From assembly GCA_963832135.1 (NCBI GenBank), contig CAWHTD010000026.1, positions 252,453 to 316,452 on the forward strand: a stretch of 64,000 nucleotides of DNA, written 5' to 3'. The DNA is from Vicinamibacteria bacterium. GTDB taxonomy: Bacteria > Acidobacteriota > Vicinamibacteria > Vicinamibacterales > JAENWD01. A model generated the notes under the pieces. That model was not told the DNA's origin. It searched no databases and worked only from the letters and a program-made list of their open reading frames with translations. The translations under genes were made by a program, and so were the position numbers. Shown in pieces: positions 1-64,000 of this stretch. Within the stretch, counting starts at the first letter, position 1, and each line of letters opens with the position of its first letter.

Positions 1-672
1 AAGGCGCGAGGTCGGGGGATCAAGGTACTGACCTGGGACGCCGACTCGGAACCTGATGCGCGCGATTTTCTCGTCAACCAGGCGACGCCGCAGGGCATCG
101 GCGAGACGCTGGCCGACGAAGCTGCGCGGCTGATGAGCGGCTCGGGCGAGTTCGCGATTGTCACGGCGTCGTTGAGCGCGGCCAATCAGAATCAGTGGAT
201 CGGACACATCAAGGCGCGGATCGCGGAGAAGCACCACGGCCTCAAGCTGGTGGCTATCCGGCCGAGTGACGGCGATCGCGATCGCGCCTTCACCGAGACA
301 CAGACCATCTTGAAGGTCTACCCGCGCGTGCGTTTGATCATGGGGATCGCCGCGCCCGCCGTGCCCGGCGCGGCGGAGGCCGTCCGCCAGTCGGGCCGAT
401 CGGATGTAGTAGTCACCGGCCTGTCTCTGCCGAACATGTGCAAGCCGTACGTGCACGCGGGTGTCATCCGCAGCGTGGTGCTGTGGAACACCCGGGATCT
501 GGGTTATCTGACCGTGCGCGCAGCCGCGGCGTTGGCTCGCGGCGAGCTGAAGCGCGGAGACGTGTCGTTCTCTGCCGGCCGCCTCGGCCAGCTCACCGTG
601 GCAGGCGATCAGATCCTGCTCGGAAAGCCGTTCGTGTTCACGAAAGACAACATCGATCAGTTCGACTTCTGA
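1..672 (+). CDS. ABC-transporter periplasmic sugar-binding protein (LsrB/RhaS-like), 5' end outside window
   Basis: Frame 1 is open from base 1 to TGA 670-672. The translation (..IKVLTWDADSEPDARDF..VVVTGLSLPNMCKPYVHAGV..WNTRDLGYL..) resembles a type-I periplasmic monosaccharide-binding protein. Confidence 0.7.
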   Translation, partial: KARGRGIKVLTWDADSEPDARDFLVNQATPQGIGETLADEAARLMSGSGEFAIVTASLSAANQNQWIGHIKARIAEKHHGLKLVAIRPSDGDRDRAFTETQTILKVYPRVRLIMGIAAPAVPGAAEAVRQSGRSDVVVTGLSLPNMCKPYVHAGVIRSVVLWNTRDLGYLTVRAAAALARGELKRGDVSFSAGRLGQLTVAGDQILLGKPFVFTKDNIDQFDF

Positions 673-676
673 GGAC

Positions 677-1426
677 GTGGCATTGCTCGAGAACAAGATC
701 GCAGTGGTGACGGGCGCGGCGCGCGGCATTGGCCTGGCGACGGCCGAGCGCCTCGCGCGAGAAGGCGCCACTGTCGTAGCTGTCGATGTGGACGTCGCCA
801 CCGCATCGCGTGAAGCCGAGGCACTCCGGGAACGTGGCCTGCGCGTCGAGGCGGCCGAGTGCGACGTCTCGGACCGTCGGTCCGTGGCCGTGTGCTTCGC
901 CGGAGTGGAACGCACGCATGGCCGCGTCGACATCCTCGTGAACAATGCCGGCATCGCCGGACGCGCGGCGCCACTCGAGGAACAGACCGACCGCGACTGG
1001 GATGACATGATGCGGATCGATCTGAAGAGCGTCTATCTCTGCTGCCAGGCCGTGCTTCCTGGCATGAAGGCGCGCAAGTACGGGCGAATCGTCAACGTCG
1101 CGTCGATTGCCGGCAAGGAAGGCAACCCGAACATGGTCCCGTATTCCACGGCCAAGGCCGGCGTGATCGGATTGACCAAGGCGTTCGCGAAAGAGGTCGC
1201 GCAGTCGGGCATCTACGTGAACGCGATCGCGCCTGCTGTGATCGAAACGGCGATCCTGGATCAGGTGACACCACAGCAAGTGCAGTACATGGTGCAGCGC
1301 ATTCCAATGGGACGCGTCGGACAACCCGCAGAGGTCGCGGCGCTGATTGCGTGGCTGGCGAGTGACGAGTGCAGCTTCACCACCGGGCAGTGCATCGACA
1401 TCAGCGGCGGGCGGGCAACCTACTAG
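677..1426 (+). CDS. SDR-family oxidoreductase (FabG-like)
   Basis: GTG start lies 5 nt after the upstream stop. Motifs present: TGAARGIG Rossmann motif, NNAG, and catalytic YSTAK (YxxxK). Confidence 0.9.
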   Translation: MALLENKIAVVTGAARGIGLATAERLAREGATVVAVDVDVATASREAEALRERGLRVEAAECDVSDRRSVAVCFAGVERTHGRVDILVNNAGIAGRAAPLEEQTDRDWDDMMRIDLKSVYLCCQAVLPGMKARKYGRIVNVASIAGKEGNPNMVPYSTAKAGVIGLTKAFAKEVAQSGIYVNAIAPAVIETAILDQVTPQQVQYMVQRIPMGRVGQPAEVAALIAWLASDECSFTTGQCIDISGGRATY

Positions 1427-1456
1427 CCGGGTTGGACGGGTTGATGCGCCGCTCAC

Positions 1457-1520
1457 GTGGCGGCGGGGCTTCAGCCCCGCAACTGGCGGCGCACGCGGGC
1501 CTCAAGACCCGCCTCCACAG
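1457..1520. repeat. REP/REPIN-like hairpin doublet (B-type, heads-out)
   Basis: GTGGCG head + GCGGGGC-TTCA-GCCCCGC (1463-1480), then a weaker inverted copy GCGGG..CCCGC + CTCCACAG (1495-1520). Sits between convergent genes. Confidence 0.7.
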
Positions 1521-1543
1521 TCGTAGAAATAAGCGCCCGGTCA

Positions 1544-2836
1544 TTACGCCCGCACTTCGGTCCGGACTTCCCTGTCGTCCGGATCGTGTCGCTCGGTCGT
1601 GGGCTCGACGAGCAGGCCGACACGATCGGCCCAGATCCAGTACAACGCCGTCAGGGAACTGACGACGCCGGAGACCGCGCCGATGACGCGAGGATCGACC
1701 GATTGCGAGGCCAGGCCGGCCGCCAGCATCGACAGCATCATCGTGGCCCATACCAACGACTCGTTGGTCGCAAACACGCGGCCACGATACGCGTCGTCGA
1801 CGTGGCGCAGCAGCAGCGACCAATTGAGCACCGAGCTCACGGCGACAGCCGCGCGAGAGAGCCCGATCCAGATGAGGGCTACGTAGAAATTCGCCGCCTG
1901 GCTGAAGAGCACATACGACCCGCCGTGAATCAGGTAGCAAATCGCAATGGTCCGTTTGTAGCCGCCGAAGGTCAGTCGCGGTCCCAGCTTGTGTGCCACC
2001 GCTCCCCCGACGATGAGCCCGAAGCCGGCGGCACCCCAGATGATGCCGATGCCCGCGGGACCGCGCGCGAACACGAGCTCGCCAAACACGCTGAAGAGGA
2101 TCTGCGCCGCGCCACCGCCTGAGGCCCAGCCGACACCCACCAGGGCGATGGCGAGCATCAGCGGCTGACCGCGAAGATAGCGGAGGCCCTCCGCGTACTC
2201 CCGGAACGGCCGCATGACGTCGGCCTCGGTCATCGCCGCCGCTCGCCTCGGTTGGGCGTCGGGCAGCCGCACCCGGCTGATGGCCCATGCCGAGAACAGG
2301 AACGAGAGCGCGTTGATCACGAATGCGGCCGTGTAGCCGAAGTGCGCGGCGCTGAATCCACCCGCAAGGGTCCCAATGGTGGTCGTCGTCCACTGCGTCG
2401 TCTGCGTCAGGGAATTTGCGGCGTGGAGCTCTTCCTTGCTGGCGATGCGCGGAAGAATGGCCGCCCGTCCGCTCGTGAAAAACGGCGACGCGAACATCAG
2501 CAGGCCGCTCAGCACGTAGAGGAGCCACGGCTTCGGCTGGTGAACGGTCAGCACGAAGCCGAGCGCGACGACGGCGCGCACCAGGTCGGAGGCGATCATC
2601 ACCGTTCGGCGGTCCATGCGGTCGAGGGTCACGCCCGCGAGCGGCCCCGCGAGGACGGCGGGAATCGCGCGCGAGAGCATGACGCCCGAGACGACGAGCC
2701 CTGAGTGCGTGGTGGCGAGCGCCAGGCTGAAGACCGCGATGTTGTTGAAGTGATCGCCGATTTCGCTCACGACCTGTCCTGTCCAGGCCGAGCGGTAGTT
2801 TCGGTTCCGGCGCACCAGGTCGACGAAGCCGGGCAT
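1544..2836 (-). CDS. MFS transporter
   Basis: 430-aa polytopic hydrophobic protein with an MFS loop motif (TLDRMDRRTVM). Confidence 0.85.
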   Translation of the reverse strand: MPGFVDLVRRNRNYRSAWTGQVVSEIGDHFNNIAVFSLALATTHSGLVVSGVMLSRAIPAVLAGPLAGVTLDRMDRRTVMIASDLVRAVVALGFVLTVHQPKPWLLYVLSGLLMFASPFFTSGRAAILPRIASKEELHAANSLTQTTQWTTTTIGTLAGGFSAAHFGYTAAFVINALSFLFSAWAISRVRLPDAQPRRAAAMTEADVMRPFREYAEGLRYLRGQPLMLAIALVGVGWASGGGAAQILFSVFGELVFARGPAGIGIIWGAAGFGLIVGGAVAHKLGPRLTFGGYKRTIAICYLIHGGSYVLFSQAANFYVALIWIGLSRAAVAVSSVLNWSLLLRHVDDAYRGRVFATNESLVWATMMLSMLAAGLASQSVDPRVIGAVSGVVSSLTALYWIWADRVGLLVEPTTERHDPDDREVRTEVRA

Positions 2837-2914
2837 TCAGGGGCGCGGGACCAAAAGAAGAGCGCCGCGCTGGAGTAAGCTTTCGGCCGGGTTGGTCATC
2901 AAGGGAGGACGGAT

Positions 2915-4040
2915 TTGCGACTCTTTTCCATTCTGACATTTCTGGGGACAGTTGTGCTCGGGGCGATGTGGCTTTTGATCCCCGACGCAGCCGCGCAGGA
3001 CGTCTTCACGCCGGCCTCCCCGGAAGTGCACCCCGACCGCACGGTGACGTTTCGTCTGAAGGCGCCAGAAGCCAAGGCGGTCTCGGTGGTGGCGATCGAG
3101 ACGCTGCCGCCCGCGGTGATGACGAAAGACGACAAGGGGATCTGGACCGTGACTGTGGGTCCGCTGGCACCGGCGATCTACAGCTACGCATTTCAGATCG
3201 ACGGCGCGACCGTGACCGACCCACGCAATCCGAACGTCAAGGTGTGGATTCAGTCGAACAGCATGGTGGAGATTCCAGGCAACCCGCCGACAGTCACCGA
3301 GATTCAGGACGTGCCCCACGGCGCCGTCCACCTGCACACATACAAATCCGTGTCGTTGGACACCATCCGGGGACTCGTCGTGTACACGCCGCCGGGCTAC
3401 GATCCGACGTCGGCGACCGTCTATCCGGTTCTGTACCTTGCTGCACGGATTCGGCGACAACCAGCGTGCGTGGACCGATGTGGGACGCGCCCACGTCATC
3501 GCCGACAATCTGATTGCCGCGAAGCGCGCGGTACCGCTCGTGATTGTCATGCCATACGGCCACGGCGTGCCGCCGGAGCAATCTCGAGGTGGACGGTTCG
3601 GCGACAACAACGGACGCTTCATGACCGATCTCGAGCGCGACGTGATGCCTTTGATCGAGAAGGCGTATCGCGTGGCGTCGACGCCCGAGCGCCGCGCCGT
3701 GTCGGGGTTGTCGATGGGGGGCGGCCAGACATTGACGCTCGCCCTGCGGCGCCAGGATCTTTTCCGCTGGGCGGGTGCATTCAGTTCGGCGATTCCAGAC
3801 GGCGATCTGAAGGCCGTCTTCCCAAAGGCGGCGGGCGACCCGGCGGCCTTCAACGCGGGCCAGAAGTTGCTGTGGATCGGCATCGGCAAGAAGGACTTTC
3901 TATTCGAACGGAATCAGGTATTCGACAAGTGGCTCACCGAGACGGGGGTCAAGCACGAGTACGTAGTGACCGAGGGCGGACACACGTGGCTGGTCTGGCG
4001 CGATTACCTCGAGAGGCTGCTCCAGCGGTTGTTCCAGTGA
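2915..4040 (+). pseudogene. Secreted esterase (putative-esterase alpha/beta hydrolase with N-terminal Ig-like domain) interrupted by one +1 frameshift near 3440
   Basis: TTG start after GGGAGG, followed by a signal peptide. Frame 2 reads ..TVYPVLYL and then degenerates. Frame 3 from 3441 continues LHGFGDNQRAW..GLSMGGGQ (GxSxG). Removing one base near g3440 restores the YPVLYLLHGFGDN motif. Confidence 0.8.
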
Positions 4041-4061
4041 CGCACGAGATAGAATGGATCC

Positions 4062-4610
4062 ATGCCGTTGGTTACATTCGAACAGTTGCCCGCCGACGCA
4101 CGGCTGTGGATCTTCGCGGCCGAGCGGCCCCTGTCATCAGATGAGCGCGATCGGCTGCTGACGATCGTCGACCAGTTTCTGGCGCACTGGAAGGCGCATG
4201 GCGTCCCCCTGACCGCCGCGCGCGACTGGCGGTACGACCGGTTTCTCCTGGTTGGCGTGGACGAAGCCGCGGCGGACGCCTCGGGTTGCTCGATCGATGC
4301 CATGGTGCGGCAATTCGAACAGCTCGAGACGGCGATTGGCGTCGCCCTGCTCGATCACGGGCCGGTGCTCTTCCGGCGCGGCAACGCGATTGAACGGGTG
4401 GCGCGGCCTGTCTTCGCCGATCTGGCGCGTCAGGGCATCGTCTCGCCGGACACCGTGGTGTTCAACAACACCGTGACGCGTGTCGGCGACGTGCGTGAAG
4501 GAAAGTGGGAGACGCCTGCACGGGCGTCGTGGCATGCGCGGGCGTTCAACCTGACCAACCCGGCTAACCAGACCCACCCAGCCAACCCGAGCAACGAGGT
4601 TGTCCGGTGA
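4062..4610 (+). CDS. Conserved hypothetical protein (family often mis-annotated as ABC transporter ATPase)
   Basis: 182-aa ORF with ..AHWKAHG..ASGCSID..VFNNTV..W..SWHA pattern. The C-terminal tail (NLTNPANQTHPANPSN) is encoded by the AACC word repeat. Confidence 0.55.
   Translation: MPLVTFEQLPADARLWIFAAERPLSSDERDRLLTIVDQFLAHWKAHGVPLTAARDWRYDRFLLVGVDEAAADASGCSIDAMVRQFEQLETAIGVALLDHGPVLFRRGNAIERVARPVFADLARQGIVSPDTVVFNNTVTRVGDVREGKWETPARASWHARAFNLTNPANQTHPANPSNEVVR
4546..4596. repeat. AACC-word low-complexity repeat (contains AACCTGACCAACC, also found at 57885-57897)
   Basis: tcAACCTGACCAACCcggctAACCagACCcACCcagccAACCcgagcAAC lies inside the 3' end of CDS 4062-4610. Confidence 0.7.
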
Positions 4611-4960
4611 TTGCGCTTGTCTGGCAGTTCGAGGTCAAAACGGGCAAGCAGGCCGAGTTCGAATCGCTCTATGGCGCCGACGGAGCGTGGACGAACCTGA
4701 GCCGTCGCAGTCGATCGTTTCTGGGCAGCTCGTTTCTTCGTGATCTCGCGGGCGCGAACCGGTACCTCGTGACCGAGTACTGGAGCGAGATGGTCGTCTA
4801 CGAGAAACACCATGCGACGTTCGAAGCGGAGCTGAAGGCACTCGAACGCCAGCGCGACACGCTCGTGCAGTCCGGACAGCCGCTCGGCTTATTCAACGCC
4901 CTGGACGTGCCCGACCGCGCGGGCCCCACCTGGTCGCAGCGCAGCGGACGCGCGGACTGA
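4607..4960 (+). CDS. Antibiotic-biosynthesis-monooxygenase (ABM/Dabb) domain protein
   Basis: GTG start overlaps the upstream stop (GTGA). The 117-aa ferredoxin-like pattern is MIALVWQFEVK..YLVTEYWS. Confidence 0.65.
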   Translation: MIALVWQFEVKTGKQAEFESLYGADGAWTNLSRRSRSFLGSSFLRDLAGANRYLVTEYWSEMVVYEKHHATFEAELKALERQRDTLVQSGQPLGLFNALDVPDRAGPTWSQRSGRAD

Positions 4961-4961
4961 C

Positions 4962-5047
4962 GCCCAGGCCAAGGCTTGGGCCTCCGACTATCGAACGCCA
5001 AGGTACGACAGCCGGACGCCGCGGAAGGCCCGAGCTTCCGCTCGGGC
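4962..5047. repeat. REP/REPIN-like hairpin doublet (C-type, heads-in)
   Basis: GCCCAGGC-CAAG-GCTTGGGC (4962-4981, head CTCCGA on the right) and GCCCGAGC-TTCC-GCTCGGGC (5028-5047, head CGGAAG on the left). Confidence 0.7.
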
Positions 5048-5108
5048 ACACTCAAACCCGACAGTTGCTGCCTCTTCCGGGTGCTGATAAAGTCCCTAGG
5101 TTCCGGGG

Positions 5109-5705
5109 GTGGGGTTGAAGCACGTCATCAAGCAGTACGCGCTCGAGCAGGGCGCGCTCGAAATCCAATACATCGAGGAATTCTTCGGTGAGTTTCCACG
5201 CCGGAAATCGGCGTCGGAGATCGTGGAGCGGCTCGAGGATCGCGAGCACCTGATCCACATGATCGAAGCCGCGCTGCCCGATGAGCCCAGCCAGGTCGTG
5301 CCCGTCGCCTATAAGGTCGGCCACGAAATCCGGCCGCATGAGGACATCCCGAAGCTGGCGGACCTGGTGAGGCGGCTCGACGGCGCCGTGCAGTTCGAAG
5401 GCCGGAAAGTGCTCTATGCCTGGATTGGCGCCACGCGCAGGGACTGGCGCGGCCAGGGCTTTTTTCGTGCGCTGAGCGAAGAGCAGGAAGCGTGGGCCTA
5501 CGAGAACGGATTTCACGAGATCGTCGTCAAGACAAAGAACAAGTTCTACGAGATGCGCGGCACGCTCGACAATCTCCAGTTCGAGGTCGTGAAACTCGAG
5601 CCGCACCCCACGGACCGCGGCGAATCCAAGGTCTATCTGAGCAAGAGGCTCGACGCTTCGGTGCTGAAGAGCCACAAGCTGTCGCGGACCGTCGTGAAGG
5701 TCTGA
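5109..5705 (+). CDS. GNAT-family N-acetyltransferase
   Basis: 198-aa ORF with an acetyl-CoA pocket motif (RRDWRGQGFF). Confidence 0.65.
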   Translation: MGLKHVIKQYALEQGALEIQYIEEFFGEFPRRKSASEIVERLEDREHLIHMIEAALPDEPSQVVPVAYKVGHEIRPHEDIPKLADLVRRLDGAVQFEGRKVLYAWIGATRRDWRGQGFFRALSEEQEAWAYENGFHEIVVKTKNKFYEMRGTLDNLQFEVVKLEPHPTDRGESKVYLSKRLDASVLKSHKLSRTVVKV

Positions 5706-5707
5706 CG

Positions 5708-6367
5708 GTGTTTCTCGGACACTACGCGGCCGCGCTCGGCGCGAAGAAACTCGCGCCCTATTCCTCGCTCGGAACCCTCATCCTGGCCGGCCAGCTCTCC
5801 GATCTCTTGTGGCCGACGTTCCTGCTATGGGGCGCCGAAGAGGTCCGCATCGTCCCGAACAATCCCCCTCTCTTGCGACTCGACTTCGTCAGCTATCCCT
5901 GGTCGCACAGCCTTCTGATGGTTGCCATGTGGGCAGGACTCATCGCGGCGCTCTACGCGTTTTTCAGGCGATACCCGCGCGGCACCGTGGTCGTCGCCGT
6001 GCTCGTCCTGTCCCACTGGGTGCTCGATGTCCTCAGCCATCGTCCCGACATGCCGCTCGCCTGGTGGGGAGGACCGTTGGTCGGTCTCGGACTTTGGTAC
6101 TCGCAGACCGGCACGATCGCCGTCGAGGCGCTGCTCTTTGGCATTGGCACGTGGATCTACGCGCGCCACACCGAGCCGGTCGACAAGATTGGCCAATATG
6201 CATTCGGCGCATTCGTCATCGTCCTGGTGATTGCCTACACGGCCAGCCTTCTTGGGCCGCCGCCGCCAGACGCCACGACCCTCGCCTGGTCGGCGCAGGT
6301 TCTTTGGATTTTCGTCGCGTGGGGCTACTTCCTCGATCGGCACAGGGTGGCGGCGCGGCAGTGGTAG
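5708..6367 (+). CDS. Membrane-bound metal-dependent hydrolase (YdjM-like)
   Basis: GTG start lies 3 nt after the upstream stop. The long ORF from 5492 overlaps the previous gene and is trimmed. Multi-TM protein with His-rich motifs (PWSHSLL, SHWVLDVLSHRPD). Confidence 0.6.
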   Translation: MFLGHYAAALGAKKLAPYSSLGTLILAGQLSDLLWPTFLLWGAEEVRIVPNNPPLLRLDFVSYPWSHSLLMVAMWAGLIAALYAFFRRYPRGTVVVAVLVLSHWVLDVLSHRPDMPLAWWGGPLVGLGLWYSQTGTIAVEALLFGIGTWIYARHTEPVDKIGQYAFGAFVIVLVIAYTASLLGPPPPDATTLAWSAQVLWIFVAWGYFLDRHRVAARQW

Positions 6368-6372
6368 CCTAC

Positions 6373-6428
6373 GGAAGAAATCGAGAAATCGAGAAACCGA
6401 GAACTCGAGAATAAGAGAACGAGAAGAC
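6373..6428. repeat. GAGAA-word repeat (dispersed family, copy 1)
   Basis: ggaaGAAATCGAGAAATCGAGAAACCGAGAACTCGAGAATAAGAGAACGAGAAG, T-poor on the + strand, immediately 3' of a + strand gene. Confidence 0.8.
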
Positions 6429-6490
6429 ATGTAGCACGGACCTTCCGCCATAGCCTTTGGCGGAGGCTGGTCAGGTGCGCGTAGACACCT

Positions 6491-8194
6491 ATGCGATCGA
6501 AACTGACGTTTGGATTCCTCGGCCTGTTCGTTGCCACCCTGTCGGGCCAGTCGCCGCGGCCGGTCTTCGATATCGTGATCGCCGGCGGACGCATCGTCGA
6601 CGGTACTGGCGCTCCCTGGTTTCACGGGGACGTCGGAATCCGGGGCGATCGCATCACCGCGATAGGCGATCTGCACGAGGCCGCCGCCACGACGCAGGTC
6701 GATGCGACGAATCTGATCGTCGCGCCTGGCTTCATAGACATGCTCGGCCAGTCGGAGTTCAACGTGCTCGTCGACGGCCGCGCGGCCTCGAAGATCATGA
6801 TGGGCGTCACGACCGAGATCACCGGTGAAGGCCGCGCCATCGCGCCCGTCAACGCCCGCATGATCGAGCAGGACAGAGCACAGTGGGACCATTACGGGCT
6901 CACGCAGGATTTCCAGACGCTCGCGGGCTACTTCGTCCGACTGGAGACACGATCGAGGCCGGCCCTCAACATCGGCAGCTTCGTCGGCGCCGGCGGCGTG
7001 CGAGACTTCGTCATCGGCCGGGAGAATATTCCAGCAACCACCACCCACCTGGATCAGATGAGAAAGGTGGTGGCCCAGGCGATGGAGGAAGGCGCGCTCG
7101 GCCTCAGCACGTCGCTTCAGTACGTTCCCGACCGCTTTGCCACGACAGAAGAAGTAATCGAGCTGGCAAAGGTCGCGCACCGCTATGGCGGCGTATACCT
7201 CACGCATCAGCGATCTGAAAGCGGGCAGATCTTCGAGTCGATCGACGAGGTAATCCGCATCAGCCGCGAGGCGAAGATTCCCGCTGAAATCTGGCACCTC
7301 AAGACGGCATACAAGGCGAACTGGGGAAAAATGCCCGGCGTGCTCGCCCGCCTTCACGCGGCGCGCGCCGACGGACTGGACGTCACGGCAAATCAGTATC
7401 CCTACACGCGTGCGTCGAACGGGCTCGACGCGTGCCTGCCGCTCTGGGTGCGTGAGGGCGGTCTCGACGCGATGCTCGGACGCCTGAAGGATCCCGCACT
7501 GAGAGAGCGTATCAAGCGCGAGATGGAGGACCCGAACGTCACCGGCTGGGAGAATCAGTGGTACGGCTCGGGGGGCAGCGATGGCGTCATGGTGTCGGCG
7601 GTCCTCAATCCCGAGCTGCGCAAATGGGAAGGCCTGACCTTGACCGAGATCGGCAAGGCAATGGGCAAGGATCCGCGTGACGCGCTGATGGATCTGGTCA
7701 TCGCCGATCGCGGTGAAACCGACTGCATCATCGCGATCATGAACGAGGAAGACGTACGGACGGCGTTGAAGGACCCGCTGGTAGCCATCGACACAGATTC
7801 AGGCGCGCGCGCCGAGGATGGGCCGCTCTCGGAGTCGAAGTCGCACCCGCGCTGCTGGGGCACGTTCGCGCGAATCCTTGGGCACTACGTCCGCGACGAG
7901 AGGCTTCTGACGCTCGAGGAAGCCGTTCGAAAGATGACCTCCCGGCCCGCGGCCCGCGTTGGCCTTCAGGACCGCGGACTCTTGCGCACGGGCATGGCGG
8001 CAGATATCACTGTTTTTGACCCGGCGACCATCCACGACGTCGCCACGTTCGAAGATCCAAACCACTACGCCGTCGGCGTGGCGCACGTCTTCGTCAACGG
8101 CGAGGCGGTCGTTTCTAACGGCAAGATCACCAATGCCCGCCCCGGCCGCCCCTTGCGCGGACCTGGCTATAAACCTGCGGCGCAATTGCGGTGA
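6491..8194 (+). CDS. N-acyl-D-amino-acid deacylase family amidohydrolase (paralog 1)
   Basis: Signal peptide, then FDIVIAGGRIVDGTGAPWF..VAPGFID. Full-length similarity to the 21368-22969 paralog. The canonical HxH after GFID is replaced by MLGQS. Confidence 0.8.
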   Translation: MRSKLTFGFLGLFVATLSGQSPRPVFDIVIAGGRIVDGTGAPWFHGDVGIRGDRITAIGDLHEAAATTQVDATNLIVAPGFIDMLGQSEFNVLVDGRAASKIMMGVTTEITGEGRAIAPVNARMIEQDRAQWDHYGLTQDFQTLAGYFVRLETRSRPALNIGSFVGAGGVRDFVIGRENIPATTTHLDQMRKVVAQAMEEGALGLSTSLQYVPDRFATTEEVIELAKVAHRYGGVYLTHQRSESGQIFESIDEVIRISREAKIPAEIWHLKTAYKANWGKMPGVLARLHAARADGLDVTANQYPYTRASNGLDACLPLWVREGGLDAMLGRLKDPALRERIKREMEDPNVTGWENQWYGSGGSDGVMVSAVLNPELRKWEGLTLTEIGKAMGKDPRDALMDLVIADRGETDCIIAIMNEEDVRTALKDPLVAIDTDSGARAEDGPLSESKSHPRCWGTFARILGHYVRDERLLTLEEAVRKMTSRPAARVGLQDRGLLRTGMAADITVFDPATIHDVATFEDPNHYAVGVAHVFVNGEAVVSNGKITNARPGRPLRGPGYKPAAQLR

Positions 8195-8212
8195 GCCCGG
8201 AGTCGGTTGCGT

Positions 8213-8282
8213 GTGGCGGCGGGCCTTCCGGCCCGCGTTCTCTTCGCAGGTTGTCGCAGGGCTAAAGCCCCGCCTCCACAGG
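8213..8282. repeat. REP/REPIN-like hairpin doublet (B-type, heads-out)
   Basis: GTGGCG + GCGGGCC-TTCC-GGCCCGC (8219-8236) and GCAGGGC-TAAA-GCCCCGC + CTCCACAG (8256-8282). Confidence 0.75.
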
Positions 8283-8307
8283 TAGATAGTGTTGTAATCT
8301 CCGGTCG

Positions 8308-9678
8308 ATGTCTCCGCTCGACCGCGCCCGCCGCAAGGCCTACTGGCGGCTCCTGCCCCTCTGCTTCATCTGCTACGTCATCGCCTACGTCGATCGCGCG
8401 AACGTCTCCATCGCGAAGCTGACGATGACGAAGGACCTGGCGGGATTCGACAATGCGGTGATCGGGTTCGGAGCTGGAGTGTTTTTCATCGGCTACTTCC
8501 TGCTGGAGATTCCCGGCACGCTCATCATCGAGCGGTGGAGCGCGCGCAAGTGGCTGGCGCGCATCATGGTGACGTGGGGCATCATGGCGGCCCTCACCGC
8601 TGCCGTCCAGACACCCTGGCAGTTCTACAGCGTCCGTTTTCTGCTGGGTCTGGCCGAAGCGGGATTCTTTCCCGGCGTCATCGTCTATCTGACGCACTGG
8701 TTCCCGGCACGCGATCGCGCTCGCGCCCTCGCCTATTTCCTCATCGGCACGCCCGTCGCGCAAATCATCAGCCCCAAGATCTCCAGCGCGCTGCTCGTCA
8801 TCGGCACCGATCAGGTATCTGCGACAGGCGTGGCCATTCACCACCCGGAGCTGCTCGGACTGGAAGGGTGGCAGTGGGTGTACATCTTCTGGGGCATCCC
8901 TGCGGTGGTCCTCGGAGCGGTCGTCTTCTTCGCGCTCACCGACTACCCACATCAGGCGCGCTGGCTGACCGTCGAGGAGCGTGACGCGCTGCAGGCCGAG
9001 CTCGATCGGGACAAGGGACGCGCCGGCAAGAAGCGGCTGACACTCGCCGAAGGCCTGCGCCATCCGCGCGTGCTCCTCCTTGCCCTCGCATATTTTCTTG
9101 CCGTGACGGGCAGCTACGGCATCGAGTTCTTTCTGCCGAGCATTCTCGATCGATGGTATGGGCTGAAGCTCAGCACCCTGACCTGGCTGGTAATGCTTCC
9201 GCCTGTCCTCTCGTTGCTCGGGCAACTGACGTGTGGCTGGAGCTCCGATCGCACGAAGGAACGGATGTGGCACACCGTGGTGCCGATGCTCTGCGGCGCC
9301 GTCGGCCTGGGAATGGCCGTGTGGTCGCGCGGGTCGCTGGTGTTGACGATCGCGTGCTTCATGGTCGCGGCCGCGGGCCTGAAGTCGTATCAGCCCGCGT
9401 TCTGGTCGCTGCCAAGCCTCTTTCTCACCGACACGGCCGCCGCCGGCAGCATCGGCCTGATCAACTCGCTGGGCAATCTCGGAGGCTTCCTCGGCCCCTT
9501 TCTCGTCGGCAGCGTGGAAACGATGACTGGGTCTTTCGAAAGCGGTCTGCTGTTTCTCGCGGCGTCGTCGGCCGCTGGGGCACTCACCATCTTTCTGATG
9601 GGCGTCGGGCGGCCCGAGGTCCCCGAGACTCCGGCCATCTTACCGACGCTCGATTCGGTCCACACCACAGTCCGCTGA
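8308..9678 (+). CDS. MFS transporter (anion:cation symporter/ACS-like)
   Basis: 456 aa, 12-TM profile, with YVDRANVSIAKL and GLAEAGFFPG motifs typical of the ACS subfamily. Confidence 0.85.
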   Translation: MSPLDRARRKAYWRLLPLCFICYVIAYVDRANVSIAKLTMTKDLAGFDNAVIGFGAGVFFIGYFLLEIPGTLIIERWSARKWLARIMVTWGIMAALTAAVQTPWQFYSVRFLLGLAEAGFFPGVIVYLTHWFPARDRARALAYFLIGTPVAQIISPKISSALLVIGTDQVSATGVAIHHPELLGLEGWQWVYIFWGIPAVVLGAVVFFALTDYPHQARWLTVEERDALQAELDRDKGRAGKKRLTLAEGLRHPRVLLLALAYFLAVTGSYGIEFFLPSILDRWYGLKLSTLTWLVMLPPVLSLLGQLTCGWSSDRTKERMWHTVVPMLCGAVGLGMAVWSRGSLVLTIACFMVAAAGLKSYQPAFWSLPSLFLTDTAAAGSIGLINSLGNLGGFLGPFLVGSVETMTGSFESGLLFLAASSAAGALTIFLMGVGRPEVPETPAILPTLDSVHTTVR

Positions 9679-9709
9679 CCGTCTGCGGCGCAAGGCACCA
9701 GACACCCAC

Positions 9710-10606
9710 ATGCGCGTCCGACTTCGTTCACTGATCATGCCGCTTGTAGTCCTCGCCGGGTCGAGCGTCCTGTTCCTTCCGGTCCCGAGGGCATCGACCG
9801 AGGAGTCGCAGATTCGTCTCGTGGTGCAGGCTGACGATCTGGGCGCGGCGCATGGCGTGAACGTCGCCAGCCTGCTCGCGTACAGTCAGGGCATCGTCCG
9901 CACCGTCAACGTCATCATGCCGGCGCCCTGGACACCAGAGGCCGTACGGCTGCTCCTGCAGAATCCTGAGCTCGATGCCGGCGTGCACCTCGCGCTGACC
10001 AGCGAGTGGACGAGCGTCAAGTGGCGTCCCCTCACACGTGCACCGTCGCTGGTCGATCCGTATGGGAATTTCCTTCCGACGGTCTGGCCGAACGATCGCT
10101 TTCCACGGCGGAGCAGCCTGAAGGAGGCGTCTCCGAGCCTCACCGAAATCGAGCAGGAGCTGCGCGCGCAGATCGTATACGCGAAGCGAGCCATCCCGCA
10201 GCTGACGTACACGTGGAATCACATGGGGTTCGACTCGTTGTCTCCGGAGATTCGCGACCTGGTGAGCAGGCTGACGAAAGAGTACCGGCTGGTCACGCCG
10301 ATGGATCTTGGGGTGCAGTTTCTCGAACATGTGTACGAGGGCGAGGACACGGGCGACGTCAAGGCCGACAAGCTCGCCGCCAGGCTCGAGACGCTGGCGC
10401 CGGGCAACTGGCTGATGGTCGATCATGCGGCGACCGACACGCCCGAAATCCAGGCGCTCGGTCACCCAGGCTACGAGAATGTCGCCGCCGACCGGAGTGC
10501 GGTGCTCGAGGCCTGGACGAGCACGAAAGTCAGAGAGGTGGTGGCTCGGCGCCGAATCATCCTGACGAATTATCGTGAGCTCCTGCTGCGGCAGCGGCGG
10601 CCATAG
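9710..10606 (+). CDS. YdjC/ChbG-like carbohydrate deacetylase family protein (secreted)
   Basis: Signal peptide. The ..LVVQADDLGAAHGVN.. motif and later ..HLALTSEW.. resemble the YdjC family. Confidence 0.6.
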   Translation: MRVRLRSLIMPLVVLAGSSVLFLPVPRASTEESQIRLVVQADDLGAAHGVNVASLLAYSQGIVRTVNVIMPAPWTPEAVRLLLQNPELDAGVHLALTSEWTSVKWRPLTRAPSLVDPYGNFLPTVWPNDRFPRRSSLKEASPSLTEIEQELRAQIVYAKRAIPQLTYTWNHMGFDSLSPEIRDLVSRLTKEYRLVTPMDLGVQFLEHVYEGEDTGDVKADKLAARLETLAPGNWLMVDHAATDTPEIQALGHPGYENVAADRSAVLEAWTSTKVREVVARRRIILTNYRELLLRQRRP

Positions 10607-10662
10607 CCTCGCCACGTCGACCGGCCGTACGGCGCCGACTACAATACGCGGTAGGATTTTCC

Positions 10663-11601
10663 ATGCCACGAACGACCTCAACAGAAATTCCGCGACGCCC
10701 CTTCGGCACGACCGGCGAACAAGTCTCGATACTCGGCCTCGGCGGCTGGCATCTTGGCGTGCCGAAGACCGATCGCGACGCCGTGCGTCTGGTGCGCGAG
10801 GCCATCGATTCCGGCGTGACGTTCATGGACAACGCCTGGGACTACAACGACGGCGTGAGCGAGGAGCGCATGGGGAAGGCCTTGCAAGGCCGTCGCGACC
10901 AGGTGTTCCTGATGACGAAGCTGTGCACGCACGGACGCGACGGACGCACGGCGATGAGACAGCTCGAAGAATCCTTGCGGCGCCTCGGGACCGACCATCT
11001 CGACCTCTGGCAGATTCACGAGGTGGCGTTCGACGACGAGCCGCGGCGGCATTTCGCGAAAGGCGGGGCCGTCGAGGCGCTGGATCGCGCCCGCCAGCAG
11101 GGCAAAGTGCGATTCGTCGGCTTCACGGGACACAAGGATCCGGCGCTCCACCTGGAAATGCTTTCCTATGACTATGCGTGGGATAGCTGCCAACTTCCGC
11201 TGAACTGCTTCGACGGCTCGTTCCGGAGCTTCGAACAACGGGTGCTGCCCGAGCTCGCACGGAGGGGCATCGCGCCGATCGGCATGAAGAGCTTCTGCGG
11301 CGATGCCCGCGGGCTCAAGGCCAAGGCCGTCACACCGGCCGAGGCGCTCAGCTACGCGCTCAGCCTGCCGGTTGCCACGGTCGTAAGCGGCATGGAGTCT
11401 CCGCGCATCCTGCGGCAGAACGTCGCCATCGCGCGCGCCTTCCGATCCATGTCGGTGGCCGCGCAGCAGCGTCTGAGGCGACGCGTCGCCGGCCTGGCGG
11501 CTGACGGACGGTTCGAGCTGTACAAGATCTCGGCCGCGTTCGAAGGCGCCGAATCACGGCGGGTTCATGGTCTGCCGGCGCCTGGGGAAATGCCCGTCTA
11601 G
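10663..11601 (+). CDS. Aldo/keto reductase
   Basis: GLGGWHLG..FMDNAWDYNDGVSEE..GKAL..DLWQIHE pattern. Confidence 0.9.
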   Translation: MPRTTSTEIPRRPFGTTGEQVSILGLGGWHLGVPKTDRDAVRLVREAIDSGVTFMDNAWDYNDGVSEERMGKALQGRRDQVFLMTKLCTHGRDGRTAMRQLEESLRRLGTDHLDLWQIHEVAFDDEPRRHFAKGGAVEALDRARQQGKVRFVGFTGHKDPALHLEMLSYDYAWDSCQLPLNCFDGSFRSFEQRVLPELARRGIAPIGMKSFCGDARGLKAKAVTPAEALSYALSLPVATVVSGMESPRILRQNVAIARAFRSMSVAAQQRLRRRVAGLAADGRFELYKISAAFEGAESRRVHGLPAPGEMPV

Positions 11602-11652
11602 AACTCGAGAACTCGAGAATAGGAACCAGAGAATGGGAGACCTGGAGAAAAC
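11601..11652. repeat. GAGAA-word repeat (copy 2)
   Basis: GAACTCGAGAACTCGAGAATAGGAACCAGAGAATGGGAGACCTGGAGAAAAC, directly after the AKR stop. Confidence 0.75.
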
Positions 11653-11656
11653 GATT

Positions 11657-11680
11657 GTAGGCCCAAGCTTTAGCTTGGGC
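11657..11680 (+). repeat. REP-like hairpin (C-type, single)
   Basis: GTAG head + GCCCAAGC-TTTA-GCTTGGGC, a perfect 8-bp stem. Confidence 0.75.
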
Positions 11681-11734
11681 AAATCCGCTGGCTTCGCGAG
11701 CCGCGGATTCCGCCATCGTGACGGCGCCCGGGTC

Positions 11735-12706
11735 TTACGTACGCTGCGAATGCCACCGCCACGCGTGCTGGATGATGACGTCGAGCTCGGGGAACTGGCA
11801 CTGCCATCCGAGTTCGCTGCGAGCGCGGGACGGGTCGGCGACAAGTGACGCCGGATCTCCCGCCCGCCGCGGCGACTCCACGGCAGGCACCTGCCGGCCT
11901 CCCAGCCGCGCGACAGTGTCGACCACTTCTCTGACCGAATGGCCGCGGCCGGTGCCAAGGTTCACCGCCAGGCTGGGAGATCCCGCGTCCAGCCGCTCCA
12001 GCGCGCGAAGGTGCGCGTCGGCGAGATCCATCACGTGCACGTAGTCGCGGATGGCGGTGCCGTCCGGCGTGTCGTAATCGGTGCCGAAGATCTTTACAGC
12101 TGCGCGCGTGCCGAGCGCGGCACCGATCACCAGGGGAATCAGATGAGACTCCGGGTCGTGATCCTCGCCAATCGCTCCTTCGGGATCCGCACCCGCCGCA
12201 TTGAAGTACCGCAGCGCCGTCCAGCGCAGGCCGTAGCACTCGCCATACCAGCGGAGAATCCTCTCCACCATCAGCTTCGACTCGCCATAGGGGTTGACCG
12301 GCGACTGCGGATGCGACTCGTCGATGGGCACGCGAATCGGATTTCCGTACGTGGCGCACGTCGACGAGAACACGAACCGATCAACGCCCGCGCTCCGCAT
12401 GGCCTCGAGCAGATTGAGCGTGCCGACGGTATTGTTCCGAAAGTACTTCGCGGGATCGCTCATCGATTCGCCGACCAGCGCGCTCGCGGCAAAGTGAATC
12501 ACCGCGTCGAGACCCTGGCGCGCAAACACGTCTCCCAGCCGATCAGGATCCGACAGAGTGCCCCGCTCGAGCGGCCCCCACTTCACGGCCCAGTCGTGGC
12601 CCTGGCTCATGTCGTCGAACACGACCGGTGTGTGCCCCGACGCGGCGAGGAGCTTCGCCGTGTGACTGCCGATATACCCCGCGCCGCCCGTGACGAGAAT
12701 GCGCAT
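11735..12706 (-). CDS. galE: UDP-glucose (UDP-hexose/pentose) 4-epimerase
   Basis: MRILVTGGAGYIGSH.., SSTCATYG and extended-SDR epimerase features. Confidence 0.9.
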   Translation of the reverse strand: MRILVTGGAGYIGSHTAKLLAASGHTPVVFDDMSQGHDWAVKWGPLERGTLSDPDRLGDVFARQGLDAVIHFAASALVGESMSDPAKYFRNNTVGTLNLLEAMRSAGVDRFVFSSTCATYGNPIRVPIDESHPQSPVNPYGESKLMVERILRWYGECYGLRWTALRYFNAAGADPEGAIGEDHDPESHLIPLVIGAALGTRAAVKIFGTDYDTPDGTAIRDYVHVMDLADAHLRALERLDAGSPSLAVNLGTGRGHSVREVVDTVARLGGRQVPAVESPRRAGDPASLVADPSRARSELGWQCQFPELDVIIQHAWRWHSQRT

Positions 12707-12715
12707 TGAGTGATT

Positions 12716-14194
12716 CTATTTGGTGGAGACGCCGCCCGCATTCACCGTCATCACCCCGACGGCCGCCGAGCCGGGCGACGAGCCTTCGAAGACGTAAGCC
12801 GCGCGTCCAGTCTGCTCCGAGTAGGCGGCGGCAATCTCGCGCACACGCGGGCCGGCGTGACGGTGTCCGAGAATCGCGACGGTGCCGCCGCTCCCGCCGC
12901 CTGTGATCTTTGCCCCGAAGATCCCCTCAGCGGGGCCGGCGCTCCGTGCCAGCGCGACCAACATGTCGGTGCCCTCCGATCCGAGGCCACAGGCCGAGTA
13001 GCTCGCGTGCGACTGATACATCAGCGCGCCGAGACGCCGCGCGACGGCTTCCTCCTTCGAGCAGCCGTGGTCCGCATCGGACTCGACGCTCGTCCCGACG
13101 GGCGACTCGCCCGATCGCAGAAGATCCGCCCACTCGCTGACTCGCTCGTGCTCGTAAATCGGGTGCGCCGTGGGTTTCCAGACCGCATAGGTGCGGCTTG
13201 GATCGACGCGTGTCACAGAGTCCGTCGTCCCCGCGTATCGCGACAAGAAGGCCTCGCCGTTCAGTGTGCCGGGTAGGTCGTGCTCGTATTCCAGGAACGT
13301 CAGGGCGCCAACGTTCGCAAGATAGCCGTGCCAGCGAGGGTCCTCGACGTGAACGTGACCGCTGCGATCGCCAGGAGCCGTGTGGAACCCGGCAAGGTCA
13401 GAAATGATGCGGTAGCCCATGAATGCCCCTACGCGCACCGCACCGTAGTCGGCGCCCGTGACGGCATGGCGTATTCCGGAATCGATACCCCACACGGCGA
13501 GGCCTGGAGGCATCGCAATCGTGCCCTGGAATTCCGCCGGCTGACAGAGCAGCGCCATCAAACTGTCTCGTTCACCGCAGATGGCGGCCATCTGATCCAT
13601 CACTCCACAGGGCGCCCCTACGACGAGATTTTCGACCTGCTGGCACCGGATCGCGCGAATCCGCGGCGAAATCGTGAGGCTCCAGGCTTCGACGACCGCC
13701 TCCATGGTGGCGGCCTCGAGGGCCGCAGACGAGCTGACGCCCTTGCCCTCCGGTACGTCGGATTCGATGAGCAGCGTGGCGCCGTCTGAAAAGTGCGCGT
13801 CGTGCTCGCGGGCCAGCACGTGGAACACGCCGGCAACGTAAGCGGCCCAGTGCCGAGCGGGATCCGCCGCGAACCACGACCGGACCTCGTCGTACGACCG
13901 GCGCCCATCGGCCACGACGGCAAGCGGCACGTGCAGGCGTCGCGAGTCGCCGCTTTGGCCGTGCGACACGATTTCCAGGATTGGCTCCGGGCGCCGCTGC
14001 AGGGCGACGCGCGTGGCTTCGCGAATCGGCCACTGGAGCACGAGCGATCCCGAGTAGTCTGCAATGCCGCCCATCACGTCGAGACGCCCCGGGGCCCTCG
14101 ACAGATACACCGGGCCGCCGCGCATGCCACTGCCCGCCGCAAGATCGGCACGCACGCGCTCCGCACACTCAACGAGATCGGACGGGGCGGTCAT
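12716..14194 (-). CDS. GHMP-family sugar-1-kinase (galactokinase/L-arabinokinase-like)
   Basis: [22 protein letters not shown]-terminal signature and GHMP ATP loop [15 protein letters not shown]. The start overlaps the upstream stop (ATGA). Confidence 0.8.
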
Positions 14195-15222
14195 TCGATC
14201 AAGCCCCTGCGGCGAAGCGCCTGATGGAGGACCGGTTCAATCAGCTGTCGCAGTTGCTCGTTCGCGTAGCCCACCCAGGCGATGTCCGAACTGACGTCCA
14301 GCGGCGAGTCGAGCGTTCCGCCGCGCTCGTCGGTGACGACAACACCCAGCTCTCGAGCAATGAGCTCCGTGCAGAGATCGTAGGGATGACAGCAAAGTGC
14401 CGGGCCGTCGGCGCCGTGGCGCCGCTCGAACAGCGGACGCAAATCGGCGATGAAGCGATCGTGCCCGGCCATCAGTTCGTAGAGCTGCCCGCCGCTCGAG
14501 ATGTATTGATCCTCGAACAATTGCGCTTTTCCCGGCTGCGGCGGCCCCAGCACCGCTTCGACGATCTCGTCGTCCAGGGCCGCGAGCTCGGCGCGAATTC
14601 CCGGGAAGAACCGCGCGATCATCGCAAAGCCGTGCGCGATGGTCGCCGACGTCGACGGACGAAGCGGCAGAGCGGAGCGAGCGCCGGTGAGACGGTTCGC
14701 GCGGGCACCCTGGACGCCAGTGCCGCGTACGGCCCAGAGCTCGTCGCACAGGTGCTGCTTAACGAGAGGGATCTCGGTCTGGACCGCCAATTCAATGTCG
14801 GAAAGGACAGGCTGGACAGGTTGGACGGAATTGTCGGCTTGGGCGGGTTGGTGACGGGCCACACCTGTCAGTATCCATCCCGGCCGCTTCTGGTACATCA
14901 ACCCTCGCGTGCCGTCGATCGGATCGACGATGATCGTCCAGGCCGCGCGGGATTCGTCGGCGCCCTGGGGCACGACCACGCGCCCGCCTGGCAGCCCTTC
15001 GGCGACGAGGATCACCGGATCCGCTGTTGTGGCAATCGTACGATCGATTTCCTCCACCAACATGTGCTCGGCGACGCGATCGATGGCGTAGATGGTGTCG
15101 CCCTCGGCGTCACTGGCGACGCGCGACAGCGATTCGAACGCCGCCTGCTCGCACGAGGCCATCACGTCGGCGCGGATCCGCCGATGCAGCGCGAGTATGG
15201 GCTCGAGAAGCGGGTGCGTCAC
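14191..15222 (-). CDS. Inositol-monophosphatase/FBPase-superfamily protein
   Basis: GTG 15222 overlaps the galT stop (GTGA). DPIDGTRG metal-binding motif is present. The longer ORF to 15462 overlaps galT and is trimmed. Confidence 0.7.
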
Positions 15223-16250
15223 CTGATCCCCGCCGACTTGTAGTGCTGACCGCCGGCGGCGATGAGCTCCATGGCTTTCTCTTCTGCCGACGTGTCGCTG
15301 AGGAAGTTGCCGCCCCCAATCTCCGGCCCCGCGAGATACTTCAGCAGGTTGGGCCGGCGAAGCGGTGGGTGGAACTCGATGTGAAAGTGAAACCCAGCGC
15401 TCGAGGCACCCTTCACCGGCGCCTGGTGCAGCGCCATCACGTATGGGAACGGCATGCGCCACAGGTTGTCGAATCGGACGACGACATCCCGCAGCACCGA
15501 TGCAAGGTCGCGCCTCTCCTCGTCGTCCAGGTCGGCGATCGTGGCCACGCTGCGTACGGGCGCGACGTACACCTCGTAGGCATAACGGGCAAAGTACGGC
15601 ACGAACGCCACCGCGCTCTCCTGCTCGCTCACGATGCGCCGGCCGTCCTGCCGCTCGGCCGAGAGGATGTCCTGGAAGAGGACGCGGCCCGTATCGGCGC
15701 GGTGACGATCGCCAACGCGAAGCTCCGTCTCGATGTATTTGAAGACGAAGTTCGTGGCGTAGATCTGACAGTGCGGATGAGGATTGCTCACGCCGACCGC
15801 TTCACCCTTGTTCTCGAAAATCAGGACGAAGAGTACGTCGGAATGCGCCGCCAGGCTGCGCATCTGATCCTGCCAGGTGGCGAGGAGCGCGTCGACCCCA
15901 TCGACTTCGAGCTCAGCTAGCGTGATGTCGTGCCGGGGGCTGTAACAGACGACGCGTGCGACGCCGGTCGCCGGCCCGTTGCGGTAGATACCCGCCGCGG
16001 GCGCAATCACGCGCGGCGCCTCGGGACCAACGCAGGGATGATCGTTGTCGAAGACGAAGGTGCCCGCATAGTCCGGATTCACCCGTCCGCTGACGCGAGG
16101 ATTGCCCGGACATAGATAGCAGGCCGGATCGTAGGGAGGCGGCGTCACCACTCGTGGCCCGACTTCCGCCCCCGACCATGGGCGAGACTGCCGGTGCGCG
16201 GCGACAATCACCCACTCCTCTCGCAGTGGATGCCATCTCTGCTCCCACAT
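15219..16250 (-). CDS. galT: Galactose-1-phosphate uridylyltransferase (class I HIT-type)
   Basis: CYLCPGN zinc site, active-site [11 protein letters not shown], 343 aa. Confidence 0.9.
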
Positions 16251-16312
16251 CCGGACGATGGTATATCAGGCTGCGGGCTTCAGGCTCCGGGCTCCAGGCT
16301 TCGGGTCCGACG

Positions 16313-16900
16313 TCATTTCGGACTGACGTCGGTCCAGATGCCGAGACCCGAGGCTTGTGCTTCCTGTTCGAGGCGCTTGAATTCCTGCTCATGCGCGAAC
16401 GGCTGCGAGGTATCCACGCGCGCTCTGCCCCGCCGCAGCATTTCGGCGTTCACGAGGGTATCGTCCGGCAGAAAGACATAGGCACCCGAGGCATTCTTCT
16501 CGCCCGCAATGGTGTCGAATTGCAATCGAACCGTCTTGCCGAGGACGAGTTCCTGGAGGAGCGTGCGGGAGGGCCGATCCGGCTTCAGGTCGAGCCCGCC
16601 ACTGATGACGGGCGGCGGAGGCGTGTCGGGGCCTGTGCGCGGCTGCGGCGGAGGCGTCGTGCCGCGGCCCACGCGCAAGGCAGACTCGTCGGTGCTGCGG
16701 ATGCCGAGCAGCCGGACCTTGCCAACCCCTTCGATGACCACGGTATCGCCGCTGGGGACTTTTGTGACGACTTGTGCGTGTGCCGTTGTCACAAAGGTCA
16801 GCCACAGCAGAGCGGCGCCACTTAGAGCTGCGGAAATCCTCACCCCCTCATCGTACCCGAAAGGAGCCGCGCGGGAGCTGGACCGGACGAAACCGGGCAA
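16313..16900 (-). CDS. Secreted thermonuclease (SNase-like) family protein
   Basis: Signal peptide ..TTAHAQ; GDTVVIEG..VRLLGI..; C-terminal ..EQEAQASGLGIW; Pro-rich insert. The true start may be the internal GTG near 16843. Confidence 0.7.
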   Translation of the reverse strand: MPGFVRSSSRAAPFGYDEGVRISAALSGAALLWLTFVTTAHAQVVTKVPSGDTVVIEGVGKVRLLGIRSTDESALRVGRGTTPPPQPRTGPDTPPPPVISGGLDLKPDRPSRTLLQELVLGKTVRLQFDTIAGEKNASGAYVFLPDDTLVNAEMLRRGRARVDTSQPFAHEQEFKRLEQEAQASGLGIWTDVSPK

Positions 16901-16927
16901 CGCCAGCGGGGCGCATTGCCATGCCCC

Positions 16928-19354
16928 CTACTCCTGTCGGAGCGCAACCATGGGGTCGACCGACGCGGCGCGGCGGGCCGGGATGAAGCAGGCTATCAAC
17001 GCAGAGCCGAGCAGAGCGATCGCGACAACGCTGAACGCCCATGGATCCATCGCGCCAACGCCATACCACATGCCCTGCATCGCGCGGCCGACCCCATACG
17101 CGCCCGCCGTACCGAGGACCACGCCCACCAGTGCCGTGACCATGCCTTCGCGCAGGACCTGCCGCACGACGCGGCCTCTTCCGGCGCCAAGCGCCATGCG
17201 CAGGCCGATTTCGTGGGTCCGCTGCGCCACTACGAACGACATGACCCCGTAGATGCCAAAAGAGGCCAGCAAGAGCGCGACGGCCGCAAACGCACCGAAG
17301 AGCGCCGTGTTGAATCGATCGCTCGCCATCGACTCGTTAATGATCTGGTCCATGGTTCTCACGTTCGCCATTGGCAGGTCGGAATCGACGGACCGAAGGA
17401 CGGCCGCGATGCTCTGCTGGACGCTTCCGGGATCACCCGCCGTCCGTATGGCGATTGACGCGCCCGGCCACGGACTCTGCAAAAATGGCACGTTGATCTC
17501 CGGAAATCCCTCCTCGAGCCTCGGCCCGCCGTTCCTCACATGGCGCGCGACGCCGACAATCCGCCACTCGACCGGTGGTCCCAATCGGGTAACGCCGGGA
17601 ATCAGCGGCTCGATGCTCAGGCGCAGGGTCAGCGGGTCGCGCCCCGGGAGATACCGCTTCACGAATCGCTCGTTCACGATGGCAACAGGCAGCGAGCCGG
17701 CCCTGTCCTCGCTCGTGAACGCGCGTCCCTTGATCATCTCGATACCGAAGGTCCGGTAGTACTCGGGCGAGACCATGCTGAATCCTGCCCCAGGCCGCGC
17801 ACCCGGATCGCTGAGGGGCTTGTCGCCGACGATCGTGAAGCGCATGCCAAAATTGGTGCCGACGACGGGCATGCCAGTGGAGACAGATGCAGAGACGACA
17901 CCAGGAACCGCCTGCACTCTTTCGAGGACCTGATTGTAAAAGCCCCAGATCTGCTCCGGCGTCGTCAGCCGGCCGGCCGGCACGGGCACGTCGAATGTGA
18001 GCAGGCGTTCGGTTCGAAATCCAAGATCGACGTCTGCCAGCTTCATCAGGCTGTGAATCGCCAACCCGCCGCCGGCGAGGAGGCTCAGCGCGAGCGCGAA
18101 CTCCACGACCACGAGCGCGCGACGGAGCCGGTGACGTCCGCTGCTGACGGCGCGCCCGGTTTCCTTGAGCATGTCGTTCACGTTCGCTCTCGCTGCCTGC
18201 CACGCGGGCGCGCACCCGAACAGCACGCCCGACAATCCGCACGCGGCCAGCGAAAACAACAGGACCGGAACGTTCAGCCGCACGTCGGCTTCCGATGGAA
18301 GGGTGAACGGCGGCATCAAGGCCATGATGCCGTCGAGCATCAGGCCAGCGAGCGCCACGCCCAGGACGCCTCCGATCGCCGCCAGCACGACGCTCTCGGT
18401 AAGCAGCTGCCGGAACAGCCGAGAGCCGGCGGCTCCCATAGAAGCGCGAACCGCCAGCTCCCGCTGCCTGGCGGTCCCGCGGGCGAGCAGCAGGTTCGCG
18501 ACATTCACGCACGCGATGAGCAACACGAACCCGACCGCGCCGAGGAGCAGCCACAACGCCGTCTTCGTCTCCTGGCTGAGGAAGTTGTTCTTCAGTGGCT
18601 CGACGCTGGCGCTCCACCCTTTGTTCGACGCGGGATAGGCTTCGGCCATCTTGCGCGTCACGGCCTCCATCTCGGCGTTTGCCTGCGCGATCGAAATGCC
18701 AGTCTTCAAGCGTCCCATGACCAGCAGCCAATGGAAGTCGTGGTTGATCTGGTCGGGCGCGAACGCCAACGGAAGATAGATCCGGGATTGCATGCGGTCG
18801 GCCTGACCGGCCGCAAGGACACCGACGACGGTGTACGGCTTCGCGTCGACGCGAATCTGGCGACCGACGATTGCCGGATCACCCGCGAAGCGTTCTTGCC
18901 AGAGCTGGTGCGTGAGAATGACGACCTGATTGCGCCCGACCTGTCCCTCCTCCGGCAGAAAATCGCGGCCCTGGGCGATGGGTGTACCCGTCATCGAAAG
19001 GAACCCCGGCGTCGTCGTGGATGCCAACACCTGTTCCGGTCGATTCGAGGTCGCGAGATTCACACTGCCGCCGGTCCAGGCATTCAGGCCTTGAAACGCC
19101 GTGGTTCGCCGCTTCCAATCGAGAAAGTCTCCTGCCGCCGACACGTTGCGGATTCCCTGCACTCGCGACCAGACCATGACGAGCTGGTCTGGCTGCGGAT
19201 ACGGCAGCGGGGCCAGCAGCGTCGCGTAGACCACACTGAAGATTGCGGTGGTCGCGCCGATGCCGAGTGCGAGTGCGAGGACCGCCACGGCGGCGAATCC
19301 GGGATTTCTGCGCAGCAGCCGAAGGCCGAATCGAACATCTCGCCAGAAGGTCAT
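16928..19354 (-). CDS. ADOP-family duplicated MacB/FtsX-type permease
   Basis: 808 aa. N-terminus MTFWRDVRFGLRLLRRNPGFAAVAVLALALGIGATTAIFS, followed by two FtsX-like 4-TM modules with large periplasmic domains. Confidence 0.9.
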   Translation of the reverse strand: MTFWRDVRFGLRLLRRNPGFAAVAVLALALGIGATTAIFSVVYATLLAPLPYPQPDQLVMVWSRVQGIRNVSAAGDFLDWKRRTTAFQGLNAWTGGSVNLATSNRPEQVLASTTTPGFLSMTGTPIAQGRDFLPEEGQVGRNQVVILTHQLWQERFAGDPAIVGRQIRVDAKPYTVVGVLAAGQADRMQSRIYLPLAFAPDQINHDFHWLLVMGRLKTGISIAQANAEMEAVTRKMAEAYPASNKGWSASVEPLKNNFLSQETKTALWLLLGAVGFVLLIACVNVANLLLARGTARQRELAVRASMGAAGSRLFRQLLTESVVLAAIGGVLGVALAGLMLDGIMALMPPFTLPSEADVRLNVPVLLFSLAACGLSGVLFGCAPAWQAARANVNDMLKETGRAVSSGRHRLRRALVVVEFALALSLLAGGGLAIHSLMKLADVDLGFRTERLLTFDVPVPAGRLTTPEQIWGFYNQVLERVQAVPGVVSASVSTGMPVVGTNFGMRFTIVGDKPLSDPGARPGAGFSMVSPEYYRTFGIEMIKGRAFTSEDRAGSLPVAIVNERFVKRYLPGRDPLTLRLSIEPLIPGVTRLGPPVEWRIVGVARHVRNGGPRLEEGFPEINVPFLQSPWPGASIAIRTAGDPGSVQQSIAAVLRSVDSDLPMANVRTMDQIINESMASDRFNTALFGAFAAVALLLASFGIYGVMSFVVAQRTHEIGLRMALGAGRGRVVRQVLREGMVTALVGVVLGTAGAYGVGRAMQGMWYGVGAMDPWAFSVVAIALLGSALIACFIPARRAASVDPMVALRQE

Positions 19355-19394
19355 AGTTAGTTCCCTGAGTATGAGCGCTCGTGGCGTTCACGCC

Positions 19395-19560
19395 TGTGGA
19401 GGCATCGCGATATGGAAGCGGCGCGAGGTACGTCGCGTAGATGACGCTGAAGATCGCGGTGTTGGCAGCGATGCCCAGCGCCAGGACGGCGACAGCGGTG
19501 AAGCCGGGATTTCTCCGGCAGGAGTCGAAGTCCGAACCGAGCGTCGGGCAGGACCTGAAA
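19395..19560 (-). pseudogene. 5' remnant of a second ADOP permease gene (about 55 codons, frameshifted and truncated)
   Basis: Two minus-strand frames read ..LPDARFGLRLL | RRNPGFTAVAVLALGIAANTAIFSVIYATYLAPLPYRD. This is homologous at both protein and nucleotide level to the N-terminus of 16928-19354. Confidence 0.65.
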
Positions 19561-19732
19561 ACAATAGACACCGTCCTGGTCGGCAAATGCGGGGCAACTG
19601 CCGTACCGAGGGTTGGACGGAGAGCGGAACCCGAATGTTGGCCGCATTTGCCGGAAATTCACAAACAGGCTCAGGACGAGTGTCCGGAATCGGAGGCGGG
19701 GTGTTCACTCGTGGGATTAAGATTGATCCGAT

Positions 19733-20962
19733 ATGCAGGCACGGCTCCACAAGACCATAGGGGTGAAGGTCGGCGGCGTCCAGGTCGGAGGCGGAGCGCC
19801 GGTCGTTGTCCAATCGATGACGATGACGGATACGGCCGACGCGAAGGCGACGGCACAGCAGGTCGTCGAGTTGTGGGAGGCCGGGTCGGAGCTGGTGCGC
19901 GTGACGGTCAATGTGCCGGAGGCCGCGGCCATGGTGCCGGAAATCAAGCAGCGGATGCTGGACGCCGGATGCACGGCGCCGCTCATCGGCGACTTCCACT
20001 ACAACGGTCACCTGCTGCTGACCCGCTACGCGGGTTGTGCCGACGCCTTGGACAAGTACCGGATCAACCCCGGCAACGTCGGTACGGGCAAGCGGCGCGA
20101 CGAGCAGTTCTCGACGATCTGCAAGGTCGCCATGGATCACGGTAAGCCCGTGCGCATCGGCGTCAACGGCGGCTCCCTGAATCAGGAGCTGGTGATGGCG
20201 AAGATGCAGGAGAACACGGACCACGCGCTCGGGAAGTCCTCGGACGACATCATCGACGAGTGCATGGTGCTCTCGGCGCTGCAGTCCACCGAGCTGGCGC
20301 TCGAGTCGGGACTGCGCGAGGATCAGATCATCATCTCGTGCAAGGTATCGCGGCCGCAGGAGCTGATGACCGTCTATCGCCACCTTGCGACGAAGACCCG
20401 GCAGCCGCTGCACCTCGGCCTGACCGAGGCAGGGATGGGGACGAAGGGGCTGGTCTGGTCGTCGGTCGCGATCGGCATTCTCCTCAACGAGGGCATCGGC
20501 GACACGATTCGCGTGTCGCTGACTCCGCGCCCCGGTGGAGACCGGCGCGATGAAGTCTATGCCGCATGCGAGATCCTTCAGTCGCTTGGATTGCGCTCGT
20601 TTGCGCCGAGCGTCACGGCCTGCCCCGGCTGCGGCCGCACGACGAGCAGTACCTTCCAGGAGCTTGCCGAGCGGACGCAGGCGTACATCCGCGAGCAGAT
20701 GCCCACATGGAAACAGCGCTATGAAGGGATCGAAGAGCTGACGCTCGCCGTGATGGGCTGCGTCGTCAACGGCCCGGGCGAGTCGAAGGCCGCCAATATC
20801 GGAATCTCGCTGCCTGGCACGGGAGAGGCGCCGAATTGTCCGGTGTTCATCGACGGCGAGCACGTCACGACCTTGCGTGGCACCTACGACGAGCTGGCCG
20901 TGGCGTTTCAGCAACTGGTGGACGACTACGTGGATCGAAAGTACGCCCGCGTGTCTGTGTAG
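19733..20962 (+). CDS. ispG: 4-hydroxy-3-methylbut-2-en-1-yl diphosphate synthase
   Basis: [12 protein letters not shown].., ..CPGCGRT.. Fe-S motif, 409 aa. Confidence 0.95.
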
Positions 20963-20975
20963 GGGCGCATGGGTG
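20959..20975 (+). repeat. REP-like element, A-type partial copy overlapping the ispG stop
   Basis: GTAGGGGCGCATGGG. The TAG stop of ispG (20960-20962) lies inside the GTAG head. Confidence 0.5.
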
Positions 20976-20978
20976 GGA

Positions 20979-21272
20979 TCACGTACCCCCGAAGACCTGA
21001 TAGCCTTGCGCCCGCAGTTCCTCGGCGAGCTGCTTTTCCATCCTCACCGCGTCGTCGAACGTCATCGGGTTGAGATGCGCGTAGAGCGTCGGCACCAGGC
21101 GCTCGCCAAAGCGCTTCACGATCCCCGCCGCCTTGTACCCCCGCTTGTGATTGTTCAATCGCTCCGCGGGATCGAGACCAGTCATCCCCACGTAGTAGCC
21201 GGCCTTGCCGTCTCCTTTCGGATTTCTCAGGTAGACGACGTAGACGTGGTGGTGGCGGTTGCGCACTGCCAT
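20979..21272 (-). CDS. GIY-YIG domain protein (small, stand-alone)
   Basis: 97 aa with HVYVVYL..YYVGMT..R..NHK.. pattern. Confidence 0.7.
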   Translation of the reverse strand: MAVRNRHHHVYVVYLRNPKGDGKAGYYVGMTGLDPAERLNNHKRGYKAAGIVKRFGERLVPTLYAHLNPMTFDDAVRMEKQLAEELRAQGYQVFGGT

Positions 21273-21367
21273 GTCACGAATGATCGAACATCCTCGTCAC
21301 GAACGTTGCCAGAACCCTGACGCCCTGGCAAGCGCCTGGCACCGGGCACTGCCTTACAATCACCGTC

Positions 21368-22969
21368 ATGAAGAGCATGTGCGGCCTCGCCATTGGACTG
21401 GCAATCGTCCAGGGCACGATGGCGGCGCTTTCCGGCACGGGCCGGTCGCAAGCGCCTTCTGCGGAGTACGACGTGATCATCCGCGGAGGCTCCGTCCTCG
21501 ATGGCACGGGCGCGCCCGCAGCGCAGGTGGATCTCGGCATCTGCGGCGATCGTATCGTGACCGTGGGTCCGATCCCGGCCGCGGCACGCGCGGAACGGTC
21601 CATCGACGCGACGAACCTCACCGTGTCTCCAGGATTCATCGACGTGCACTCGCACGCCGCCGGTGGCCTGGGCGGCGCGCTGGGCGACGCGATACCGCTC
21701 CTGGCGCAGGGGGTCACCACCGTCTTCATCAACCCGGACGGCGGCGGTCCCATCGACCTGACAGCACAACGAAAAGGGATCGAGGCACGTCGCGTCGGTG
21801 TGAACATCGGTCAATTCGTACCGCAGGGCTCCATTCGCGGCGACGTGATGGGCTTCGCCGATCGCGATCCGACGGCAGCCGAAGAAATGCGCATGGCGCA
21901 GTTGGTTCGCGCTGGGATGGATGCCGGCGGTCTGGGCCTGTCGACGGGACTCTATTACGCGCCCGGCAGCTACGCCAAGACCCACGAGATCGTGACGCTC
22001 GCGAAGGTCGCCGCCGAATACGGCGGCGTGTACTCGAGTCACATTCGCGACGAGGCGGACTACAGCATTGGCGTTGTCGCCGCGGTCGACGAGGTCATTC
22101 GAATCGCCGAACAGGCGCACATTCGCGCCGTCGTCAGCCATATGAAGGCCCTCGGCCCAGCCAACTGGGGCCGATCGGTGGACCTGGTCGCCGCGATCGA
22201 TCGCGCGCGATCGAGGGGCCTGCAGGTTTTCGCGGATCAGTATGCTTACGATGCGAGCGGCACGAGCGTGGTCGCGGCGCTCGTCCCGCGCTGGGCAGAG
22301 GCCGGCGGCCGCCGCGCGATGCTCGAACGCGTCAACGGCGCGGATGCGGCCCGTCTCAGAGCGGCGATCGCCGATAACATCGCACGACGCGGCGGGCCGG
22401 AGAAGATGGTGGTCTCCGACTACGCACCCGATCACACGCTGGAAGGTCAATCTCTCGCCGAGGTCGCCCGCTCGCGCTCGGCCGACGTCATCGATGTCGT
22501 CGTGGATTTGCTTCAGCGGGGCGACCCTGGACTCGTCTCGTTCAACATGTCGGACGAGGACATCATCCGCATCATGCGTCAGAGCTGGACGATGACCTGT
22601 TCAGACGGCGATCTGACATCACCGGGGAGTGGGAAGCCGCATCCGCGCGGCTACGGGGCATTCGCGCGGAAGCTGGGAGTCTACGCACGCGACCGTCAGG
22701 TGATTGGGCTCGCGCAGGCAGTCCATTCCATGACGGACCTGCCTGCCTCCGTATTCGGATTGAAGGACCGCGGGGTGATTCGACAAGGTGCAGTCGCAGA
22801 TCTCGTCGTGTTCGATCCCGTACGCATCCGCGACACGGCAACCTACACGAAGCCGCAACAGCTCGCCGAGGGCGTTCGCTACGTTCTCGTCAACGGCGTC
22901 TTTGTGTTTGACGACGCCGTCCCCACTGGTAAACGGCCGGGCAAATTCATCCGCCCCCTACGCCAGTAG
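21368..22969 (+). CDS. N-acyl-D-amino-acid deacylase family amidohydrolase (paralog 2)
   Basis: Signal peptide; YDVIIRGGSVLDGTGAP..SPGFIDVHSHA (HxH retained). Confidence 0.85.
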   Translation: MKSMCGLAIGLAIVQGTMAALSGTGRSQAPSAEYDVIIRGGSVLDGTGAPAAQVDLGICGDRIVTVGPIPAAARAERSIDATNLTVSPGFIDVHSHAAGGLGGALGDAIPLLAQGVTTVFINPDGGGPIDLTAQRKGIEARRVGVNIGQFVPQGSIRGDVMGFADRDPTAAEEMRMAQLVRAGMDAGGLGLSTGLYYAPGSYAKTHEIVTLAKVAAEYGGVYSSHIRDEADYSIGVVAAVDEVIRIAEQAHIRAVVSHMKALGPANWGRSVDLVAAIDRARSRGLQVFADQYAYDASGTSVVAALVPRWAEAGGRRAMLERVNGADAARLRAAIADNIARRGGPEKMVVSDYAPDHTLEGQSLAEVARSRSADVIDVVVDLLQRGDPGLVSFNMSDEDIIRIMRQSWTMTCSDGDLTSPGSGKPHPRGYGAFARKLGVYARDRQVIGLAQAVHSMTDLPASVFGLKDRGVIRQGAVADLVVFDPVRIRDTATYTKPQQLAEGVRYVLVNGVFVFDDAVPTGKRPGKFIRPLRQ

Positions 22970-22989
22970 GGGCGCATGGCAATGCGCCC
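22966..22989 (+). repeat. REP-like hairpin (A-type)
   Basis: GTAG head + GGGCGCAT-GGCA-ATGCGCCC, a perfect 8-bp stem. The gene's TAG stop (22967-22969) is inside the head. Confidence 0.75.
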
Positions 22990-23093
22990 ACGCCGAGTGC
23001 ATCCGGTTGCCGCGGGCGCGTCCCGATCGTGCGAAGGCTTCAGTTGCGCAAGAGCGATGGAATTGCGTCACGACTCGGCCTGACACGCGGGCA

Positions 23094-24413
23094 TCAGAAG
23101 CGTGGTGGGCCGCCGATGACGCTCGAGCCGCTCGCGACCGGGTCGGAGGCGCCGGCCGCGCCGGTGATGAGCCGTACGCTTCGTTGATACGTCAGGTACG
23201 CGCCAGCCCACTGCACGAGCACGGTGAGTCGGTTGCGGAATCCAATGAGCCAGAAGATGTGAATCGTCAGCCACAGTACCCAGGCGGCAAACCCCGATGC
23301 GCGCAGCCAGTTCAAATCGGCGACGGCGGCGTTGCGGCCGATGGTGGCCATGTTGCCGAGATTGCGATACGTGAACGGCTTGCGGGCCTGTCCGTTCAGC
23401 GTGCGAACGATGCCGCGCGCGGCATGTGTCGCCTGCTGCATTGCGACCTGGGCCACGCCGGGCAGCGGCCGCCCCGCGGCATCGTTCAGGATCGCGAGGT
23501 CGCCCACCACGAACACGTTTTGGTACCCGGGAATGGAGAGATCGGGCTGGACCAGGACGCGTCCCGCCCGATCGGTCGGGACGCCAAGCGTTTTCCCAAG
23601 AGGTGAGGCAGTCACTCCGGCTGCCCACATGACGGTGCCGGCTTCGATGTGTTCGGCGCCGAGCCACACGCCGCCTTCATCAACGTTGGTGACCGTCGCC
23701 TTCTCGCGGACCTCGACGCCGAGCCGCGTCAAGGATCGCCGCGCCGCGTCCCGCAGTGTTTCGGGGAACGCGGGAAGAATCGCGGGGCCGGCTTCGACGA
23801 GCAGAACACGCGCCTGCTCGGTTCGAATCGAACGGAATTCGTCGGCGAGCGTCTGCCGCGCAATTTCCGCGATGGCGCCCGCCATCTCGACGCCCGTCGG
23901 GCCACCGCCAACAATCACGAACGTCAGCAGCCGCCGCCGACGGTCCGGGTTCTCTTCGCGCTCCGCGATCTCGTAGGCCAGCAGCATGCGCGCGCGCAAG
24001 TGCAGCGCATCGTCGAGTGTCTTCAGCGACGGCGCGATAGATATCCATTCGTCGTGCCCGAAGTACGAACTGGACGAGCCGGCGGCGACGATCAGGTAGT
24101 CGTACGCGAGCGATTCGCCGTGATCCAGTTCCACGCGCTTGGCCGCCACATCGATGCGGCGCGCCTCGGCGAGCAGCACGCGCGTGTTCTTCTGGCGCCG
24201 CAGAATCCACCGAATCGGGGAGGCGATGTCGCCGGGCGACAACGCCGCGGTCGCTACCTGATACAAGAGGGGCTGGAACACGTGATGATTGTGACGGTCC
24301 ACGAGCGTGACGTGGACCGGGGCATGCCTGAGCGCTTTGGCTGCCCACAGTCCGCCGAAGCCCCCGCCGATGATCACCACATGAGGAGTGCTCATAAGGA
24401 AATTATGAGGCAA
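23094..24413 (-). CDS. ndh: Type II NADH:quinone oxidoreductase (NDH-2)
   Basis: HVVIIGGGFGG..FQPLLYQVA..second GGGPTGVE dinucleotide fold. The start may be the ATG at 24395. Confidence 0.9.
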   Translation of the reverse strand: MPHNFLMSTPHVVIIGGGFGGLWAAKALRHAPVHVTLVDRHNHHVFQPLLYQVATAALSPGDIASPIRWILRRQKNTRVLLAEARRIDVAAKRVELDHGESLAYDYLIVAAGSSSSYFGHDEWISIAPSLKTLDDALHLRARMLLAYEIAEREENPDRRRRLLTFVIVGGGPTGVEMAGAIAEIARQTLADEFRSIRTEQARVLLVEAGPAILPAFPETLRDAARRSLTRLGVEVREKATVTNVDEGGVWLGAEHIEAGTVMWAAGVTASPLGKTLGVPTDRAGRVLVQPDLSIPGYQNVFVVGDLAILNDAAGRPLPGVAQVAMQQATHAARGIVRTLNGQARKPFTYRNLGNMATIGRNAAVADLNWLRASGFAAWVLWLTIHIFWLIGFRNRLTVLVQWAGAYLTYQRSVRLITGAAGASDPVASGSSVIGGPPRF

Positions 24414-24500
24414 ACGCGCTTCGACTCTACAAGGACCTCCAGGGTTGAGCCTTGGAGGGCTCGGAGTCGAGGGAAGGATCGGATTGCGCTACACTTTGTC

Positions 24501-26528
24501 ATGCTCGAACGGTCCGGCTCCGTGAGTGATGTTGAGGTTGCCACCGCGTGTCCGCTCGACTGTCCGGACGCCTGCAGTTTGTCGGTCACCGTGCGAGACG
24601 GGCGCGTCGTCGAGGTGGATGGCGGACATGCCAACGACGCGACTCGCGGCTATATCTGCGCAAAGGTCAGGCGTTTTCCGGAACGTGTTTACGGCGAGGA
24701 TCGGCTGCGTTTCCCGATGGTCCGGACCGGGCCCAAAGGCAGTGGTCGATTCGCGCGCGTGTCCTGGGACGAAGCGCTCGAGGCGATCGTCTCGGCGGTC
24801 ACGCGCGTTCGCGACGCATTCGGCGCCGAAGCGATCCTGCCCTATTGCTACGGCGGATCGAACGGGCTGCTGACGCAGGATGCGACCGACGCAATTTTCT
24901 TCCGCCGGCTCGGCGCATCGCGCCTGTTGCGGACGCTATGTGCGGCTCCTACGGGCGCGGCGAACCAGGCGCTCTACGGCAAGATGCCGTCGGTGGCGTA
25001 TCAGGACTACCCGTCGGCGCGTCTGATTATTCTCTGGGGCGTCAATCCTGGCGTCTCGGGCATCCATGCGATGCCGTTCTTGAAGACCGCGCAGAAAAAC
25101 GGCGCGAAGCTCGTGGTCATCGATCCGCGGATGACGACCGTCGCGCGGACGGCCGATCTGTACCTGCCCGTCAAACCGGGCACCGACGTGGTCGTCGCGC
25201 TCGCGCTGCATCGGGTTCTCTTCGAAGAGGGGCATGCCGACCAGGCATTCCTGGCGGAGCACACGACTGGAGCCGACGCGCTTCGCGCCCGTGCCGCCGA
25301 GTGGACCATCGAACGGGCCGCGGAGGTTGCTGGACTCGATCCGGTGGAGCTGCGGCGACTGGCCGACTGGTATGTCGCGGCGAGCCCCGCACTCGTCCGG
25401 TGCGGGTGGGGACTCGAACGCAACCGGAATGGTGGCAACGCGGCCATGGCCGTGCTCGCCCTGCCGGCCGTCGCGGGAAAGTTCGGAGTGCGTGGCGGGG
25501 GCTACGCGATGAGCAATTCTGCGGCGTGGGGGTTCACACATCCCTGGGTCGACACGCCGGAGCCGTCGACGCGAGCCATCAACATGAACGAACTGGGCCG
25601 CGTGCTGACCGAGCCGCTCGATCCGCCGGTGAAGCTGCTGTTCGTTTACAACGCCAATCCCGCCGCCACCGTACCCGATCAGGTCCGAGTGCTGTCGGGA
25701 CTCGAGCGAGAGGACTTGTTCACGGTCGTCTTCGAACAGGTGCGGACCGATACGGTCCCCTTTGCCGACGTCGTGTTGCCGGCGACGACCTTTCTCGAGC
25801 AGTACGATTTTGCGCGCGCCTACGGGCCCATCGCGCTGCAGCTCACGCAGCCGGTGGTGGACCCGGTCGGCGAATCGCGATCGAACAACGATGTGTTCGC
25901 GGACCTCGGCCAGCGGCTCGGTCTTCTGGACGACGGCGAACAGCGAGGCGAGTTGGAGACGCTGGTGCGCGTCATGGATGGATTGCCGTCCGAGATTGGC
26001 GCGCCGCTCAAGGCCTCGGGCGTGGCGACGCCGCCGTGGCGAGGTGCGCCGGTGCAGTTCGTCGACGTCTTTCCGCGCACCCACGACGGACGCATTCACT
26101 TCTTCCGCGAGGATCTCGACGCCGAGGCGCCGCTTGGTCTTTACGCCTATCAGCCGGATCCGGCGTCCGACGCTTTTCCGCTGGCTCTGATTTCGCCGGC
26201 CTCCGATCGCACGATCAGCTCCACGCTCGGCGAATTGCCCCGCCCTGAGGTCAAACTCCTCCTGAATCCCGTCGACGCTCTCACGCGGGGCATCGAGGAT
26301 GACGATGACGTGCGCGTGTGGAACGAGCTCGGTGAAGTCCGGTGCCGCGCACACGTGGGTGCGTGGGTGCGGCCCGGAACGGCGGTTCTGCCCAAGGGGC
26401 TCTGGCGCCGCAACACCGCCAACGGGTTCACCGCCACGGCGCTGGCACCGGCGACGCTGACCGATCTCGGTGGCGGGGCATGTTTCAACGATGCGCGCGT
26501 CGAGGTTCAGAAGCTCGCGCACGGCTGA
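24501..26528 (+). CDS. Molybdopterin-dependent oxidoreductase (DMSO-reductase/BisC-like superfamily)
   Basis: ATG 24501. N-terminal 4Fe-4S motif CPLDCPDAC..C, then MopB and C-terminal molybdopterin dinucleotide-binding-like region. The 5' 850 nt of the long ORF is antisense to ndh and is trimmed. Confidence 0.85.
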   Translation: MLERSGSVSDVEVATACPLDCPDACSLSVTVRDGRVVEVDGGHANDATRGYICAKVRRFPERVYGEDRLRFPMVRTGPKGSGRFARVSWDEALEAIVSAVTRVRDAFGAEAILPYCYGGSNGLLTQDATDAIFFRRLGASRLLRTLCAAPTGAANQALYGKMPSVAYQDYPSARLIILWGVNPGVSGIHAMPFLKTAQKNGAKLVVIDPRMTTVARTADLYLPVKPGTDVVVALALHRVLFEEGHADQAFLAEHTTGADALRARAAEWTIERAAEVAGLDPVELRRLADWYVAASPALVRCGWGLERNRNGGNAAMAVLALPAVAGKFGVRGGGYAMSNSAAWGFTHPWVDTPEPSTRAINMNELGRVLTEPLDPPVKLLFVYNANPAATVPDQVRVLSGLEREDLFTVVFEQVRTDTVPFADVVLPATTFLEQYDFARAYGPIALQLTQPVVDPVGESRSNNDVFADLGQRLGLLDDGEQRGELETLVRVMDGLPSEIGAPLKASGVATPPWRGAPVQFVDVFPRTHDGRIHFFREDLDAEAPLGLYAYQPDPASDAFPLALISPASDRTISSTLGELPRPEVKLLLNPVDALTRGIEDDDDVRVWNELGEVRCRAHVGAWVRPGTAVLPKGLWRRNTANGFTATALAPATLTDLGGGACFNDARVEVQKLAHG

Positions 26529-26549
26529 CCCGTCGGACTTCCGACGAAT

Positions 26550-27011
26550 TCACCGCGGCTTGGAGCTGTTCCAGATCGTCACGGCGATCTTCCAGGTGCC
26601 GGCGGCGTCTTTCTTGAGCACGTTGACATACTTGGTCACGTCGAGCACGGTCTGGCTGCCGGCCTGCGATTCGAAGGTCGCCGTCCCCCACTCGTAGCCG
26701 AGGTCGCCTGACGTGGTGAGGCCGTTTGATGCTCCATCCACGGCGTTGAACCCGCCGCCGTACTGCTGCTTCCAAAACGCCTCGATCGCCACCTTCCCGT
26801 GGATCGTCTCGCCGTTCGGGGGCAGGAGCAGGGCATCGTCGGTATAGGCCGACGCCGTGAGCGAGGCATCACGCGCCTGGACGCCATTTGAAAGCGCCCC
26901 AACCGGCTCGAATGCTTTGGGATCGGGCGGAGCGCTTTGAGCGGTTTGCGCCGTCAGTTGGGGACCGCCGAGAACGATTACCGAGAGAACAAAGACGACG
27001 GTCGCTCGCAT
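26550..27011 (-). CDS. Secreted SnoaL-like/DUF4440 (NTF2-fold) protein
   Basis: Signal peptide; ..YTDDALLLPPNGETIHGKVAIEAFW..; C-terminal ..GTWKIAVTIWN. Confidence 0.6.
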   Translation of the reverse strand: MRATVVFVLSVIVLGGPQLTAQTAQSAPPDPKAFEPVGALSNGVQARDASLTASAYTDDALLLPPNGETIHGKVAIEAFWKQQYGGGFNAVDGASNGLTTSGDLGYEWGTATFESQAGSQTVLDVTKYVNVLKKDAAGTWKIAVTIWNSSKPR

Positions 27012-27209
27012 GAACGCCTCCTCAGGCCACCTGTCGATGATGACGGGCAGGCGAGGTCACACGCGTTCCAACGAGCGCCCACCGCCGCGGGCGGCATGCT
27101 ATTACAACGGCGCACCAACCGACAAACGTCGGTGCATCAGGAGGGCGACGAAGGCTCGCGTCGGGCTGGGGGGCCGACGCGAACCCGCTGGATTTTCTGG
27201 AGGGACGGC

Positions 27210-27443
27210 TTAGACCATCCCGAGGTTTTCGCTGGTCGTGGGTTCCTGCGAGTCGGGAAGACGACCGCGTCCACCGCGGCTGACCTGACCTCCCTTGCGC
27301 CCCGCCCGACGTGCTTCTTCGGGGGTCCACTCGTGGGCGGTCCCCTTTTCGTGTGCTGCACGCCCGCCCTTGCTGGCGATCTCGCGCTGCCGCTCCGGAC
27401 TCATCGATGCGAATCCGCGTCGTTCCTTGCGTTCTCCTGTCAC
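27210..27443 (-). CDS. KGG-repeat general stress protein (YciG-like)
   Basis: 77 aa with repeated ..SKGGRAAHEKG.. / ..RKGGQVSRGG.. stress-induced KGG motifs. Confidence 0.75.
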   Translation of the reverse strand: MTGERKERRGFASMSPERQREIASKGGRAAHEKGTAHEWTPEEARRAGRKGGQVSRGGRGRLPDSQEPTTSENLGMV

Positions 27444-27908
27444 GTGTGCCTCCTTGCGTCCTCACGCGCGCAACCATTGCCTGCGTGCGGCCGTGACGTC
27501 CGACCGAGAGCCGAGAACTCTCACGGTCCAGAATCCCCCACGACAAGAACGAATGAATCGACTACCGACCACGACTCCCCAGCAGACCGGATCACTGAAA
27601 GACTGTCGAGGTCACGGTGTCGGGCGGCACAACTTCAAAGCACGTGCCAGAGGCGGTTCAGGGCGCACCCGATCGGCGTCCAGCAAGAATGCTCAAGAAT
27701 GCGGCGTAAACTGAGCAGGCAGGCGCGAGGTGAGTAAGGGATACCCACCTCAAGTGCTGATATGGATCGATACACGACGAGTAGAAAACCAGACACAGTT
27801 CCGAGAAACGCGAAGGGCATTGCCGGACGCGCGCCAGCCGGAAGACACCGACGTGATTACGGCAGGTTGGATCGATGGTAAAGGCAAGACAGCGTTAGAA
27901 TTGAACGT

Positions 27909-28232
27909 ATGAGTCCTTGTGCCCCGGCCGTGCCACCCGACCCCAGCCGCAACAAGACCGGACGACTAGTGTTCTGCGTGAAGATGCAGAAGGAGCTTCC
28001 CGGACTCGATGCCCCTCCATGGCCCGGCGAGCTTGGACAGAAGGTGTTCGAGAACGTCTCCCTCGAAGCGTGGAAGCTCTGGGAAGAACGAATGAAGATG
28101 ATCCTGAACGAGTACCGGCTGCTTCCGTTCCAGAAGGAGGCCCAGGATCTGGTCGCCAAGCACATGGAGGAGTTCTTTTTCGGCGAAGGTGCGGCCCTTC
28201 CCCCCGGCTACGTTCCTCAGCAAACGAAGTAG
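27909..28232 (+). CDS. yggX: Fe(2+)-trafficking / oxidative-damage protection protein YggX-like
   Basis: ..VFCVKMQKELPGLD.PPWPGELGQKVFENVS.EAW..W...MILNE.. aligns to my recollection of YggX. The start may be GTG 27970. Confidence 0.75.
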   Translation: MSPCAPAVPPDPSRNKTGRLVFCVKMQKELPGLDAPPWPGELGQKVFENVSLEAWKLWEERMKMILNEYRLLPFQKEAQDLVAKHMEEFFFGEGAALPPGYVPQQTK

Positions 28233-28243
28233 GCGCGCGCGGC

Positions 28244-29509
28244 CTACCCCATCGGGACCGCGCGATCGATGCGAAACCGCAATCGGGCGTGAGCCTCGCG
28301 GACGGCGGCTTCAGCCTCCGCAGCCGTGGGTCCGCGCGCGAAGATGAACCCCAGGTAAGTCGCGCCTTCAGGCAACGGCGTCAGCACCTGGTCGAGTCGT
28401 GCGGTGATACGGATGTCGGTCACGCCCGCCACACCCGCGGCGACGTCGACGCCCTCCACGCCGCGATAGATGCCTTCCTTCGGAATCGGCACCATCATCA
28501 CGGCGGAGCCCTCCCGGAGTGGATGCCAGTCGTCGATGTCTTCGCCTGCGGCGTGACGAAGCAGCAATTCCTCGAGCGTGCACGGTTCGTCCTGGCGATT
28601 CGTCAACGTCACCGCGCGCGCACAGAGGCCGCCAATCGGCCGCGCGGCCACTTCGAGCACCGTCACGCCGGCCGGACCCACGCGGCATTCCGCGTGAATC
28701 GGACCGTGTCTCAGGTCCAGCGCCTGCCTCGCGCGGTCGACTGTCGCGACGATCGCCTGGATGGTCTCTTCGTCGGCTCGGGAGGGCGTTGCGTAGATGG
28801 TTTCCTCGAAGAACGGGCCATCGAGCGGATCGGGCTTGTCGAAAACGGCCACCACCCTGAGAACATCGCGATCGACGACGCCCTCGAGAGCGAACTCTTG
28901 CCCCTCGACGAACCGCTCGATCACGATTGTCGACGACGACGGATCGCGCAACGCCCGCACGTCGAGCGAATCGAGCATGCGCCGCAGCCGCGTCACCGCG
29001 GCGAGGAGCTCCTCCCGGGTGTCGGCGCGAATCACGCCTCGACTGCCCGAAAGCACCACGGGCTTCACCACCGCAGGCAGCAGGTGCTCGGCGCGCGCGA
29101 TCGCCGTCGAGCGCGACACGCCATCGTCGATCACCACGAGGTCGGGCGATGGAAGGCCCGCCGCACGCAGCGTCTCGCGTGTCATGACCTTGTGGCGGCT
29201 TCGTTCCGCCGCGGCCGGCGAGTGCCAGCGGACGCCGAATCGCTCGGCGGCGCGGGCGGCCAGGACCGTCGGGCGATCGCCGACGGCAATCACTCCGGCA
29301 GGAGGCTCCGCAAGTGCCGCGTCGAGGGCGAGGAGCGACGCCTCGACATCGTGAAAGCGCACCGCGATGGCGCGATCGCGCCAGGGATCGTCGAGGCGAT
29401 CGCAGCAATCCGAGGCGAGTTGCAGTTCCACGCCCAGCCGCGTCGCGGCATCATCGAAGGCGCGGATCTGATAGCCCGTGGTGGCGGCGAAGAGTAGGAC
29501 GCGCGGCAC
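28244..29509 (-). CDS. ATP-grasp domain ligase (unknown substrate)
   Basis: 421 aa; pre-ATP-grasp N-domain then ..LPAVVKPVVLSGSRGV..IVIERFVEGQEFALEG.. The start lies 3 nt after the radical SAM stop. Confidence 0.8.
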   Translation of the reverse strand: MPRVLLFAATTGYQIRAFDDAATRLGVELQLASDCCDRLDDPWRDRAIAVRFHDVEASLLALDAALAEPPAGVIAVGDRPTVLAARAAERFGVRWHSPAAAERSRHKVMTRETLRAAGLPSPDLVVIDDGVSRSTAIARAEHLLPAVVKPVVLSGSRGVIRADTREELLAAVTRLRRMLDSLDVRALRDPSSSTIVIERFVEGQEFALEGVVDRDVLRVVAVFDKPDPLDGPFFEETIYATPSRADEETIQAIVATVDRARQALDLRHGPIHAECRVGPAGVTVLEVAARPIGGLCARAVTLTNRQDEPCTLEELLLRHAAGEDIDDWHPLREGSAVMMVPIPKEGIYRGVEGVDVAAGVAGVTDIRITARLDQVLTPLPEGATYLGFIFARGPTAAEAEAAVREAHARLRFRIDRAVPMG

Positions 29510-29512
29510 GAT

Positions 29513-30922
29513 TCAGATGAGCGCCGCCTGCCCGTCGGTCGGCTCGGCGCAGCAGTACCATGGCTCGGTCAGATATGGCACGCGCGGCGGCAACGACTGC
29601 GCTCCAGGCGTCGATCGGAACTTCCGTTCCATCCCGTCGACATCGGCGAGCGCACCCTGAATCGCGTCGAACGTCTCCAGGCGGCTGACGGCCGTGCGGC
29701 GGGCGAGCGTCGCGACCTTCTGCTGCAGTGCATCAACCCTGGGATCGGGGTGCATCCAGGGGTACGCGAGGGCCAATGGATCGAACGGTCCAACCAGATC
29801 GCGCACCTCGCCGAGGCTTAGCAGGTGCGATCCCGCGGGAATCAACAGCCGGATCGCCCACTGCACCGGGGGGACGTGATCGACGAGATCGAGCTGTTCG
29901 ATCGCATCGAGGAGGTCCGCATAGCCGGTCAGCGTCGTCCAGGGCGTGAACGCCACGAAGGTTGGCACCAGCGGGACCGACGCACCACGCATCAATGCCA
30001 CCGCGCGCTCGAAATCTCCACGGGTGTGGCCCTTGAGGAGCCGCGCCAGCACTGCGTCGTCTACCGACTCCACGGCGGACGTGACGAACGCGCAGCCTGT
30101 GTCTCGCAGAAGCGGCAGGTCGGCAGCATGCTGCAACAGATGCTCGATCTTGATGGTGACGTCGTATGTGATCCCCGGCACCTCGCGCGCCAGGCGTTCG
30201 AGAATGTGCCTCGCGTGCCCGATGCCGTTGAAAAAGTCAGGGTCGCCGAACGTGATGTGCCGCGCGCCCTGCTCCACCTGGGCGCGGATGTCGGCCAGCA
30301 CCACATCTGCGGCGACGATCCGGAACTTGCCGTTGTAGATTGGCACCACCGGACAGTGTCGGCACACGTGCTTGCAGCCGCGGCTGGCCTCTGTGTACCC
30401 GACCACGCGCCGCGTGCCGTCGGGCCACTCGAGCGCCGCGTACTGTTCGAGCGCCGGCAACCCGCTGCGATCGGGCGGGATGAAGGATAGACGCGCGATC
30501 CCCTGACTGCTGTGGAGGCCGGGCTTCGGCCCCGCGTCTGTCTCATCGGCGAGTTGGCGCGCCAGCGCCACGAGATCCGCTTCGAACTCTCCGCCGAGGA
30601 TCGTGCTGGCGCCACGCTCGCGCAGCAGTTCGGCATTCGGCGGGGCATAGAGGCCGTACGCGCAGATGTGGGCCTTTGGATTGAGGTCGCGAACGCGATC
30701 GATGACGGGGAGCGCCAGCCGCGTGGCCGTGTGCATGGGCAGGAACACCGCGACGAGGCCCGCCTCCCGTACGAGCTCTGGATCGAGCCGTGTGCGCGAC
30801 AAATCGGCCATAGACACCTCGAAGCCGTCCCGTCGCAACCACGCGGCCGGCGACGCAATCCCGAACGGCTGGCGCCCCAGCTCATACGTGGAAATCAGCA
30901 GCACGTGCGTGGCGCTGCTCAC
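29513..30922 (-). CDS. B12-binding-domain radical SAM protein with CCAEP C-terminal tail
   Basis: SRGCKHVCRHCP (CxxxCxxC). The tail ..EPWYCCAEPTDGQAALI* is encoded at 29540-29554. GTG 30922 is preferred as the start. The ORF extension to ATG 31060 is repeat-encoded with atypical codons (many CGA/GAA). Confidence 0.85.
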   Translation of the reverse strand: MSSATHVLLISTYELGRQPFGIASPAAWLRRDGFEVSMADLSRTRLDPELVREAGLVAVFLPMHTATRLALPVIDRVRDLNPKAHICAYGLYAPPNAELLRERGASTILGGEFEADLVALARQLADETDAGPKPGLHSSQGIARLSFIPPDRSGLPALEQYAALEWPDGTRRVVGYTEASRGCKHVCRHCPVVPIYNGKFRIVAADVVLADIRAQVEQGARHITFGDPDFFNGIGHARHILERLAREVPGITYDVTIKIEHLLQHAADLPLLRDTGCAFVTSAVESVDDAVLARLLKGHTRGDFERAVALMRGASVPLVPTFVAFTPWTTLTGYADLLDAIEQLDLVDHVPPVQWAIRLLIPAGSHLLSLGEVRDLVGPFDPLALAYPWMHPDPRVDALQQKVATLARRTAVSRLETFDAIQGALADVDGMERKFRSTPGAQSLPPRVPYLTEPWYCCAEPTDGQAALI

Positions 30923-30930
30923 ACGCTCTT

Positions 30931-31065
30931 CGGCGTTCCGTTCCTCGCCGGTCGCTGTCCGCTCGTCGTTACAAATCCGTCGCTCGCCGTCCGTCGCTGC
31001 CCGCTGGTCGCTCTCCGCTCGTCGTTCGTCACCCGTCGTTCGTCGTTCGCCGTTCCCCATTCGGT
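30931..31065. repeat. A-depleted CGTCGTT/CCGCTCG word repeat filling a divergent spacer
   Basis: The + strand uses almost only C/G/T; I count about 6 A in about 130 nt. Repeated words: CCGCTCGTCGTT, CGTCGTTCG. Confidence 0.8.
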
Positions 31066-31077
31066 TATCCTACCCCC

Positions 31078-31962
31078 ATGTCCCTGAAGGAGTACCGCGC
31101 CAAGCGGAACTTCGCCGTGTCGCCCGAGCCGCGCGGCGATGCCCAGCCGAAGCGGAAGCGAGAGCTGTTCTTCTGCGTGCAGAAGCACCTGGCGAGCCAT
31201 CTGCACTACGACTTTCGGCTCGAGCACGAAGGCGTCCTGCTGTCGTGGGCCGTGCCGAAGGGCCCGTCGTTGGATCCGTCCGTCAAACGGCTCGCCATGA
31301 AAGTCGAGGATCATCCCGTCGAGTACGGCAGCTTCGAAGGCGTGATTCCCGAAGGCTATGGCGCCGGCATCGTCATGCTCTGGGATCAGGGCACGTGGGA
31401 GCCGCTCGTGGACGATGTGGGTGCGGCGTTGAAGAAGGGGGATCTCAAGCTGCGGCTCGCGGGCGTGAAGCTGAAAGGATCGTGGGCGCTCGTTCGGACG
31501 GGGGAGGATGGACGCAGCTGGCTCCTCATCAAGCATCGCGACGAGTGGGCCGGCGCGGTCGACATCGCCACGTTCGCACCGCTCAGCGTCAAGAGCGGCG
31601 GCAATCTGACCGATATCGTGGCGTCCGAGGCGCCGGCGCTCTGGCAAAGCAACCGGGCGGCACGAAGCGGCAGCGCCGACTTGTTGAAGATCGTTGAGAA
31701 GGCCGTCGCGCTCGAATCGGAGCAAAACGCTGGCGGCGCCGCACCCGAAAAGCCCACATCGCTCAGCACGTCGAAGGCCGCGGGCACCAAGCCGAAAGCC
31801 GCGCGCGGCGCGGAACGGACGGCGGCGACGAGCTCGAAACCTCGGGCGACCTCGAAAGCTCGGACTACAAAAGCTTCTTCGACAACACGCTCCACACCGC
31901 GTAAGCCAGCCGCCAGCGGTCGTGCCGCGCGATCTCCTGCCGCCAGAAATCGGCCTCGATGA
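31078..31962 (+). CDS. Stand-alone LigD-type 3'-phosphoesterase (PE) domain protein with basic low-complexity tail
   Basis: ..FCVQKHLASHLHYDFRLE..LLSWAVPKGPS..EDHP.EY..FEG.IP..YGAG.. The C-terminal 90 aa are K/R/S/T/A-rich. Confidence 0.8.
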   Translation: MSLKEYRAKRNFAVSPEPRGDAQPKRKRELFFCVQKHLASHLHYDFRLEHEGVLLSWAVPKGPSLDPSVKRLAMKVEDHPVEYGSFEGVIPEGYGAGIVMLWDQGTWEPLVDDVGAALKKGDLKLRLAGVKLKGSWALVRTGEDGRSWLLIKHRDEWAGAVDIATFAPLSVKSGGNLTDIVASEAPALWQSNRAARSGSADLLKIVEKAVALESEQNAGGAAPEKPTSLSTSKAAGTKPKAARGAERTAATSSKPRATSKARTTKASSTTRSTPRKPAASGRAARSPAARNRPR

Positions 31963-32830
31963 CCTCGCAGTTCGCGGGGACATCGCCGAGCGGCAGCGGC
32001 GACTTGTGCTCGGCCTCATAACGAGCCAGCACCTGGTCGGGCGGACGCTTCGTGTTGGCGAGCACGACGTCGACGTCGCGGCCAATCGCCGCTGAGATCT
32101 TGCGCACCTCCTCGCCCGCCGTGAAGCCCGCCATCCCACGTCCTTCGGTAAGCAGATTCGCAATCAGGATGATCGGTCCTCTCACCGACGCCAGGGCCTC
32201 GGGCGCGCCCGCGACGAGCAGCGGCGGCATCAGGCTCGTATAGAAGCTGCCGGGGCCGATGACCACGGCGTCGAACCCCCTGATGGCCTGCGCAACGGCC
32301 GGGTGAATCGTGGGCACCGGCTCGAGCCACACCCGGTCGATGCCGTGACCTTCGCTTTGCGCCGCGTCGACTTCCACCTCTCCCCGCGTGATCGATCCAT
32401 CCGCGTAACTCGCGCAGATCGTCGCGTTTTTCACGCTTACCGGCCACACCCGTCCCTCGCACCCCAGAAGCGTTCGCAACGCATCGACCGCGACGAGAAA
32501 GTCGCCGCTGTACTGCTCCATCATCGAGAGCAGCAGGTTGCCGCCCGTGTGGCCCGAGAGCTTCGCGTGCTCGCTCAGCATCGGCAGCCGTGCGAGCAAC
32601 ACCCGCCGCGCTTCGCCTTCGTTTGGCGAGAGCGCGAGCGCGCATTTCAGGACGTCGCCGGGCGGCAGCACGCCCAGCTCATCGCGGAGCTGGCCGGAGC
32701 TGCCACCGCTATCGAACATCGTGACGATGGCGTGGACGCGCAGCCAGGGATTGCGCTTGAGGCCGCCGAGCAGACTGGGCATCCCCGTGCCGCCGCCGAC
32801 GCAGCCGACGTTGAGCTCTCGAAATCGCAT
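31865..32830 (-). CDS. YvcK/CofD-family (gluconeogenesis factor-like) protein
   Basis: ..VGGGTGMPSLLGGLK..VTMFDSGGSSG.LR..GPGSFYTSL.. Confidence 0.85.
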   Translation of the reverse strand: MRFRELNVGCVGGGTGMPSLLGGLKRNPWLRVHAIVTMFDSGGSSGQLRDELGVLPPGDVLKCALALSPNEGEARRVLLARLPMLSEHAKLSGHTGGNLLLSMMEQYSGDFLVAVDALRTLLGCEGRVWPVSVKNATICASYADGSITRGEVEVDAAQSEGHGIDRVWLEPVPTIHPAVAQAIRGFDAVVIGPGSFYTSLMPPLLVAGAPEALASVRGPIILIANLLTEGRGMAGFTAGEEVRKISAAIGRDVDVVLANTKRPPDQVLARYEAEHKSPLPLGDVPANCEVIEADFWRQEIARHDRWRLAYAVWSVLSKKLL

Positions 32831-32878
32831 CGGGCATCGATTCTACTCGTGACGCGGACCAAAGCCCGCCGCCACCAT

Positions 32879-32934
32879 GTGGTGGCGGCCCTTTAGGGCC
32901 GCGTGTGCGCGGGGCTGAAGCCCCGCCGCCACAG
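32879..32934. repeat. REP/REPIN-like hairpin doublet (B-type, heads-out)
   Basis: GTGGTG + GCGGCCC-TTTA-GGGCCGC (32885-32902) and GCGGGGC-TGAA-GCCCCGC + CGCCACAG (32909-32934). Confidence 0.8.
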
Positions 32935-32945
32935 TCAGGAGCGCA

Positions 32946-33677
32946 ATGGAGCGTATTGCGCGCCAGACGTACAATGGCCGAATGTCGTCTGCCATCGAGA
33001 CGGTCGTCTCGGACCTGCGCGCGATCTTTGCGCTGCGCCTGCACGCGGTCGTGGTGTATGGCCGGCATGCCACCGGGCCGGCTCCAGGCGCACCGGTCCA
33101 CACGCTGGCCCGCGTGACCGAGCTTGGCATGGCCGATCTCGAGGCGTGCGCCAATCGCGCGCGCGGCTGGCAGCGGAACGACATCGCGGTGCCAATCCTC
33201 ATGGCGCAGGACGAATTCGCCCGCGCCCTTGACGCCTTTCCAATGGAGTTCGGCGCGATCCTCGCTGGCTATCGAGTGGTGTTCGGACCCGACCCGTTCG
33301 AGGGCCTGTCGGTCCAGCCCTCGGATCTGCGCCGCGCATGCGAGGTCGAGGCGCGCGGCTATCTGATTCACCTGCGCGAAGGATTCATCGAGAGCGGCGG
33401 TGAGCCGTCGGCCGTCGCCAGGCTCGTCTCGGCGTCGGCGCCGGCGCTCAGAACCCTGATTCTCAATCTCGCGCGGCTCGACGGAATGCCCGAGGCCTCC
33501 GCCTCGGAGTACGCAACCGCGCGTCTCGGCTCGACGCATGGGCGGTCAATTGCCGCCGTCGTGGCGCTGCTCGAGAGCCATATCAGATCGACCGATGCGG
33601 CGCGATCGTTCGCCGACTACCTGGCGGCTGCCGAGGCGCTCGTCGCCTACGTCGACCACTGGACACCGCGAACGTGA
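32946..33677 (+). CDS. Hypothetical protein
   Basis: 243-aa ORF with coding-like codon bias. Its stop overlaps the TPM gene start (GTGA). No family recognised. Confidence 0.5.
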   Translation: MERIARQTYNGRMSSAIETVVSDLRAIFALRLHAVVVYGRHATGPAPGAPVHTLARVTELGMADLEACANRARGWQRNDIAVPILMAQDEFARALDAFPMEFGAILAGYRVVFGPDPFEGLSVQPSDLRRACEVEARGYLIHLREGFIESGGEPSAVARLVSASAPALRTLILNLARLDGMPEASASEYATARLGSTHGRSIAAVVALLESHIRSTDAARSFADYLAAAEALVAYVDHWTPRT

Positions 33678-34489
33678 TCCGACTCCTCCTGGCGCTCGTC
33701 CTCGTCGCGCTTGCTCCGTCCGCGCTTGCCGCCCAGACCGACCCGCCGCGTCTGACCGGCGCGGTGAACGACTTCGCCAACGTACTGGAGCCGGCCTCTC
33801 GGCAGGCCATTGCCGATCTGTCGGCACGCCTCGAGCAGGCTACGGGTGACGTGCTCGTGGTGGCCACGGTCGACACCGTGCAGCCGGGCGATATCCAGGG
33901 CTATGCCGTGAAGATGTTCGAGAACGGCGGACGAGGCATTGGCGCGCGCGGCAAGGAAAACGGCGTGCTGATCCTCCTGGCCGTCAAGGACCGGAAGGTC
34001 CGCGTCGAGGTGGGGTACGGCCTCGAGGAGTTCATCACGGACGGGTTTTCCGGCGAGGTGAGCCGCGAGACGATGGCGCCGCATTTCAGGCAGGGCGAGT
34101 ATGGCGCAGGACTCCAGGCCGGAGCCGAGCAGATCGCCGCGCGGCTGGCGGAGGCGCGCGGGACGAGCATCCCGGGCCTGGCGGTTCGCGAAGCGCCACG
34201 TGCTCGTTCGCGACCCTCGGGAGGATTTCCGATCGGGCTCATCATCTTCCTCTTTTTGTGGATACTCATCTCGCGGCCCTGGCGGCGCCGACGTGGCCGG
34301 ATGTGGGGTGGCGGACCCTGGAGCGGCTGGTCGAGCGGCGTCGGACCCTTCGGCGGCGGCTTCGGCGGAGGGTTTGGCGGAGGCCTCGGCGGAGGCCTCG
34401 GCGGAGGATCGTCTGGCGGCTTCGGCGGCGGATTCGGCGGATTCGGCGGTGGCCGGAGTGGTGGCGGCGGCGGCGGCGCGTCATGGTGA
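33674..34489 (+). CDS. TPM-domain (YgcG-like) protein with TM segment and Gly-rich tail
   Basis: Signal peptide; ..VNDFANVL.......L......TG.....VATV..; TM segment; C-terminal GGGFGGGFGGG repeats. Confidence 0.8.
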   Translation: MIRLLLALVLVALAPSALAAQTDPPRLTGAVNDFANVLEPASRQAIADLSARLEQATGDVLVVATVDTVQPGDIQGYAVKMFENGGRGIGARGKENGVLILLAVKDRKVRVEVGYGLEEFITDGFSGEVSRETMAPHFRQGEYGAGLQAGAEQIAARLAEARGTSIPGLAVREAPRARSRPSGGFPIGLIIFLFLWILISRPWRRRRGRMWGGGPWSGWSSGVGPFGGGFGGGFGGGLGGGLGGGSSGGFGGGFGGFGGGRSGGGGGGASW

Positions 34490-34518
34490 CGCTCGCGAAG
34501 ATACGGTGAGGAGATGGG

Positions 34519-35094
34519 ATGCGGACGAAAGGGACTCGACTCGCCTACGCGGTGATGGTAGGCGCGATGGCGCTCGGCTTGAGCGGGTGCTCGTACAACC
34601 GGTTCGTCAGCCAGGAAGAACAGATCAAGGCACAGTGGGCGCAGGTGGAAAATCAGCTGCAGCGCAGAAACGATCTGATCCCGAACCTGGTGGAAACGGT
34701 GCGAGGCACCGCGAAGCAGGAGCAGGACGTCTACAAGGCCATCGCCGATTCGCGCGCGAAGCTGGCCGGAGCGCAGACGCCTGAACAGAAAATGCAGGCG
34801 GCCAACGAGCAGCAGGCCGCGCTGGCGCGGCTGCTCGTGGTGGTCGAAAACTATCCCGAGCTCAAGTCGAATCAATCCTTCAACCGGTTGATGGACTCGC
34901 TCGAGGGCACCGAGAACCGGATTGCCGTGGAGCGCATGCGGTACAACGAGGTGGTACAGTCGTACAACACGTCGCGGCGTCAGTTTCCGGCGAACGTGAC
35001 GGCGAAGATGTTCGGCTTCAAGGAGTATCCGTTCTTCGAAGCGCCGCCGGAGGCCAAGCGCGTGCCGAAGGTCGAGTTCGCGCCGAAGTCGTAG
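34519..35094 (+). CDS. lemA: LemA family protein
   Basis: ..QW.QVENQLQRRNDLIPNLV..V....E......I...R.... Confidence 0.9.
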   Translation: MRTKGTRLAYAVMVGAMALGLSGCSYNRFVSQEEQIKAQWAQVENQLQRRNDLIPNLVETVRGTAKQEQDVYKAIADSRAKLAGAQTPEQKMQAANEQQAALARLLVVVENYPELKSNQSFNRLMDSLEGTENRIAVERMRYNEVVQSYNTSRRQFPANVTAKMFGFKEYPFFEAPPEAKRVPKVEFAPKS

Positions 35095-35107
35095 CGCTTG
35101 GCAACAT

Positions 35108-35165
35108 TGCAGCACGGCAGGCACTGCAGCACGGCAGGCACTGCAACACGGCAGCACGGCAGCAC
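35108..35165. repeat. 17-nt tandem repeat (TGCAGCACGGCAGGCAC x2 perfect plus variant units)
   Basis: Units at 35108-35124 and 35125-35141 are identical. Degenerate units run to 35165. Lies in the spacer between lemA and the next gene. Confidence 0.85.
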
Positions 35166-35186
35166 TGCTGTTAGAATCCGTCTTCT

Positions 35187-37961
35187 GTGACTGTTCCGTC
35201 GCGCCAGGCGGTCTGGGCATGCCTGGTCGCGGGCCCTGCGCTTTGGCTCTCGCGCGCGGTGTTCGATCGCGTCGGTCAGGGCGCTGGAACGCGGATCGCG
35301 TTCCTTCCGTCCTGGCCCGAGCTCGTGGGCCTGGTCGTGCTCGTCGCGCTCACGATGCTCATCGTGGAGGCGATCGCCGATCGTCTGGTCGGCCGCACGT
35401 CCGCGGCACGACGACTGCCGCCAGGCGTGTTCGCGCCGCTCTTCATCCTGCCATGTCTCGCGCTCCCCTATCTTCCGTGGCTTGCAGACGCAGTCCCCGC
35501 CGTCGACGCCCTCGCCGGACCCGGTCGCTGGTGGGTCTGGGCGGTCGCCTTCGGACAGATCGCGTGGCAGATGGTGATGCTCGTGGCGGAACGACGCGCC
35601 GAGCTGCCGCGCCGCGCGACGCGCGGCGCGCTGCTGGTCGCGCTGGCCAGTGCCGCGGTCTTTCTGGGAAGCGCATGGCGGCTCGTGCCGGGCCCCATCT
35701 ATCCGGGAGGCGATGAACCGCACTATCTGGTCGTCACGCAGAGTCTGTTGCTGGATCGCGATCTCGCGATCGAGAACAATCACGCGCGAGGCGACTATCG
35801 CGCCTACTATGCCGGTCCGCTGAAGCCCGATTACCGCGTCATGGGCCTCAACCGCACGATCTACTCGATTCATCCTGTCGGCATCTCGGCGATCATCGCG
35901 CCCGCCTTCGCGCTCGACGGCTATCGAGGCGCGCTCGTCTTCGTCGCGCTCGTGGCAGCCCTCTCGGTGACGCTCCTGTGGTCGTGGCTTCGGCAGCTCA
36001 CGGGCTCGGTGGGGGCCGCGACCGTTGGCTGGCTGGCGGTCGCCACGAGCGCGCCGTTCGTGCTGCACAGCTTCTCGATCTATCCGGAGTGCGCCGCCGC
36101 GCTGGCGGTGATGATCGCGGTGGGCTGGCGCTGGTCCGACGATTCGTCGATGTCGCTGGTCGTCCGCGGCGCCGCGTTGGGCGCGCTGCCCTGGTTGAGC
36201 ACGAAATACGCGCCGATGTCGGGCGTGCTGTTGCTGCTGATCGCCGCACGAACCTGGCGAACCCGAGCAACCCGGCACACCGGATCGACCCGATCGCACG
36301 CGGCCCTCGTGGGCCCGCTCGTGCTGATCGCGCCCTACGTGCTGTCCTCGGTGGCATGGCTGGCCTGGTTCTGGTGGATGTGGGGCACACCGTCGCCAAC
36401 GGCGCCGTATGGCGCCTCGCACCAGATGTCGCTCGAGAGCCTGAAGGCGGGACTCCCCGGCCTCTTCGCCGATCAGGAATACGGCGCCGTCGCCGCCGCA
36501 CCCGCGCTCGCGGTAGCCGTCATCGGCTGGTGGCGCCTCTTCCGTCGCGACGTCGAAGGCAAGTGGCTGGTGGCGCTTACCGCGCTGCCCCTGGCCGCCC
36601 TGGCGGTTGTCACCGGCGCCTTCGCGCTCTGGTGGGGCGGCAGCGCTCCCCCGGGACGCGAACTGGTGGCGGCGCTGCCACTGGTTGGCGTGCCCATCGG
36701 GTGGCTTTGGCAAGACACCGAGGATCGACCTGTCCAGCGCGCTGCCATCGAGACGCTCGTACTCGTGGGTATGGCCATGACCGCAACGTTCGTCCTGGCT
36801 CGCAACGGGCTGCTCATGGCCAATGGCCGCGACGGCGGCGCCGAACTGCTCGAATTTCTCGAGCCGCGCCGCGCGCTGACAGCCGTGATGCCGTCTTTCA
36901 TCGCCTTCCGCTCCGACGTGGGCATACCGCTCGCCGTCGTCGCGGTGTGGAGTGGAGTCGCCGCGGCTGCATGGTGGCTGTGCCGCCGCGTCGGGCACAC
37001 AACACCGGGAGGCGCCCGGCTCGCCGCCTCGGCGATCGGTCTCGGCGCAGTCGGTCTGGCCGCCATGTTGGTACCGGTGATCGTGGGATCGCCGTCGATA
37101 CCCTCGTTGCCGGTCGAAGCGCGCGTCGAGGCCCCGTCCTTGAGCGCTTACGATGCCACGGCGCGCCCGATGGCGATCGAGTTCAACCCCTGGCGTGTTA
37201 CGACACCCGGCGACGCGATCCGCACCGTCCGCTTCGATGCCACACCTGGCCTTCGTCGATCATCACAACCCGTACACGTGCTGCTCAACGCGCGGCTCGC
37301 GCTCCCGGCCGGGACGTATCGTGTCCGCGTCGATCCGATCGCCGGCGAGGCGCTGACCGGCGATGTCGCACTCCAGGTTGGACGCGCGGGACCGCCGTCG
37401 ACCGTCTGGCCGATTGACGTGCCGGCCGGCGGTTCGTGGACAGCGGTGTTCACCATCGATGTGGACGCCAACTTCGTCGGGTTCCGAACAACCGACAGCA
37501 TCGAGCGTCGCGTGGGACGCCTTGAAGTCACGCCCCTCGAGGTGGTCGGCGCGGGCGATCGCCTGCGCCGGCCAGCGGTGCTCGCGGCAGCGCGTTACGG
37601 ATCGGTGCCCGTCTATTTTCATGATGACCGCACATATCCGGAACAGGACGGTTTCTGGGTGCGCGGCCGTACGACCACGGAGTTGACCCTTGGGCTTGCG
37701 AGTGGCGCACGGCCGCCGGGTATTCGATTGCGGCTGCATGGCGGCGCCGGCAGCACGCCGGTCCACTTCGCCACGCCCGCCTGGTCCACACGCGTCGTCC
37801 TGGCCCCTGGCAAGACCGAAGATGTGTATGTGCCGGCACGCGAGGGACAGATGCTTCTCGCTCTAACTGTGACGCCTGAATCTGGATTTGTCCCTGCGGA
37901 GCACGGTGGAGCGCGGAATGATCGTCGGCTGCTCGGCTGCTGGATAACCGTCGTTCCCTGA
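35187..37961 (+). CDS. Large polytopic membrane protein with C-terminal extracytoplasmic domain (GT-C-like glycosyltransferase candidate)
   Basis: 924 aa, GTG start. More than 12 predicted TM segments with a loop motif PGGDEPHYL, then a soluble beta-rich C-terminal region. The family assignment is tentative. Confidence 0.55.
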   Translation: MTVPSRQAVWACLVAGPALWLSRAVFDRVGQGAGTRIAFLPSWPELVGLVVLVALTMLIVEAIADRLVGRTSAARRLPPGVFAPLFILPCLALPYLPWLADAVPAVDALAGPGRWWVWAVAFGQIAWQMVMLVAERRAELPRRATRGALLVALASAAVFLGSAWRLVPGPIYPGGDEPHYLVVTQSLLLDRDLAIENNHARGDYRAYYAGPLKPDYRVMGLNRTIYSIHPVGISAIIAPAFALDGYRGALVFVALVAALSVTLLWSWLRQLTGSVGAATVGWLAVATSAPFVLHSFSIYPECAAALAVMIAVGWRWSDDSSMSLVVRGAALGALPWLSTKYAPMSGVLLLLIAARTWRTRATRHTGSTRSHAALVGPLVLIAPYVLSSVAWLAWFWWMWGTPSPTAPYGASHQMSLESLKAGLPGLFADQEYGAVAAAPALAVAVIGWWRLFRRDVEGKWLVALTALPLAALAVVTGAFALWWGGSAPPGRELVAALPLVGVPIGWLWQDTEDRPVQRAAIETLVLVGMAMTATFVLARNGLLMANGRDGGAELLEFLEPRRALTAVMPSFIAFRSDVGIPLAVVAVWSGVAAAAWWLCRRVGHTTPGGARLAASAIGLGAVGLAAMLVPVIVGSPSIPSLPVEARVEAPSLSAYDATARPMAIEFNPWRVTTPGDAIRTVRFDATPGLRRSSQPVHVLLNARLALPAGTYRVRVDPIAGEALTGDVALQVGRAGPPSTVWPIDVPAGGSWTAVFTIDVDANFVGFRTTDSIERRVGRLEVTPLEVVGAGDRLRRPAVLAAARYGSVPVYFHDDRTYPEQDGFWVRGRTTTELTLGLASGARPPGIRLRLHGGAGSTPVHFATPAWSTRVVLAPGKTEDVYVPAREGQMLLALTVTPESGFVPAEHGGARNDRRLLGCWITVVP

Positions 37962-37971
37962 GGCGAGCACG

Positions 37972-38472
37972 ATGCGATTCGTCGATATCCTCCTGGTCGA
38001 GTTCGACCGCGAGGCGGGACTCACACGACGCCTGCTCGAGCGGACGCCGGCCGATCACCTCGACTGGCAGCCACATCCTCGGTCGCGGACGCTTGGTCAG
38101 CTGATCACCCATCTGGCGGAGCTCCCTCGATGGGCCGGCGCGCTCGCGGCGGGTGCAGACTTCGATTTGGATCGGATGCCGGCCGCGCCCGAGATCAGCG
38201 CAACCATCGTCGGGACGCTCGGCGCCTTCGATGCCAATATCCGCGAGGCGCGCCTCGCCGTCGCATCACGCACCGACGCCGAACTGCTCGCGCCGTGGAC
38301 GCTGCGGCGCGGCGGCGAGGAAGTCTTCACGGTGCCGCGCCTCATCGCGATGCGAACCGTGCTGCTCCAGCACGCCACGCACCACCGGGGTCAATTGTCG
38401 GTTTACCTGCGGATGCTCGAGGTCCCTCTCCCACCCCTGTACGGGCCAACTGCGGACGAAGGCCGTTGGTAG
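37972..38472 (+). CDS. DinB-superfamily protein
   Basis: ..LITHLAE.......HHRGQLSVYLR.. pattern. Confidence 0.8.
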   Translation: MRFVDILLVEFDREAGLTRRLLERTPADHLDWQPHPRSRTLGQLITHLAELPRWAGALAAGADFDLDRMPAAPEISATIVGTLGAFDANIREARLAVASRTDAELLAPWTLRRGGEEVFTVPRLIAMRTVLLQHATHHRGQLSVYLRMLEVPLPPLYGPTADEGRW

Positions 38473-38503
38473 TCGGTCGTTTTTCAGGCGATTCTCGCCG
38501 CCC

Positions 38504-38533
38504 TTGACAGTCGAGCTTTCATTATGATATCAT
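38504..38533 (+). promoter_or_regulatory. Sigma70-type promoter candidate for the SPFH operon, with GATATC-N5-GATATC direct palindromes
   Basis: TTGACA (38504-38509), 18-nt spacer ending in TGA, then TATCAT (38528-38533). GATATCatttaGATATC spans the -10 region and TSS. AAGGAG RBS precedes ATG 38559. Confidence 0.55.
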
Positions 38534-38558
38534 TTAGATATCTACAAGGAGCGCGTCA

Positions 38559-39428
38559 ATGATTCGAGAGCGCGAATACGGCGCCGTGTCCGGATGGAGC
38601 GCGTTTCCAGTGCTGGTGGTGGCGGCTGCCTTTTTCATCTGGCAGCTGATCATTCGCATTCAGGCCGATCAATCGGTTCTGGTCGCCCTGAGCATCGTTG
38701 GTCTCTTCCTCTCGTGCTTCGCGATGCTGGGGCTGTTCATTGTCAATCCAAACGAAGGCAAAGTCCTGCAGCTGTTTGGAAGATATGTGGGCACGGTCAA
38801 GGCGCCCGGTCTGCGCTTCGCGAATCCGCTCTATGCCAAGAAGAAGGTCTCCCTTCGCGTCCGAAATTTCGAGAGCGCGAAGTTGAAAGTCAACGACCTC
38901 GATGGTAACCCCATAGAGATCGCAGCCGTGGTCGTGTGGAAGGTCGTGGACACCGCGGAGGCCGTCTTCGAGGTGGACAACTTCGAAAACTACATTCACG
39001 TGCAGAGCGAGGCGGCCATTCGCAACATGGCGACCAGCTATCCCTACGACGCGCACGAGGAGACGCACATGTCGCTGCGGGGGAATACGGCCGCGATTGC
39101 GGATCATTTGCGTACGGAGATTCAGGACCGCCTTTCCCGCGCGGGCGTCGAGGTCGTGGAGGCGCGCATCAGCCATCTGGCGTACGCGCCGGAAATCGCC
39201 GCGGCCATGCTGCAGCGCCAGCAGGCAGGTGCCATCATCGCCGCGCGCTCGCGCATCGTCGAGGGCGCGGTCGGGATGGTCGAAATGGCCCTCGACATGC
39301 TCTCCGCGAAAAACGTGGTGAACCTGGACGAGGAGCGCAAGGCCGCGATGGTCAGCAATCTCCTGGTGGTGCTCTGCGGCGATCGCAACACACAGCCGAT
39401 CGTCAACGCCGGCACGCTCCATCACTGA
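38559..39428 (+). CDS. SPFH/band-7 domain membrane protein
   Basis: Two N-terminal TM segments, then ..[18 protein letters not shown]...PGL.F.NP.. SPFH core. Confidence 0.85.
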
Positions 39429-39436
39429 GGATTTTG

Positions 39437-39628
39437 GTGGCCGAGCGCAAAGCATTTCTCCTCCGCATCGACCCGGCGGTGCTAGAGGCCCTCCAGCACT
39501 GGGCCGACGATGAGCTGCGGAGCCTGAACGGGCAGATTGAGTTCGTGCTCAGGCGGATGCTGCAGGCCGAGGGGCGGCTGGCGGAGAAGAGAACGCCGCC
39601 AGCCGTTACGAAGGATCAGCCGCCATGA
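39437..39628 (+). CDS. Arc/MetJ-type ribbon-helix-helix DNA-binding protein
   Basis: ..KAFLLRIDPAVLEALQHWADDELRSLNGQIEFVLRRML.. Its stop overlaps the next start (ATGA). The start is GTG 39437 or TTG 39434. Confidence 0.6.
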   Translation: MAERKAFLLRIDPAVLEALQHWADDELRSLNGQIEFVLRRMLQAEGRLAEKRTPPAVTKDQPP

Positions 39629-40680
39629 AAGCGGTGGACGGCCCTCGTCGCATGGCGGGCCGAAGCTCGGGCAGGACATCCGATACTCTGTATGGGATGT
39701 TCGACGACTTCGTGCCGCACGAACGGCTGAAGAACGCCCATGCGATGACGCTGTGGGCATGGGCCCGCCCGCGGACGTTCCCGGCGCTACCCCCGTCTGA
39801 AAGTCGCGTGTTCGAGGTCGCCTCCGATTCGCGGGTACTCGGCCACTGCAATTGGCAACGTAACAAGACGGCCGCCACCACCATCCTCATACTGCACGGC
39901 CTCGAGGGATCGAGCGAGGCGCACTACATGCGCGGGCTCGCAGACAAGGCATGGGCGCGCGGATTCAACGTTGTGCGCCTGAATCAGCGCAACTGCGGGG
40001 GCACCGAGCATCTCTCGGTGACGCTCTACCATTCTGGCCTCTCGGAGGACGTGGACGTCGTCATGCGGGCGCTCGTCTTGGAGGGCCTCTCTTCGTTTGT
40101 CGTCGCGGGCTATTCGCTCGGCGGTAACCTGGCGTTGAAGCTGGCCGGCGACTACGGCAGCGCCGCTCCGAGCTGGCTCGGTGCCGTGGCGGCGGTGTCG
40201 CCCGTCATGGATCTTCCCCGATGCGTCGCCGCGCTGGAACGCGGGTCCAACGCTGTCTACCAGTGGAACTTCGTCCGCAACCTGAAGGCGCGCTTGCGGC
40301 GCAAGGCGGCGGCCTTCCCCGATCGCTTCTCGACCGAGCAACTGGCTCGCATCCGCACGGTGCGGGATTTCGATGAAGCCTACACGGCGCCCTTCTTCGG
40401 GTTCCGGGACGCGACCGACTACTACTACCGGGCGGCGTCGCTTCGCGTGGTGGATCGCATCGCGATACCGGCCCTGATCGTCACCTCGGCAGACGATCCG
40501 TTCGTACCGTCTGCATCGTTCGCCGATCCTGCGCTCGCGCGCAACCCCTCGATCACGGTGCGCGTCACGGCGCATGGAGGGCACTGCGCGTTCGTGGGCG
40601 CGCGTAGTGGCGTTCACGACGGGTACTGGGCCGAGTGGGCGGTGACGGAGTTCCTGTCGCAACACGCGCGGAGAGCATGA
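39625..40680 (+). CDS. Alpha/beta hydrolase (YheT-type)
   Basis: ..ILHGLEGSS...Y......A...G......N.R.CGG.., nucleophile elbow GYSLGGN, and C-terminal ..HGGHC.F.. Confidence 0.8.
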   Translation: MKAVDGPRRMAGRSSGRTSDTLYGMFDDFVPHERLKNAHAMTLWAWARPRTFPALPPSESRVFEVASDSRVLGHCNWQRNKTAATTILILHGLEGSSEAHYMRGLADKAWARGFNVVRLNQRNCGGTEHLSVTLYHSGLSEDVDVVMRALVLEGLSSFVVAGYSLGGNLALKLAGDYGSAAPSWLGAVAAVSPVMDLPRCVAALERGSNAVYQWNFVRNLKARLRRKAAAFPDRFSTEQLARIRTVRDFDEAYTAPFFGFRDATDYYYRAASLRVVDRIAIPALIVTSADDPFVPSASFADPALARNPSITVRVTAHGGHCAFVGARSGVHDGYWAEWAVTEFLSQHARRA

Positions 40681-41144
40681 TGCCGGGTCTCGCCACTCTA
40701 CGTTTCGGATTTGTCTCGTTCGTGATGCTCTTGCTTGCCAGCGACACGCTGCAGGCACAGCCGGGAGCGTCGCCTGAGCTGCCTGGCATCGCGCTGCCGC
40801 CTCCGCTCGCACGTGTCTTGACCGATTACGAGAAGGCCTGGCAACAGAAGGACGCGGCGGGCCTGGCGGCGCTCTTCGCGGGCGATGGGTTCGTCCTATC
40901 GACGGGCACCCCTCCAGTGCGCGGTCGTCGGGCGATCGAGAAGCACTACGCGGGCGCCGGTGGGCCGCTGTCGCTCCGAGCGTTCGCCTTCGCCACTGAC
41001 GGCCAGATCGGGTACATCATCGGCGGCTTCGCTCGAGCCAAGGGCGAACCCGACATCGGCAAGTTCACGCTCACCCTCCGCAAGGGCGTCGACGGCCGGT
41101 GGCTCATCATGTCCGACATGGATAACGGGAATACGAGACGTTAA
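40677..41144 (+). CDS. Secreted SnoaL-like/DUF4440 protein
   Basis: The ATG overlaps the upstream stop (ATGA). Signal peptide; ..YEKAWQQKDAAGLAALFA.DG..; C-terminal ..GRWLIMSDM. Confidence 0.65.
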   Translation: MMPGLATLRFGFVSFVMLLLASDTLQAQPGASPELPGIALPPPLARVLTDYEKAWQQKDAAGLAALFAGDGFVLSTGTPPVRGRRAIEKHYAGAGGPLSLRAFAFATDGQIGYIIGGFARAKGEPDIGKFTLTLRKGVDGRWLIMSDMDNGNTRR

Positions 41145-41152
41145 GGAATTGC

Positions 41153-41213
41153 GCCCAAGCTGAAGCTTGGGCCTACGAGTGTCGCGTACGGAGGCCCGAG
41201 CTTCAGCTCGGGC
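41153..41213. repeat. REP/REPIN-like hairpin doublet (C-type, heads-in)
   Basis: GCCCAAGC-TGAA-GCTTGGGC (41153-41172) + CTAC.. and ..GGAG + GCCCGAGC-TTCA-GCTCGGGC (41194-41213). Both stems are perfect 8-bp. Confidence 0.8.
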
Positions 41214-41225
41214 ATCACCAGACGA

Positions 41226-41939
41226 TCATTCCCCCGTCGGCAGATCGAGTCGTTGCATCAGGCGCTTCGCGAAGTCCGGACCTTTCCCTTCCTCTTCGTG
41301 CTTGAAATAGATGAAGGTCTCGCCCCACCGGTCCTGGTGCGCGCGCACATCGTCGGCCCAGCGATCCAGATCTGCGTCCGTGTAGCCCTCGTCCCGCAGA
41401 CGGAAATAGCCGTACGTCGCGGTTGCGACCAAAGGCGTGGAACGCTCGGAGCTGTCCGCGATGCAAAGTGCGAGGTTTCGAGCGCGCAAGCGCTCATAAA
41501 TGCCCTCGTCGAACCACGACGGATGCCGGAACTCGAATGCGGCCGGTGCCCCCTTCGGCAAATCGCTCAAAAACGCGTCGAACAGCGCGTGGTCGACTTT
41601 GAAGCTGGGCCCAAGCTGAAAGAGCAGCACTCCAAGCTTTTCGCCAAGCGTGCCTGCGGCCTGACAGAACGCGCGCAGCAGGTCGCCGCAGTCGCGCAGC
41701 CTCCGGTCGTGCGTGATGCGCTTCGGGGCCTTCAATGTCAGTTTGTACGGTGACGGCGTTCCTGCCGCCCACCCCTGCACGAGCTTCTCGGTGGGCATCC
41801 GGTAGAACGTGTAGTTGATTTCGACCGTGGGGAATCGCGCGGAGTAGTACGCCAGCATCTTCGATGCGGGGAGGCCCGCCGGATAGAAGGTGCCCTTCCA
41901 CTCCGGATAGTTGTAACCGGACGTGCCGACCCAAATCAT
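41226..41939 (-). CDS. DUF72 (YecE-like) family protein
   Basis: MIWVGTSGY.Y..W.G.FYP......ML.YY...F..VE.N.TFY..P. Confidence 0.85.
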   Translation of the reverse strand: MIWVGTSGYNYPEWKGTFYPAGLPASKMLAYYSARFPTVEINYTFYRMPTEKLVQGWAAGTPSPYKLTLKAPKRITHDRRLRDCGDLLRAFCQAAGTLGEKLGVLLFQLGPSFKVDHALFDAFLSDLPKGAPAAFEFRHPSWFDEGIYERLRARNLALCIADSSERSTPLVATATYGYFRLRDEGYTDADLDRWADDVRAHQDRWGETFIYFKHEEEGKGPDFAKRLMQRLDLPTGE

Positions 41940-41940
41940 C

Positions 41941-42100
41941 GAAGTGCAAAGTGCGAAGTGCCAAGTGAAGTGAGAAGTGTCAAGCGAAGTGAGAAGTGGT
42001 TAGTGGCAAGCGCTTGTCAATTGCGTCGATCCGGCGATACGCCCACCACTTTCCAGTTTGCACTTTTCATTCCACTTAGCACTTCCCACTTGGCACTTCT
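41941..42100. repeat. Large imperfect inverted repeat built from AAGTG/CACTT words
   Basis: Left arm 41941-42010 carries about 9 AAGTG words. Right arm 42044-42100 carries about 6 CACTT words. There is a 13-nt perfect long-range complement: GAAGTGCCAAGTG (41955-41967) with CACTTGGCACTTC (42087-42099). Confidence 0.8.
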
Positions 42101-42101
42101 G

Positions 42102-42434
42102 TCACCATCGCGGCTCGCGGCGTCCGTCCGCCTCGTGGCCGCGACCGGCCGCGCCGCCGCGCGAGAACGACGCCCCACCACCCTCCGGCTTGGGACGCGC
42201 CTCGTTGACAACGAGCGGCCGCCCCTCGAGCGGATGTCCGTGGAGCTGGGTGATCGCTTTCTGTGCGGCCTCGTCGCTGGCCATCTCGACAAACGCGAAG
42301 CCGCGCGCGCGTCCGGTGGCCATGTCACGCATCACGCGCACGCTATCGACTGCACCGGCCTGGCTGAACAGCGTATTCAAGTCCTCGTCGGTGGTCTTGT
42401 ACGGGAGATTCCCGACATACAATCTCCGGCCCAT
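42102..42434 (-). CDS. RRM-type RNA-binding protein with Gly/Arg-rich tail
   Basis: RLYVGNLPY (RNP2) and RGFAFVEM (RNP1). Confidence 0.9.
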   Translation of the reverse strand: MGRRLYVGNLPYKTTDEDLNTLFSQAGAVDSVRVMRDMATGRARGFAFVEMASDEAAQKAITQLHGHPLEGRPLVVNEARPKPEGGGASFSRGGAAGRGHEADGRREPRW

Positions 42435-42598
42435 CGTACCGCTCCTTCACGTCACCTGGGGGCGCGCGCTCGCGATGAGCGGCAGGGACATTCGCGCCGA
42501 AACGCCCTGCAGGACGTCCAAGCCCGGACCGCGTGTGCGAATGCGATGATCTCGTACAGCAGGCGGCAGGGCGGGCTCGTTCGTCAAAAACGTGCGCA

Positions 42599-42625
42599 AG
42601 TATACAGCACCTCGGCTTTTGTCAA
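42599..42625 (-). promoter_or_regulatory. Possible sigma70-type promoter for the RRM gene (long 5' UTR)
   Basis: The minus strand reads TTGACA (42625-42620), 15-16 nt spacer, TATACT (42604-42599). This implies a leader of about 160 nt. Confidence 0.3.
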
Positions 42626-42706
42626 GGCCCATTTATTGCCAACGTTTTCGGGGCCGCAACGGCGTCCTCTTTTCCGCTTTCCTTCCGCGTGGCCGACGCG
42701 ATTAGC

Positions 42707-43561
42707 ATGAGGCTCATGCGTTCGCACCGAGCGTGCTCGGTCCTCATCGTGCTCCTGGCCGCCTGCCGGGCGACGCCGCCGCCGAAGGAGTATCGCGTCG
42801 AGGGCCAACTCCTTCGCATCGACAACGTCCAACACCAGGTCACGGTCGCGCACAAGGACATCATCGGCTTCATGCCGGCGATGACGATGACATTCCGGGT
42901 GAAGGAGGCGGCCCTGCTTCATGGCCGCAAGGCGGGCGAGCTCGTCGACGCCACGCTCAGCGTGCAAGGGACCGATGTGTGGATTTCCCGGCTGGCCGCG
43001 ACGGGCGTCGCGCCGCTGCCGGCTGCGGCCGACGCGCCTGTGCGGGGCCTGGCGCCTGGCGATCGCGTGCCCGACGCCACGTTCACCGATCAGGACGGTC
43101 GCGCGCTACGCATTCGCGCGCTCGAGGGCCGACCGGCCGTGATCAGCTTTGTGTATACGCGGTGCCCGCTGCCGGATTTCTGCCCGGCGGTCGAGAGCCG
43201 ACTGGCGGGCATCCAGCAGCACGTGCGTACCGATCCTCGTCTGCATGGGACCCAGATCGTCGCGATCACGATCGATCCCGACTACGACACGCCGGCAATT
43301 CTCAAAGCGCACGCGATCGCGCGTGGGGCCGATCCCGCCATCTGGCGCTTCGTGACCGGACCGCGCAACGACGTCGATACGTTCGGACGGCAATTCGGGT
43401 TGTCTGTCATCCGGGCATCGGGCCAACCGGCCGACATCGAGCACAACCTTCGCACAATCGTGGTCGACCGGAGCGGTCGCATCGTGCACGTGGAGACGGG
43501 TGCCCAGTGGAGCGTCGACGATCTTTCCTCGGCGCTCGGGCGCGCGGCAGCTGGATCATGA
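42707..43561 (+). CDS. SCO1/SenC-family copper chaperone/thioredoxin-fold protein with Met-rich N-terminal domain
   Basis: Lipoprotein-like signal (LLAAC); ..HKDIIGFMPAMTMTF..; SCO motif FVYTRCPLPDFCP. Confidence 0.8.
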   Translation: MRLMRSHRACSVLIVLLAACRATPPPKEYRVEGQLLRIDNVQHQVTVAHKDIIGFMPAMTMTFRVKEAALLHGRKAGELVDATLSVQGTDVWISRLAATGVAPLPAAADAPVRGLAPGDRVPDATFTDQDGRALRIRALEGRPAVISFVYTRCPLPDFCPAVESRLAGIQQHVRTDPRLHGTQIVAITIDPDYDTPAILKAHAIARGADPAIWRFVTGPRNDVDTFGRQFGLSVIRASGQPADIEHNLRTIVVDRSGRIVHVETGAQWSVDDLSSALGRAAAGS

Positions 43562-44289
43562 GACGCCCCGCTCCCGGTGCTCCGGATCGATCGCGGTTCA
43601 CGGCCGATGAGTGGCGTCTGGTGTCTCGCCTGCGAACGCCGTCAGCCGTCCAGCGTCACCTGAACGCCCTGCCCTACAACACGGAGCCGGACGGCGCCAC
43701 CCTGCGCAGCTTTCGGGAGGTCGTTCGAACCGGAACCGCGCACTGCTTCGAGGCAGCGATGTTCGCGGCCGTCGTGCTCGAGCAGCACGGATATGCGCCG
43801 CTCGTCCTCAGCTTCGAATCCATCGATCATCTCGATCACGTCCTGTTCGTTCATCGGCACGCCGGTCGCTGGGGATCCGTGGCGCGGTCCCGCGATCCGG
43901 GCCTCCATGGCCGCCGGGCCGTTTTTGCGACGCCGCGCGCGCTCGCCCTGAGTTACGTCGACGCGTACGTGGACTACACCGGGGGCGTGAAGGGGTATGC
44001 GGTCGCCAACCTTCGGGACGTTGGACGGTACGACTGGCGCTTCTCGCCGCGGAACGTGTGGAGGGCCGAGCGCTTCCTGCTGGACTATCCGCATCGAGCG
44101 ATCGCGCCGTCGCCCGCACGCACCAGACAGCTCAGGACGCGCTACGCGGCGTTCCGGGCTGCCCACGACGACCGGAAGCCGGTGGACTATGCACGGCGGG
44201 ATCGCTGGACCCCCATCCCGGAGGAGTTCCAGCCGGCGGCGCGGTTTCCATTCGCCGGGCCGCGGTGGCGGCGCACGAGACACGCCTAG
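43558..44289 (+). CDS. Hypothetical protein (possible papain/transglutaminase-like Cys-His fold)
   Basis: The ATG overlaps the SCO stop (ATGA). ..GTAHCFEAAMFAAVVLE..HLDHVLFV.. suggests a Cys/His/Asp arrangement. No family firmly recognised. Confidence 0.5.
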   Translation: MRRPAPGAPDRSRFTADEWRLVSRLRTPSAVQRHLNALPYNTEPDGATLRSFREVVRTGTAHCFEAAMFAAVVLEQHGYAPLVLSFESIDHLDHVLFVHRHAGRWGSVARSRDPGLHGRRAVFATPRALALSYVDAYVDYTGGVKGYAVANLRDVGRYDWRFSPRNVWRAERFLLDYPHRAIAPSPARTRQLRTRYAAFRAAHDDRKPVDYARRDRWTPIPEEFQPAARFPFAGPRWRRTRHA

Positions 44290-44331
44290 GGCGCACTGCG
44301 TGTGGCCGACATGAACCGGTTGGGTTGTGAA

Positions 44332-44352
44332 GGGGCGCACGCAGTGCGCCCC
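44332..44352. repeat. REP-like hairpin (A-type)
   Basis: GGGGCGCAC-GCA-GTGCGCCCC, a perfect 9-bp stem. A degenerate half copy at 44287-44303 overlaps the TAG stop of 43558-44289. Confidence 0.75.
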
Positions 44353-44355
44353 TCC

Positions 44356-44673
44356 CTAGTCCAGATCGAAATCTCTCGTCGGTCTTGTGATCGGTTCCTG
44401 GCGGGCCTGGCGAAGCGCCTCCTCGAAGCGCTTCGACAGCGCGTCGCCGCGCGTCCGCTCCGACTGCACCGACTGCTCGAAGATGCTTTCGCGTCTCGCG
44501 GCCTCGTCTGCGAGGATACGCTGGGCATCGCCCAGCTCCGGCTTGTCCGCGCGCTCCGGCACCACGTGCTGGACTATGCGCTCGAGGTTGCGATCGAAGA
44601 CGAGCGTCGCCCCGCAGCAGGGGCACGTCAGCTCGAGTTCCGACGTGAGGCGTGGCATGCCGGTATGATACAC
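44356..44673 (-). CDS. Small hypothetical protein with N-terminal CxxC
   Basis: 105-aa ORF (..LTCPCCGATLVFD..) with a charged helical C-terminus. Start uncertain; ATG 44658 is possible. Confidence 0.4.
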   Translation of the reverse strand: MYHTGMPRLTSELELTCPCCGATLVFDRNLERIVQHVVPERADKPELGDAQRILADEAARRESIFEQSVQSERTRGDALSKRFEEALRQARQEPITRPTRDFDLD

Positions 44674-44683
44674 CTCACTCCCG

Positions 44684-45409
44684 ATGAGCGACCGATCGCC
44701 CCTGGTGATTCGCGTAGCGACCTACAACATTCACCGCAGTCGCGGACTCGACGGGCGCACCCGTCCCCAGCGCATTGCCGACGTCCTCCAGACGATCGGC
44801 GCCGACGTGATCGCCCTGCAGGAGGTCGTCGGCGCAAGCCCGGGGCATCTGGGGCAGGCGCAGGAGCTCGGCGCGGCGCTCGGTATGGGCTGGGTGATGG
44901 CGCCGGCGCGCAAGCTTCGTACGCACGACTTCGGCAACGTGGTCCTCAGTCGATTCCCGATTGCGCACCACGTGCGGTACGACCTGTCCTGGAAGACGTG
45001 CGAGGCGCGCTGCTGTCATCGCGTCGATCTGGATCTCGGCGGACACTTGCTCCACTTGTACAACGTGCACTTCGGCACGGCGATCCTCGAGCGCCGCGTG
45101 CAGGCCGAGCGCCTCGCGGGCATCGTGAGCGACAGGCGCGTTACCGGGCCAAAGGTGGTGCTCGGCGACTTCAATGAGTGGACCAGGGGGCCTGCCTCTG
45201 CGCTGCTGAGCGAGCGGCTCCGCGGCGTGAATCTGGCCGAGCACCTGCAGCGGCGGCGCACGTATCCCGGCGTGCTGCCACTGGTCCACCTCGATCACAT
45301 CTACTACGAAGGGCACGTGGAGGTACAAGGTGTGGAGCTGGTCCGCACACGCCGCGCCCTGATTGCGTCGGATCACCTCCCGCTCGTCGCCGAGTTGCGC
45401 ATCGGATGA
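44684..45409 (+). CDS. Endonuclease/exonuclease/phosphatase (EEP) family protein
   Basis: ..IRVATYNIH......D........I....ADVIALQEV.. and C-terminal ..SDHLPLVAEL. Confidence 0.85.
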   Translation: MSDRSPLVIRVATYNIHRSRGLDGRTRPQRIADVLQTIGADVIALQEVVGASPGHLGQAQELGAALGMGWVMAPARKLRTHDFGNVVLSRFPIAHHVRYDLSWKTCEARCCHRVDLDLGGHLLHLYNVHFGTAILERRVQAERLAGIVSDRRVTGPKVVLGDFNEWTRGPASALLSERLRGVNLAEHLQRRRTYPGVLPLVHLDHIYYEGHVEVQGVELVRTRRALIASDHLPLVAELRIG

Positions 45410-46218
45410 GCCGCCGGATGGACCTGACGGGGGCGCGGGTCTGGATCACGGGAGCGAGCTCCGGCATCGGCGAAGCGATCGTCGGGCCCCTCGTCGCCCG
45501 CGGCGCGCGCATCGCGATCAGCGCCCGTCGTGGCGGGCACCTCGCGGCGATCGCCGGCGAATGGCAGGCGCGCGGGAAGGACGTCCGCGCCTTTCCGCTC
45601 GATGTCACTGATCCGGCGGCTGTCAATCGCACGGTACAGGACATCGAGGCGGCGTTCGGCGGGATCGATCTCGCGATCTTCAATGCCGGCGGCCACCCGC
45701 CCGGCAGGCCGCGCCGATTCGATCCGCAGCAGTATGCCGACATCATGACGCTCAACTTCCTTAGCGTTGTCTACGGCATCGACGCCGTGCTGCCGGGCAT
45801 GCTCGCTAGAGGGCGAGGCCAGATTGCCGGTGTCGCCAGCGTGGCGGGTTACCGCGGGATTCCGGCCGCAGGCGCGTATGGCGCGTCGAAGGCCGCGCTC
45901 ATTCACATGCTGGAGTCCATCCGCTTCGACCTGGAGCCGAAGGGCATCGCGGTCACGGTGGTGACGCCAGGCTTCGTGAAGACGCCCCTGACCGATCGCA
46001 ACCGCTTCCCCATGCCGTTTCTGATGCCGGTCGACCGCGCAGCCGAGGCACTCGTGGCCGGCCTCGAGCAGGGACGCCGCGAGATCCACTTTCCCAAGGT
46101 CTTCACGTGGACGTTGAAACTGCTGCGAATCCTCCCCTTCCCGCTCTATCACTGGATCATGTGGCGCGCGAGCAAGGGGCGGCGGCTGGCCAAGGACGCG
46201 GTACTCCGCGACCCGTGA
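45406..46218 (+). CDS. SDR-family oxidoreductase
   Basis: The ATG overlaps the upstream stop (ATGA). Motifs: ITGASSGIG, NAG, YGASKAAL. Confidence 0.85.
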   Translation: MSRRMDLTGARVWITGASSGIGEAIVGPLVARGARIAISARRGGHLAAIAGEWQARGKDVRAFPLDVTDPAAVNRTVQDIEAAFGGIDLAIFNAGGHPPGRPRRFDPQQYADIMTLNFLSVVYGIDAVLPGMLARGRGQIAGVASVAGYRGIPAAGAYGASKAALIHMLESIRFDLEPKGIAVTVVTPGFVKTPLTDRNRFPMPFLMPVDRAAEALVAGLEQGRREIHFPKVFTWTLKLLRILPFPLYHWIMWRASKGRRLAKDAVLRDP

Positions 46219-46259
46219 TCCGGCGCCTGGCTCCCATGGTGCCGGCGCCGGGCTCCCGC

Positions 46260-46424
46260 GGTGCCAGGCACTGTAAAGCCGATCGACGGCTCCAAACGGT
46301 GCCAGGCACCGTTAAGAAACCGTTAAGAAGGGCGTAAGTGCCGTAAATAGTGCGGTTTTAACAACCTCTTAACGGTGCCTGGCACTGTAAAGAGAACATT
46401 CGCTCGTTTACAGTGCCTGGCACC
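46260..46424. repeat. Nested inverted repeats built on four GGTGCCWGGCAC palindromes
   Basis: Cores at 46260-46271, 46298-46309, 46374-46385 and 46413-46424. The outer arms (core + TGTAAAG / GTTTACA + core) and inner arms (core + CGTTAAGA / TCTTAACG + core) are near-perfect complements. Confidence 0.85.
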
Positions 46425-46618
46425 AGACAGCGCGCTGGGAACCTGGGACGGGGCTGTCGCGTCTTTCTCACGTTCGTGCCTCATGATCCTGGCGTGCGCG
46501 GATGTTCCCAAATGGTCGGCCCCGCCGGGGCCGGGCGCCGGTCGACGAAGCCGGCGAACACAGGGCGGCTCTGAGCCGCAGCGGTGCTACACTAAGCGTT
46601 TCTCCGGAGACCCCCAAC

Positions 46619-47908
46619 GTGAGTGATCTGAAGGCCGATCTCGCCTCGCTTCGTCTCGAGGACGAGCCGAAAAAGTCGCGCAAAGGACTGTGGATTCTCC
46701 TCGCCGTCGTCATCCTCGCGACCGGGGCCGGCGTGTTCGCCTGGCGCAACGCGGCGTCGTTCTCGCGAGTCGAGGTCCAGACCGTCTCCCCCATCGTCGA
46801 GCGGATCGGCGGCGTGGCCGCGGGCACGCCGATGCTCACCGCCTCGGGCTATCTCGTTGCGCGGCGCGAGGCGATCGTCTCGTCCAAGATTCAGGGGCGC
46901 CTCGCCCAGCTCAATGTCGAGGAAGGGAGCGAGGTCAAGCAGGGAGACGTGCTCGCCCGGCTCGAGAGCGACGACTACGTCGCGCAGGTGACACGCGCGC
47001 GGGCGCAGTTGAAGCAGTCGATGGCCTCCGTCGGGTCCGCCGATGCGGCGATTCAGCGCGCGAATGCGGACCTGGCCGAGGCGCAGCGGCAGCTTGGCGT
47101 CAACGAACGCCTGAGCGCCGACAAACTCGTGCCCGTCGATACCGTGGACGCCGCCAAGAGCCGCGTGCGCCTCGCGGAAGCGGCGCTCGCGCAATCGAAA
47201 GCCGACCGGACGCGCGCCACCGCGACGTGGTCGCAGTCCAACGCGGAGCTCACCTACGCCGGTGCCATGCTGCAGAACACGGTCATCAGCGCGCCGTTTT
47301 CGGGGACCGTCGTGCGCAAGATGGCCGAGGTCGGTGAAAGCGTAGCGCCGATTCCACCTGGCGTGAACATCTCAACGGCGTCCGGCGCGATCGTCGCCCT
47401 CGCCGACCTGGCGACGCTCGAGATGGAAGCCGACGTGGCCGAAGCCAATGTGGCGAAACTGACCGAGGGCCAGCCGGCCGAAGTGTCGGTTGAAGCGTTT
47501 CCCGATCGACGCTACAAGGCGATCCTGCGGCAGGTCATCCCCACGGCCGATCGCACGAAGGCCACCGTCCTGACGAAAGTGACGCTCGTCGAAAAGGACA
47601 AGGACCTCAAACCCGAGATGAGCGCGAAGGTCACGTTCATCGAGCCACCGAAGGACGAATCGGCGGCGGCGTCAACCGAGCCGGTCAAGCCGACGATCCT
47701 CGTGCCGCAGGCCGCCATCGTGAACCGCGACGGCGGACCGAAGGTCTTCGAGATCGTGGAGGGCCGCGCGGTGCTGCGTTCGATCACGGTCGGACCGACG
47801 CGCAACGATGCCGTGGTCGTCACCGGAGGGCTCGCCGGCTCGGAACTCCTCGTGTCGCGCCCGGCAGAGACCTTGAAAGATGGCGCCTCGGTGTCTGTCA
47901 AGCGATGA
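46619..47908 (+). CDS. Efflux-pump periplasmic adaptor (HlyD/MFP family)
   Basis: GTG 46619 is preferred as the start. Single TM, then biotinyl-lipoyl-like hairpin and coiled-coil (..GDVLARLESDDY..), then beta-barrel region. Confidence 0.85.
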   Translation: MSDLKADLASLRLEDEPKKSRKGLWILLAVVILATGAGVFAWRNAASFSRVEVQTVSPIVERIGGVAAGTPMLTASGYLVARREAIVSSKIQGRLAQLNVEEGSEVKQGDVLARLESDDYVAQVTRARAQLKQSMASVGSADAAIQRANADLAEAQRQLGVNERLSADKLVPVDTVDAAKSRVRLAEAALAQSKADRTRATATWSQSNAELTYAGAMLQNTVISAPFSGTVVRKMAEVGESVAPIPPGVNISTASGAIVALADLATLEMEADVAEANVAKLTEGQPAEVSVEAFPDRRYKAILRQVIPTADRTKATVLTKVTLVEKDKDLKPEMSAKVTFIEPPKDESAAASTEPVKPTILVPQAAIVNRDGGPKVFEIVEGRAVLRSITVGPTRNDAVVVTGGLAGSELLVSRPAETLKDGASVSVKR

Positions 47909-47917
47909 TCGACGGAA

Positions 47918-47963
47918 TGTTCTCGGTGTCTTTCTCGGTTTCTCGGTTCTTGGTTTCTTCTTG
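47918..47963. repeat. GAGAA-word repeat (copy 3, TTCTC orientation) inside the efflux operon spacer
   Basis: GTTCTCGGTGTCTTTCTCGGTTTCTCGGTTCTTGGTTTCTTCTTG, immediately before GAAGGAG and ATG 47975. Confidence 0.8.
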
Positions 47964-47974
47964 AAGGAGCAGGC

Positions 47975-48688
47975 ATGGCCGCCGTTGTAGTGCAGAACGT
48001 ACGGAAGGTGTACAAGCGCGACAGCCAGGACATCGTCGTCCTCGACGGGCTGAGCCTCGAGGTGCCGGAAGGGGAATTCGTGGCCCTGATGGGCCCGTCG
48101 GGCTCGGGCAAGACGACGCTGCTCAACCTGATTGCCGGGATCGATCGTCCCACGTCGGGAAAAGTGGTGGTCGCGGGCACCGACGTGGGACAGCTGTCGG
48201 AAGGGGCGCTTGCAAAGTGGCGCAGCCGAAGCGTCGGCTTCATCTTCCAGTTCTACAACCTCATTCCCGTGCTGACGGCGGTCGAGAACGTGGAGCTGCC
48301 GCTCCTGCTCACCAAGCTGTCGAAGTCGCAGCGGCGTGACCGCGCGTTGACGGCCCTGAAGGTCGTCGGGCTCGCCGATCGATCCAAGCACTATCCTCGT
48401 CAGCTGTCGGGCGGACAGGAGCAGCGCGTCGCCATCGCGCGCGCCATTGTCGGCGACCCGGCGGTGCTGGTGGCCGACGAGCCGACCGGAGACCTCGACG
48501 CCAAGAGCGCCGAGGACATCCTGAACCTGATGCAGACGCTCAATCGCGACTTCAAGAAGACGATCGTCATGGTCACGCACGATCCTCGTGCCGCCTCGCG
48601 CGCCCACGTGGAACGCCATCTCGAAAAGGGCGTCCTCATGGCCACCGTCGAACGACACGAAGGAGAGCCCGTCGGGAGCCGGTCATGA
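47975..48688 (+). CDS. ABC transporter ATP-binding protein (MacB/LolD-type)
   Basis: Walker [10 protein letters not shown], signature LSGGQEQR, Walker [10 protein letters not shown]. Confidence 0.95.
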
Positions 48689-49863
48689 AGTTTCTGCCCT
48701 ACATCCTGAAGCACCTGCGAAAAAACTGGATTCGCACGCTCAGCACCATCGTCGCGATGGCGCTCTGCATCTTCCTGATTTCCGTCCTGCAAACGGCGCT
48801 GAAGGCGTTTTACGGCGGGCTCGAGAACGCCAGCACCGAGCGCCTGATCACGCGGCACCGCATCAGCCTCGCCGAGAACCTGCCCATCGCCCATGAAGCG
48901 CGCATCGCCGCCGTGCCCGGCGTCAAGCGGGTGGCGCGGGTCAACTGGTTCGGCGGCTTGATGGGATCCACCGGCGGTCAGCCCGACTGGAAGAACTTCT
49001 TCCCTAACTTCGCCGTCGAAGACGAGCCCTACCTCGAGATGTTCCCGGAGTATCAGATCAAGCCGGAGGAGAAGCAGGCCTACATGCAGGACATGCGCGG
49101 CGCCATCATCGGCCGCGACCTGGCAGCCAAGTACAACTGGAAGATCGGCAGCACGTTCCAGCTCGAAAGCTTCATTCCGCCGTATCGCGCAGACAAGCCG
49201 TTCGAGTTCGTGGTTCGCGCCATCTACGACACCGACAAGGTGAAGTACCCGAATCACGGGACCGATATGATGCTGTTCCACTGGAAGTATCTGTACGAAA
49301 AGACCGGACAGCGCGTCGGTGTCGGCACGTTCAATCTACAACTCTCGAATCCGAGCCAGGCGGCGGCGATCGCCAAGGCCGTGGACGGTACGTTTGAAAA
49401 CAGCGACCAGCAGACCAAGACCGAGACCGAGGCGCAGTTCATTGCCAGCTTCCTCGAGATGGCGGGCGACCTTGCCTTGATTCTGAACGCGATTGGCATG
49501 GCCGTCGCCTTTACGGTGCTCCTCGTGACCGCCAACACGATGAGCATGGCGATTCGTGAGCGGCGCACCGAGATCGCCGTCCTCAAGACGCTTGGCTATC
49601 CGAGCGCACTGGTACTCGGGCTCGTGCTGGGCGAATCGCTCGTGATCGGCCTGATCGGCGGAGCGCTGGGCACGCTGATGGCGCGCGGGCTGATTGGCAA
49701 CATGGGCCAGATTCCGGGTATGCAGTTGCCGCCCATGTCGCTCGACCCCGCGCTCATGACCGGCATGTTCGTCTTTGGTGCCCTAATCGGGCTGCTATCG
49801 GGACTCGCGCCGGCCGTCGGCGCGTATCGGGCAAACATCACGTCGATGCTGAGGCAGGTCTGA
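48685..49863 (+). CDS. ABC transporter permease (FtsX/MacB-type, 4 TM)
   Basis: N-terminal TM, large periplasmic domain, C-terminal FtsX 3-TM bundle. The start overlaps the ATPase stop. Confidence 0.85.
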
Positions 49864-51029
49864 TGGCGCTTCCCATTTCCTACAACGTCCGCAATGTCAT
49901 CGTCCGCTGGAAGGTGACGCTGCTCGCGCTTGCGGGCATCTCGATGGTCGTCGCGGTGCTGGTCGCCCTCACGGCGATGGCCAACGGCTTCCGCGAGTCG
50001 CTCAAAGGCACGGGCTCTCCTGAGAACGCCATCGTCACGCAGCGCGGGTCGGGAAGCGAGCTCAGCTCCGGGTTCTCGCGCGATAACGCGAGCATGATCA
50101 TGGTGGACTCGCGCGTGAAGCGCAATGCACAGGGCCGGCCCATGGCGTCGCCGGAGATGAACATCGTGGCGGCCTTGCCGAAGCGGAATGACGGCACCGA
50201 AGTGAACGTGACGGTCCGCGGCGTATCGCCGATGGCGTTTTCGGTCCGGCAGAACGTCCAGATCACACAAGGCCGCAACTTCACGCCCGGCCTGTACGAG
50301 CTGATCGCCGGCGAGAAGGCCGGTGAGCGGTACGAAGGACTTCAGGTTGGCGGCACCATCAAGCTGCAGCGACAGACGTGGAAGGTCGTGGGCATCTTCA
50401 CGAGTGATGGCAGCAGCTTCGAAAGCGAGGTCTGGGGCGACGTCGACGTGCTCGCTCCGGCCTTCAATCGTGCCAACGGCTATCAGTCGCTGACGATTCG
50501 CCTGGTCGATCCGTCGGTGATCGACAAGTTCAACGAGGAGCTGAAGGCCAACCCGAACATGCAGGTGCAGATGACGAGCGAGCTGAAGTATTACGAAGGC
50601 CAGGCGGGCCAGACGGCTCAGACGCTCACGGTGCTGGCATTGTTCGTCGGCATCATCATGGGCATCGGCGCGGTCTTCGGCGCGATGAACACGATGTACG
50701 GCATCGTCGCAGCGCGGACGCGAGAGATAGGCACGCTGCGCGCGCTGGGCTTCTCACGCCTCGCGATCCTGACGTCCTTCATGATCGAGTCGGCGTTCCT
50801 CGCCCTGGTGGGCGGGCTCATCGGAAGCCTCCTCGCGCTGCCCATCAACATGCTCTCGGGCGCGACCGGCGGCGCCAACTTCTCACAGGTCGCGTTTGCA
50901 TTCAGGGTCGATCCAAAGTGGCTCACGATTGCCGTCATCGGGGCCGTTGGGATGGGACTTGCGGGCGGGTTCCTGCCGGCGTGGCGCGCGGCGCGCACGC
51001 CAATTACGTCGGCGTTACGCGACGCCTGA
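49863..51029 (+). CDS. ABC transporter permease (FtsX/MacB-type, second copy)
   Basis: Same architecture as the first permease. The ATG overlaps the upstream TGA. Confidence 0.85.
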   Translation: MALPISYNVRNVIVRWKVTLLALAGISMVVAVLVALTAMANGFRESLKGTGSPENAIVTQRGSGSELSSGFSRDNASMIMVDSRVKRNAQGRPMASPEMNIVAALPKRNDGTEVNVTVRGVSPMAFSVRQNVQITQGRNFTPGLYELIAGEKAGERYEGLQVGGTIKLQRQTWKVVGIFTSDGSSFESEVWGDVDVLAPAFNRANGYQSLTIRLVDPSVIDKFNEELKANPNMQVQMTSELKYYEGQAGQTAQTLTVLALFVGIIMGIGAVFGAMNTMYGIVAARTREIGTLRALGFSRLAILTSFMIESAFLALVGGLIGSLLALPINMLSGATGGANFSQVAFAFRVDPKWLTIAVIGAVGMGLAGGFLPAWRAARTPITSALRDA

Positions 51030-51030
51030 C

Positions 51031-51052
51031 GTTCTCGGTTTCTCGGTTTCTG
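51031..51052. repeat. GAGAA-word repeat (copy 4, TTCTC orientation)
   Basis: GTTCTCGGTTTCTCGGTTTCTG, directly after the permease stop and followed by an A-type REP hairpin. Confidence 0.75.
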
Positions 51053-51053
51053 C

Positions 51054-51076
51054 GTGGGGACGCACGCAGTGCGCCC
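51054..51076 (+). repeat. REP-like hairpin (A-type, one mismatch)
   Basis: GTGG head + GGACGCAC-GCA-GTGCGCCC. Confidence 0.65.
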
Positions 51077-51090
51077 GCACGAGAGCGCCC

Positions 51091-51951
51091 CTACACCGCG
51101 GGTTCCGCCTCGGTGGCGTCCGACTCTGTAAGGCTCTCTGACCCTGCGCTCGCTTCCCGATAGATCCGGTCCGGCACACGCTGCACGTCCCACGCCAGGC
51201 CCACCGATGCCATCGCGCAGATGACGTAGTAGGTCGGATCGAATTCCCACCAGTAAAACCCGTTCCGTGCGGCACGCTGATAGCGGTGATGATTGTTGTG
51301 CCACCCCTCGCCAGCGGCGAAAAACGCGGTCAGGGCATTGTTCGTCGAGTCGTCGCGCGTGTGGAAACGGCGCGATCCGAACAAGTGGTTCACCGTGTTG
51401 ATGGCAAACGTGGCGTGCGCCAGCGTCGCGGTGGGCAAGCAGAATCCCCAGATGAGCCATGGCCAGCCGCCAATCGCATACATCGCAACGGCGAGAGCCA
51501 GCGGCGGCACGAAGTAGAAACGATCCAGCCAGACGATTTCCCGCGACGATTCAAAGGCGCGGATGACCGGATTCGACGAATCGAGGGTTTTGTAGCGGCT
51601 GTCGTTCAGGAACCACCCGATGTGTGCGTAATAGAAACCGCTCAGCCGCGGGCTGTGCGGATCACCGTCCCGATCGGCGTACTTGTGATGATAGACGTGG
51701 TGACCCGCCCACCAGAGGGGCCCCTTCTGCATCGCCGCCACGCCGAGCACGGTCCAGAAAAGCCGCGCCCCCCGGTTCAGTTGAAACGCGCGATGCGCGT
51801 AATAGCGGTGATAGGCGAGCGTCAGGCCAATCGCGCGTAGAAAGTGCGACGCCGCCCACAGGCCGACATAGCTCCACTCGAAAGAGGTCGTGAAGATCAG
51901 CAGCGCCGAGGCTTGGACGAGCCAGAAAATCGCGGCGGAAAGGCCAGCCAC
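51091..51951 (-). CDS. Acyl-CoA/acyl-lipid delta-9-type fatty acid desaturase
   Basis: Three His boxes: HRYYAHR, HHVYHHKYAD, WHNNHHRY. Confidence 0.9.
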   Translation of the reverse strand: MAGLSAAIFWLVQASALLIFTTSFEWSYVGLWAASHFLRAIGLTLAYHRYYAHRAFQLNRGARLFWTVLGVAAMQKGPLWWAGHHVYHHKYADRDGDPHSPRLSGFYYAHIGWFLNDSRYKTLDSSNPVIRAFESSREIVWLDRFYFVPPLALAVAMYAIGGWPWLIWGFCLPTATLAHATFAINTVNHLFGSRRFHTRDDSTNNALTAFFAAGEGWHNNHHRYQRAARNGFYWWEFDPTYYVICAMASVGLAWDVQRVPDRIYREASAGSESLTESDATEAEPAV

Positions 51952-51958
51952 CGAAGGC

Positions 51959-52183
51959 CTAGCCCTCTTCTTCGTATTCTTCTTCGCCGGGAGGTCCGAG
52001 CCGGGTGGAGGGGCGCAGCGCTTCCCGGAAGTCGTAGATGGGCAGATCGCGGACGTGCAGGTCGACCGCGCACGTCGCCGCTTTTTCGTCGACGATCACC
52101 GTCACGGGGCTTCCTTCGACGCCGCTGCGAAAGCCGAGGCGGCAGCCGCAGGCCAAGCGCGCGTGGGTGAACCCTTTGAGCAT
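51959..52183 (-). CDS. Small hypothetical protein upstream of the desaturase
   Basis: 74-aa ORF with high GC3, ending 8 nt before the desaturase start. Three Cys and an acidic tail. No family recognised. Confidence 0.35.
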   Translation of the reverse strand: MLKGFTHARLACGCRLGFRSGVEGSPVTVIVDEKAATCAVDLHVRDLPIYDFREALRPSTRLGPPGEEEYEEEG

Positions 52184-52394
52184 GAAGAACCTTTCGGGGA
52201 CATGGGCGACTGTTCAGCCGATCCCCACGCCGATCTTACTACAGTAGGCAACGTACGCGGCCCTAAAGGAACGCCGCCACATGGCCCTGCTCTTTCAGCT
52301 GTGCCGGCGGGGCTTCCGCCCACGCATGAAGCTTCGGCGAGACTCGCCGGAGCCTTGGCGATTGCGGTCAGCCCCGCGCACAATCAAGCAATCG

Positions 52395-52946
52395 TCAAAG
52401 AAGTCCCTTGATGTCCGCCTCGTATTTGGCCTTCCCGACCACGCCCGAGTTCTTGCGGCAGATGCGGCCATCGCGCGCGATCAAGTAGGTGGTCGGGATG
52501 CCCCACATCGGGCCGTAGGCGTCCTGCAGGTCGTCGCGCTCGAGTCCGACGAGTACGGGATAGTTCATCTTGAACTCCGAGGCGAACGGCTTCAGCTTGT
52601 CGGGAGGATCGTCCACCGAGACGCCCACGACCTGAAGTCCTTGGTCGCGATACGCCTCTTGCAACTCGACAAACCCCGGAATCTCCATCTTGCAGGGCCC
52701 GCACCACGTCGCCCAGAAATCGAGCAGGATGACCTTACCCTTGAACGCCGAGAGCTTCACCGACTGGCCATCCATGTCGTTCACGGTGAAATCCAGGTTG
52801 GCCTGCTTGGCGTTGGCCGGGCAGACGGCGCTGGCGCCGGACCCGGTGTCCACGGCGGCCGACGGCGATGGCAGCGTGGGAACTAACGCATAGACGAGGG
52901 CGGCGACCGCGAGTGCGGCGATGACCCATCGGACAGTCATAGACAT
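52395..52946 (-). CDS. TlpA-family thiol:disulfide oxidoreductase (secreted/membrane-anchored)
   Basis: FWATWCGPCK active site. ATG 52946 is preferred, as the ORF extension to 52997 overlaps the anti-sigma gene. Confidence 0.85.
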   Translation of the reverse strand: MSMTVRWVIAALAVAALVYALVPTLPSPSAAVDTGSGASAVCPANAKQANLDFTVNDMDGQSVKLSAFKGKVILLDFWATWCGPCKMEIPGFVELQEAYRDQGLQVVGVSVDDPPDKLKPFASEFKMNYPVLVGLERDDLQDAYGPMWGIPTTYLIARDGRICRKNSGVVGKAKYEADIKGLL

Positions 52947-52965
52947 AGCAATTCCAGCAGAGCGT

Positions 52966-53709
52966 TCACCACGTCGCGCGCTGCATATGAGCGACAACCG
53001 GGCTCAGGTCGCCTGCTGATGCCTGCGACACGAGCACGTACGTCCTATTATGCCGCGACCAGACGCGCGCGTCCTGGCCGAAGACATGAACCGTGGCGGC
53101 CGACCGGGTGTCGCCGGGCACCATGTAGAGCGAGACCGATTCGCCCTTCCAGGAGTAGAGAATGTGCGCCGTTCGGCCCTCCCCCGAGAGACAACGCCGC
53201 GCCTCGATCAGGCGAAGGCCGATGGCGGGGCTCCCGGCCGGCACCGGCGTGTCGAGGCCGTAGCGCACACGCAGCAGCTCGCCGACGCCCGCCGGATCGA
53301 GCCCGCCGCGATTCGCCGCCGTCAAGAAGCACTTGACGTGATCTGCCGCAAGCTGTGCTGCCAGCACCGTGGTCGAGCCCTGTGTGAGCATCGCCAGGAG
53401 CGCGGCGCCGCACGCCAGGACGAGAACCGTCGCCACCGCGAGTTGACGCCACGTCCGCCCTGTCGGTACGGCCGCGGGAGGCAGGCCCGACAGTTTCGCG
53501 CGGAGCGACTCGGGCGCGGCGGGTCCCTCCACCAGCGTCGAGCGGCAATGACGCTTGAGCGCCTCGCGTGCCGTGCGCTCGGCGGCGACCCGGCGCTGGC
53601 AGGCGGGACACCGCCGGATGTGCCGATTGACGGCGTCCTGCTCGGACGACGAGGCTTCGGCATCGACGTACGGCGTGACGAGGCGATGTACCTCTCGACA
53701 GCAGGTCAT
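52966..53709 (-). CDS. Anti-sigma factor (zf-HC2 type, single TM)
   Basis: ATG 53709. C-x..H...C..C pattern (..VNRHIRRCPACQRR..), a central TM segment and a periplasmic domain. Confidence 0.7.
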   Translation of the reverse strand: MTCCREVHRLVTPYVDAEASSSEQDAVNRHIRRCPACQRRVAAERTAREALKRHCRSTLVEGPAAPESLRAKLSGLPPAAVPTGRTWRQLAVATVLVLACGAALLAMLTQGSTTVLAAQLAADHVKCFLTAANRGGLDPAGVGELLRVRYGLDTPVPAGSPAIGLRLIEARRCLSGEGRTAHILYSWKGESVSLYMVPGDTRSAATVHVFGQDARVWSRHNRTYVLVSQASAGDLSPVVAHMQRATW

Positions 53710-53731
53710 GCGAATCAGAATTCCCACGACG

Positions 53732-54319
53732 CTACCCTTGGCCCGAGGCCTCGACCGCCGAGACGGCGGCCGTACGGGCCGTGAGGAATTCGTACAACAG
53801 GTGCCTGCCGCGCGAAATCCGCGACATGACCGTCCCGAGCGGGACGGCAAGAATGCGCGCGATTTCGGCGTAACTGAATTCCTCGACGTCCCGAAGCCAG
53901 ACCGCCTCCCGAAACGACGCCGGCATCCGATCGAGGGCCGCCTTGAGGTCGACATCCAGGGCGGCCCTGAGGAGCAGCTCTTCGGGACTGGCCGCCTCGG
54001 CTGCGGTATCCGCCGCGTGCTCGACGCGCTCGCTGTCCACTTCGACCGGGTCGCGCCCGGCGTCGCGGCGCCGATTCCGCCACGTGTTCATCAGGATGGT
54101 GAACAGCCATGCCCGCAGGTTCGTTCCCGGTTCGAAGCGCGCCCGGGACCGGAAGGCCTTCACGAACGTGTCCTGGACCAGATCCTCCGCCTCGACGGTG
54201 CTGCGCGTCACCCTGAGCGCGGCTCTGTAGAGCGCGTCGAGCTCGCCGAGCGCTTCGGTCTCGAATGCGCCGGGATCGTCGGACGGCGGGGGGCGTGGTG
54301 GGAAACGCAGCACGTGCAT
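53732..54319 (-). CDS. ECF-type RNA polymerase sigma factor
   Basis: ATG 54319. Region 2 (..AEDLVQDTFVKAF....F......AWLFTILMN..) and region 4 (..SYAEIARILAVPLGTVMSRISRGR). Confidence 0.85.
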   Translation of the reverse strand: MHVLRFPPRPPPSDDPGAFETEALGELDALYRAALRVTRSTVEAEDLVQDTFVKAFRSRARFEPGTNLRAWLFTILMNTWRNRRRDAGRDPVEVDSERVEHAADTAAEAASPEELLLRAALDVDLKAALDRMPASFREAVWLRDVEEFSYAEIARILAVPLGTVMSRISRGRHLLYEFLTARTAAVSAVEASGQG

Positions 54320-54669
54320 GTCGACGCGAACCTTGCAGTGTGGAACCCCACACGATGGGCGCGTATTCCCGAAAGTATAGCCCTCCGGCGGCCGCGAGAT
54401 CTGTCTCCTCGCGAGGCCGCCGCTCCTCCCCCGGTGACAGCGGCATCCCCGTCTGGCCGGCCGCGCCACAGGGGAAAGCCGCCGCTCGTCAAAGGTACGT
54501 TCCTTGCGTTTGGCGGCGGGAGATTCTTGGGAGGCGGGGGCACCCGCGCCGACAACGACCGTCGCGCGCGCGCGACGGTCGTCGATTGCGGGCCTCATCC
54601 TACTCACGTTAAGATGCCAGCACCCCCGGATGTAAGTTGGCTCCGGTGACAGCCCGCGAGGAGACTCCT

Positions 54670-57600
54670 ATGCGCACGCGCACGCGGCGCGACCTGGCTG
54701 GGCGTCTCGTTGGCGCGGTGGCAGCGCTTATTGCGCTGGCCACGGCGGCAACGACGCACGCACAGACGCCCTTTTTTCCGTACCACGGCAAGAACCAGAT
54801 CCGCTACGACAACTTCCGGTGGTACACGTACACCACCGATCACTTCGACAATCTATTACTACCCCGAGACCGAGCAGCACCTGGAACGCATCGCAGGCTA
54901 TGCGGAGAGCGCCTACCAGCAGATCTCGGCGGATCTGAAGCACGATCTGGCGTTCAAGGTCCCGCTCATCATCTTCAAGACGAGCGCGGAGTTCCAGGAG
55001 CAGAACGTCATCCCGGGCGCCGCGCAGGAGGGGGTCGGTGCGTTTGCCGAGCCGTATCGCGACCGCATGGTGCTCCCGATCGACGAGCCGCCGGATCTTC
55101 TGTATCGCCTCATCGTCCACGAGCTGACGCACATCTTCGAGTTCGACGTCATTCCCGCAGTCGCTCATCCGCCGCAGCGTGCCGTTGTGGGTGAACGAGG
55201 GTCTTTCCGACTACATGACCGGCTATTGGCGTCCGGCCGACCTGATGACGGTCCGCGACGCCGCCGTGGCCGACATCGTCCCGAAGATGTCCGATCTCGA
55301 AGGCTATGGAGGCTTCAGCAATCCTCGACTCATTTACAACCTTGGACACGCCGTCTTCGAGTTCATCGAGTCGAAGTGGGGTAAGGAGGGGCTGCGCCAG
55401 TTCCTGTTCGCCCTGCGCAAGAGCGTCATTGGCGGGGGCGAGGATGCCTACGAAGAGGCGTTCAAGCTGAAGCCCGAGGAATTCGATCAGCAGTTCGAGA
55501 AGTACTTGAAGGATCGGTTCAAGCCGTTCCGCGACAAGGAGCGCCCCGCCGACTACGGACGCGACCTGGGCCCCAACCCGCAGAAGACGAAATACACGAC
55601 GGTCATTTCCATCGAGCCGTCGCCGTCGGGCGACCTCATTGCGGCCATCGCCGGGAACCGCAAGGACAGCGAGATCGATCTCGTCGCTCCTCTCGGCCAA
55701 GGATGGCTCGGTCATCCGCAATCTGACGAACGGCTTCGACCAGAGCAAGGGCTGGGCGTACATCACCTACCCGGGCAGCCGCTACATTCAGGTGGCCTGG
55801 ATGTCCTGGTCGCCGAAGGGCGATCGCATCGCGTATTTCGTGCGCACCGAAAAGGAGCGCGCGCTGATTCTGCAAAACGTCGTGACCGGCGAGATCGAGC
55901 AGCGCTTCCCGATGAAGACCGTCGACGAGCCCGAGTCGCCGGCGATTGCGCCGGACGGCAAGCACGTCGTCTTCTCGGGTCTGTCTGGCGCCGTCGGCGA
56001 TCTGTTCATGATCGACACCGACACGGGCAAGGTCGAGAACCTGACGAAGGACGCCTTCGCCGACTATGGTCCGACGTTCTCGCCCGACGGCAAGTATCTG
56101 ATCTACATGGCGCGCATCAGCGGGAACGAAAAGCTGTTCAGGCTGGATCTGGACACCAGGAAGAAGACCCAGATCACGTTCGGCACGCACGACGATGCGC
56201 AGGCCAAGTTCATCGATGATCACACCCTGGTGTTCGCCTCGACGGCGGTGAACCCGACGCAGCCGCTCGAGCCCGAAGTGGCGAAAAACGGCAACATCTT
56301 CAACATCTGGACGCTCGACATGAAGACGGGCGAGCTGCGGCAATACACCGACGCCGTGGCGGGCAATGCGTGCCCCGTCGTGCTGAACGGGGAGAAGGGG
56401 TCGCGCATCGCCTTCGTGACGTACTTCAAGGGCGAGTTCGGCGTGCATACACTCGAGCGCAAGGAGCCGCTGCAGACGGCGCTCGTCAGCGACTTCGGCG
56501 AGGGCGGCTCGGGCCTCACCGACTTCCAGGCGCCGCTCACCCACACGCTGGTCGCGGAGAACAAGAAGAAGAAGGGCGCGTTCGAAAAACTGTTCCTCGA
56601 GGGCCGGCCGCCGGTGAACGTCGGCGTCACGAGCGGCGGCGACATCTTCGGCGGAACGCAGATCACGTTCAGCGATGTGCTCGGCGACAAGCAGTTCAAC
56701 TTCTTCGCGGCGTCGATTTCGCAGTACAGGACGCTTGTCTGGTTCATTCGTGAATCTCTCGCGGCGGTTCCAATACGCCATCCAGGGGTATTCGCAAACC
56801 GAATTCTTCTACGGTCAGCTTGGCAACGTTTTCTACGACCCGTCGTTGTCGCCGATCATCGACCGCGATCTGGCGCTGGCCACGCGGACGTCGCAGGGCG
56901 GCAGCGTCTTCGGCATCTGGCCGTTCAACCGGTATCGGCGCATCGAGGTCTCGGCGGGCATCGTGAACTTCAAGGAAGAGTTCGAGCGATCCGGGCCTGG
57001 AGCAGTACTCCCAGGAGTATCAGGAGCAGGTCTACGGCCAGCAGCTGTTCAACAACGGCGTCGCGGTCCCGTTCGGGATCTCCTACGTGCAGGAGACGAC
57101 TGTCTTCCGCGAGTTCGGACCGCTGGCCGGGAACACGATGCGGATCAGTTATGAGGTGGCGCCGAAAATCGGCGACACCCTGTCGCGACAGAGCGTCGAC
57201 GCGGACCTGCGGTACTACAAGCGACTGGGAGGCTCGGGGCTGCTGGCCTTCCGCGGGCGCGGGATTCAAGAGCTGGGGCGACGCGCCGTCGTTCAACTAC
57301 TTCGGCGGGAACTCCGACCTGCGCGGATACGAGTATCTCCAGTTCATCGGCAACAACACGTTCTACGGCAACGCGGAGCTGCGCTTCCCGCTCATCGAGG
57401 CCATGCTCACGCCCATCGGCATCCTCGGCGGCGTGCGCGGCGTGTTCTTCGCTGGCGCCGGCGGCGCGTTCTTCAACAATCAGTCGTTCAAGTTCTGGGA
57501 GAACAAGACGCTCACGGGTTTCAAGCCAATCACGGGATATAACGTGGATCCAGTCACGGGCGATGTGACGCCTATCGAGGGGCCGCCGCTCGACATCACC

Positions 57601-57798
57601 GGCTTCCGGCTGGTCGACGGCCGCGCATCCTACGGGTTTGGTCTCGAAACGTTCGCCCTCGGCTTCCCCATTCACTTCGACTGGGCGTGGCGTACGCTCT
57701 TCAACAAGAGCTGGGAAGACGCGCTGTTCGCCGCCAACGGTGGAAGCGAAGAATTCCGCCGACCGCAGTTCAAAGTGTGGGTGGGGTACGATTTCTGA
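54670..57798 (+). pseudogene. Outer-membrane fusion protein: HExxH gluzincin-like domain + TolB-like beta-propeller + Omp85/surface-antigen barrel, interrupted by six +1 frameshifts
   Basis: ATG after GAGGAG, then a signal peptide (..TTHAQT). The frames run 1>2>3>1>2>3>1 and join seamlessly. Junctions: HFD|IYYYPE (~54850), FDVIP|QSLIRR (~55157), EIDLV|LLSAKDG (~55687), QYRTL|SGSFVNL (~56738), KEEFE|DPGLEQY (~56987), LLAFR..|..FKSWGD (57250-57264). Motifs: VHELTHIF + WVNEGLSDY; SPDGKHVVF, FSPDGKYLIY; C-terminal ..FGGNSDLRGYEY..KVWVGYDF. Confidence 0.75.
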
Positions 57799-57803
57799 CG
57801 CTT

Positions 57804-57901
57804 GAGGTTTGCGAGGTTCGTCGGGGCTGTCAGGTTAATCAGGTTGGCGGCGTCGCCGAACCCGCCAGCCTGACCAGCCTGGCCAACCTGACCAACCAGG
57901 G
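57804..57901. repeat. AGGTT/AACCT-word inverted repeat between convergent genes
   Basis: The left arm has GAGGTT..GAGGTT..CAGGTTAATCAGGTTGGCGG. The right arm is CCGCCAGCCTGACCAGCCTGGCCAACCTGACCAACC. AACCTGACCAACC (57885-57897) is identical to 4548-4560. Confidence 0.8.
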
Positions 57902-57912
57902 TCCTTCGCGTT

Positions 57913-58602
57913 CTACTTCCTGTCAAAGTACTGCAAGTACGACGCGAGCGCGCCCTGATAGTGGCGCAGCATCGTGGCGGCCGTGCGCGAGGCGTCGCGT
58001 GCCTGGAGCGCGGCCATCAGTTCCTGGTGTTCGCTTTGCGCCTGGAGCACGCGAGGCACCAGGACGCCATTGAAGAAGAAGCGGCGGATCCGGTCCCATC
58101 GATCGAGCGCCTGCTCGTTGCCCTGCCGCAGCAGCCCCAGGCCTGGCAGGGCGCCAATCGTCGCATGGAACTGGGTGTTCAGATCGGCCCACGTTTCATA
58201 GGCGCCCGTTGCGACAGCGTCGTCCATGGCGCTCACCATGCCTGACAGATCGTTCAAGGCTTCTTCGCTGGCCTCGGCCGCCGCCAGCCGCCCCGCCACC
58301 ACTTGAAGTCCCTCGAGCACGCTGAACACGTCGACCACGGATTCGCGCGAGAGCGAGGCGACCGCCGCGCCGACGTGCGGCACCATCGTGACGAGGCCCT
58401 CGGACTGTAAGGTCTGAAGGGCCTCGCGCACCGGGATCGTGCTGACGTTCAGACGACGCGCGATGTCCTCGATGATCAGCCGCTGATCCGGTTGGAGCTC
58501 GCACGTGAGGATAGCGTCGCGCACGGCGCGATACACGAGTTCCTGCTTGGTCCGGTACATCGCCGGCCGGGGAGTGTGGAGCGCTTTGTGGGAGGTTGTC
58601 AT
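57913..58602 (-). CDS. GntR-family transcriptional regulator (FadR/FCD subfamily)
   Basis: ATG 58602. wHTH (..LIIEDIARRLNVSTIPVREALQ.L..EGLV) followed by an all-helical FCD-like domain. Confidence 0.85.
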   Translation of the reverse strand: MTTSHKALHTPRPAMYRTKQELVYRAVRDAILTCELQPDQRLIIEDIARRLNVSTIPVREALQTLQSEGLVTMVPHVGAAVASLSRESVVDVFSVLEGLQVVAGRLAAAEASEEALNDLSGMVSAMDDAVATGAYETWADLNTQFHATIGALPGLGLLRQGNEQALDRWDRIRRFFFNGVLVPRVLQAQSEHQELMAALQARDASRTAATMLRHYQGALASYLQYFDRK

Positions 58603-58660
58603 GGTCCTGGAGGCCCCGCCGCGGGCGACTGCGTGGGCTGCCCAATTATGCCTGGGATAT

Positions 58661-58690
58661 TTGAAGTGGACTGGCCAAATATGATATATG
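58661..58690 (+). promoter_or_regulatory. Possible promoter for the TonB-dependent receptor gene
   Basis: TTGAAG (58661-58666), 17-18 nt spacer ending in TG, then ATATAT/TATATG (58684-58690). Lies in the lower-GC divergent region shared with the GntR gene. Confidence 0.3.
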
Positions 58691-58798
58691 CCCTGTTGCA
58701 CTTCGCAAAGTCCCGACCTCAAGTGCGTTTCTTCCCAATTGGTAAGGCAAGTTGCGCCACCGGTGTTGACCACTAGACGAGCACAAAGGGAGACGAAC

Positions 58799-61700
58799 AT
58801 GGATAGTCGCGCGGGGACCACTAGCATCCGAGCCGCGGGTGCGTTGCTGCTGGGCGTGGCACTGCTTCTCGGAGTCCAGCCTCGCATGGCGGCTGCTCAA
58901 GCCGTCACGGGGACCATTCTCGGGACCGTCACTGATTCTACCGGAGCCGTGGTCGGCGGAGCCAAGGTCACGGTGACAAATGTGGACACCGGCCGTTCGC
59001 GCACGGTCACCAGCGACGCGGCGGGCGAATACACCGTCCCCCAGGTTCCAACCGGCAATTACACCGTCCTGGCCGAGATGACGGGCTTCAAGGCCACCGC
59101 CCTCTCGAACATCCAGCTCGGCGTCGACCAGCGGGTCCGTATCGACGTGACGCTTGAAGTTGGGCAGATGACCGAGTCGGTCACCATCGAGGCGAGCACC
59201 CCGCTCCTCCAGACCTCGTCGTCTGAACTGGGCACGACCGTCACCGACGAGCAGATCAAGCAACTGCCGCTCAACGGCCGCAATTTCGTTTCGCTTGACC
59301 CGTACCGTGCCCGGCGTCCTGCGTGGCATCCCCGGATCGAACATCGACGGCGCCGGCAGCCTGGCCTGGCGCGCGTCGGCGTCGTTCTCGGCCAATGGCC
59401 AGCGTTCGCGCGACAACAACTACATGCTCGACGGCGTCGACAACAACGAGACCTGGCTGCAGACAGTCGTGCTTTTCCCCAGCGTGGATTCGCTCGACGA
59501 GTTCAAGTTGCAGACCAGCACCTACTCGGCAGAGTTCGGCCGCTCCCTCGGCGGCGTCGTCAACCTGCAGATCAAGTCGGGCACGAACACGCTGCACGGC
59601 AGCGCCTACGAGTTCCTGCGCAACGACGCTCTCGACGCGAACAACTTCTTCAACAACCGCGCCGGCCGCGACAAGCCCGATTTCAGCCAGCACCAGTTCG
59701 GCGGGACGCTTGGCGGCGCGATCTTCAAGGACCGGACGTTCTTCTTTGGCGACTATCAGGGCCATCGCGAGAAGCAGGGGCAGACGTTCCTGTCGAACGT
59801 GCCGTCGATGAAGATGCGCCAGGGCGATTTCTCCGAGCTCACCCGCGTCATCTACGACCCGCAGAGCGGCCTGCCCTTCCCGGGCAACGTCATTCCTGTT
59901 GACCGCTGGGACGACGCATCGAATGCCATTCTCGAACAGCTCTACCCCGAGCCCAACGCCGCGGGATCCGTCGGCAGCTTCGGGCAGCCAATCAACAACT
60001 ACCTGATCAACCCGATCAAGGAACGGCAGGACAATCAGTTCGACGTCAAGGTCGATCACAACCTCTCGAGCGCGAACCGCTTCTTCGGCGCGCTACAGCT
60101 ACGAGAAAACTCATCGCCTCCAGCCGGCAACGCTGCCGCACGGCGACAACGGCGCGACGTTCGGCGCGGGTGATGGCAATATCAAGGCCCAGGGCTTCGC
60201 GTTCAACGACACCCACAGCTTCGGGAGCAACTGGTTGAACGAGGCGCGCTTCGGCTGGACGTCGATCAAGTTCAACATGACCTCGATCGACTTTGGCGAG
60301 AACCTGGCGCAGGCCGTCGGCATCCCCGGCATCAAACCTCACCTGCAACGTCGGCGATGACGCAGATGGATTTCCAGAACATCCGCGATCTCGGCGCCAA
60401 CAGCAACCAGCCCCTGATCACGAACCAGAACGACTTCCAGATCTTCGACAACGTGACCTGGATCAAGGGCCGCCACACGCTCAAGACGGGCGGCAGCCTG
60501 ACGTTGAGGTCGCGCGAGATCCTGAACGCCGACAACATCGTCGGACAGTTCCAGTTCAACAACAACCAGACCTCGAACTGCGCGGGAAAGCCGAGCACCT
60601 GCACGCTCGACGCCAACACCGGCTTCGACGTGGCGAGTTTTCTACTCGGCCACGCTTTCCAGAAGATCCGCAACCTCTCGGGAATCACGGCATCGGGAGA
60701 AATCCAGACCTACACCGAGAAGCGTCCCGAGTTCTCCGTGTACGTGCAGGACGACTGGCGCGCCTCGAGCAAACTGACATTCAACCTGGGGCTCCGCTGG
60801 GACGTGTATCCACCGTGGCTCGAGGTGGACAACCGCCAGTCGAACTTCGACGAGACCACGGGCCTTTTCGTCGTGGCTTCTGACGACGCGGAGATTGGCG
60901 GCGTGCATGTCGGCCGCCGGCTGCAGACGTACTCGAAGGGTGACGTCGGTCCCCGCCTCGGGTTCGCGTACGACTTCAAGGGCGACGGCCGCACCCTCGT
61001 TCGCGGTGGGTTCGGCGTCTTCTGGAACTTCACGCCAGGCGGCACCTCTTCGTCGAAGGCGCAGAACCAGCCGTTCCTGCAATCGCTTGCGATCCAGCCG
61101 ACCCCGGTGTCGTCGACTGGCGTGAACGTGATTGTGAGCGACGGCCTGCCGACCCCGGCCGGCGTCGATCCGAACACGCCGCCGACGGGCAACACGCGAT
61201 CGATTTTCGATCGCGATTTTCGCGACGGCTATGCGCGGAACTGGAACATCAACGTCCAGCGTGCGATTGGCGCCAACTACATGGTGGAGGCCGCCTACGT
61301 CGGATCGCAGAGCCGCGACATGGTCATAAAGGTGGACATCAACCAGGCGCCTGCCACGGTTGGCGTCAGCGATTCGAACGTCAACCGGCCGTTCATCGGC
61401 ATCACGCCGGGCATGCGGCAGATCAGCCAGTCGCAGTCCGTCGGAACCATCGATTACAACGGCCTGCTGCTGAAGTTCCAGCGCCGCTTCGCCAACAACT
61501 TCTCGTTCCTCAACAGCTACACGTTCGGGAAGTCGATGGACATCGCGTCCGACAACGAGGCGGGACTGACGAACAACTACGACGTGGTCGGCTATCATCA
61601 CGCGCGGTCGGAGTACGACGTGCGACACACGTTCAGCTCGAGCGTGATCTACGAGGTGCCGTGGGCCCGCGAGCGCATTTACGGCGGCTGGCAGGTCAAC

Positions 61701-62159
61701 GGCATCGTGTTCCTCCGCTCGGGCCTGCCGTTCACGGTGGTACAGACGCAGAACGTGCGTTCGACCAACACGGGGAACCGTCCCGACCGCATCTGTGACG
61801 GAAAACTCGACAACCCTACCGTCGAGAAGTGGTTCGACACATCGTGCTTCGTCGCGCCGACGGACACGACCGGCACCTACGGCAACGCCGGACGCAACAT
61901 CCTGGAGGGGCCGGGACAGTTCAACATCGACGCCTCGCTCATCAAGAACACGAAGATCGGACGGATCAACACCGAGATCCGCATCGAGGCGTTCAACCTG
62001 CTGAACCACGCGCAGTTCGCCAACCCGGTCAACAACATCGGCAATCAACTGGGCAACGCGTCGTTCGGTCAACTCACCCAGATGCTTTCGAACCCCTCGT
62101 GCTCGCTCTGCGGCACGATCGAACGGCAGGTGCAAATCGGTCTGAAGATGCGGTTCTAA
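58799..62159 (+). pseudogene. TonB-dependent receptor (CarboxypepD_reg-type N-terminus) interrupted by four +1 frameshifts
   Basis: ATG after AAGGGAG, then a signal peptide. ..GTILGTVTDSTGAVVGGAKVTVTNVDTG..; C-terminal ..QVQIGLKMRF. Frame joins at ~59297 (NFVSL|TRTVPGV), ~60090 (RFFG|RYSYEK), and ~60334 and ~60356 (GIPGI|NLTCNVG|MTQMDF). Confidence 0.8.
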
Positions 62160-62175
62160 GGAAGGCTACAGGCTG

Positions 62176-62219
62176 AAAAAGGGCCGGCTCCTCCGAGGGA
62201 GCCGGCCCTTTTTCTTTCC
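62176..62219 (+). terminator. Rho-independent terminator (bidirectional-looking)
   Basis: AAAAA + GGGCCGGCTCC (62181-62191), loop TCCGAG, GGAGCCGGCCC (62198-62208) + TTTTTCTTTCC. This is the only canonical stem plus T-tract I found in the window. Confidence 0.85.
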
Positions 62220-62326
62220 AAGGGTCAGGGCGGAGTGTAGTTGGGGTGCAGCTCAACGCGGAGATTCATCCGAGCGCGGTGTGGTCGGTAGCCTGTAGTC
62301 TGAAGCCTCTCTGTATACTCGCGCAC

Positions 62327-62803
62327 ATGGCCCACGCGCGAACGCCGACAGCGTCGCTCACCGAGACGGTGCAGTTCGTCCTGCCAAACGACGCGAACCC
62401 GCTCGGGTTCATCCTCGGCGGAGCGGTGATGCACCTCATCGACATTGCGGGAGCGATTGTCGCCAATCGCCACACGCGATCGCAGGTCGTCACGGCGTCG
62501 GTCGACGATCTGCAGTTCCTTCATCCGGTGAAGGTCGGCGACATGATCATCCTGAGGGCGTGGATGAACGCGGCGTTCAACACGTCGATGGAGGTGGAAG
62601 TCGAGGTCTTCTCGGAGGAGGCGTTGACCGGACGGCGTCAGCTCACGAGCCGCGCGTATCTGACGTTCGTCGCTGTCGACAAAGACGGTCACCCGCAGGC
62701 CGTACCCGCACTCGCGCTCGAGACCGACGAGGAGCGAGCGCGGGCAGCAGCCGCCCGAGCGAGGCGTGAGGAGCGTTTGAGACGGAGATCGCTGACAGCA
62801 TAG
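62327..62803 (+). CDS. Acyl-CoA thioesterase (hotdog fold, YciA-like)
   Basis: ATG 62327. ..PNDANPLGFILGGAVMHLIDIAGA..ASVD.L.F..PV..GD... Confidence 0.8.
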   Translation: MAHARTPTASLTETVQFVLPNDANPLGFILGGAVMHLIDIAGAIVANRHTRSQVVTASVDDLQFLHPVKVGDMIILRAWMNAAFNTSMEVEVEVFSEEALTGRRQLTSRAYLTFVAVDKDGHPQAVPALALETDEERARAAAARARREERLRRRSLTA

Positions 62804-62825
62804 GGGCGCACTGCCGCGCGCCCTA
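62801..62825. repeat. REP-like hairpin (A-type variant) overlapping a TAG stop
   Basis: TAGGGGCGC..GCGCCCTA is an imperfect palindrome. The TAG at 62801-62803 is the thioesterase stop. Confidence 0.55.
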
Positions 62826-63083
62826 CTTCTGGTAGTACTCCGAGTTCTTCTCTGCGAAGTGCTTCCACTTGTCGGGCACTTCGTCGAACGCGAAGATCGC
62901 CTCCACCGGGCACGCTGGAACGCACGCGCCGCAATCGATACACTCGTCGGGATGGATGTAGAGCATTTCGGCCGTCTCGAACGTCGCTTCGTCCTTGCGC
63001 GGGTGGATGCAGTCCACCGGACAGACGTCGACACAGGCCGAGTCCTTGGTCCCGATGCAAGGTTCCGTGATCACGTACGCCAT
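62823..63083 (-). CDS. Ferredoxin (FdxA-like, 2 cluster motifs)
   Basis: ATG 63083 after [32 protein letters not shown] and ..[12 protein letters not shown]. Confidence 0.9.
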
Positions 63084-63111
63084 TGTCCCTCCTGAAGCCG
63101 CGTGAAGCCCC

Positions 63112-63852
63112 TCACGCGGGAATGTCGACCGACGCGGGGGGTAAGAATCCGAGCCGCCGCGACACCTGTCGCGCCAGTTCCCAGCAGGCGCGATTGACTT
63201 CGGTGACAAGCGGCGTTTCGTCCGATTCGTGCGCGAACGCACCGAGCCGCGCCACTTCCCGCCCGCTGTAGTCCATGACCGGCGCACAGGTGCACCCGAG
63301 CGGCGGCGGCGCGCCAGCGACGGCAGGAGGTCCAAGGCGCGCCATCGCGCTCGATCCGCGCGCCACGTCGCTCGCCCGGTCCAGACGGAGGCAGCTCAGA
63401 CGGCGAGTAGCCTGCGTCGCCGAGAAATAGACCGCACAGTGTGCAGGCATTTCGCGTCCATACACCGTCCGCATCGCGACCTCGTCGGGACCGGCCGCCC
63501 AGACGTAGGTCACTTCATCGGCTGACGGAATCGCCAGGAACGCGCGAAGCCCTGAGCGCAACACGTACTCGCGGAGCACAGGGTAGGCGTGCAGCCGAAT
63601 CTCGGACCTCCCGAGAAAGCGGAAACTCAGATCCAACATCTTGAGCGTCAGCCCGTAACGCTGTGTCTCCTCGTCCTGGCGCACATACCCGCGCCGTTTC
63701 AACACCGCCAACAGCCGATGGACCGTTGGCGGCGGGAGGCCGAGCGTCTTCGACAGATCTCCCACGCTTGCGCCCCGCGGTGCGCGGCTGAGGGCTTCAC
63801 AGACCTCGAGGGCCTTGTCGATTGACGTGCTGGACACGAGCGCTCCAGCCAT
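63112..63852 (-). CDS. IclR-family transcriptional regulator
   Basis: N-terminal wHTH (..[21 protein letters not shown]...GYV) and a C-terminal IclR effector-like domain. Confidence 0.85.
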
Positions 63853-63923
63853 TCCACATAGCGGAACGGCGTTTCAAATAGCGTATTGTCTGGACGAAAG
63901 AGAGTCAAGCGACTCAATGGCAA

Positions 63924-63998
63924 CGTGGAGGCGGGGCTTTAGCCCCGCGATCAGCCCGCTCGTCCAGGTGCACGCGGGGCTAAAAGCCCCGCCGACAC
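63924..63998. repeat. REP/REPIN-like hairpin doublet (B-type, heads-out)
   Basis: GTGGAG + GCGGGGC-TTTA-GCCCCGC (63930-63947) and GCGGGGC-TAAAA-GCCCCGC + CGACAC (63974-63998). Confidence 0.8.
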
Positions 63999-64000
63999 AA

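Follow-up and report, generated by a model that had tools for sequence, protein, structure and literature searches.

The 64,000-nucleotide stretch of Vicinamibacteria DNA analysed here (the window, to which all positions refer) carries a radical SAM gene and an ATP-grasp ligase gene in tandem on the minus strand, with yggX converging on the pair at one end and the gene for a stand-alone LigD phosphoesterase diverging from it at the other. The features that enter the argument are these:

27210..27443, minus strand: KGG-repeat general-stress protein, adjoining yggX (Pfam KGG, 56 bits)
27909..28232, plus strand: YggX, Fe(2+)-trafficking / oxidative-damage-protection protein (NF003817; Pfam Iron_traffic), convergent with the operon
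28244..29509, minus strand: L-amino-acid-ligase-type ATP-grasp enzyme, 421 aa (Pfam ATP-grasp_4 and LAL_C2)
29513..30922, minus strand: CCAEP-tail radical SAM enzyme, 469 aa (NF040546, NF040542, Pfam Radical_SAM, AF2 model, Foldseek)
29540..29566, minus strand: conserved C-terminal tail EPWYCCAEP (E453-P461), in which Cys458 is selenocysteine in most orthologs
30353..30376, minus strand: CxxxCxxC motif, ligands of the radical SAM [4Fe-4S] cluster (C183, C187 and C190, from the translation)
30923..31077, no strand: divergent intergenic spacer between the radical SAM and LigD phosphoesterase genes, A-depleted, with imperfect repeats

The full radical SAM reading frame occupies 29513..31060 on the minus strand and starts with ATG; its family-conserved part begins at the GTG at 30922, or alternatively at the GTG at 30904. 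The protein matches the CUAEP/CCAEP-tail model NF040546 at profile positions 1-467 of 468 (626.2 bits, E = 3.2e-188, curated cut-off 500 bits), which bears out the family proposed in an earlier note made from the letters of this DNA. It also matches Pfam PF04055 (Radical_SAM), and its translation contains ASRGCKHVCRHCP, with the cluster motif CKHVCRHC that the note had pointed out; this CxxxCxxC motif is invariant in 101 family members and 4 ArsL sequences. An AF2 model (pLDDT 92.7) returned AprD4 as the top structural match in Foldseek, with TsrM and OxsB also matched, and together with PF04055 these data place a TIM-barrel core behind a Rossmann-like N-domain. By homology, then, the protein is the Cys-Cys form of the CUAEP/CCAEP family, a sister of ArsL. 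The best-scoring model is an uncharacterised family and not one with a known substrate (ArsL reaches 270 bits against a cut-off of 450), and the literature searched assigns no substrate to the CUAEP/CCAEP family, in agreement with the note. The family is large: a HMMER search gave 590 clusters (50% identity, E<=1e-30; fragments and some ArsL-type relatives included), and a genome scan found family matches in more than 550 species genomes among the matches listed.

The translation ends in ...EPWYCCAEPTDGQAALI, so that the CCAEP terminus reported earlier is confirmed as EPWYCCAEP. Position 458 is either TGA or Cys across orthologs; an in-frame TGA (selenocysteine) stands there in ~62 of 80 ortholog loci, followed by a conserved AEPT..Q. 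Selenocysteine and cysteine alternate at this second tail position in at least seven separate Cys clades, which marks it as a probable reactive or ligand position. Beyond the cluster motif, the two tail positions are the only universally conserved cysteines. C87 and C277 were considered as universal extra ligands and rejected: both are >=90% conserved, yet they are missing from several distant members and from ArsL.

A ligase and an iron helper as conserved neighbors

The ligase gene follows the radical SAM stop codon after 3 nt (TGA-ATC-GTG on the minus strand), as first described for this 421-aa ATP-grasp protein. Its product scores 106 bits with PF13535 (ATP-grasp_4) and 57 bits with PF18603 (LAL_C2), and PF18130 (ATPgrasp_N) is found in its orthologs. 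PDB 3VOT (BL00235) is matched over the full length, at E = 5.5e-28 with the single sequence and 2.2e-64 with the family profile; the profile next matches BacD (E = 3.5e-27). On these similarities the protein is an enzyme of the L-amino-acid ligase (LAL) class, putatively acting on free amino acids. It has in common with the characterised LALs (BL00235/3VOT, BacD, RizA and TabS) the architecture ATPgrasp_N, ATP-grasp_4 and LAL_C2, whereas, unlike them, it passes no curated equivalog model. Known LALs occur in antibiotic clusters (bacilysin, rhizocticin, tabtoxin) or as orphans, and we know of none with a radical SAM enzyme as its partner. BL00235 produces both Met-Gly and Met-Met, which means that its first substrate has an ACP-S skeleton (ACP, 3-amino-3-carboxypropyl).

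The stop codon of yggX lies 11 nt from that of the ligase, the two genes being convergent, and its identity is clear (NF003817 113.8 bits, cut-off 74; Iron_traffic 110.8 bits). Among 49 well-flanked Acidobacteriota loci, the ligase gene is present in 42, yggX in 40 and both in 39, and yggX is adjacent in at least four arrangements, with several orientations and gene orders. The yggX gene, which had been taken for a mere boundary of the pair, is therefore a conserved partner. The "two-enzyme system" of the earlier note stands as to the pair, but not as to its having only two members: the radical SAM enzyme and the ligase are a widely conserved, still uncharacterised enzyme pair of which yggX is the third member. 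In 24 of 80 loci a homologous cluster stands at the place that the KGG gene has beyond yggX; the gene is a neighbor conserved at the level of the lineage and a possible member of the module.

Outside the Acidobacteriota, in Chloroflexi, Actinobacteria and AT-rich lineages, the radical SAM gene keeps an orthologous ligase gene (38-45% identity, 230-270 bits) at its side, and an NfuA-like Fe-S carrier replaces yggX. Seven of nine distant members (34-45% identity) have the order [NfuA-like] | ligase -> radical SAM gene, and other gene orders occur in metagenome loci (e.g., Nfu -> rSAM -> <- ligase, or rSAM -> Nfu -> ligase). A coincidental adjacency of the two enzymes, raised at the outset as the reading that a census might favor, is thus not borne out in either the Acidobacteriota or the other phyla. 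The link is not obligatory: in a broad metagenome sample the ligase is found in 14 of 28 well-flanked loci and no partner in 11 of 28, and Thermomicrobium roseum and two actinobacterial lineages carry the enzyme with no adjacent ligase. T. roseum, considered as a possible cultured carrier of the module, has the radical SAM gene on a megaplasmid, on which no ligase ortholog was found. A search for an alternative partner at partnerless loci yielded only lineage-specific synteny (e.g., a peptidase, or NadA/MoaA). NfuA serves the radical SAM enzymes LipA and MiaB, and YggX protects Fe-S proteins. An iron or Fe-S helper is tied genomically to a radical SAM enzyme here too, the NfuA-like architecture being that of other phyla and YggX that of the window locus; to our knowledge no dedicated syntenic helper has been described for the CUAEP/CCAEP family.

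The module sits among housekeeping genes, in a setting without transporter, regulator or resistance genes, and this favors a role in housekeeping or stress over an antibiotic cluster of sporadic occurrence. The window likewise has no ars, selenium-metabolism, exporter or resistance genes near the module.

Relationship to ArsL

The second-best model for the radical SAM protein is NF040542, that of ArsL, the radical SAM enzyme of arsinothricin biosynthesis; the match is full length (270.4 bits, E = 3e-80) and falls below the cut-off of 450 bits. ArsL is, judged by this similarity, the nearest characterised relative. The two proteins are of equal length and alike in their two-domain architecture, with 30-35% identity, and 35 columns are invariant across both families, including GC.H.C..C, D.DF (D.DFFN), K.EH and SA.E. 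The CC of the window tail aligns with the CC of the RCCLKC motif of ArsL. There are differences as well: RCCLKC has three As(III)-binding cysteines, whereas the C[C/U]AEP tail offers two chalcogen ligands and no third Cys, and in the CUAEP/CCAEP protein, unlike ArsL, the tail is preceded by a variable insert of ~35-50 residues. The genes that accompany arsL (ArsM, ArsQ/MFS, ArsN1, ArsR) are all missing from the window, and the module, unlike ArsL, has chromosomal housekeeping surroundings and its own orthologous ligase and iron helper.

The relationship offers a specific lead on the mechanism and assigns the tail a candidate role. ArsL moves the ACP group of SAM onto As(III), its products reflecting ACP chemistry and MTA release, and its C-terminal Cys motif binds As(III) and is required for activity. 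From homology only, we infer that the window enzyme may likewise cleave the S-C(gamma) bond of SAM, with release of MTA and transfer of ACP. The only enzyme other than ArsL known to generate an ACP radical or an organometallic species from SAM with a [4Fe-4S] cluster is Dph2 of diphthamide synthesis; unlike the window enzyme, it has a different fold, no CxxxCxxC motif and a protein histidine as its substrate. ArsL is, as far as we know, the only radical SAM enzyme of canonical fold shown to cut SAM at the "wrong" bond to give a carbon-metalloid bond.

ArsL-type (RCCLKC-tail) clusters of Bacillus/Priestia, Alicyclobacillus and Pantoea also hold a LAL-type ATP-grasp protein. These uncharacterised plasmid islands (ArsL + CMD + ATP-grasp + MFS/ArsM + CobW-GTPase) resemble the window in combining a radical SAM enzyme of the ArsL superfamily with a LAL-type ligase. 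They differ in that they are mobile ars islands carrying ArsN1 as well as transporters and regulators, and in having a small AhpD/CMD-like protein in place of YggX or NfuA. Their ligases form a separate family, only 26-30% identical to the window ligase, and for that reason the pairing in these islands may be convergent rather than inherited. The earlier note mentions neither ArsL nor the class of the ligase nor the yggX partnership.

A candidate pathway and its competitors

We tentatively favor, at somewhat less than an even chance, a three-gene module in which the radical SAM enzyme builds a methionine- or glutamate-like amino acid on a tail-bound heteroatom and the ligase uses that amino acid to form a dipeptide, with YggX or NfuA keeping the Fe-S cluster in working order. 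With the fold, motif and family described above, the CCAEP-tail enzyme would bind SAM at its [4Fe-4S] cluster (C183/C187/C190), and the acceptor on the tail would be a heteroatom of the As, Se or S type. The predicted product, a non-proteinogenic amino acid, would be similar to methionine, homocysteine or glutamate. The translationally coupled ligase, whose class is established and whose substrate is putative, would then join this product to a second amino acid in an ATP-dependent step that gives a dipeptide, radical SAM enzyme before ligase being the proposed order. YggX here, and the NfuA-like carrier elsewhere, may supply iron to the oxygen-labile cluster or repair it; the helpers are conserved next to the enzyme, and the hosts are mostly aerobic soil bacteria. 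We count the LAL ligases of the ArsL islands, as an independent echo in the sister family, in favor of this pathway, and we count against it the sub-cut-off ArsL score, the missing third Cys, the tail insert, the absence of ars, selenium-metabolism, exporter and resistance genes nearby, the non-obligatory link and the low identity between the island ligases and this one. In a more specific version, which we consider improbable, a second noncanonical radical SAM chemistry of the ArsL kind would form a carbon-chalcogen bond: Se or S would be held on the tail as a selenotrisulfide or persulfide, ACP transfer would give a (seleno)homocysteine-type amino acid, the ligase would convert it to a dipeptide serving as a low-molecular-weight (seleno)thiol or stress metabolite, and YggX/NfuA would protect the enzyme in air.

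The strongest competitor makes the protein a canonical 5'-deoxyadenosyl radical enzyme whose tail has a redox role. It would take a hydrogen atom from some small molecule, perhaps the ligase's amino acid or dipeptide, and use Cys-Cys or Cys-Sec as a mobile H-atom or electron shuttle rather than a substrate holder. A vicinal Cys-Sec on a flexible C-terminus is a classic redox motif, as in thioredoxin reductase. The top structural match, AprD4, is a 5'-dA radical diol dehydratase of the same two-domain fold, the tail has two chalcogen residues against the three of ArsL, and redox or stress is a theme among the neighbors (YggX, NfuA, KGG and the Rv0495c family). We nonetheless hold this rather unlikely, as the full-length similarity to ArsL (E of 3e-80) is far above that to any 5'-dA enzyme, the next model reaching 41 bits, and the tail aligns with the substrate-binding motif of ArsL. 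That same kinship invites an arsenic-specific reading, with a hydroxyarsinothricin-like ACP-As compound made from arsenite or methylarsenite and then turned by the ligase into an arsenical dipeptide that would serve to detoxify arsenic or act as a "Trojan horse" antibiotic. It is in keeping with the ArsL clusters that contain LAL ligases, and a review describes a two-Cys ArsL tail variant, "MCCA", as highly active on methylarsenicals. The family member L050 has ArsR, an ArsC-like gene and a true arsenite methyltransferase (346 bits with NF008823, cut-off 263) at a distance of ~1 kb, but it is the only surveyed family locus in an ars-operon context: no ars genes, exporter, ArsM or ArsN1 stand beside the module in the window and in nearly all of the 160 loci surveyed. 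Nor does an arsenic link through methyltransferases hold as a general feature, since the only other methyltransferase beside a family member is UbiE (L127). The conserved chromosomal housekeeping setting across whole phyla is also unlike that of mobile ars islands, and we regard a dedicated arsenic function as quite unlikely.

The remaining readings are weaker still. The N-domain had been called cobalamin-binding-like, and as a B12-binding-like Rossmann fold the description is apt; together with weak matches to PhpK, HpnR and MgmA models and structures it could suggest a cobalamin-dependent (class B) radical SAM methyltransferase. A B12 function does not follow from it: PF02310 (B12-binding) scores 20.5 bits, below its cut-off of 32.1, all class B models stay at 17-43 bits where 250-650 would be needed (PhpK 41 against 600), and neither AprD4 nor the sister ArsL is described as cobalamin-requiring, which makes this reading very unlikely. 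RiPP pathways are known to employ radical SAM enzymes as well as ATP-grasp ligases, and maturation of a ribosomal precursor peptide had been proposed for the pair. The ligase, however, is of the free-amino-acid LAL type; clustering of ORFs >=90 aa across 80 loci gave no conserved small ORF and no precursor peptide gene; the gaps between radical SAM and ligase genes are mostly 4-200 nt, leaving no room for a precursor between them, and the only recurrent insert is DUF169 (~240 aa); RRE, protease and transporter are absent. The earlier observation that no precursor is adjacent thus extends to these loci for ORFs of that size, and RiPP-type tailoring appears extremely unlikely. Hardly more probable is a modification of the diphthamide type, in which ACP would be placed on a protein residue and an ATP-dependent ligase would then act on the ACP carboxylate. 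It parallels the logic of diphthamide synthesis, where a Dph2 step is followed by Dph6, and the protein-modifying ATP-grasp ligases RimK and LysX are weak matches; against it, a conserved candidate target gene is absent and the ligase is closest to free-amino-acid ligases. The two iron helpers are not homologous to each other, which makes it improbable that either serves as a shared substrate.

The three-gene pathway that we favor bears on a family much larger than its sister ArsL, consisting mostly of selenoproteins, none of them with known function. Its company across phyla, a dipeptide ligase of its own and an iron or Fe-S helper, gives what was only a name in a database a pathway that can be tested: candidate substrates can be named, MTA is the by-product to expect, and the Cys-Sec tail has a clear task. 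If the proposal is true, it would widen the noncanonical chemistry of radical SAM enzymes, give aerobes a selenoenzyme of defined role and imply a new dipeptide metabolite in Acidobacteriota, Chloroflexota and Actinomycetota. It further hints at arsenical dipeptides as products of some ArsL clusters. Were the carbon-chalcogen version true, C-Se or C-S bonds would have a new route of formation, and aerobic soil phyla a new metabolite of primary metabolism or stress.

The spacer upstream of the radical SAM gene

Scans of the window returned no tRNA, tRNA-Sec included, and no Rfam family (by E-value over 26500-33000 and at gathering thresholds over the whole window); a scan of 27400-31400 gave no sigma-70 promoters or terminators. 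The 155-bp spacer presumably holds the promoter or leader of the operon. Its A-depleted, repetitive character, remarked on earlier, is real: it has only 9 A (5.8%, against 17.7% in the window), a poverty equalled in 55 of 63,844 sliding 155-nt windows, and it is built of imperfect repeats of 7, 14 and 28 nt. The repeat was considered as a dispersed element and proved to be local only. An NDERR-type repeat like that in the spacer also occurs upstream in two close relatives (P0002 and P0003).

The radical SAM gene and its ligase neighbor

The radical SAM gene (here rSAM) and the ATP-grasp ligase gene reported in the earlier note were both recovered by ORF translation at the positions that note had assigned them, and the finding is real, not an artefact. 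The two genes are tightly coupled: their junction reads TGA-ATC-GTG, a gap of 3 nt, and a terminator scan found no terminator-like signal between them. On the other side, yggX converges on the ligase gene stop to stop, with 11 nt between. The features are as follows.

27210–27443, minus strand: KGG-repeat general-stress protein gene, adjoining yggX
27909–28232, plus strand: yggX
28244–29509, minus strand: ATP-grasp ligase ORF
29513–31060, minus strand: rSAM ORF in its longest form, from an ATG start
30923–31077, no strand: spacer of 155 bp with imperfect 7-, 14-, and 28-nt repeats
31078–31962, plus strand: gene for a stand-alone LigD 3'-phosphoesterase domain protein whose long tail is rich in Ala, Lys, and Pro
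31865–32830, minus strand: CofD-related YvcK-like gene, beside the LigD phosphoesterase gene

Assignment of the protein to the CUAEP/CCAEP family, made in the earlier note, proves correct: the model NF040546 ("CUAEP/CCAEP-tail radical SAM (seleno)protein") is passed at 626 bits (cut-off 500). Translation likewise returns the cluster motif GCKHVCRHCP (C183/C187/C190) and a C-terminus of EPWYCCAEPTDGQAALI, both as read earlier. By a wide margin, the second-best model is NF040542, for the arsinothricin-biosynthesis enzyme ArsL, matched over positions 1–412 of 423 at 270 bits (E 3e-80), which falls short of its cut-off of 450 bits; no other radical SAM model exceeds 43 bits. A confident AlphaFold2 model with 101 family sequences in the alignment (pLDDT 92.7, pTM 0.92; tail 74–85) has its closest structural matches among solved folds in AprD4, TsrM, OxsB, MgmA, CysS, and MiaB, all of which have a Rossmann "B12-binding-like" domain preceding the radical SAM barrel. 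The B12-type N-terminal domain proposed earlier holds only as a fold. Cobalamin use is unsupported: the Pfam B12-binding match lies below threshold, and no cobalamin requirement is described for the sister enzyme ArsL. The family itself was catalogued before the present analysis. Within the literature searched, the sole paper naming it calls it uncharacterised, and describes the Cys-Sec dipeptide as rare and found elsewhere in heavy-metal-handling proteins (bioRxiv 10.1101/2022.07.06.499078).

The ligase is of the L-amino-acid ligase class. It carries Pfam domains ATP-grasp_4 and LAL_C2, passes no curated NCBIfam equivalog, and finds its best solved relative in BL00235 (3VOT). Searched as a single sequence, it matches that protein at E 5.5e-28, and a 16-ortholog profile matches it full length at E 2.2e-64, with BacD and further L-amino-acid ligases next. 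The products of BL00235 are given in a review as Met-Gly and Met-Met (PMC6920838).

Linkage across phyla

At least 579 species genomes encode an rSAM relative, and the best 80 genome loci of the matches listed are nearly all from Acidobacteriota and 55%–63% identical. Where flanking sequence suffices (49 loci), the ligase adjoins the rSAM gene in 42, yggX in 40, and both in 39. The adjacency is thus conserved, here as in distant phyla, and the conserved set exceeds the pair that yggX had been taken to bound. Gene orders vary: besides the form in the window (rSAM→ligase→←yggX), we found rSAM→ligase→yggX and, in seven Terriglobia loci with a co-oriented yggX 35 nt upstream, yggX→rSAM→←ligase. 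Among distant members (34%–45% identity; Chloroflexi, Actinobacteria, and others), seven of nine proteins looked up lie in the order divergent NifU-domain protein, ligase, rSAM gene, often overlapping. A metagenome scan of 80 further loci added Nfu→rSAM→←ligase, in AT-rich organisms (32%–34% GC), and rSAM→Nfu→ligase.

Invariably, an iron or Fe-S helper fills the third place: YggX in Acidobacteriota (NF003817 passed at 113.8 bits, cut-off 74) and an NfuA-like protein elsewhere, with a degenerate A-type domain and an Nfu CxxC domain (211–233 aa in six loci, 114 aa as called in the distant locus L097). Judged by sequence, the ligases beside rSAM genes are orthologous across phyla (38%–45% identity and 230–270 bits to the window ligase). 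Given such ligases, linkage across phyla in varied orders argues that the adjacency is selected and not a matter of chance inheritance. In the literature searched, we found no description of a module of rSAM, dedicated L-amino-acid ligase, and YggX or NfuA (with the occasional DUF169 protein described below), nor of its cross-phylum spread in shuffled gene orders.

In the broad metagenome sample, the ligase is present in only 14 of 28 well-flanked loci, YggX or Nfu in 13, and no partner at all in 11, among which a search for a shared substitute turned up none. The rSAM gene also stands without an adjacent ligase in Thermomicrobium roseum and two actinobacterial lineages. Two Terriglobia loci with yggX before the rSAM gene (L063, 2834–4483; L073, 10955–12598) have a convergent AMP-binding (adenylate-forming) ligase at the usual ATP-grasp place, which may be a non-orthologous replacement.

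DUF169 (COG2043) is a recurrent, occasional fourth partner across distant lineages; it lies within ~1.5 kb of the rSAM gene in eight of the 80 metagenome loci, and the window has none. In one preprint, DUF169 adjoins HgcA-like genes in Nitrospina. A Cys-rich Rv0495c-family protein (PF11307) follows the rSAM gene in three loci, at least two of them actinobacterial: L087, its near-identical actinobacterial duplicate L088, and L095. The ligase is absent at L087 and present at L095. Positions within the respective loci are as follows.

L008 11707–12435 and L031 4543–5262: DUF169 between the rSAM gene and the ligase
L045 8121–8834 and L050 9225–9962: DUF169 adjoining the rSAM gene
L094 2257–2964: DUF169 adjoining the NifU gene
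L087 7629–8333 and L095 6417–7151: Rv0495c-family protein, starting at or overlapping the rSAM stop

In Chloroflexi-type loci (L089, L090, L093, and L094), the ligase–rSAM pair is followed immediately by genes for a LipB-like octanoyltransferase, lipoyl synthase, and pyruvate dehydrogenase E1, E2, and E3. The NfuA-like gene there could serve both radical SAM enzymes, rSAM and lipoyl synthase.

The C-terminal tail and predicted chemistry

In ArsL, a characterized enzyme, As(III) is bound by the three cysteines of the C-terminal motif RCCLKC, which is needed for activity (bioRxiv 10.1101/2024.02.01.577332, 10.64898/2026.04.29.721666, PMC13598754). An alignment of 12 diverse CUAEP/CCAEP members with four ArsL sequences has 35 invariant columns, including the cluster motif, D.DFFN, K.EH, SA.E, and PW, and aligns the CC of RCCLKC with the CC of the family tail. 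The family differs in lacking the third tail cysteine and in having a variable insert of roughly 35–50 residues ahead of the tail. C87 and C277 reach at least 90% conservation in the family, but in this alignment both are lacking in ArsL and in several of the distant members, which leaves the tail pair as the only universal Cys/Sec feature beyond the cluster motif. TGA occupies the position of the Cys458 codon (window 29549–29551) at ~62 of the 80 genome loci; a conserved AEPT..Q... follows in frame, then a true stop, and many database proteins of the family end prematurely at ...EPW[YF]C. The window protein is of the minority Cys form, which occurs in at least seven separate clades amid a Sec background (neighbor-joining tree). 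Such alternation typically marks a residue that is reactive or serves as a ligand, with Sec preferred and Cys tolerated.

Ligases also accompany genes of the ArsL type (RCCLKC tail) in ars islands on plasmids from three unrelated lineages.

L082 1136–10116: Bacillus cereus group, pAH820_272
L083 3427–11437: Priestia
L084 3124–12643: Alicyclobacillus acidocaldarius, pAACI01
L085 6216–14052: Pantoea agglomerans

The Bacillus island ATP-grasp protein, which was checked, has ATP-grasp_4 and LAL_C2 domains, and the other three are 33%–51% identical to it. These ligases form their own family, 33%–51% identical mutually and 26%–30% identical to the window ligase. A small CMD/AhpD-like protein precedes the ATP-grasp gene, and the islands further encode an MFS transporter or ArsM, a CobW GTPase, an aquaporin, and ArsN1. 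No ATP-grasp gene occurs in the canonical Pseudomonas arsQML cluster. The literature searched held no paper connecting arsinothricin clusters with ATP-grasp enzymes and no description of this parallel pairing, which suggests an arsinothricin-derived dipeptide. Since ligases lie near both CUAEP/CCAEP and ArsL-type genes, the combination of an L-amino-acid ligase with a radical SAM enzyme of the ArsL superfamily is a recurring design. It is consistent with synthesis of an unusual amino acid by the radical SAM enzyme and its incorporation into a dipeptide by the ligase.

[quoted passage not shown] Methionine, a substrate of the ligase's closest characterized relative, has the ACP-S skeleton. The main rival reading has rSAM as a canonical 5'-deoxyadenosyl enzyme whose tail is redox-active.

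If ACP transfer is the reaction, arsenic is a possible acceptor. A basal CUAEP-family member on a Vicinamibacterales chromosome (OY759970.1; L050, 9225–13678) lies in the order DUF169, rSAM, FKBP-like, ArsR, arsenite methyltransferase (NF008823 passed), ArsC-like, ~1 kb from the last three and with neither ligase nor yggX. No other surveyed locus of the family showed an arsenic context. The module itself, however, has no ars context, exporter, or resistance gene, and is set among housekeeping and stress genes, including the KGG protein gene beside yggX. Selenium or sulfur borne on the vicinal tail pair would be an attractive alternative acceptor. For a large orphan selenoprotein family, the module provides a hypothesis open to direct testing.

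The rSAM start, spacer, and flanking genes

The family-shared part of rSAM starts at GTG 30922 or GTG 30904. In the 469-aa version, the NF040546 profile sets in at residue 7, and VLLISTYELG is the first segment of all family alignments; the 46 extra N-terminal codons of the longest ORF are read-through of the repeat spacer. P0001 (515 aa), a gene call from a database, and the close relatives P0002 and P0003 have a similar NDERR-rich N-terminus that is spurious: the spacer repeats are open in the rSAM reading frame, and public gene calls therefore gain it. The spacer holds nine A residues (5.8%, versus 17.7% in the window) and matches no Rfam family or promoter consensus. Its repeat is kept in close relatives.

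The longest ORFs of the LigD phosphoesterase and CofD-like genes overlap convergently by ~100 nt, and the two genes are syntenic with the module in only ~30 of the 80 genome loci. A KGG homologue occupies the equivalent relative position in 24 of the 80; it lends the neighborhood a stress flavor, though it may be plain synteny.
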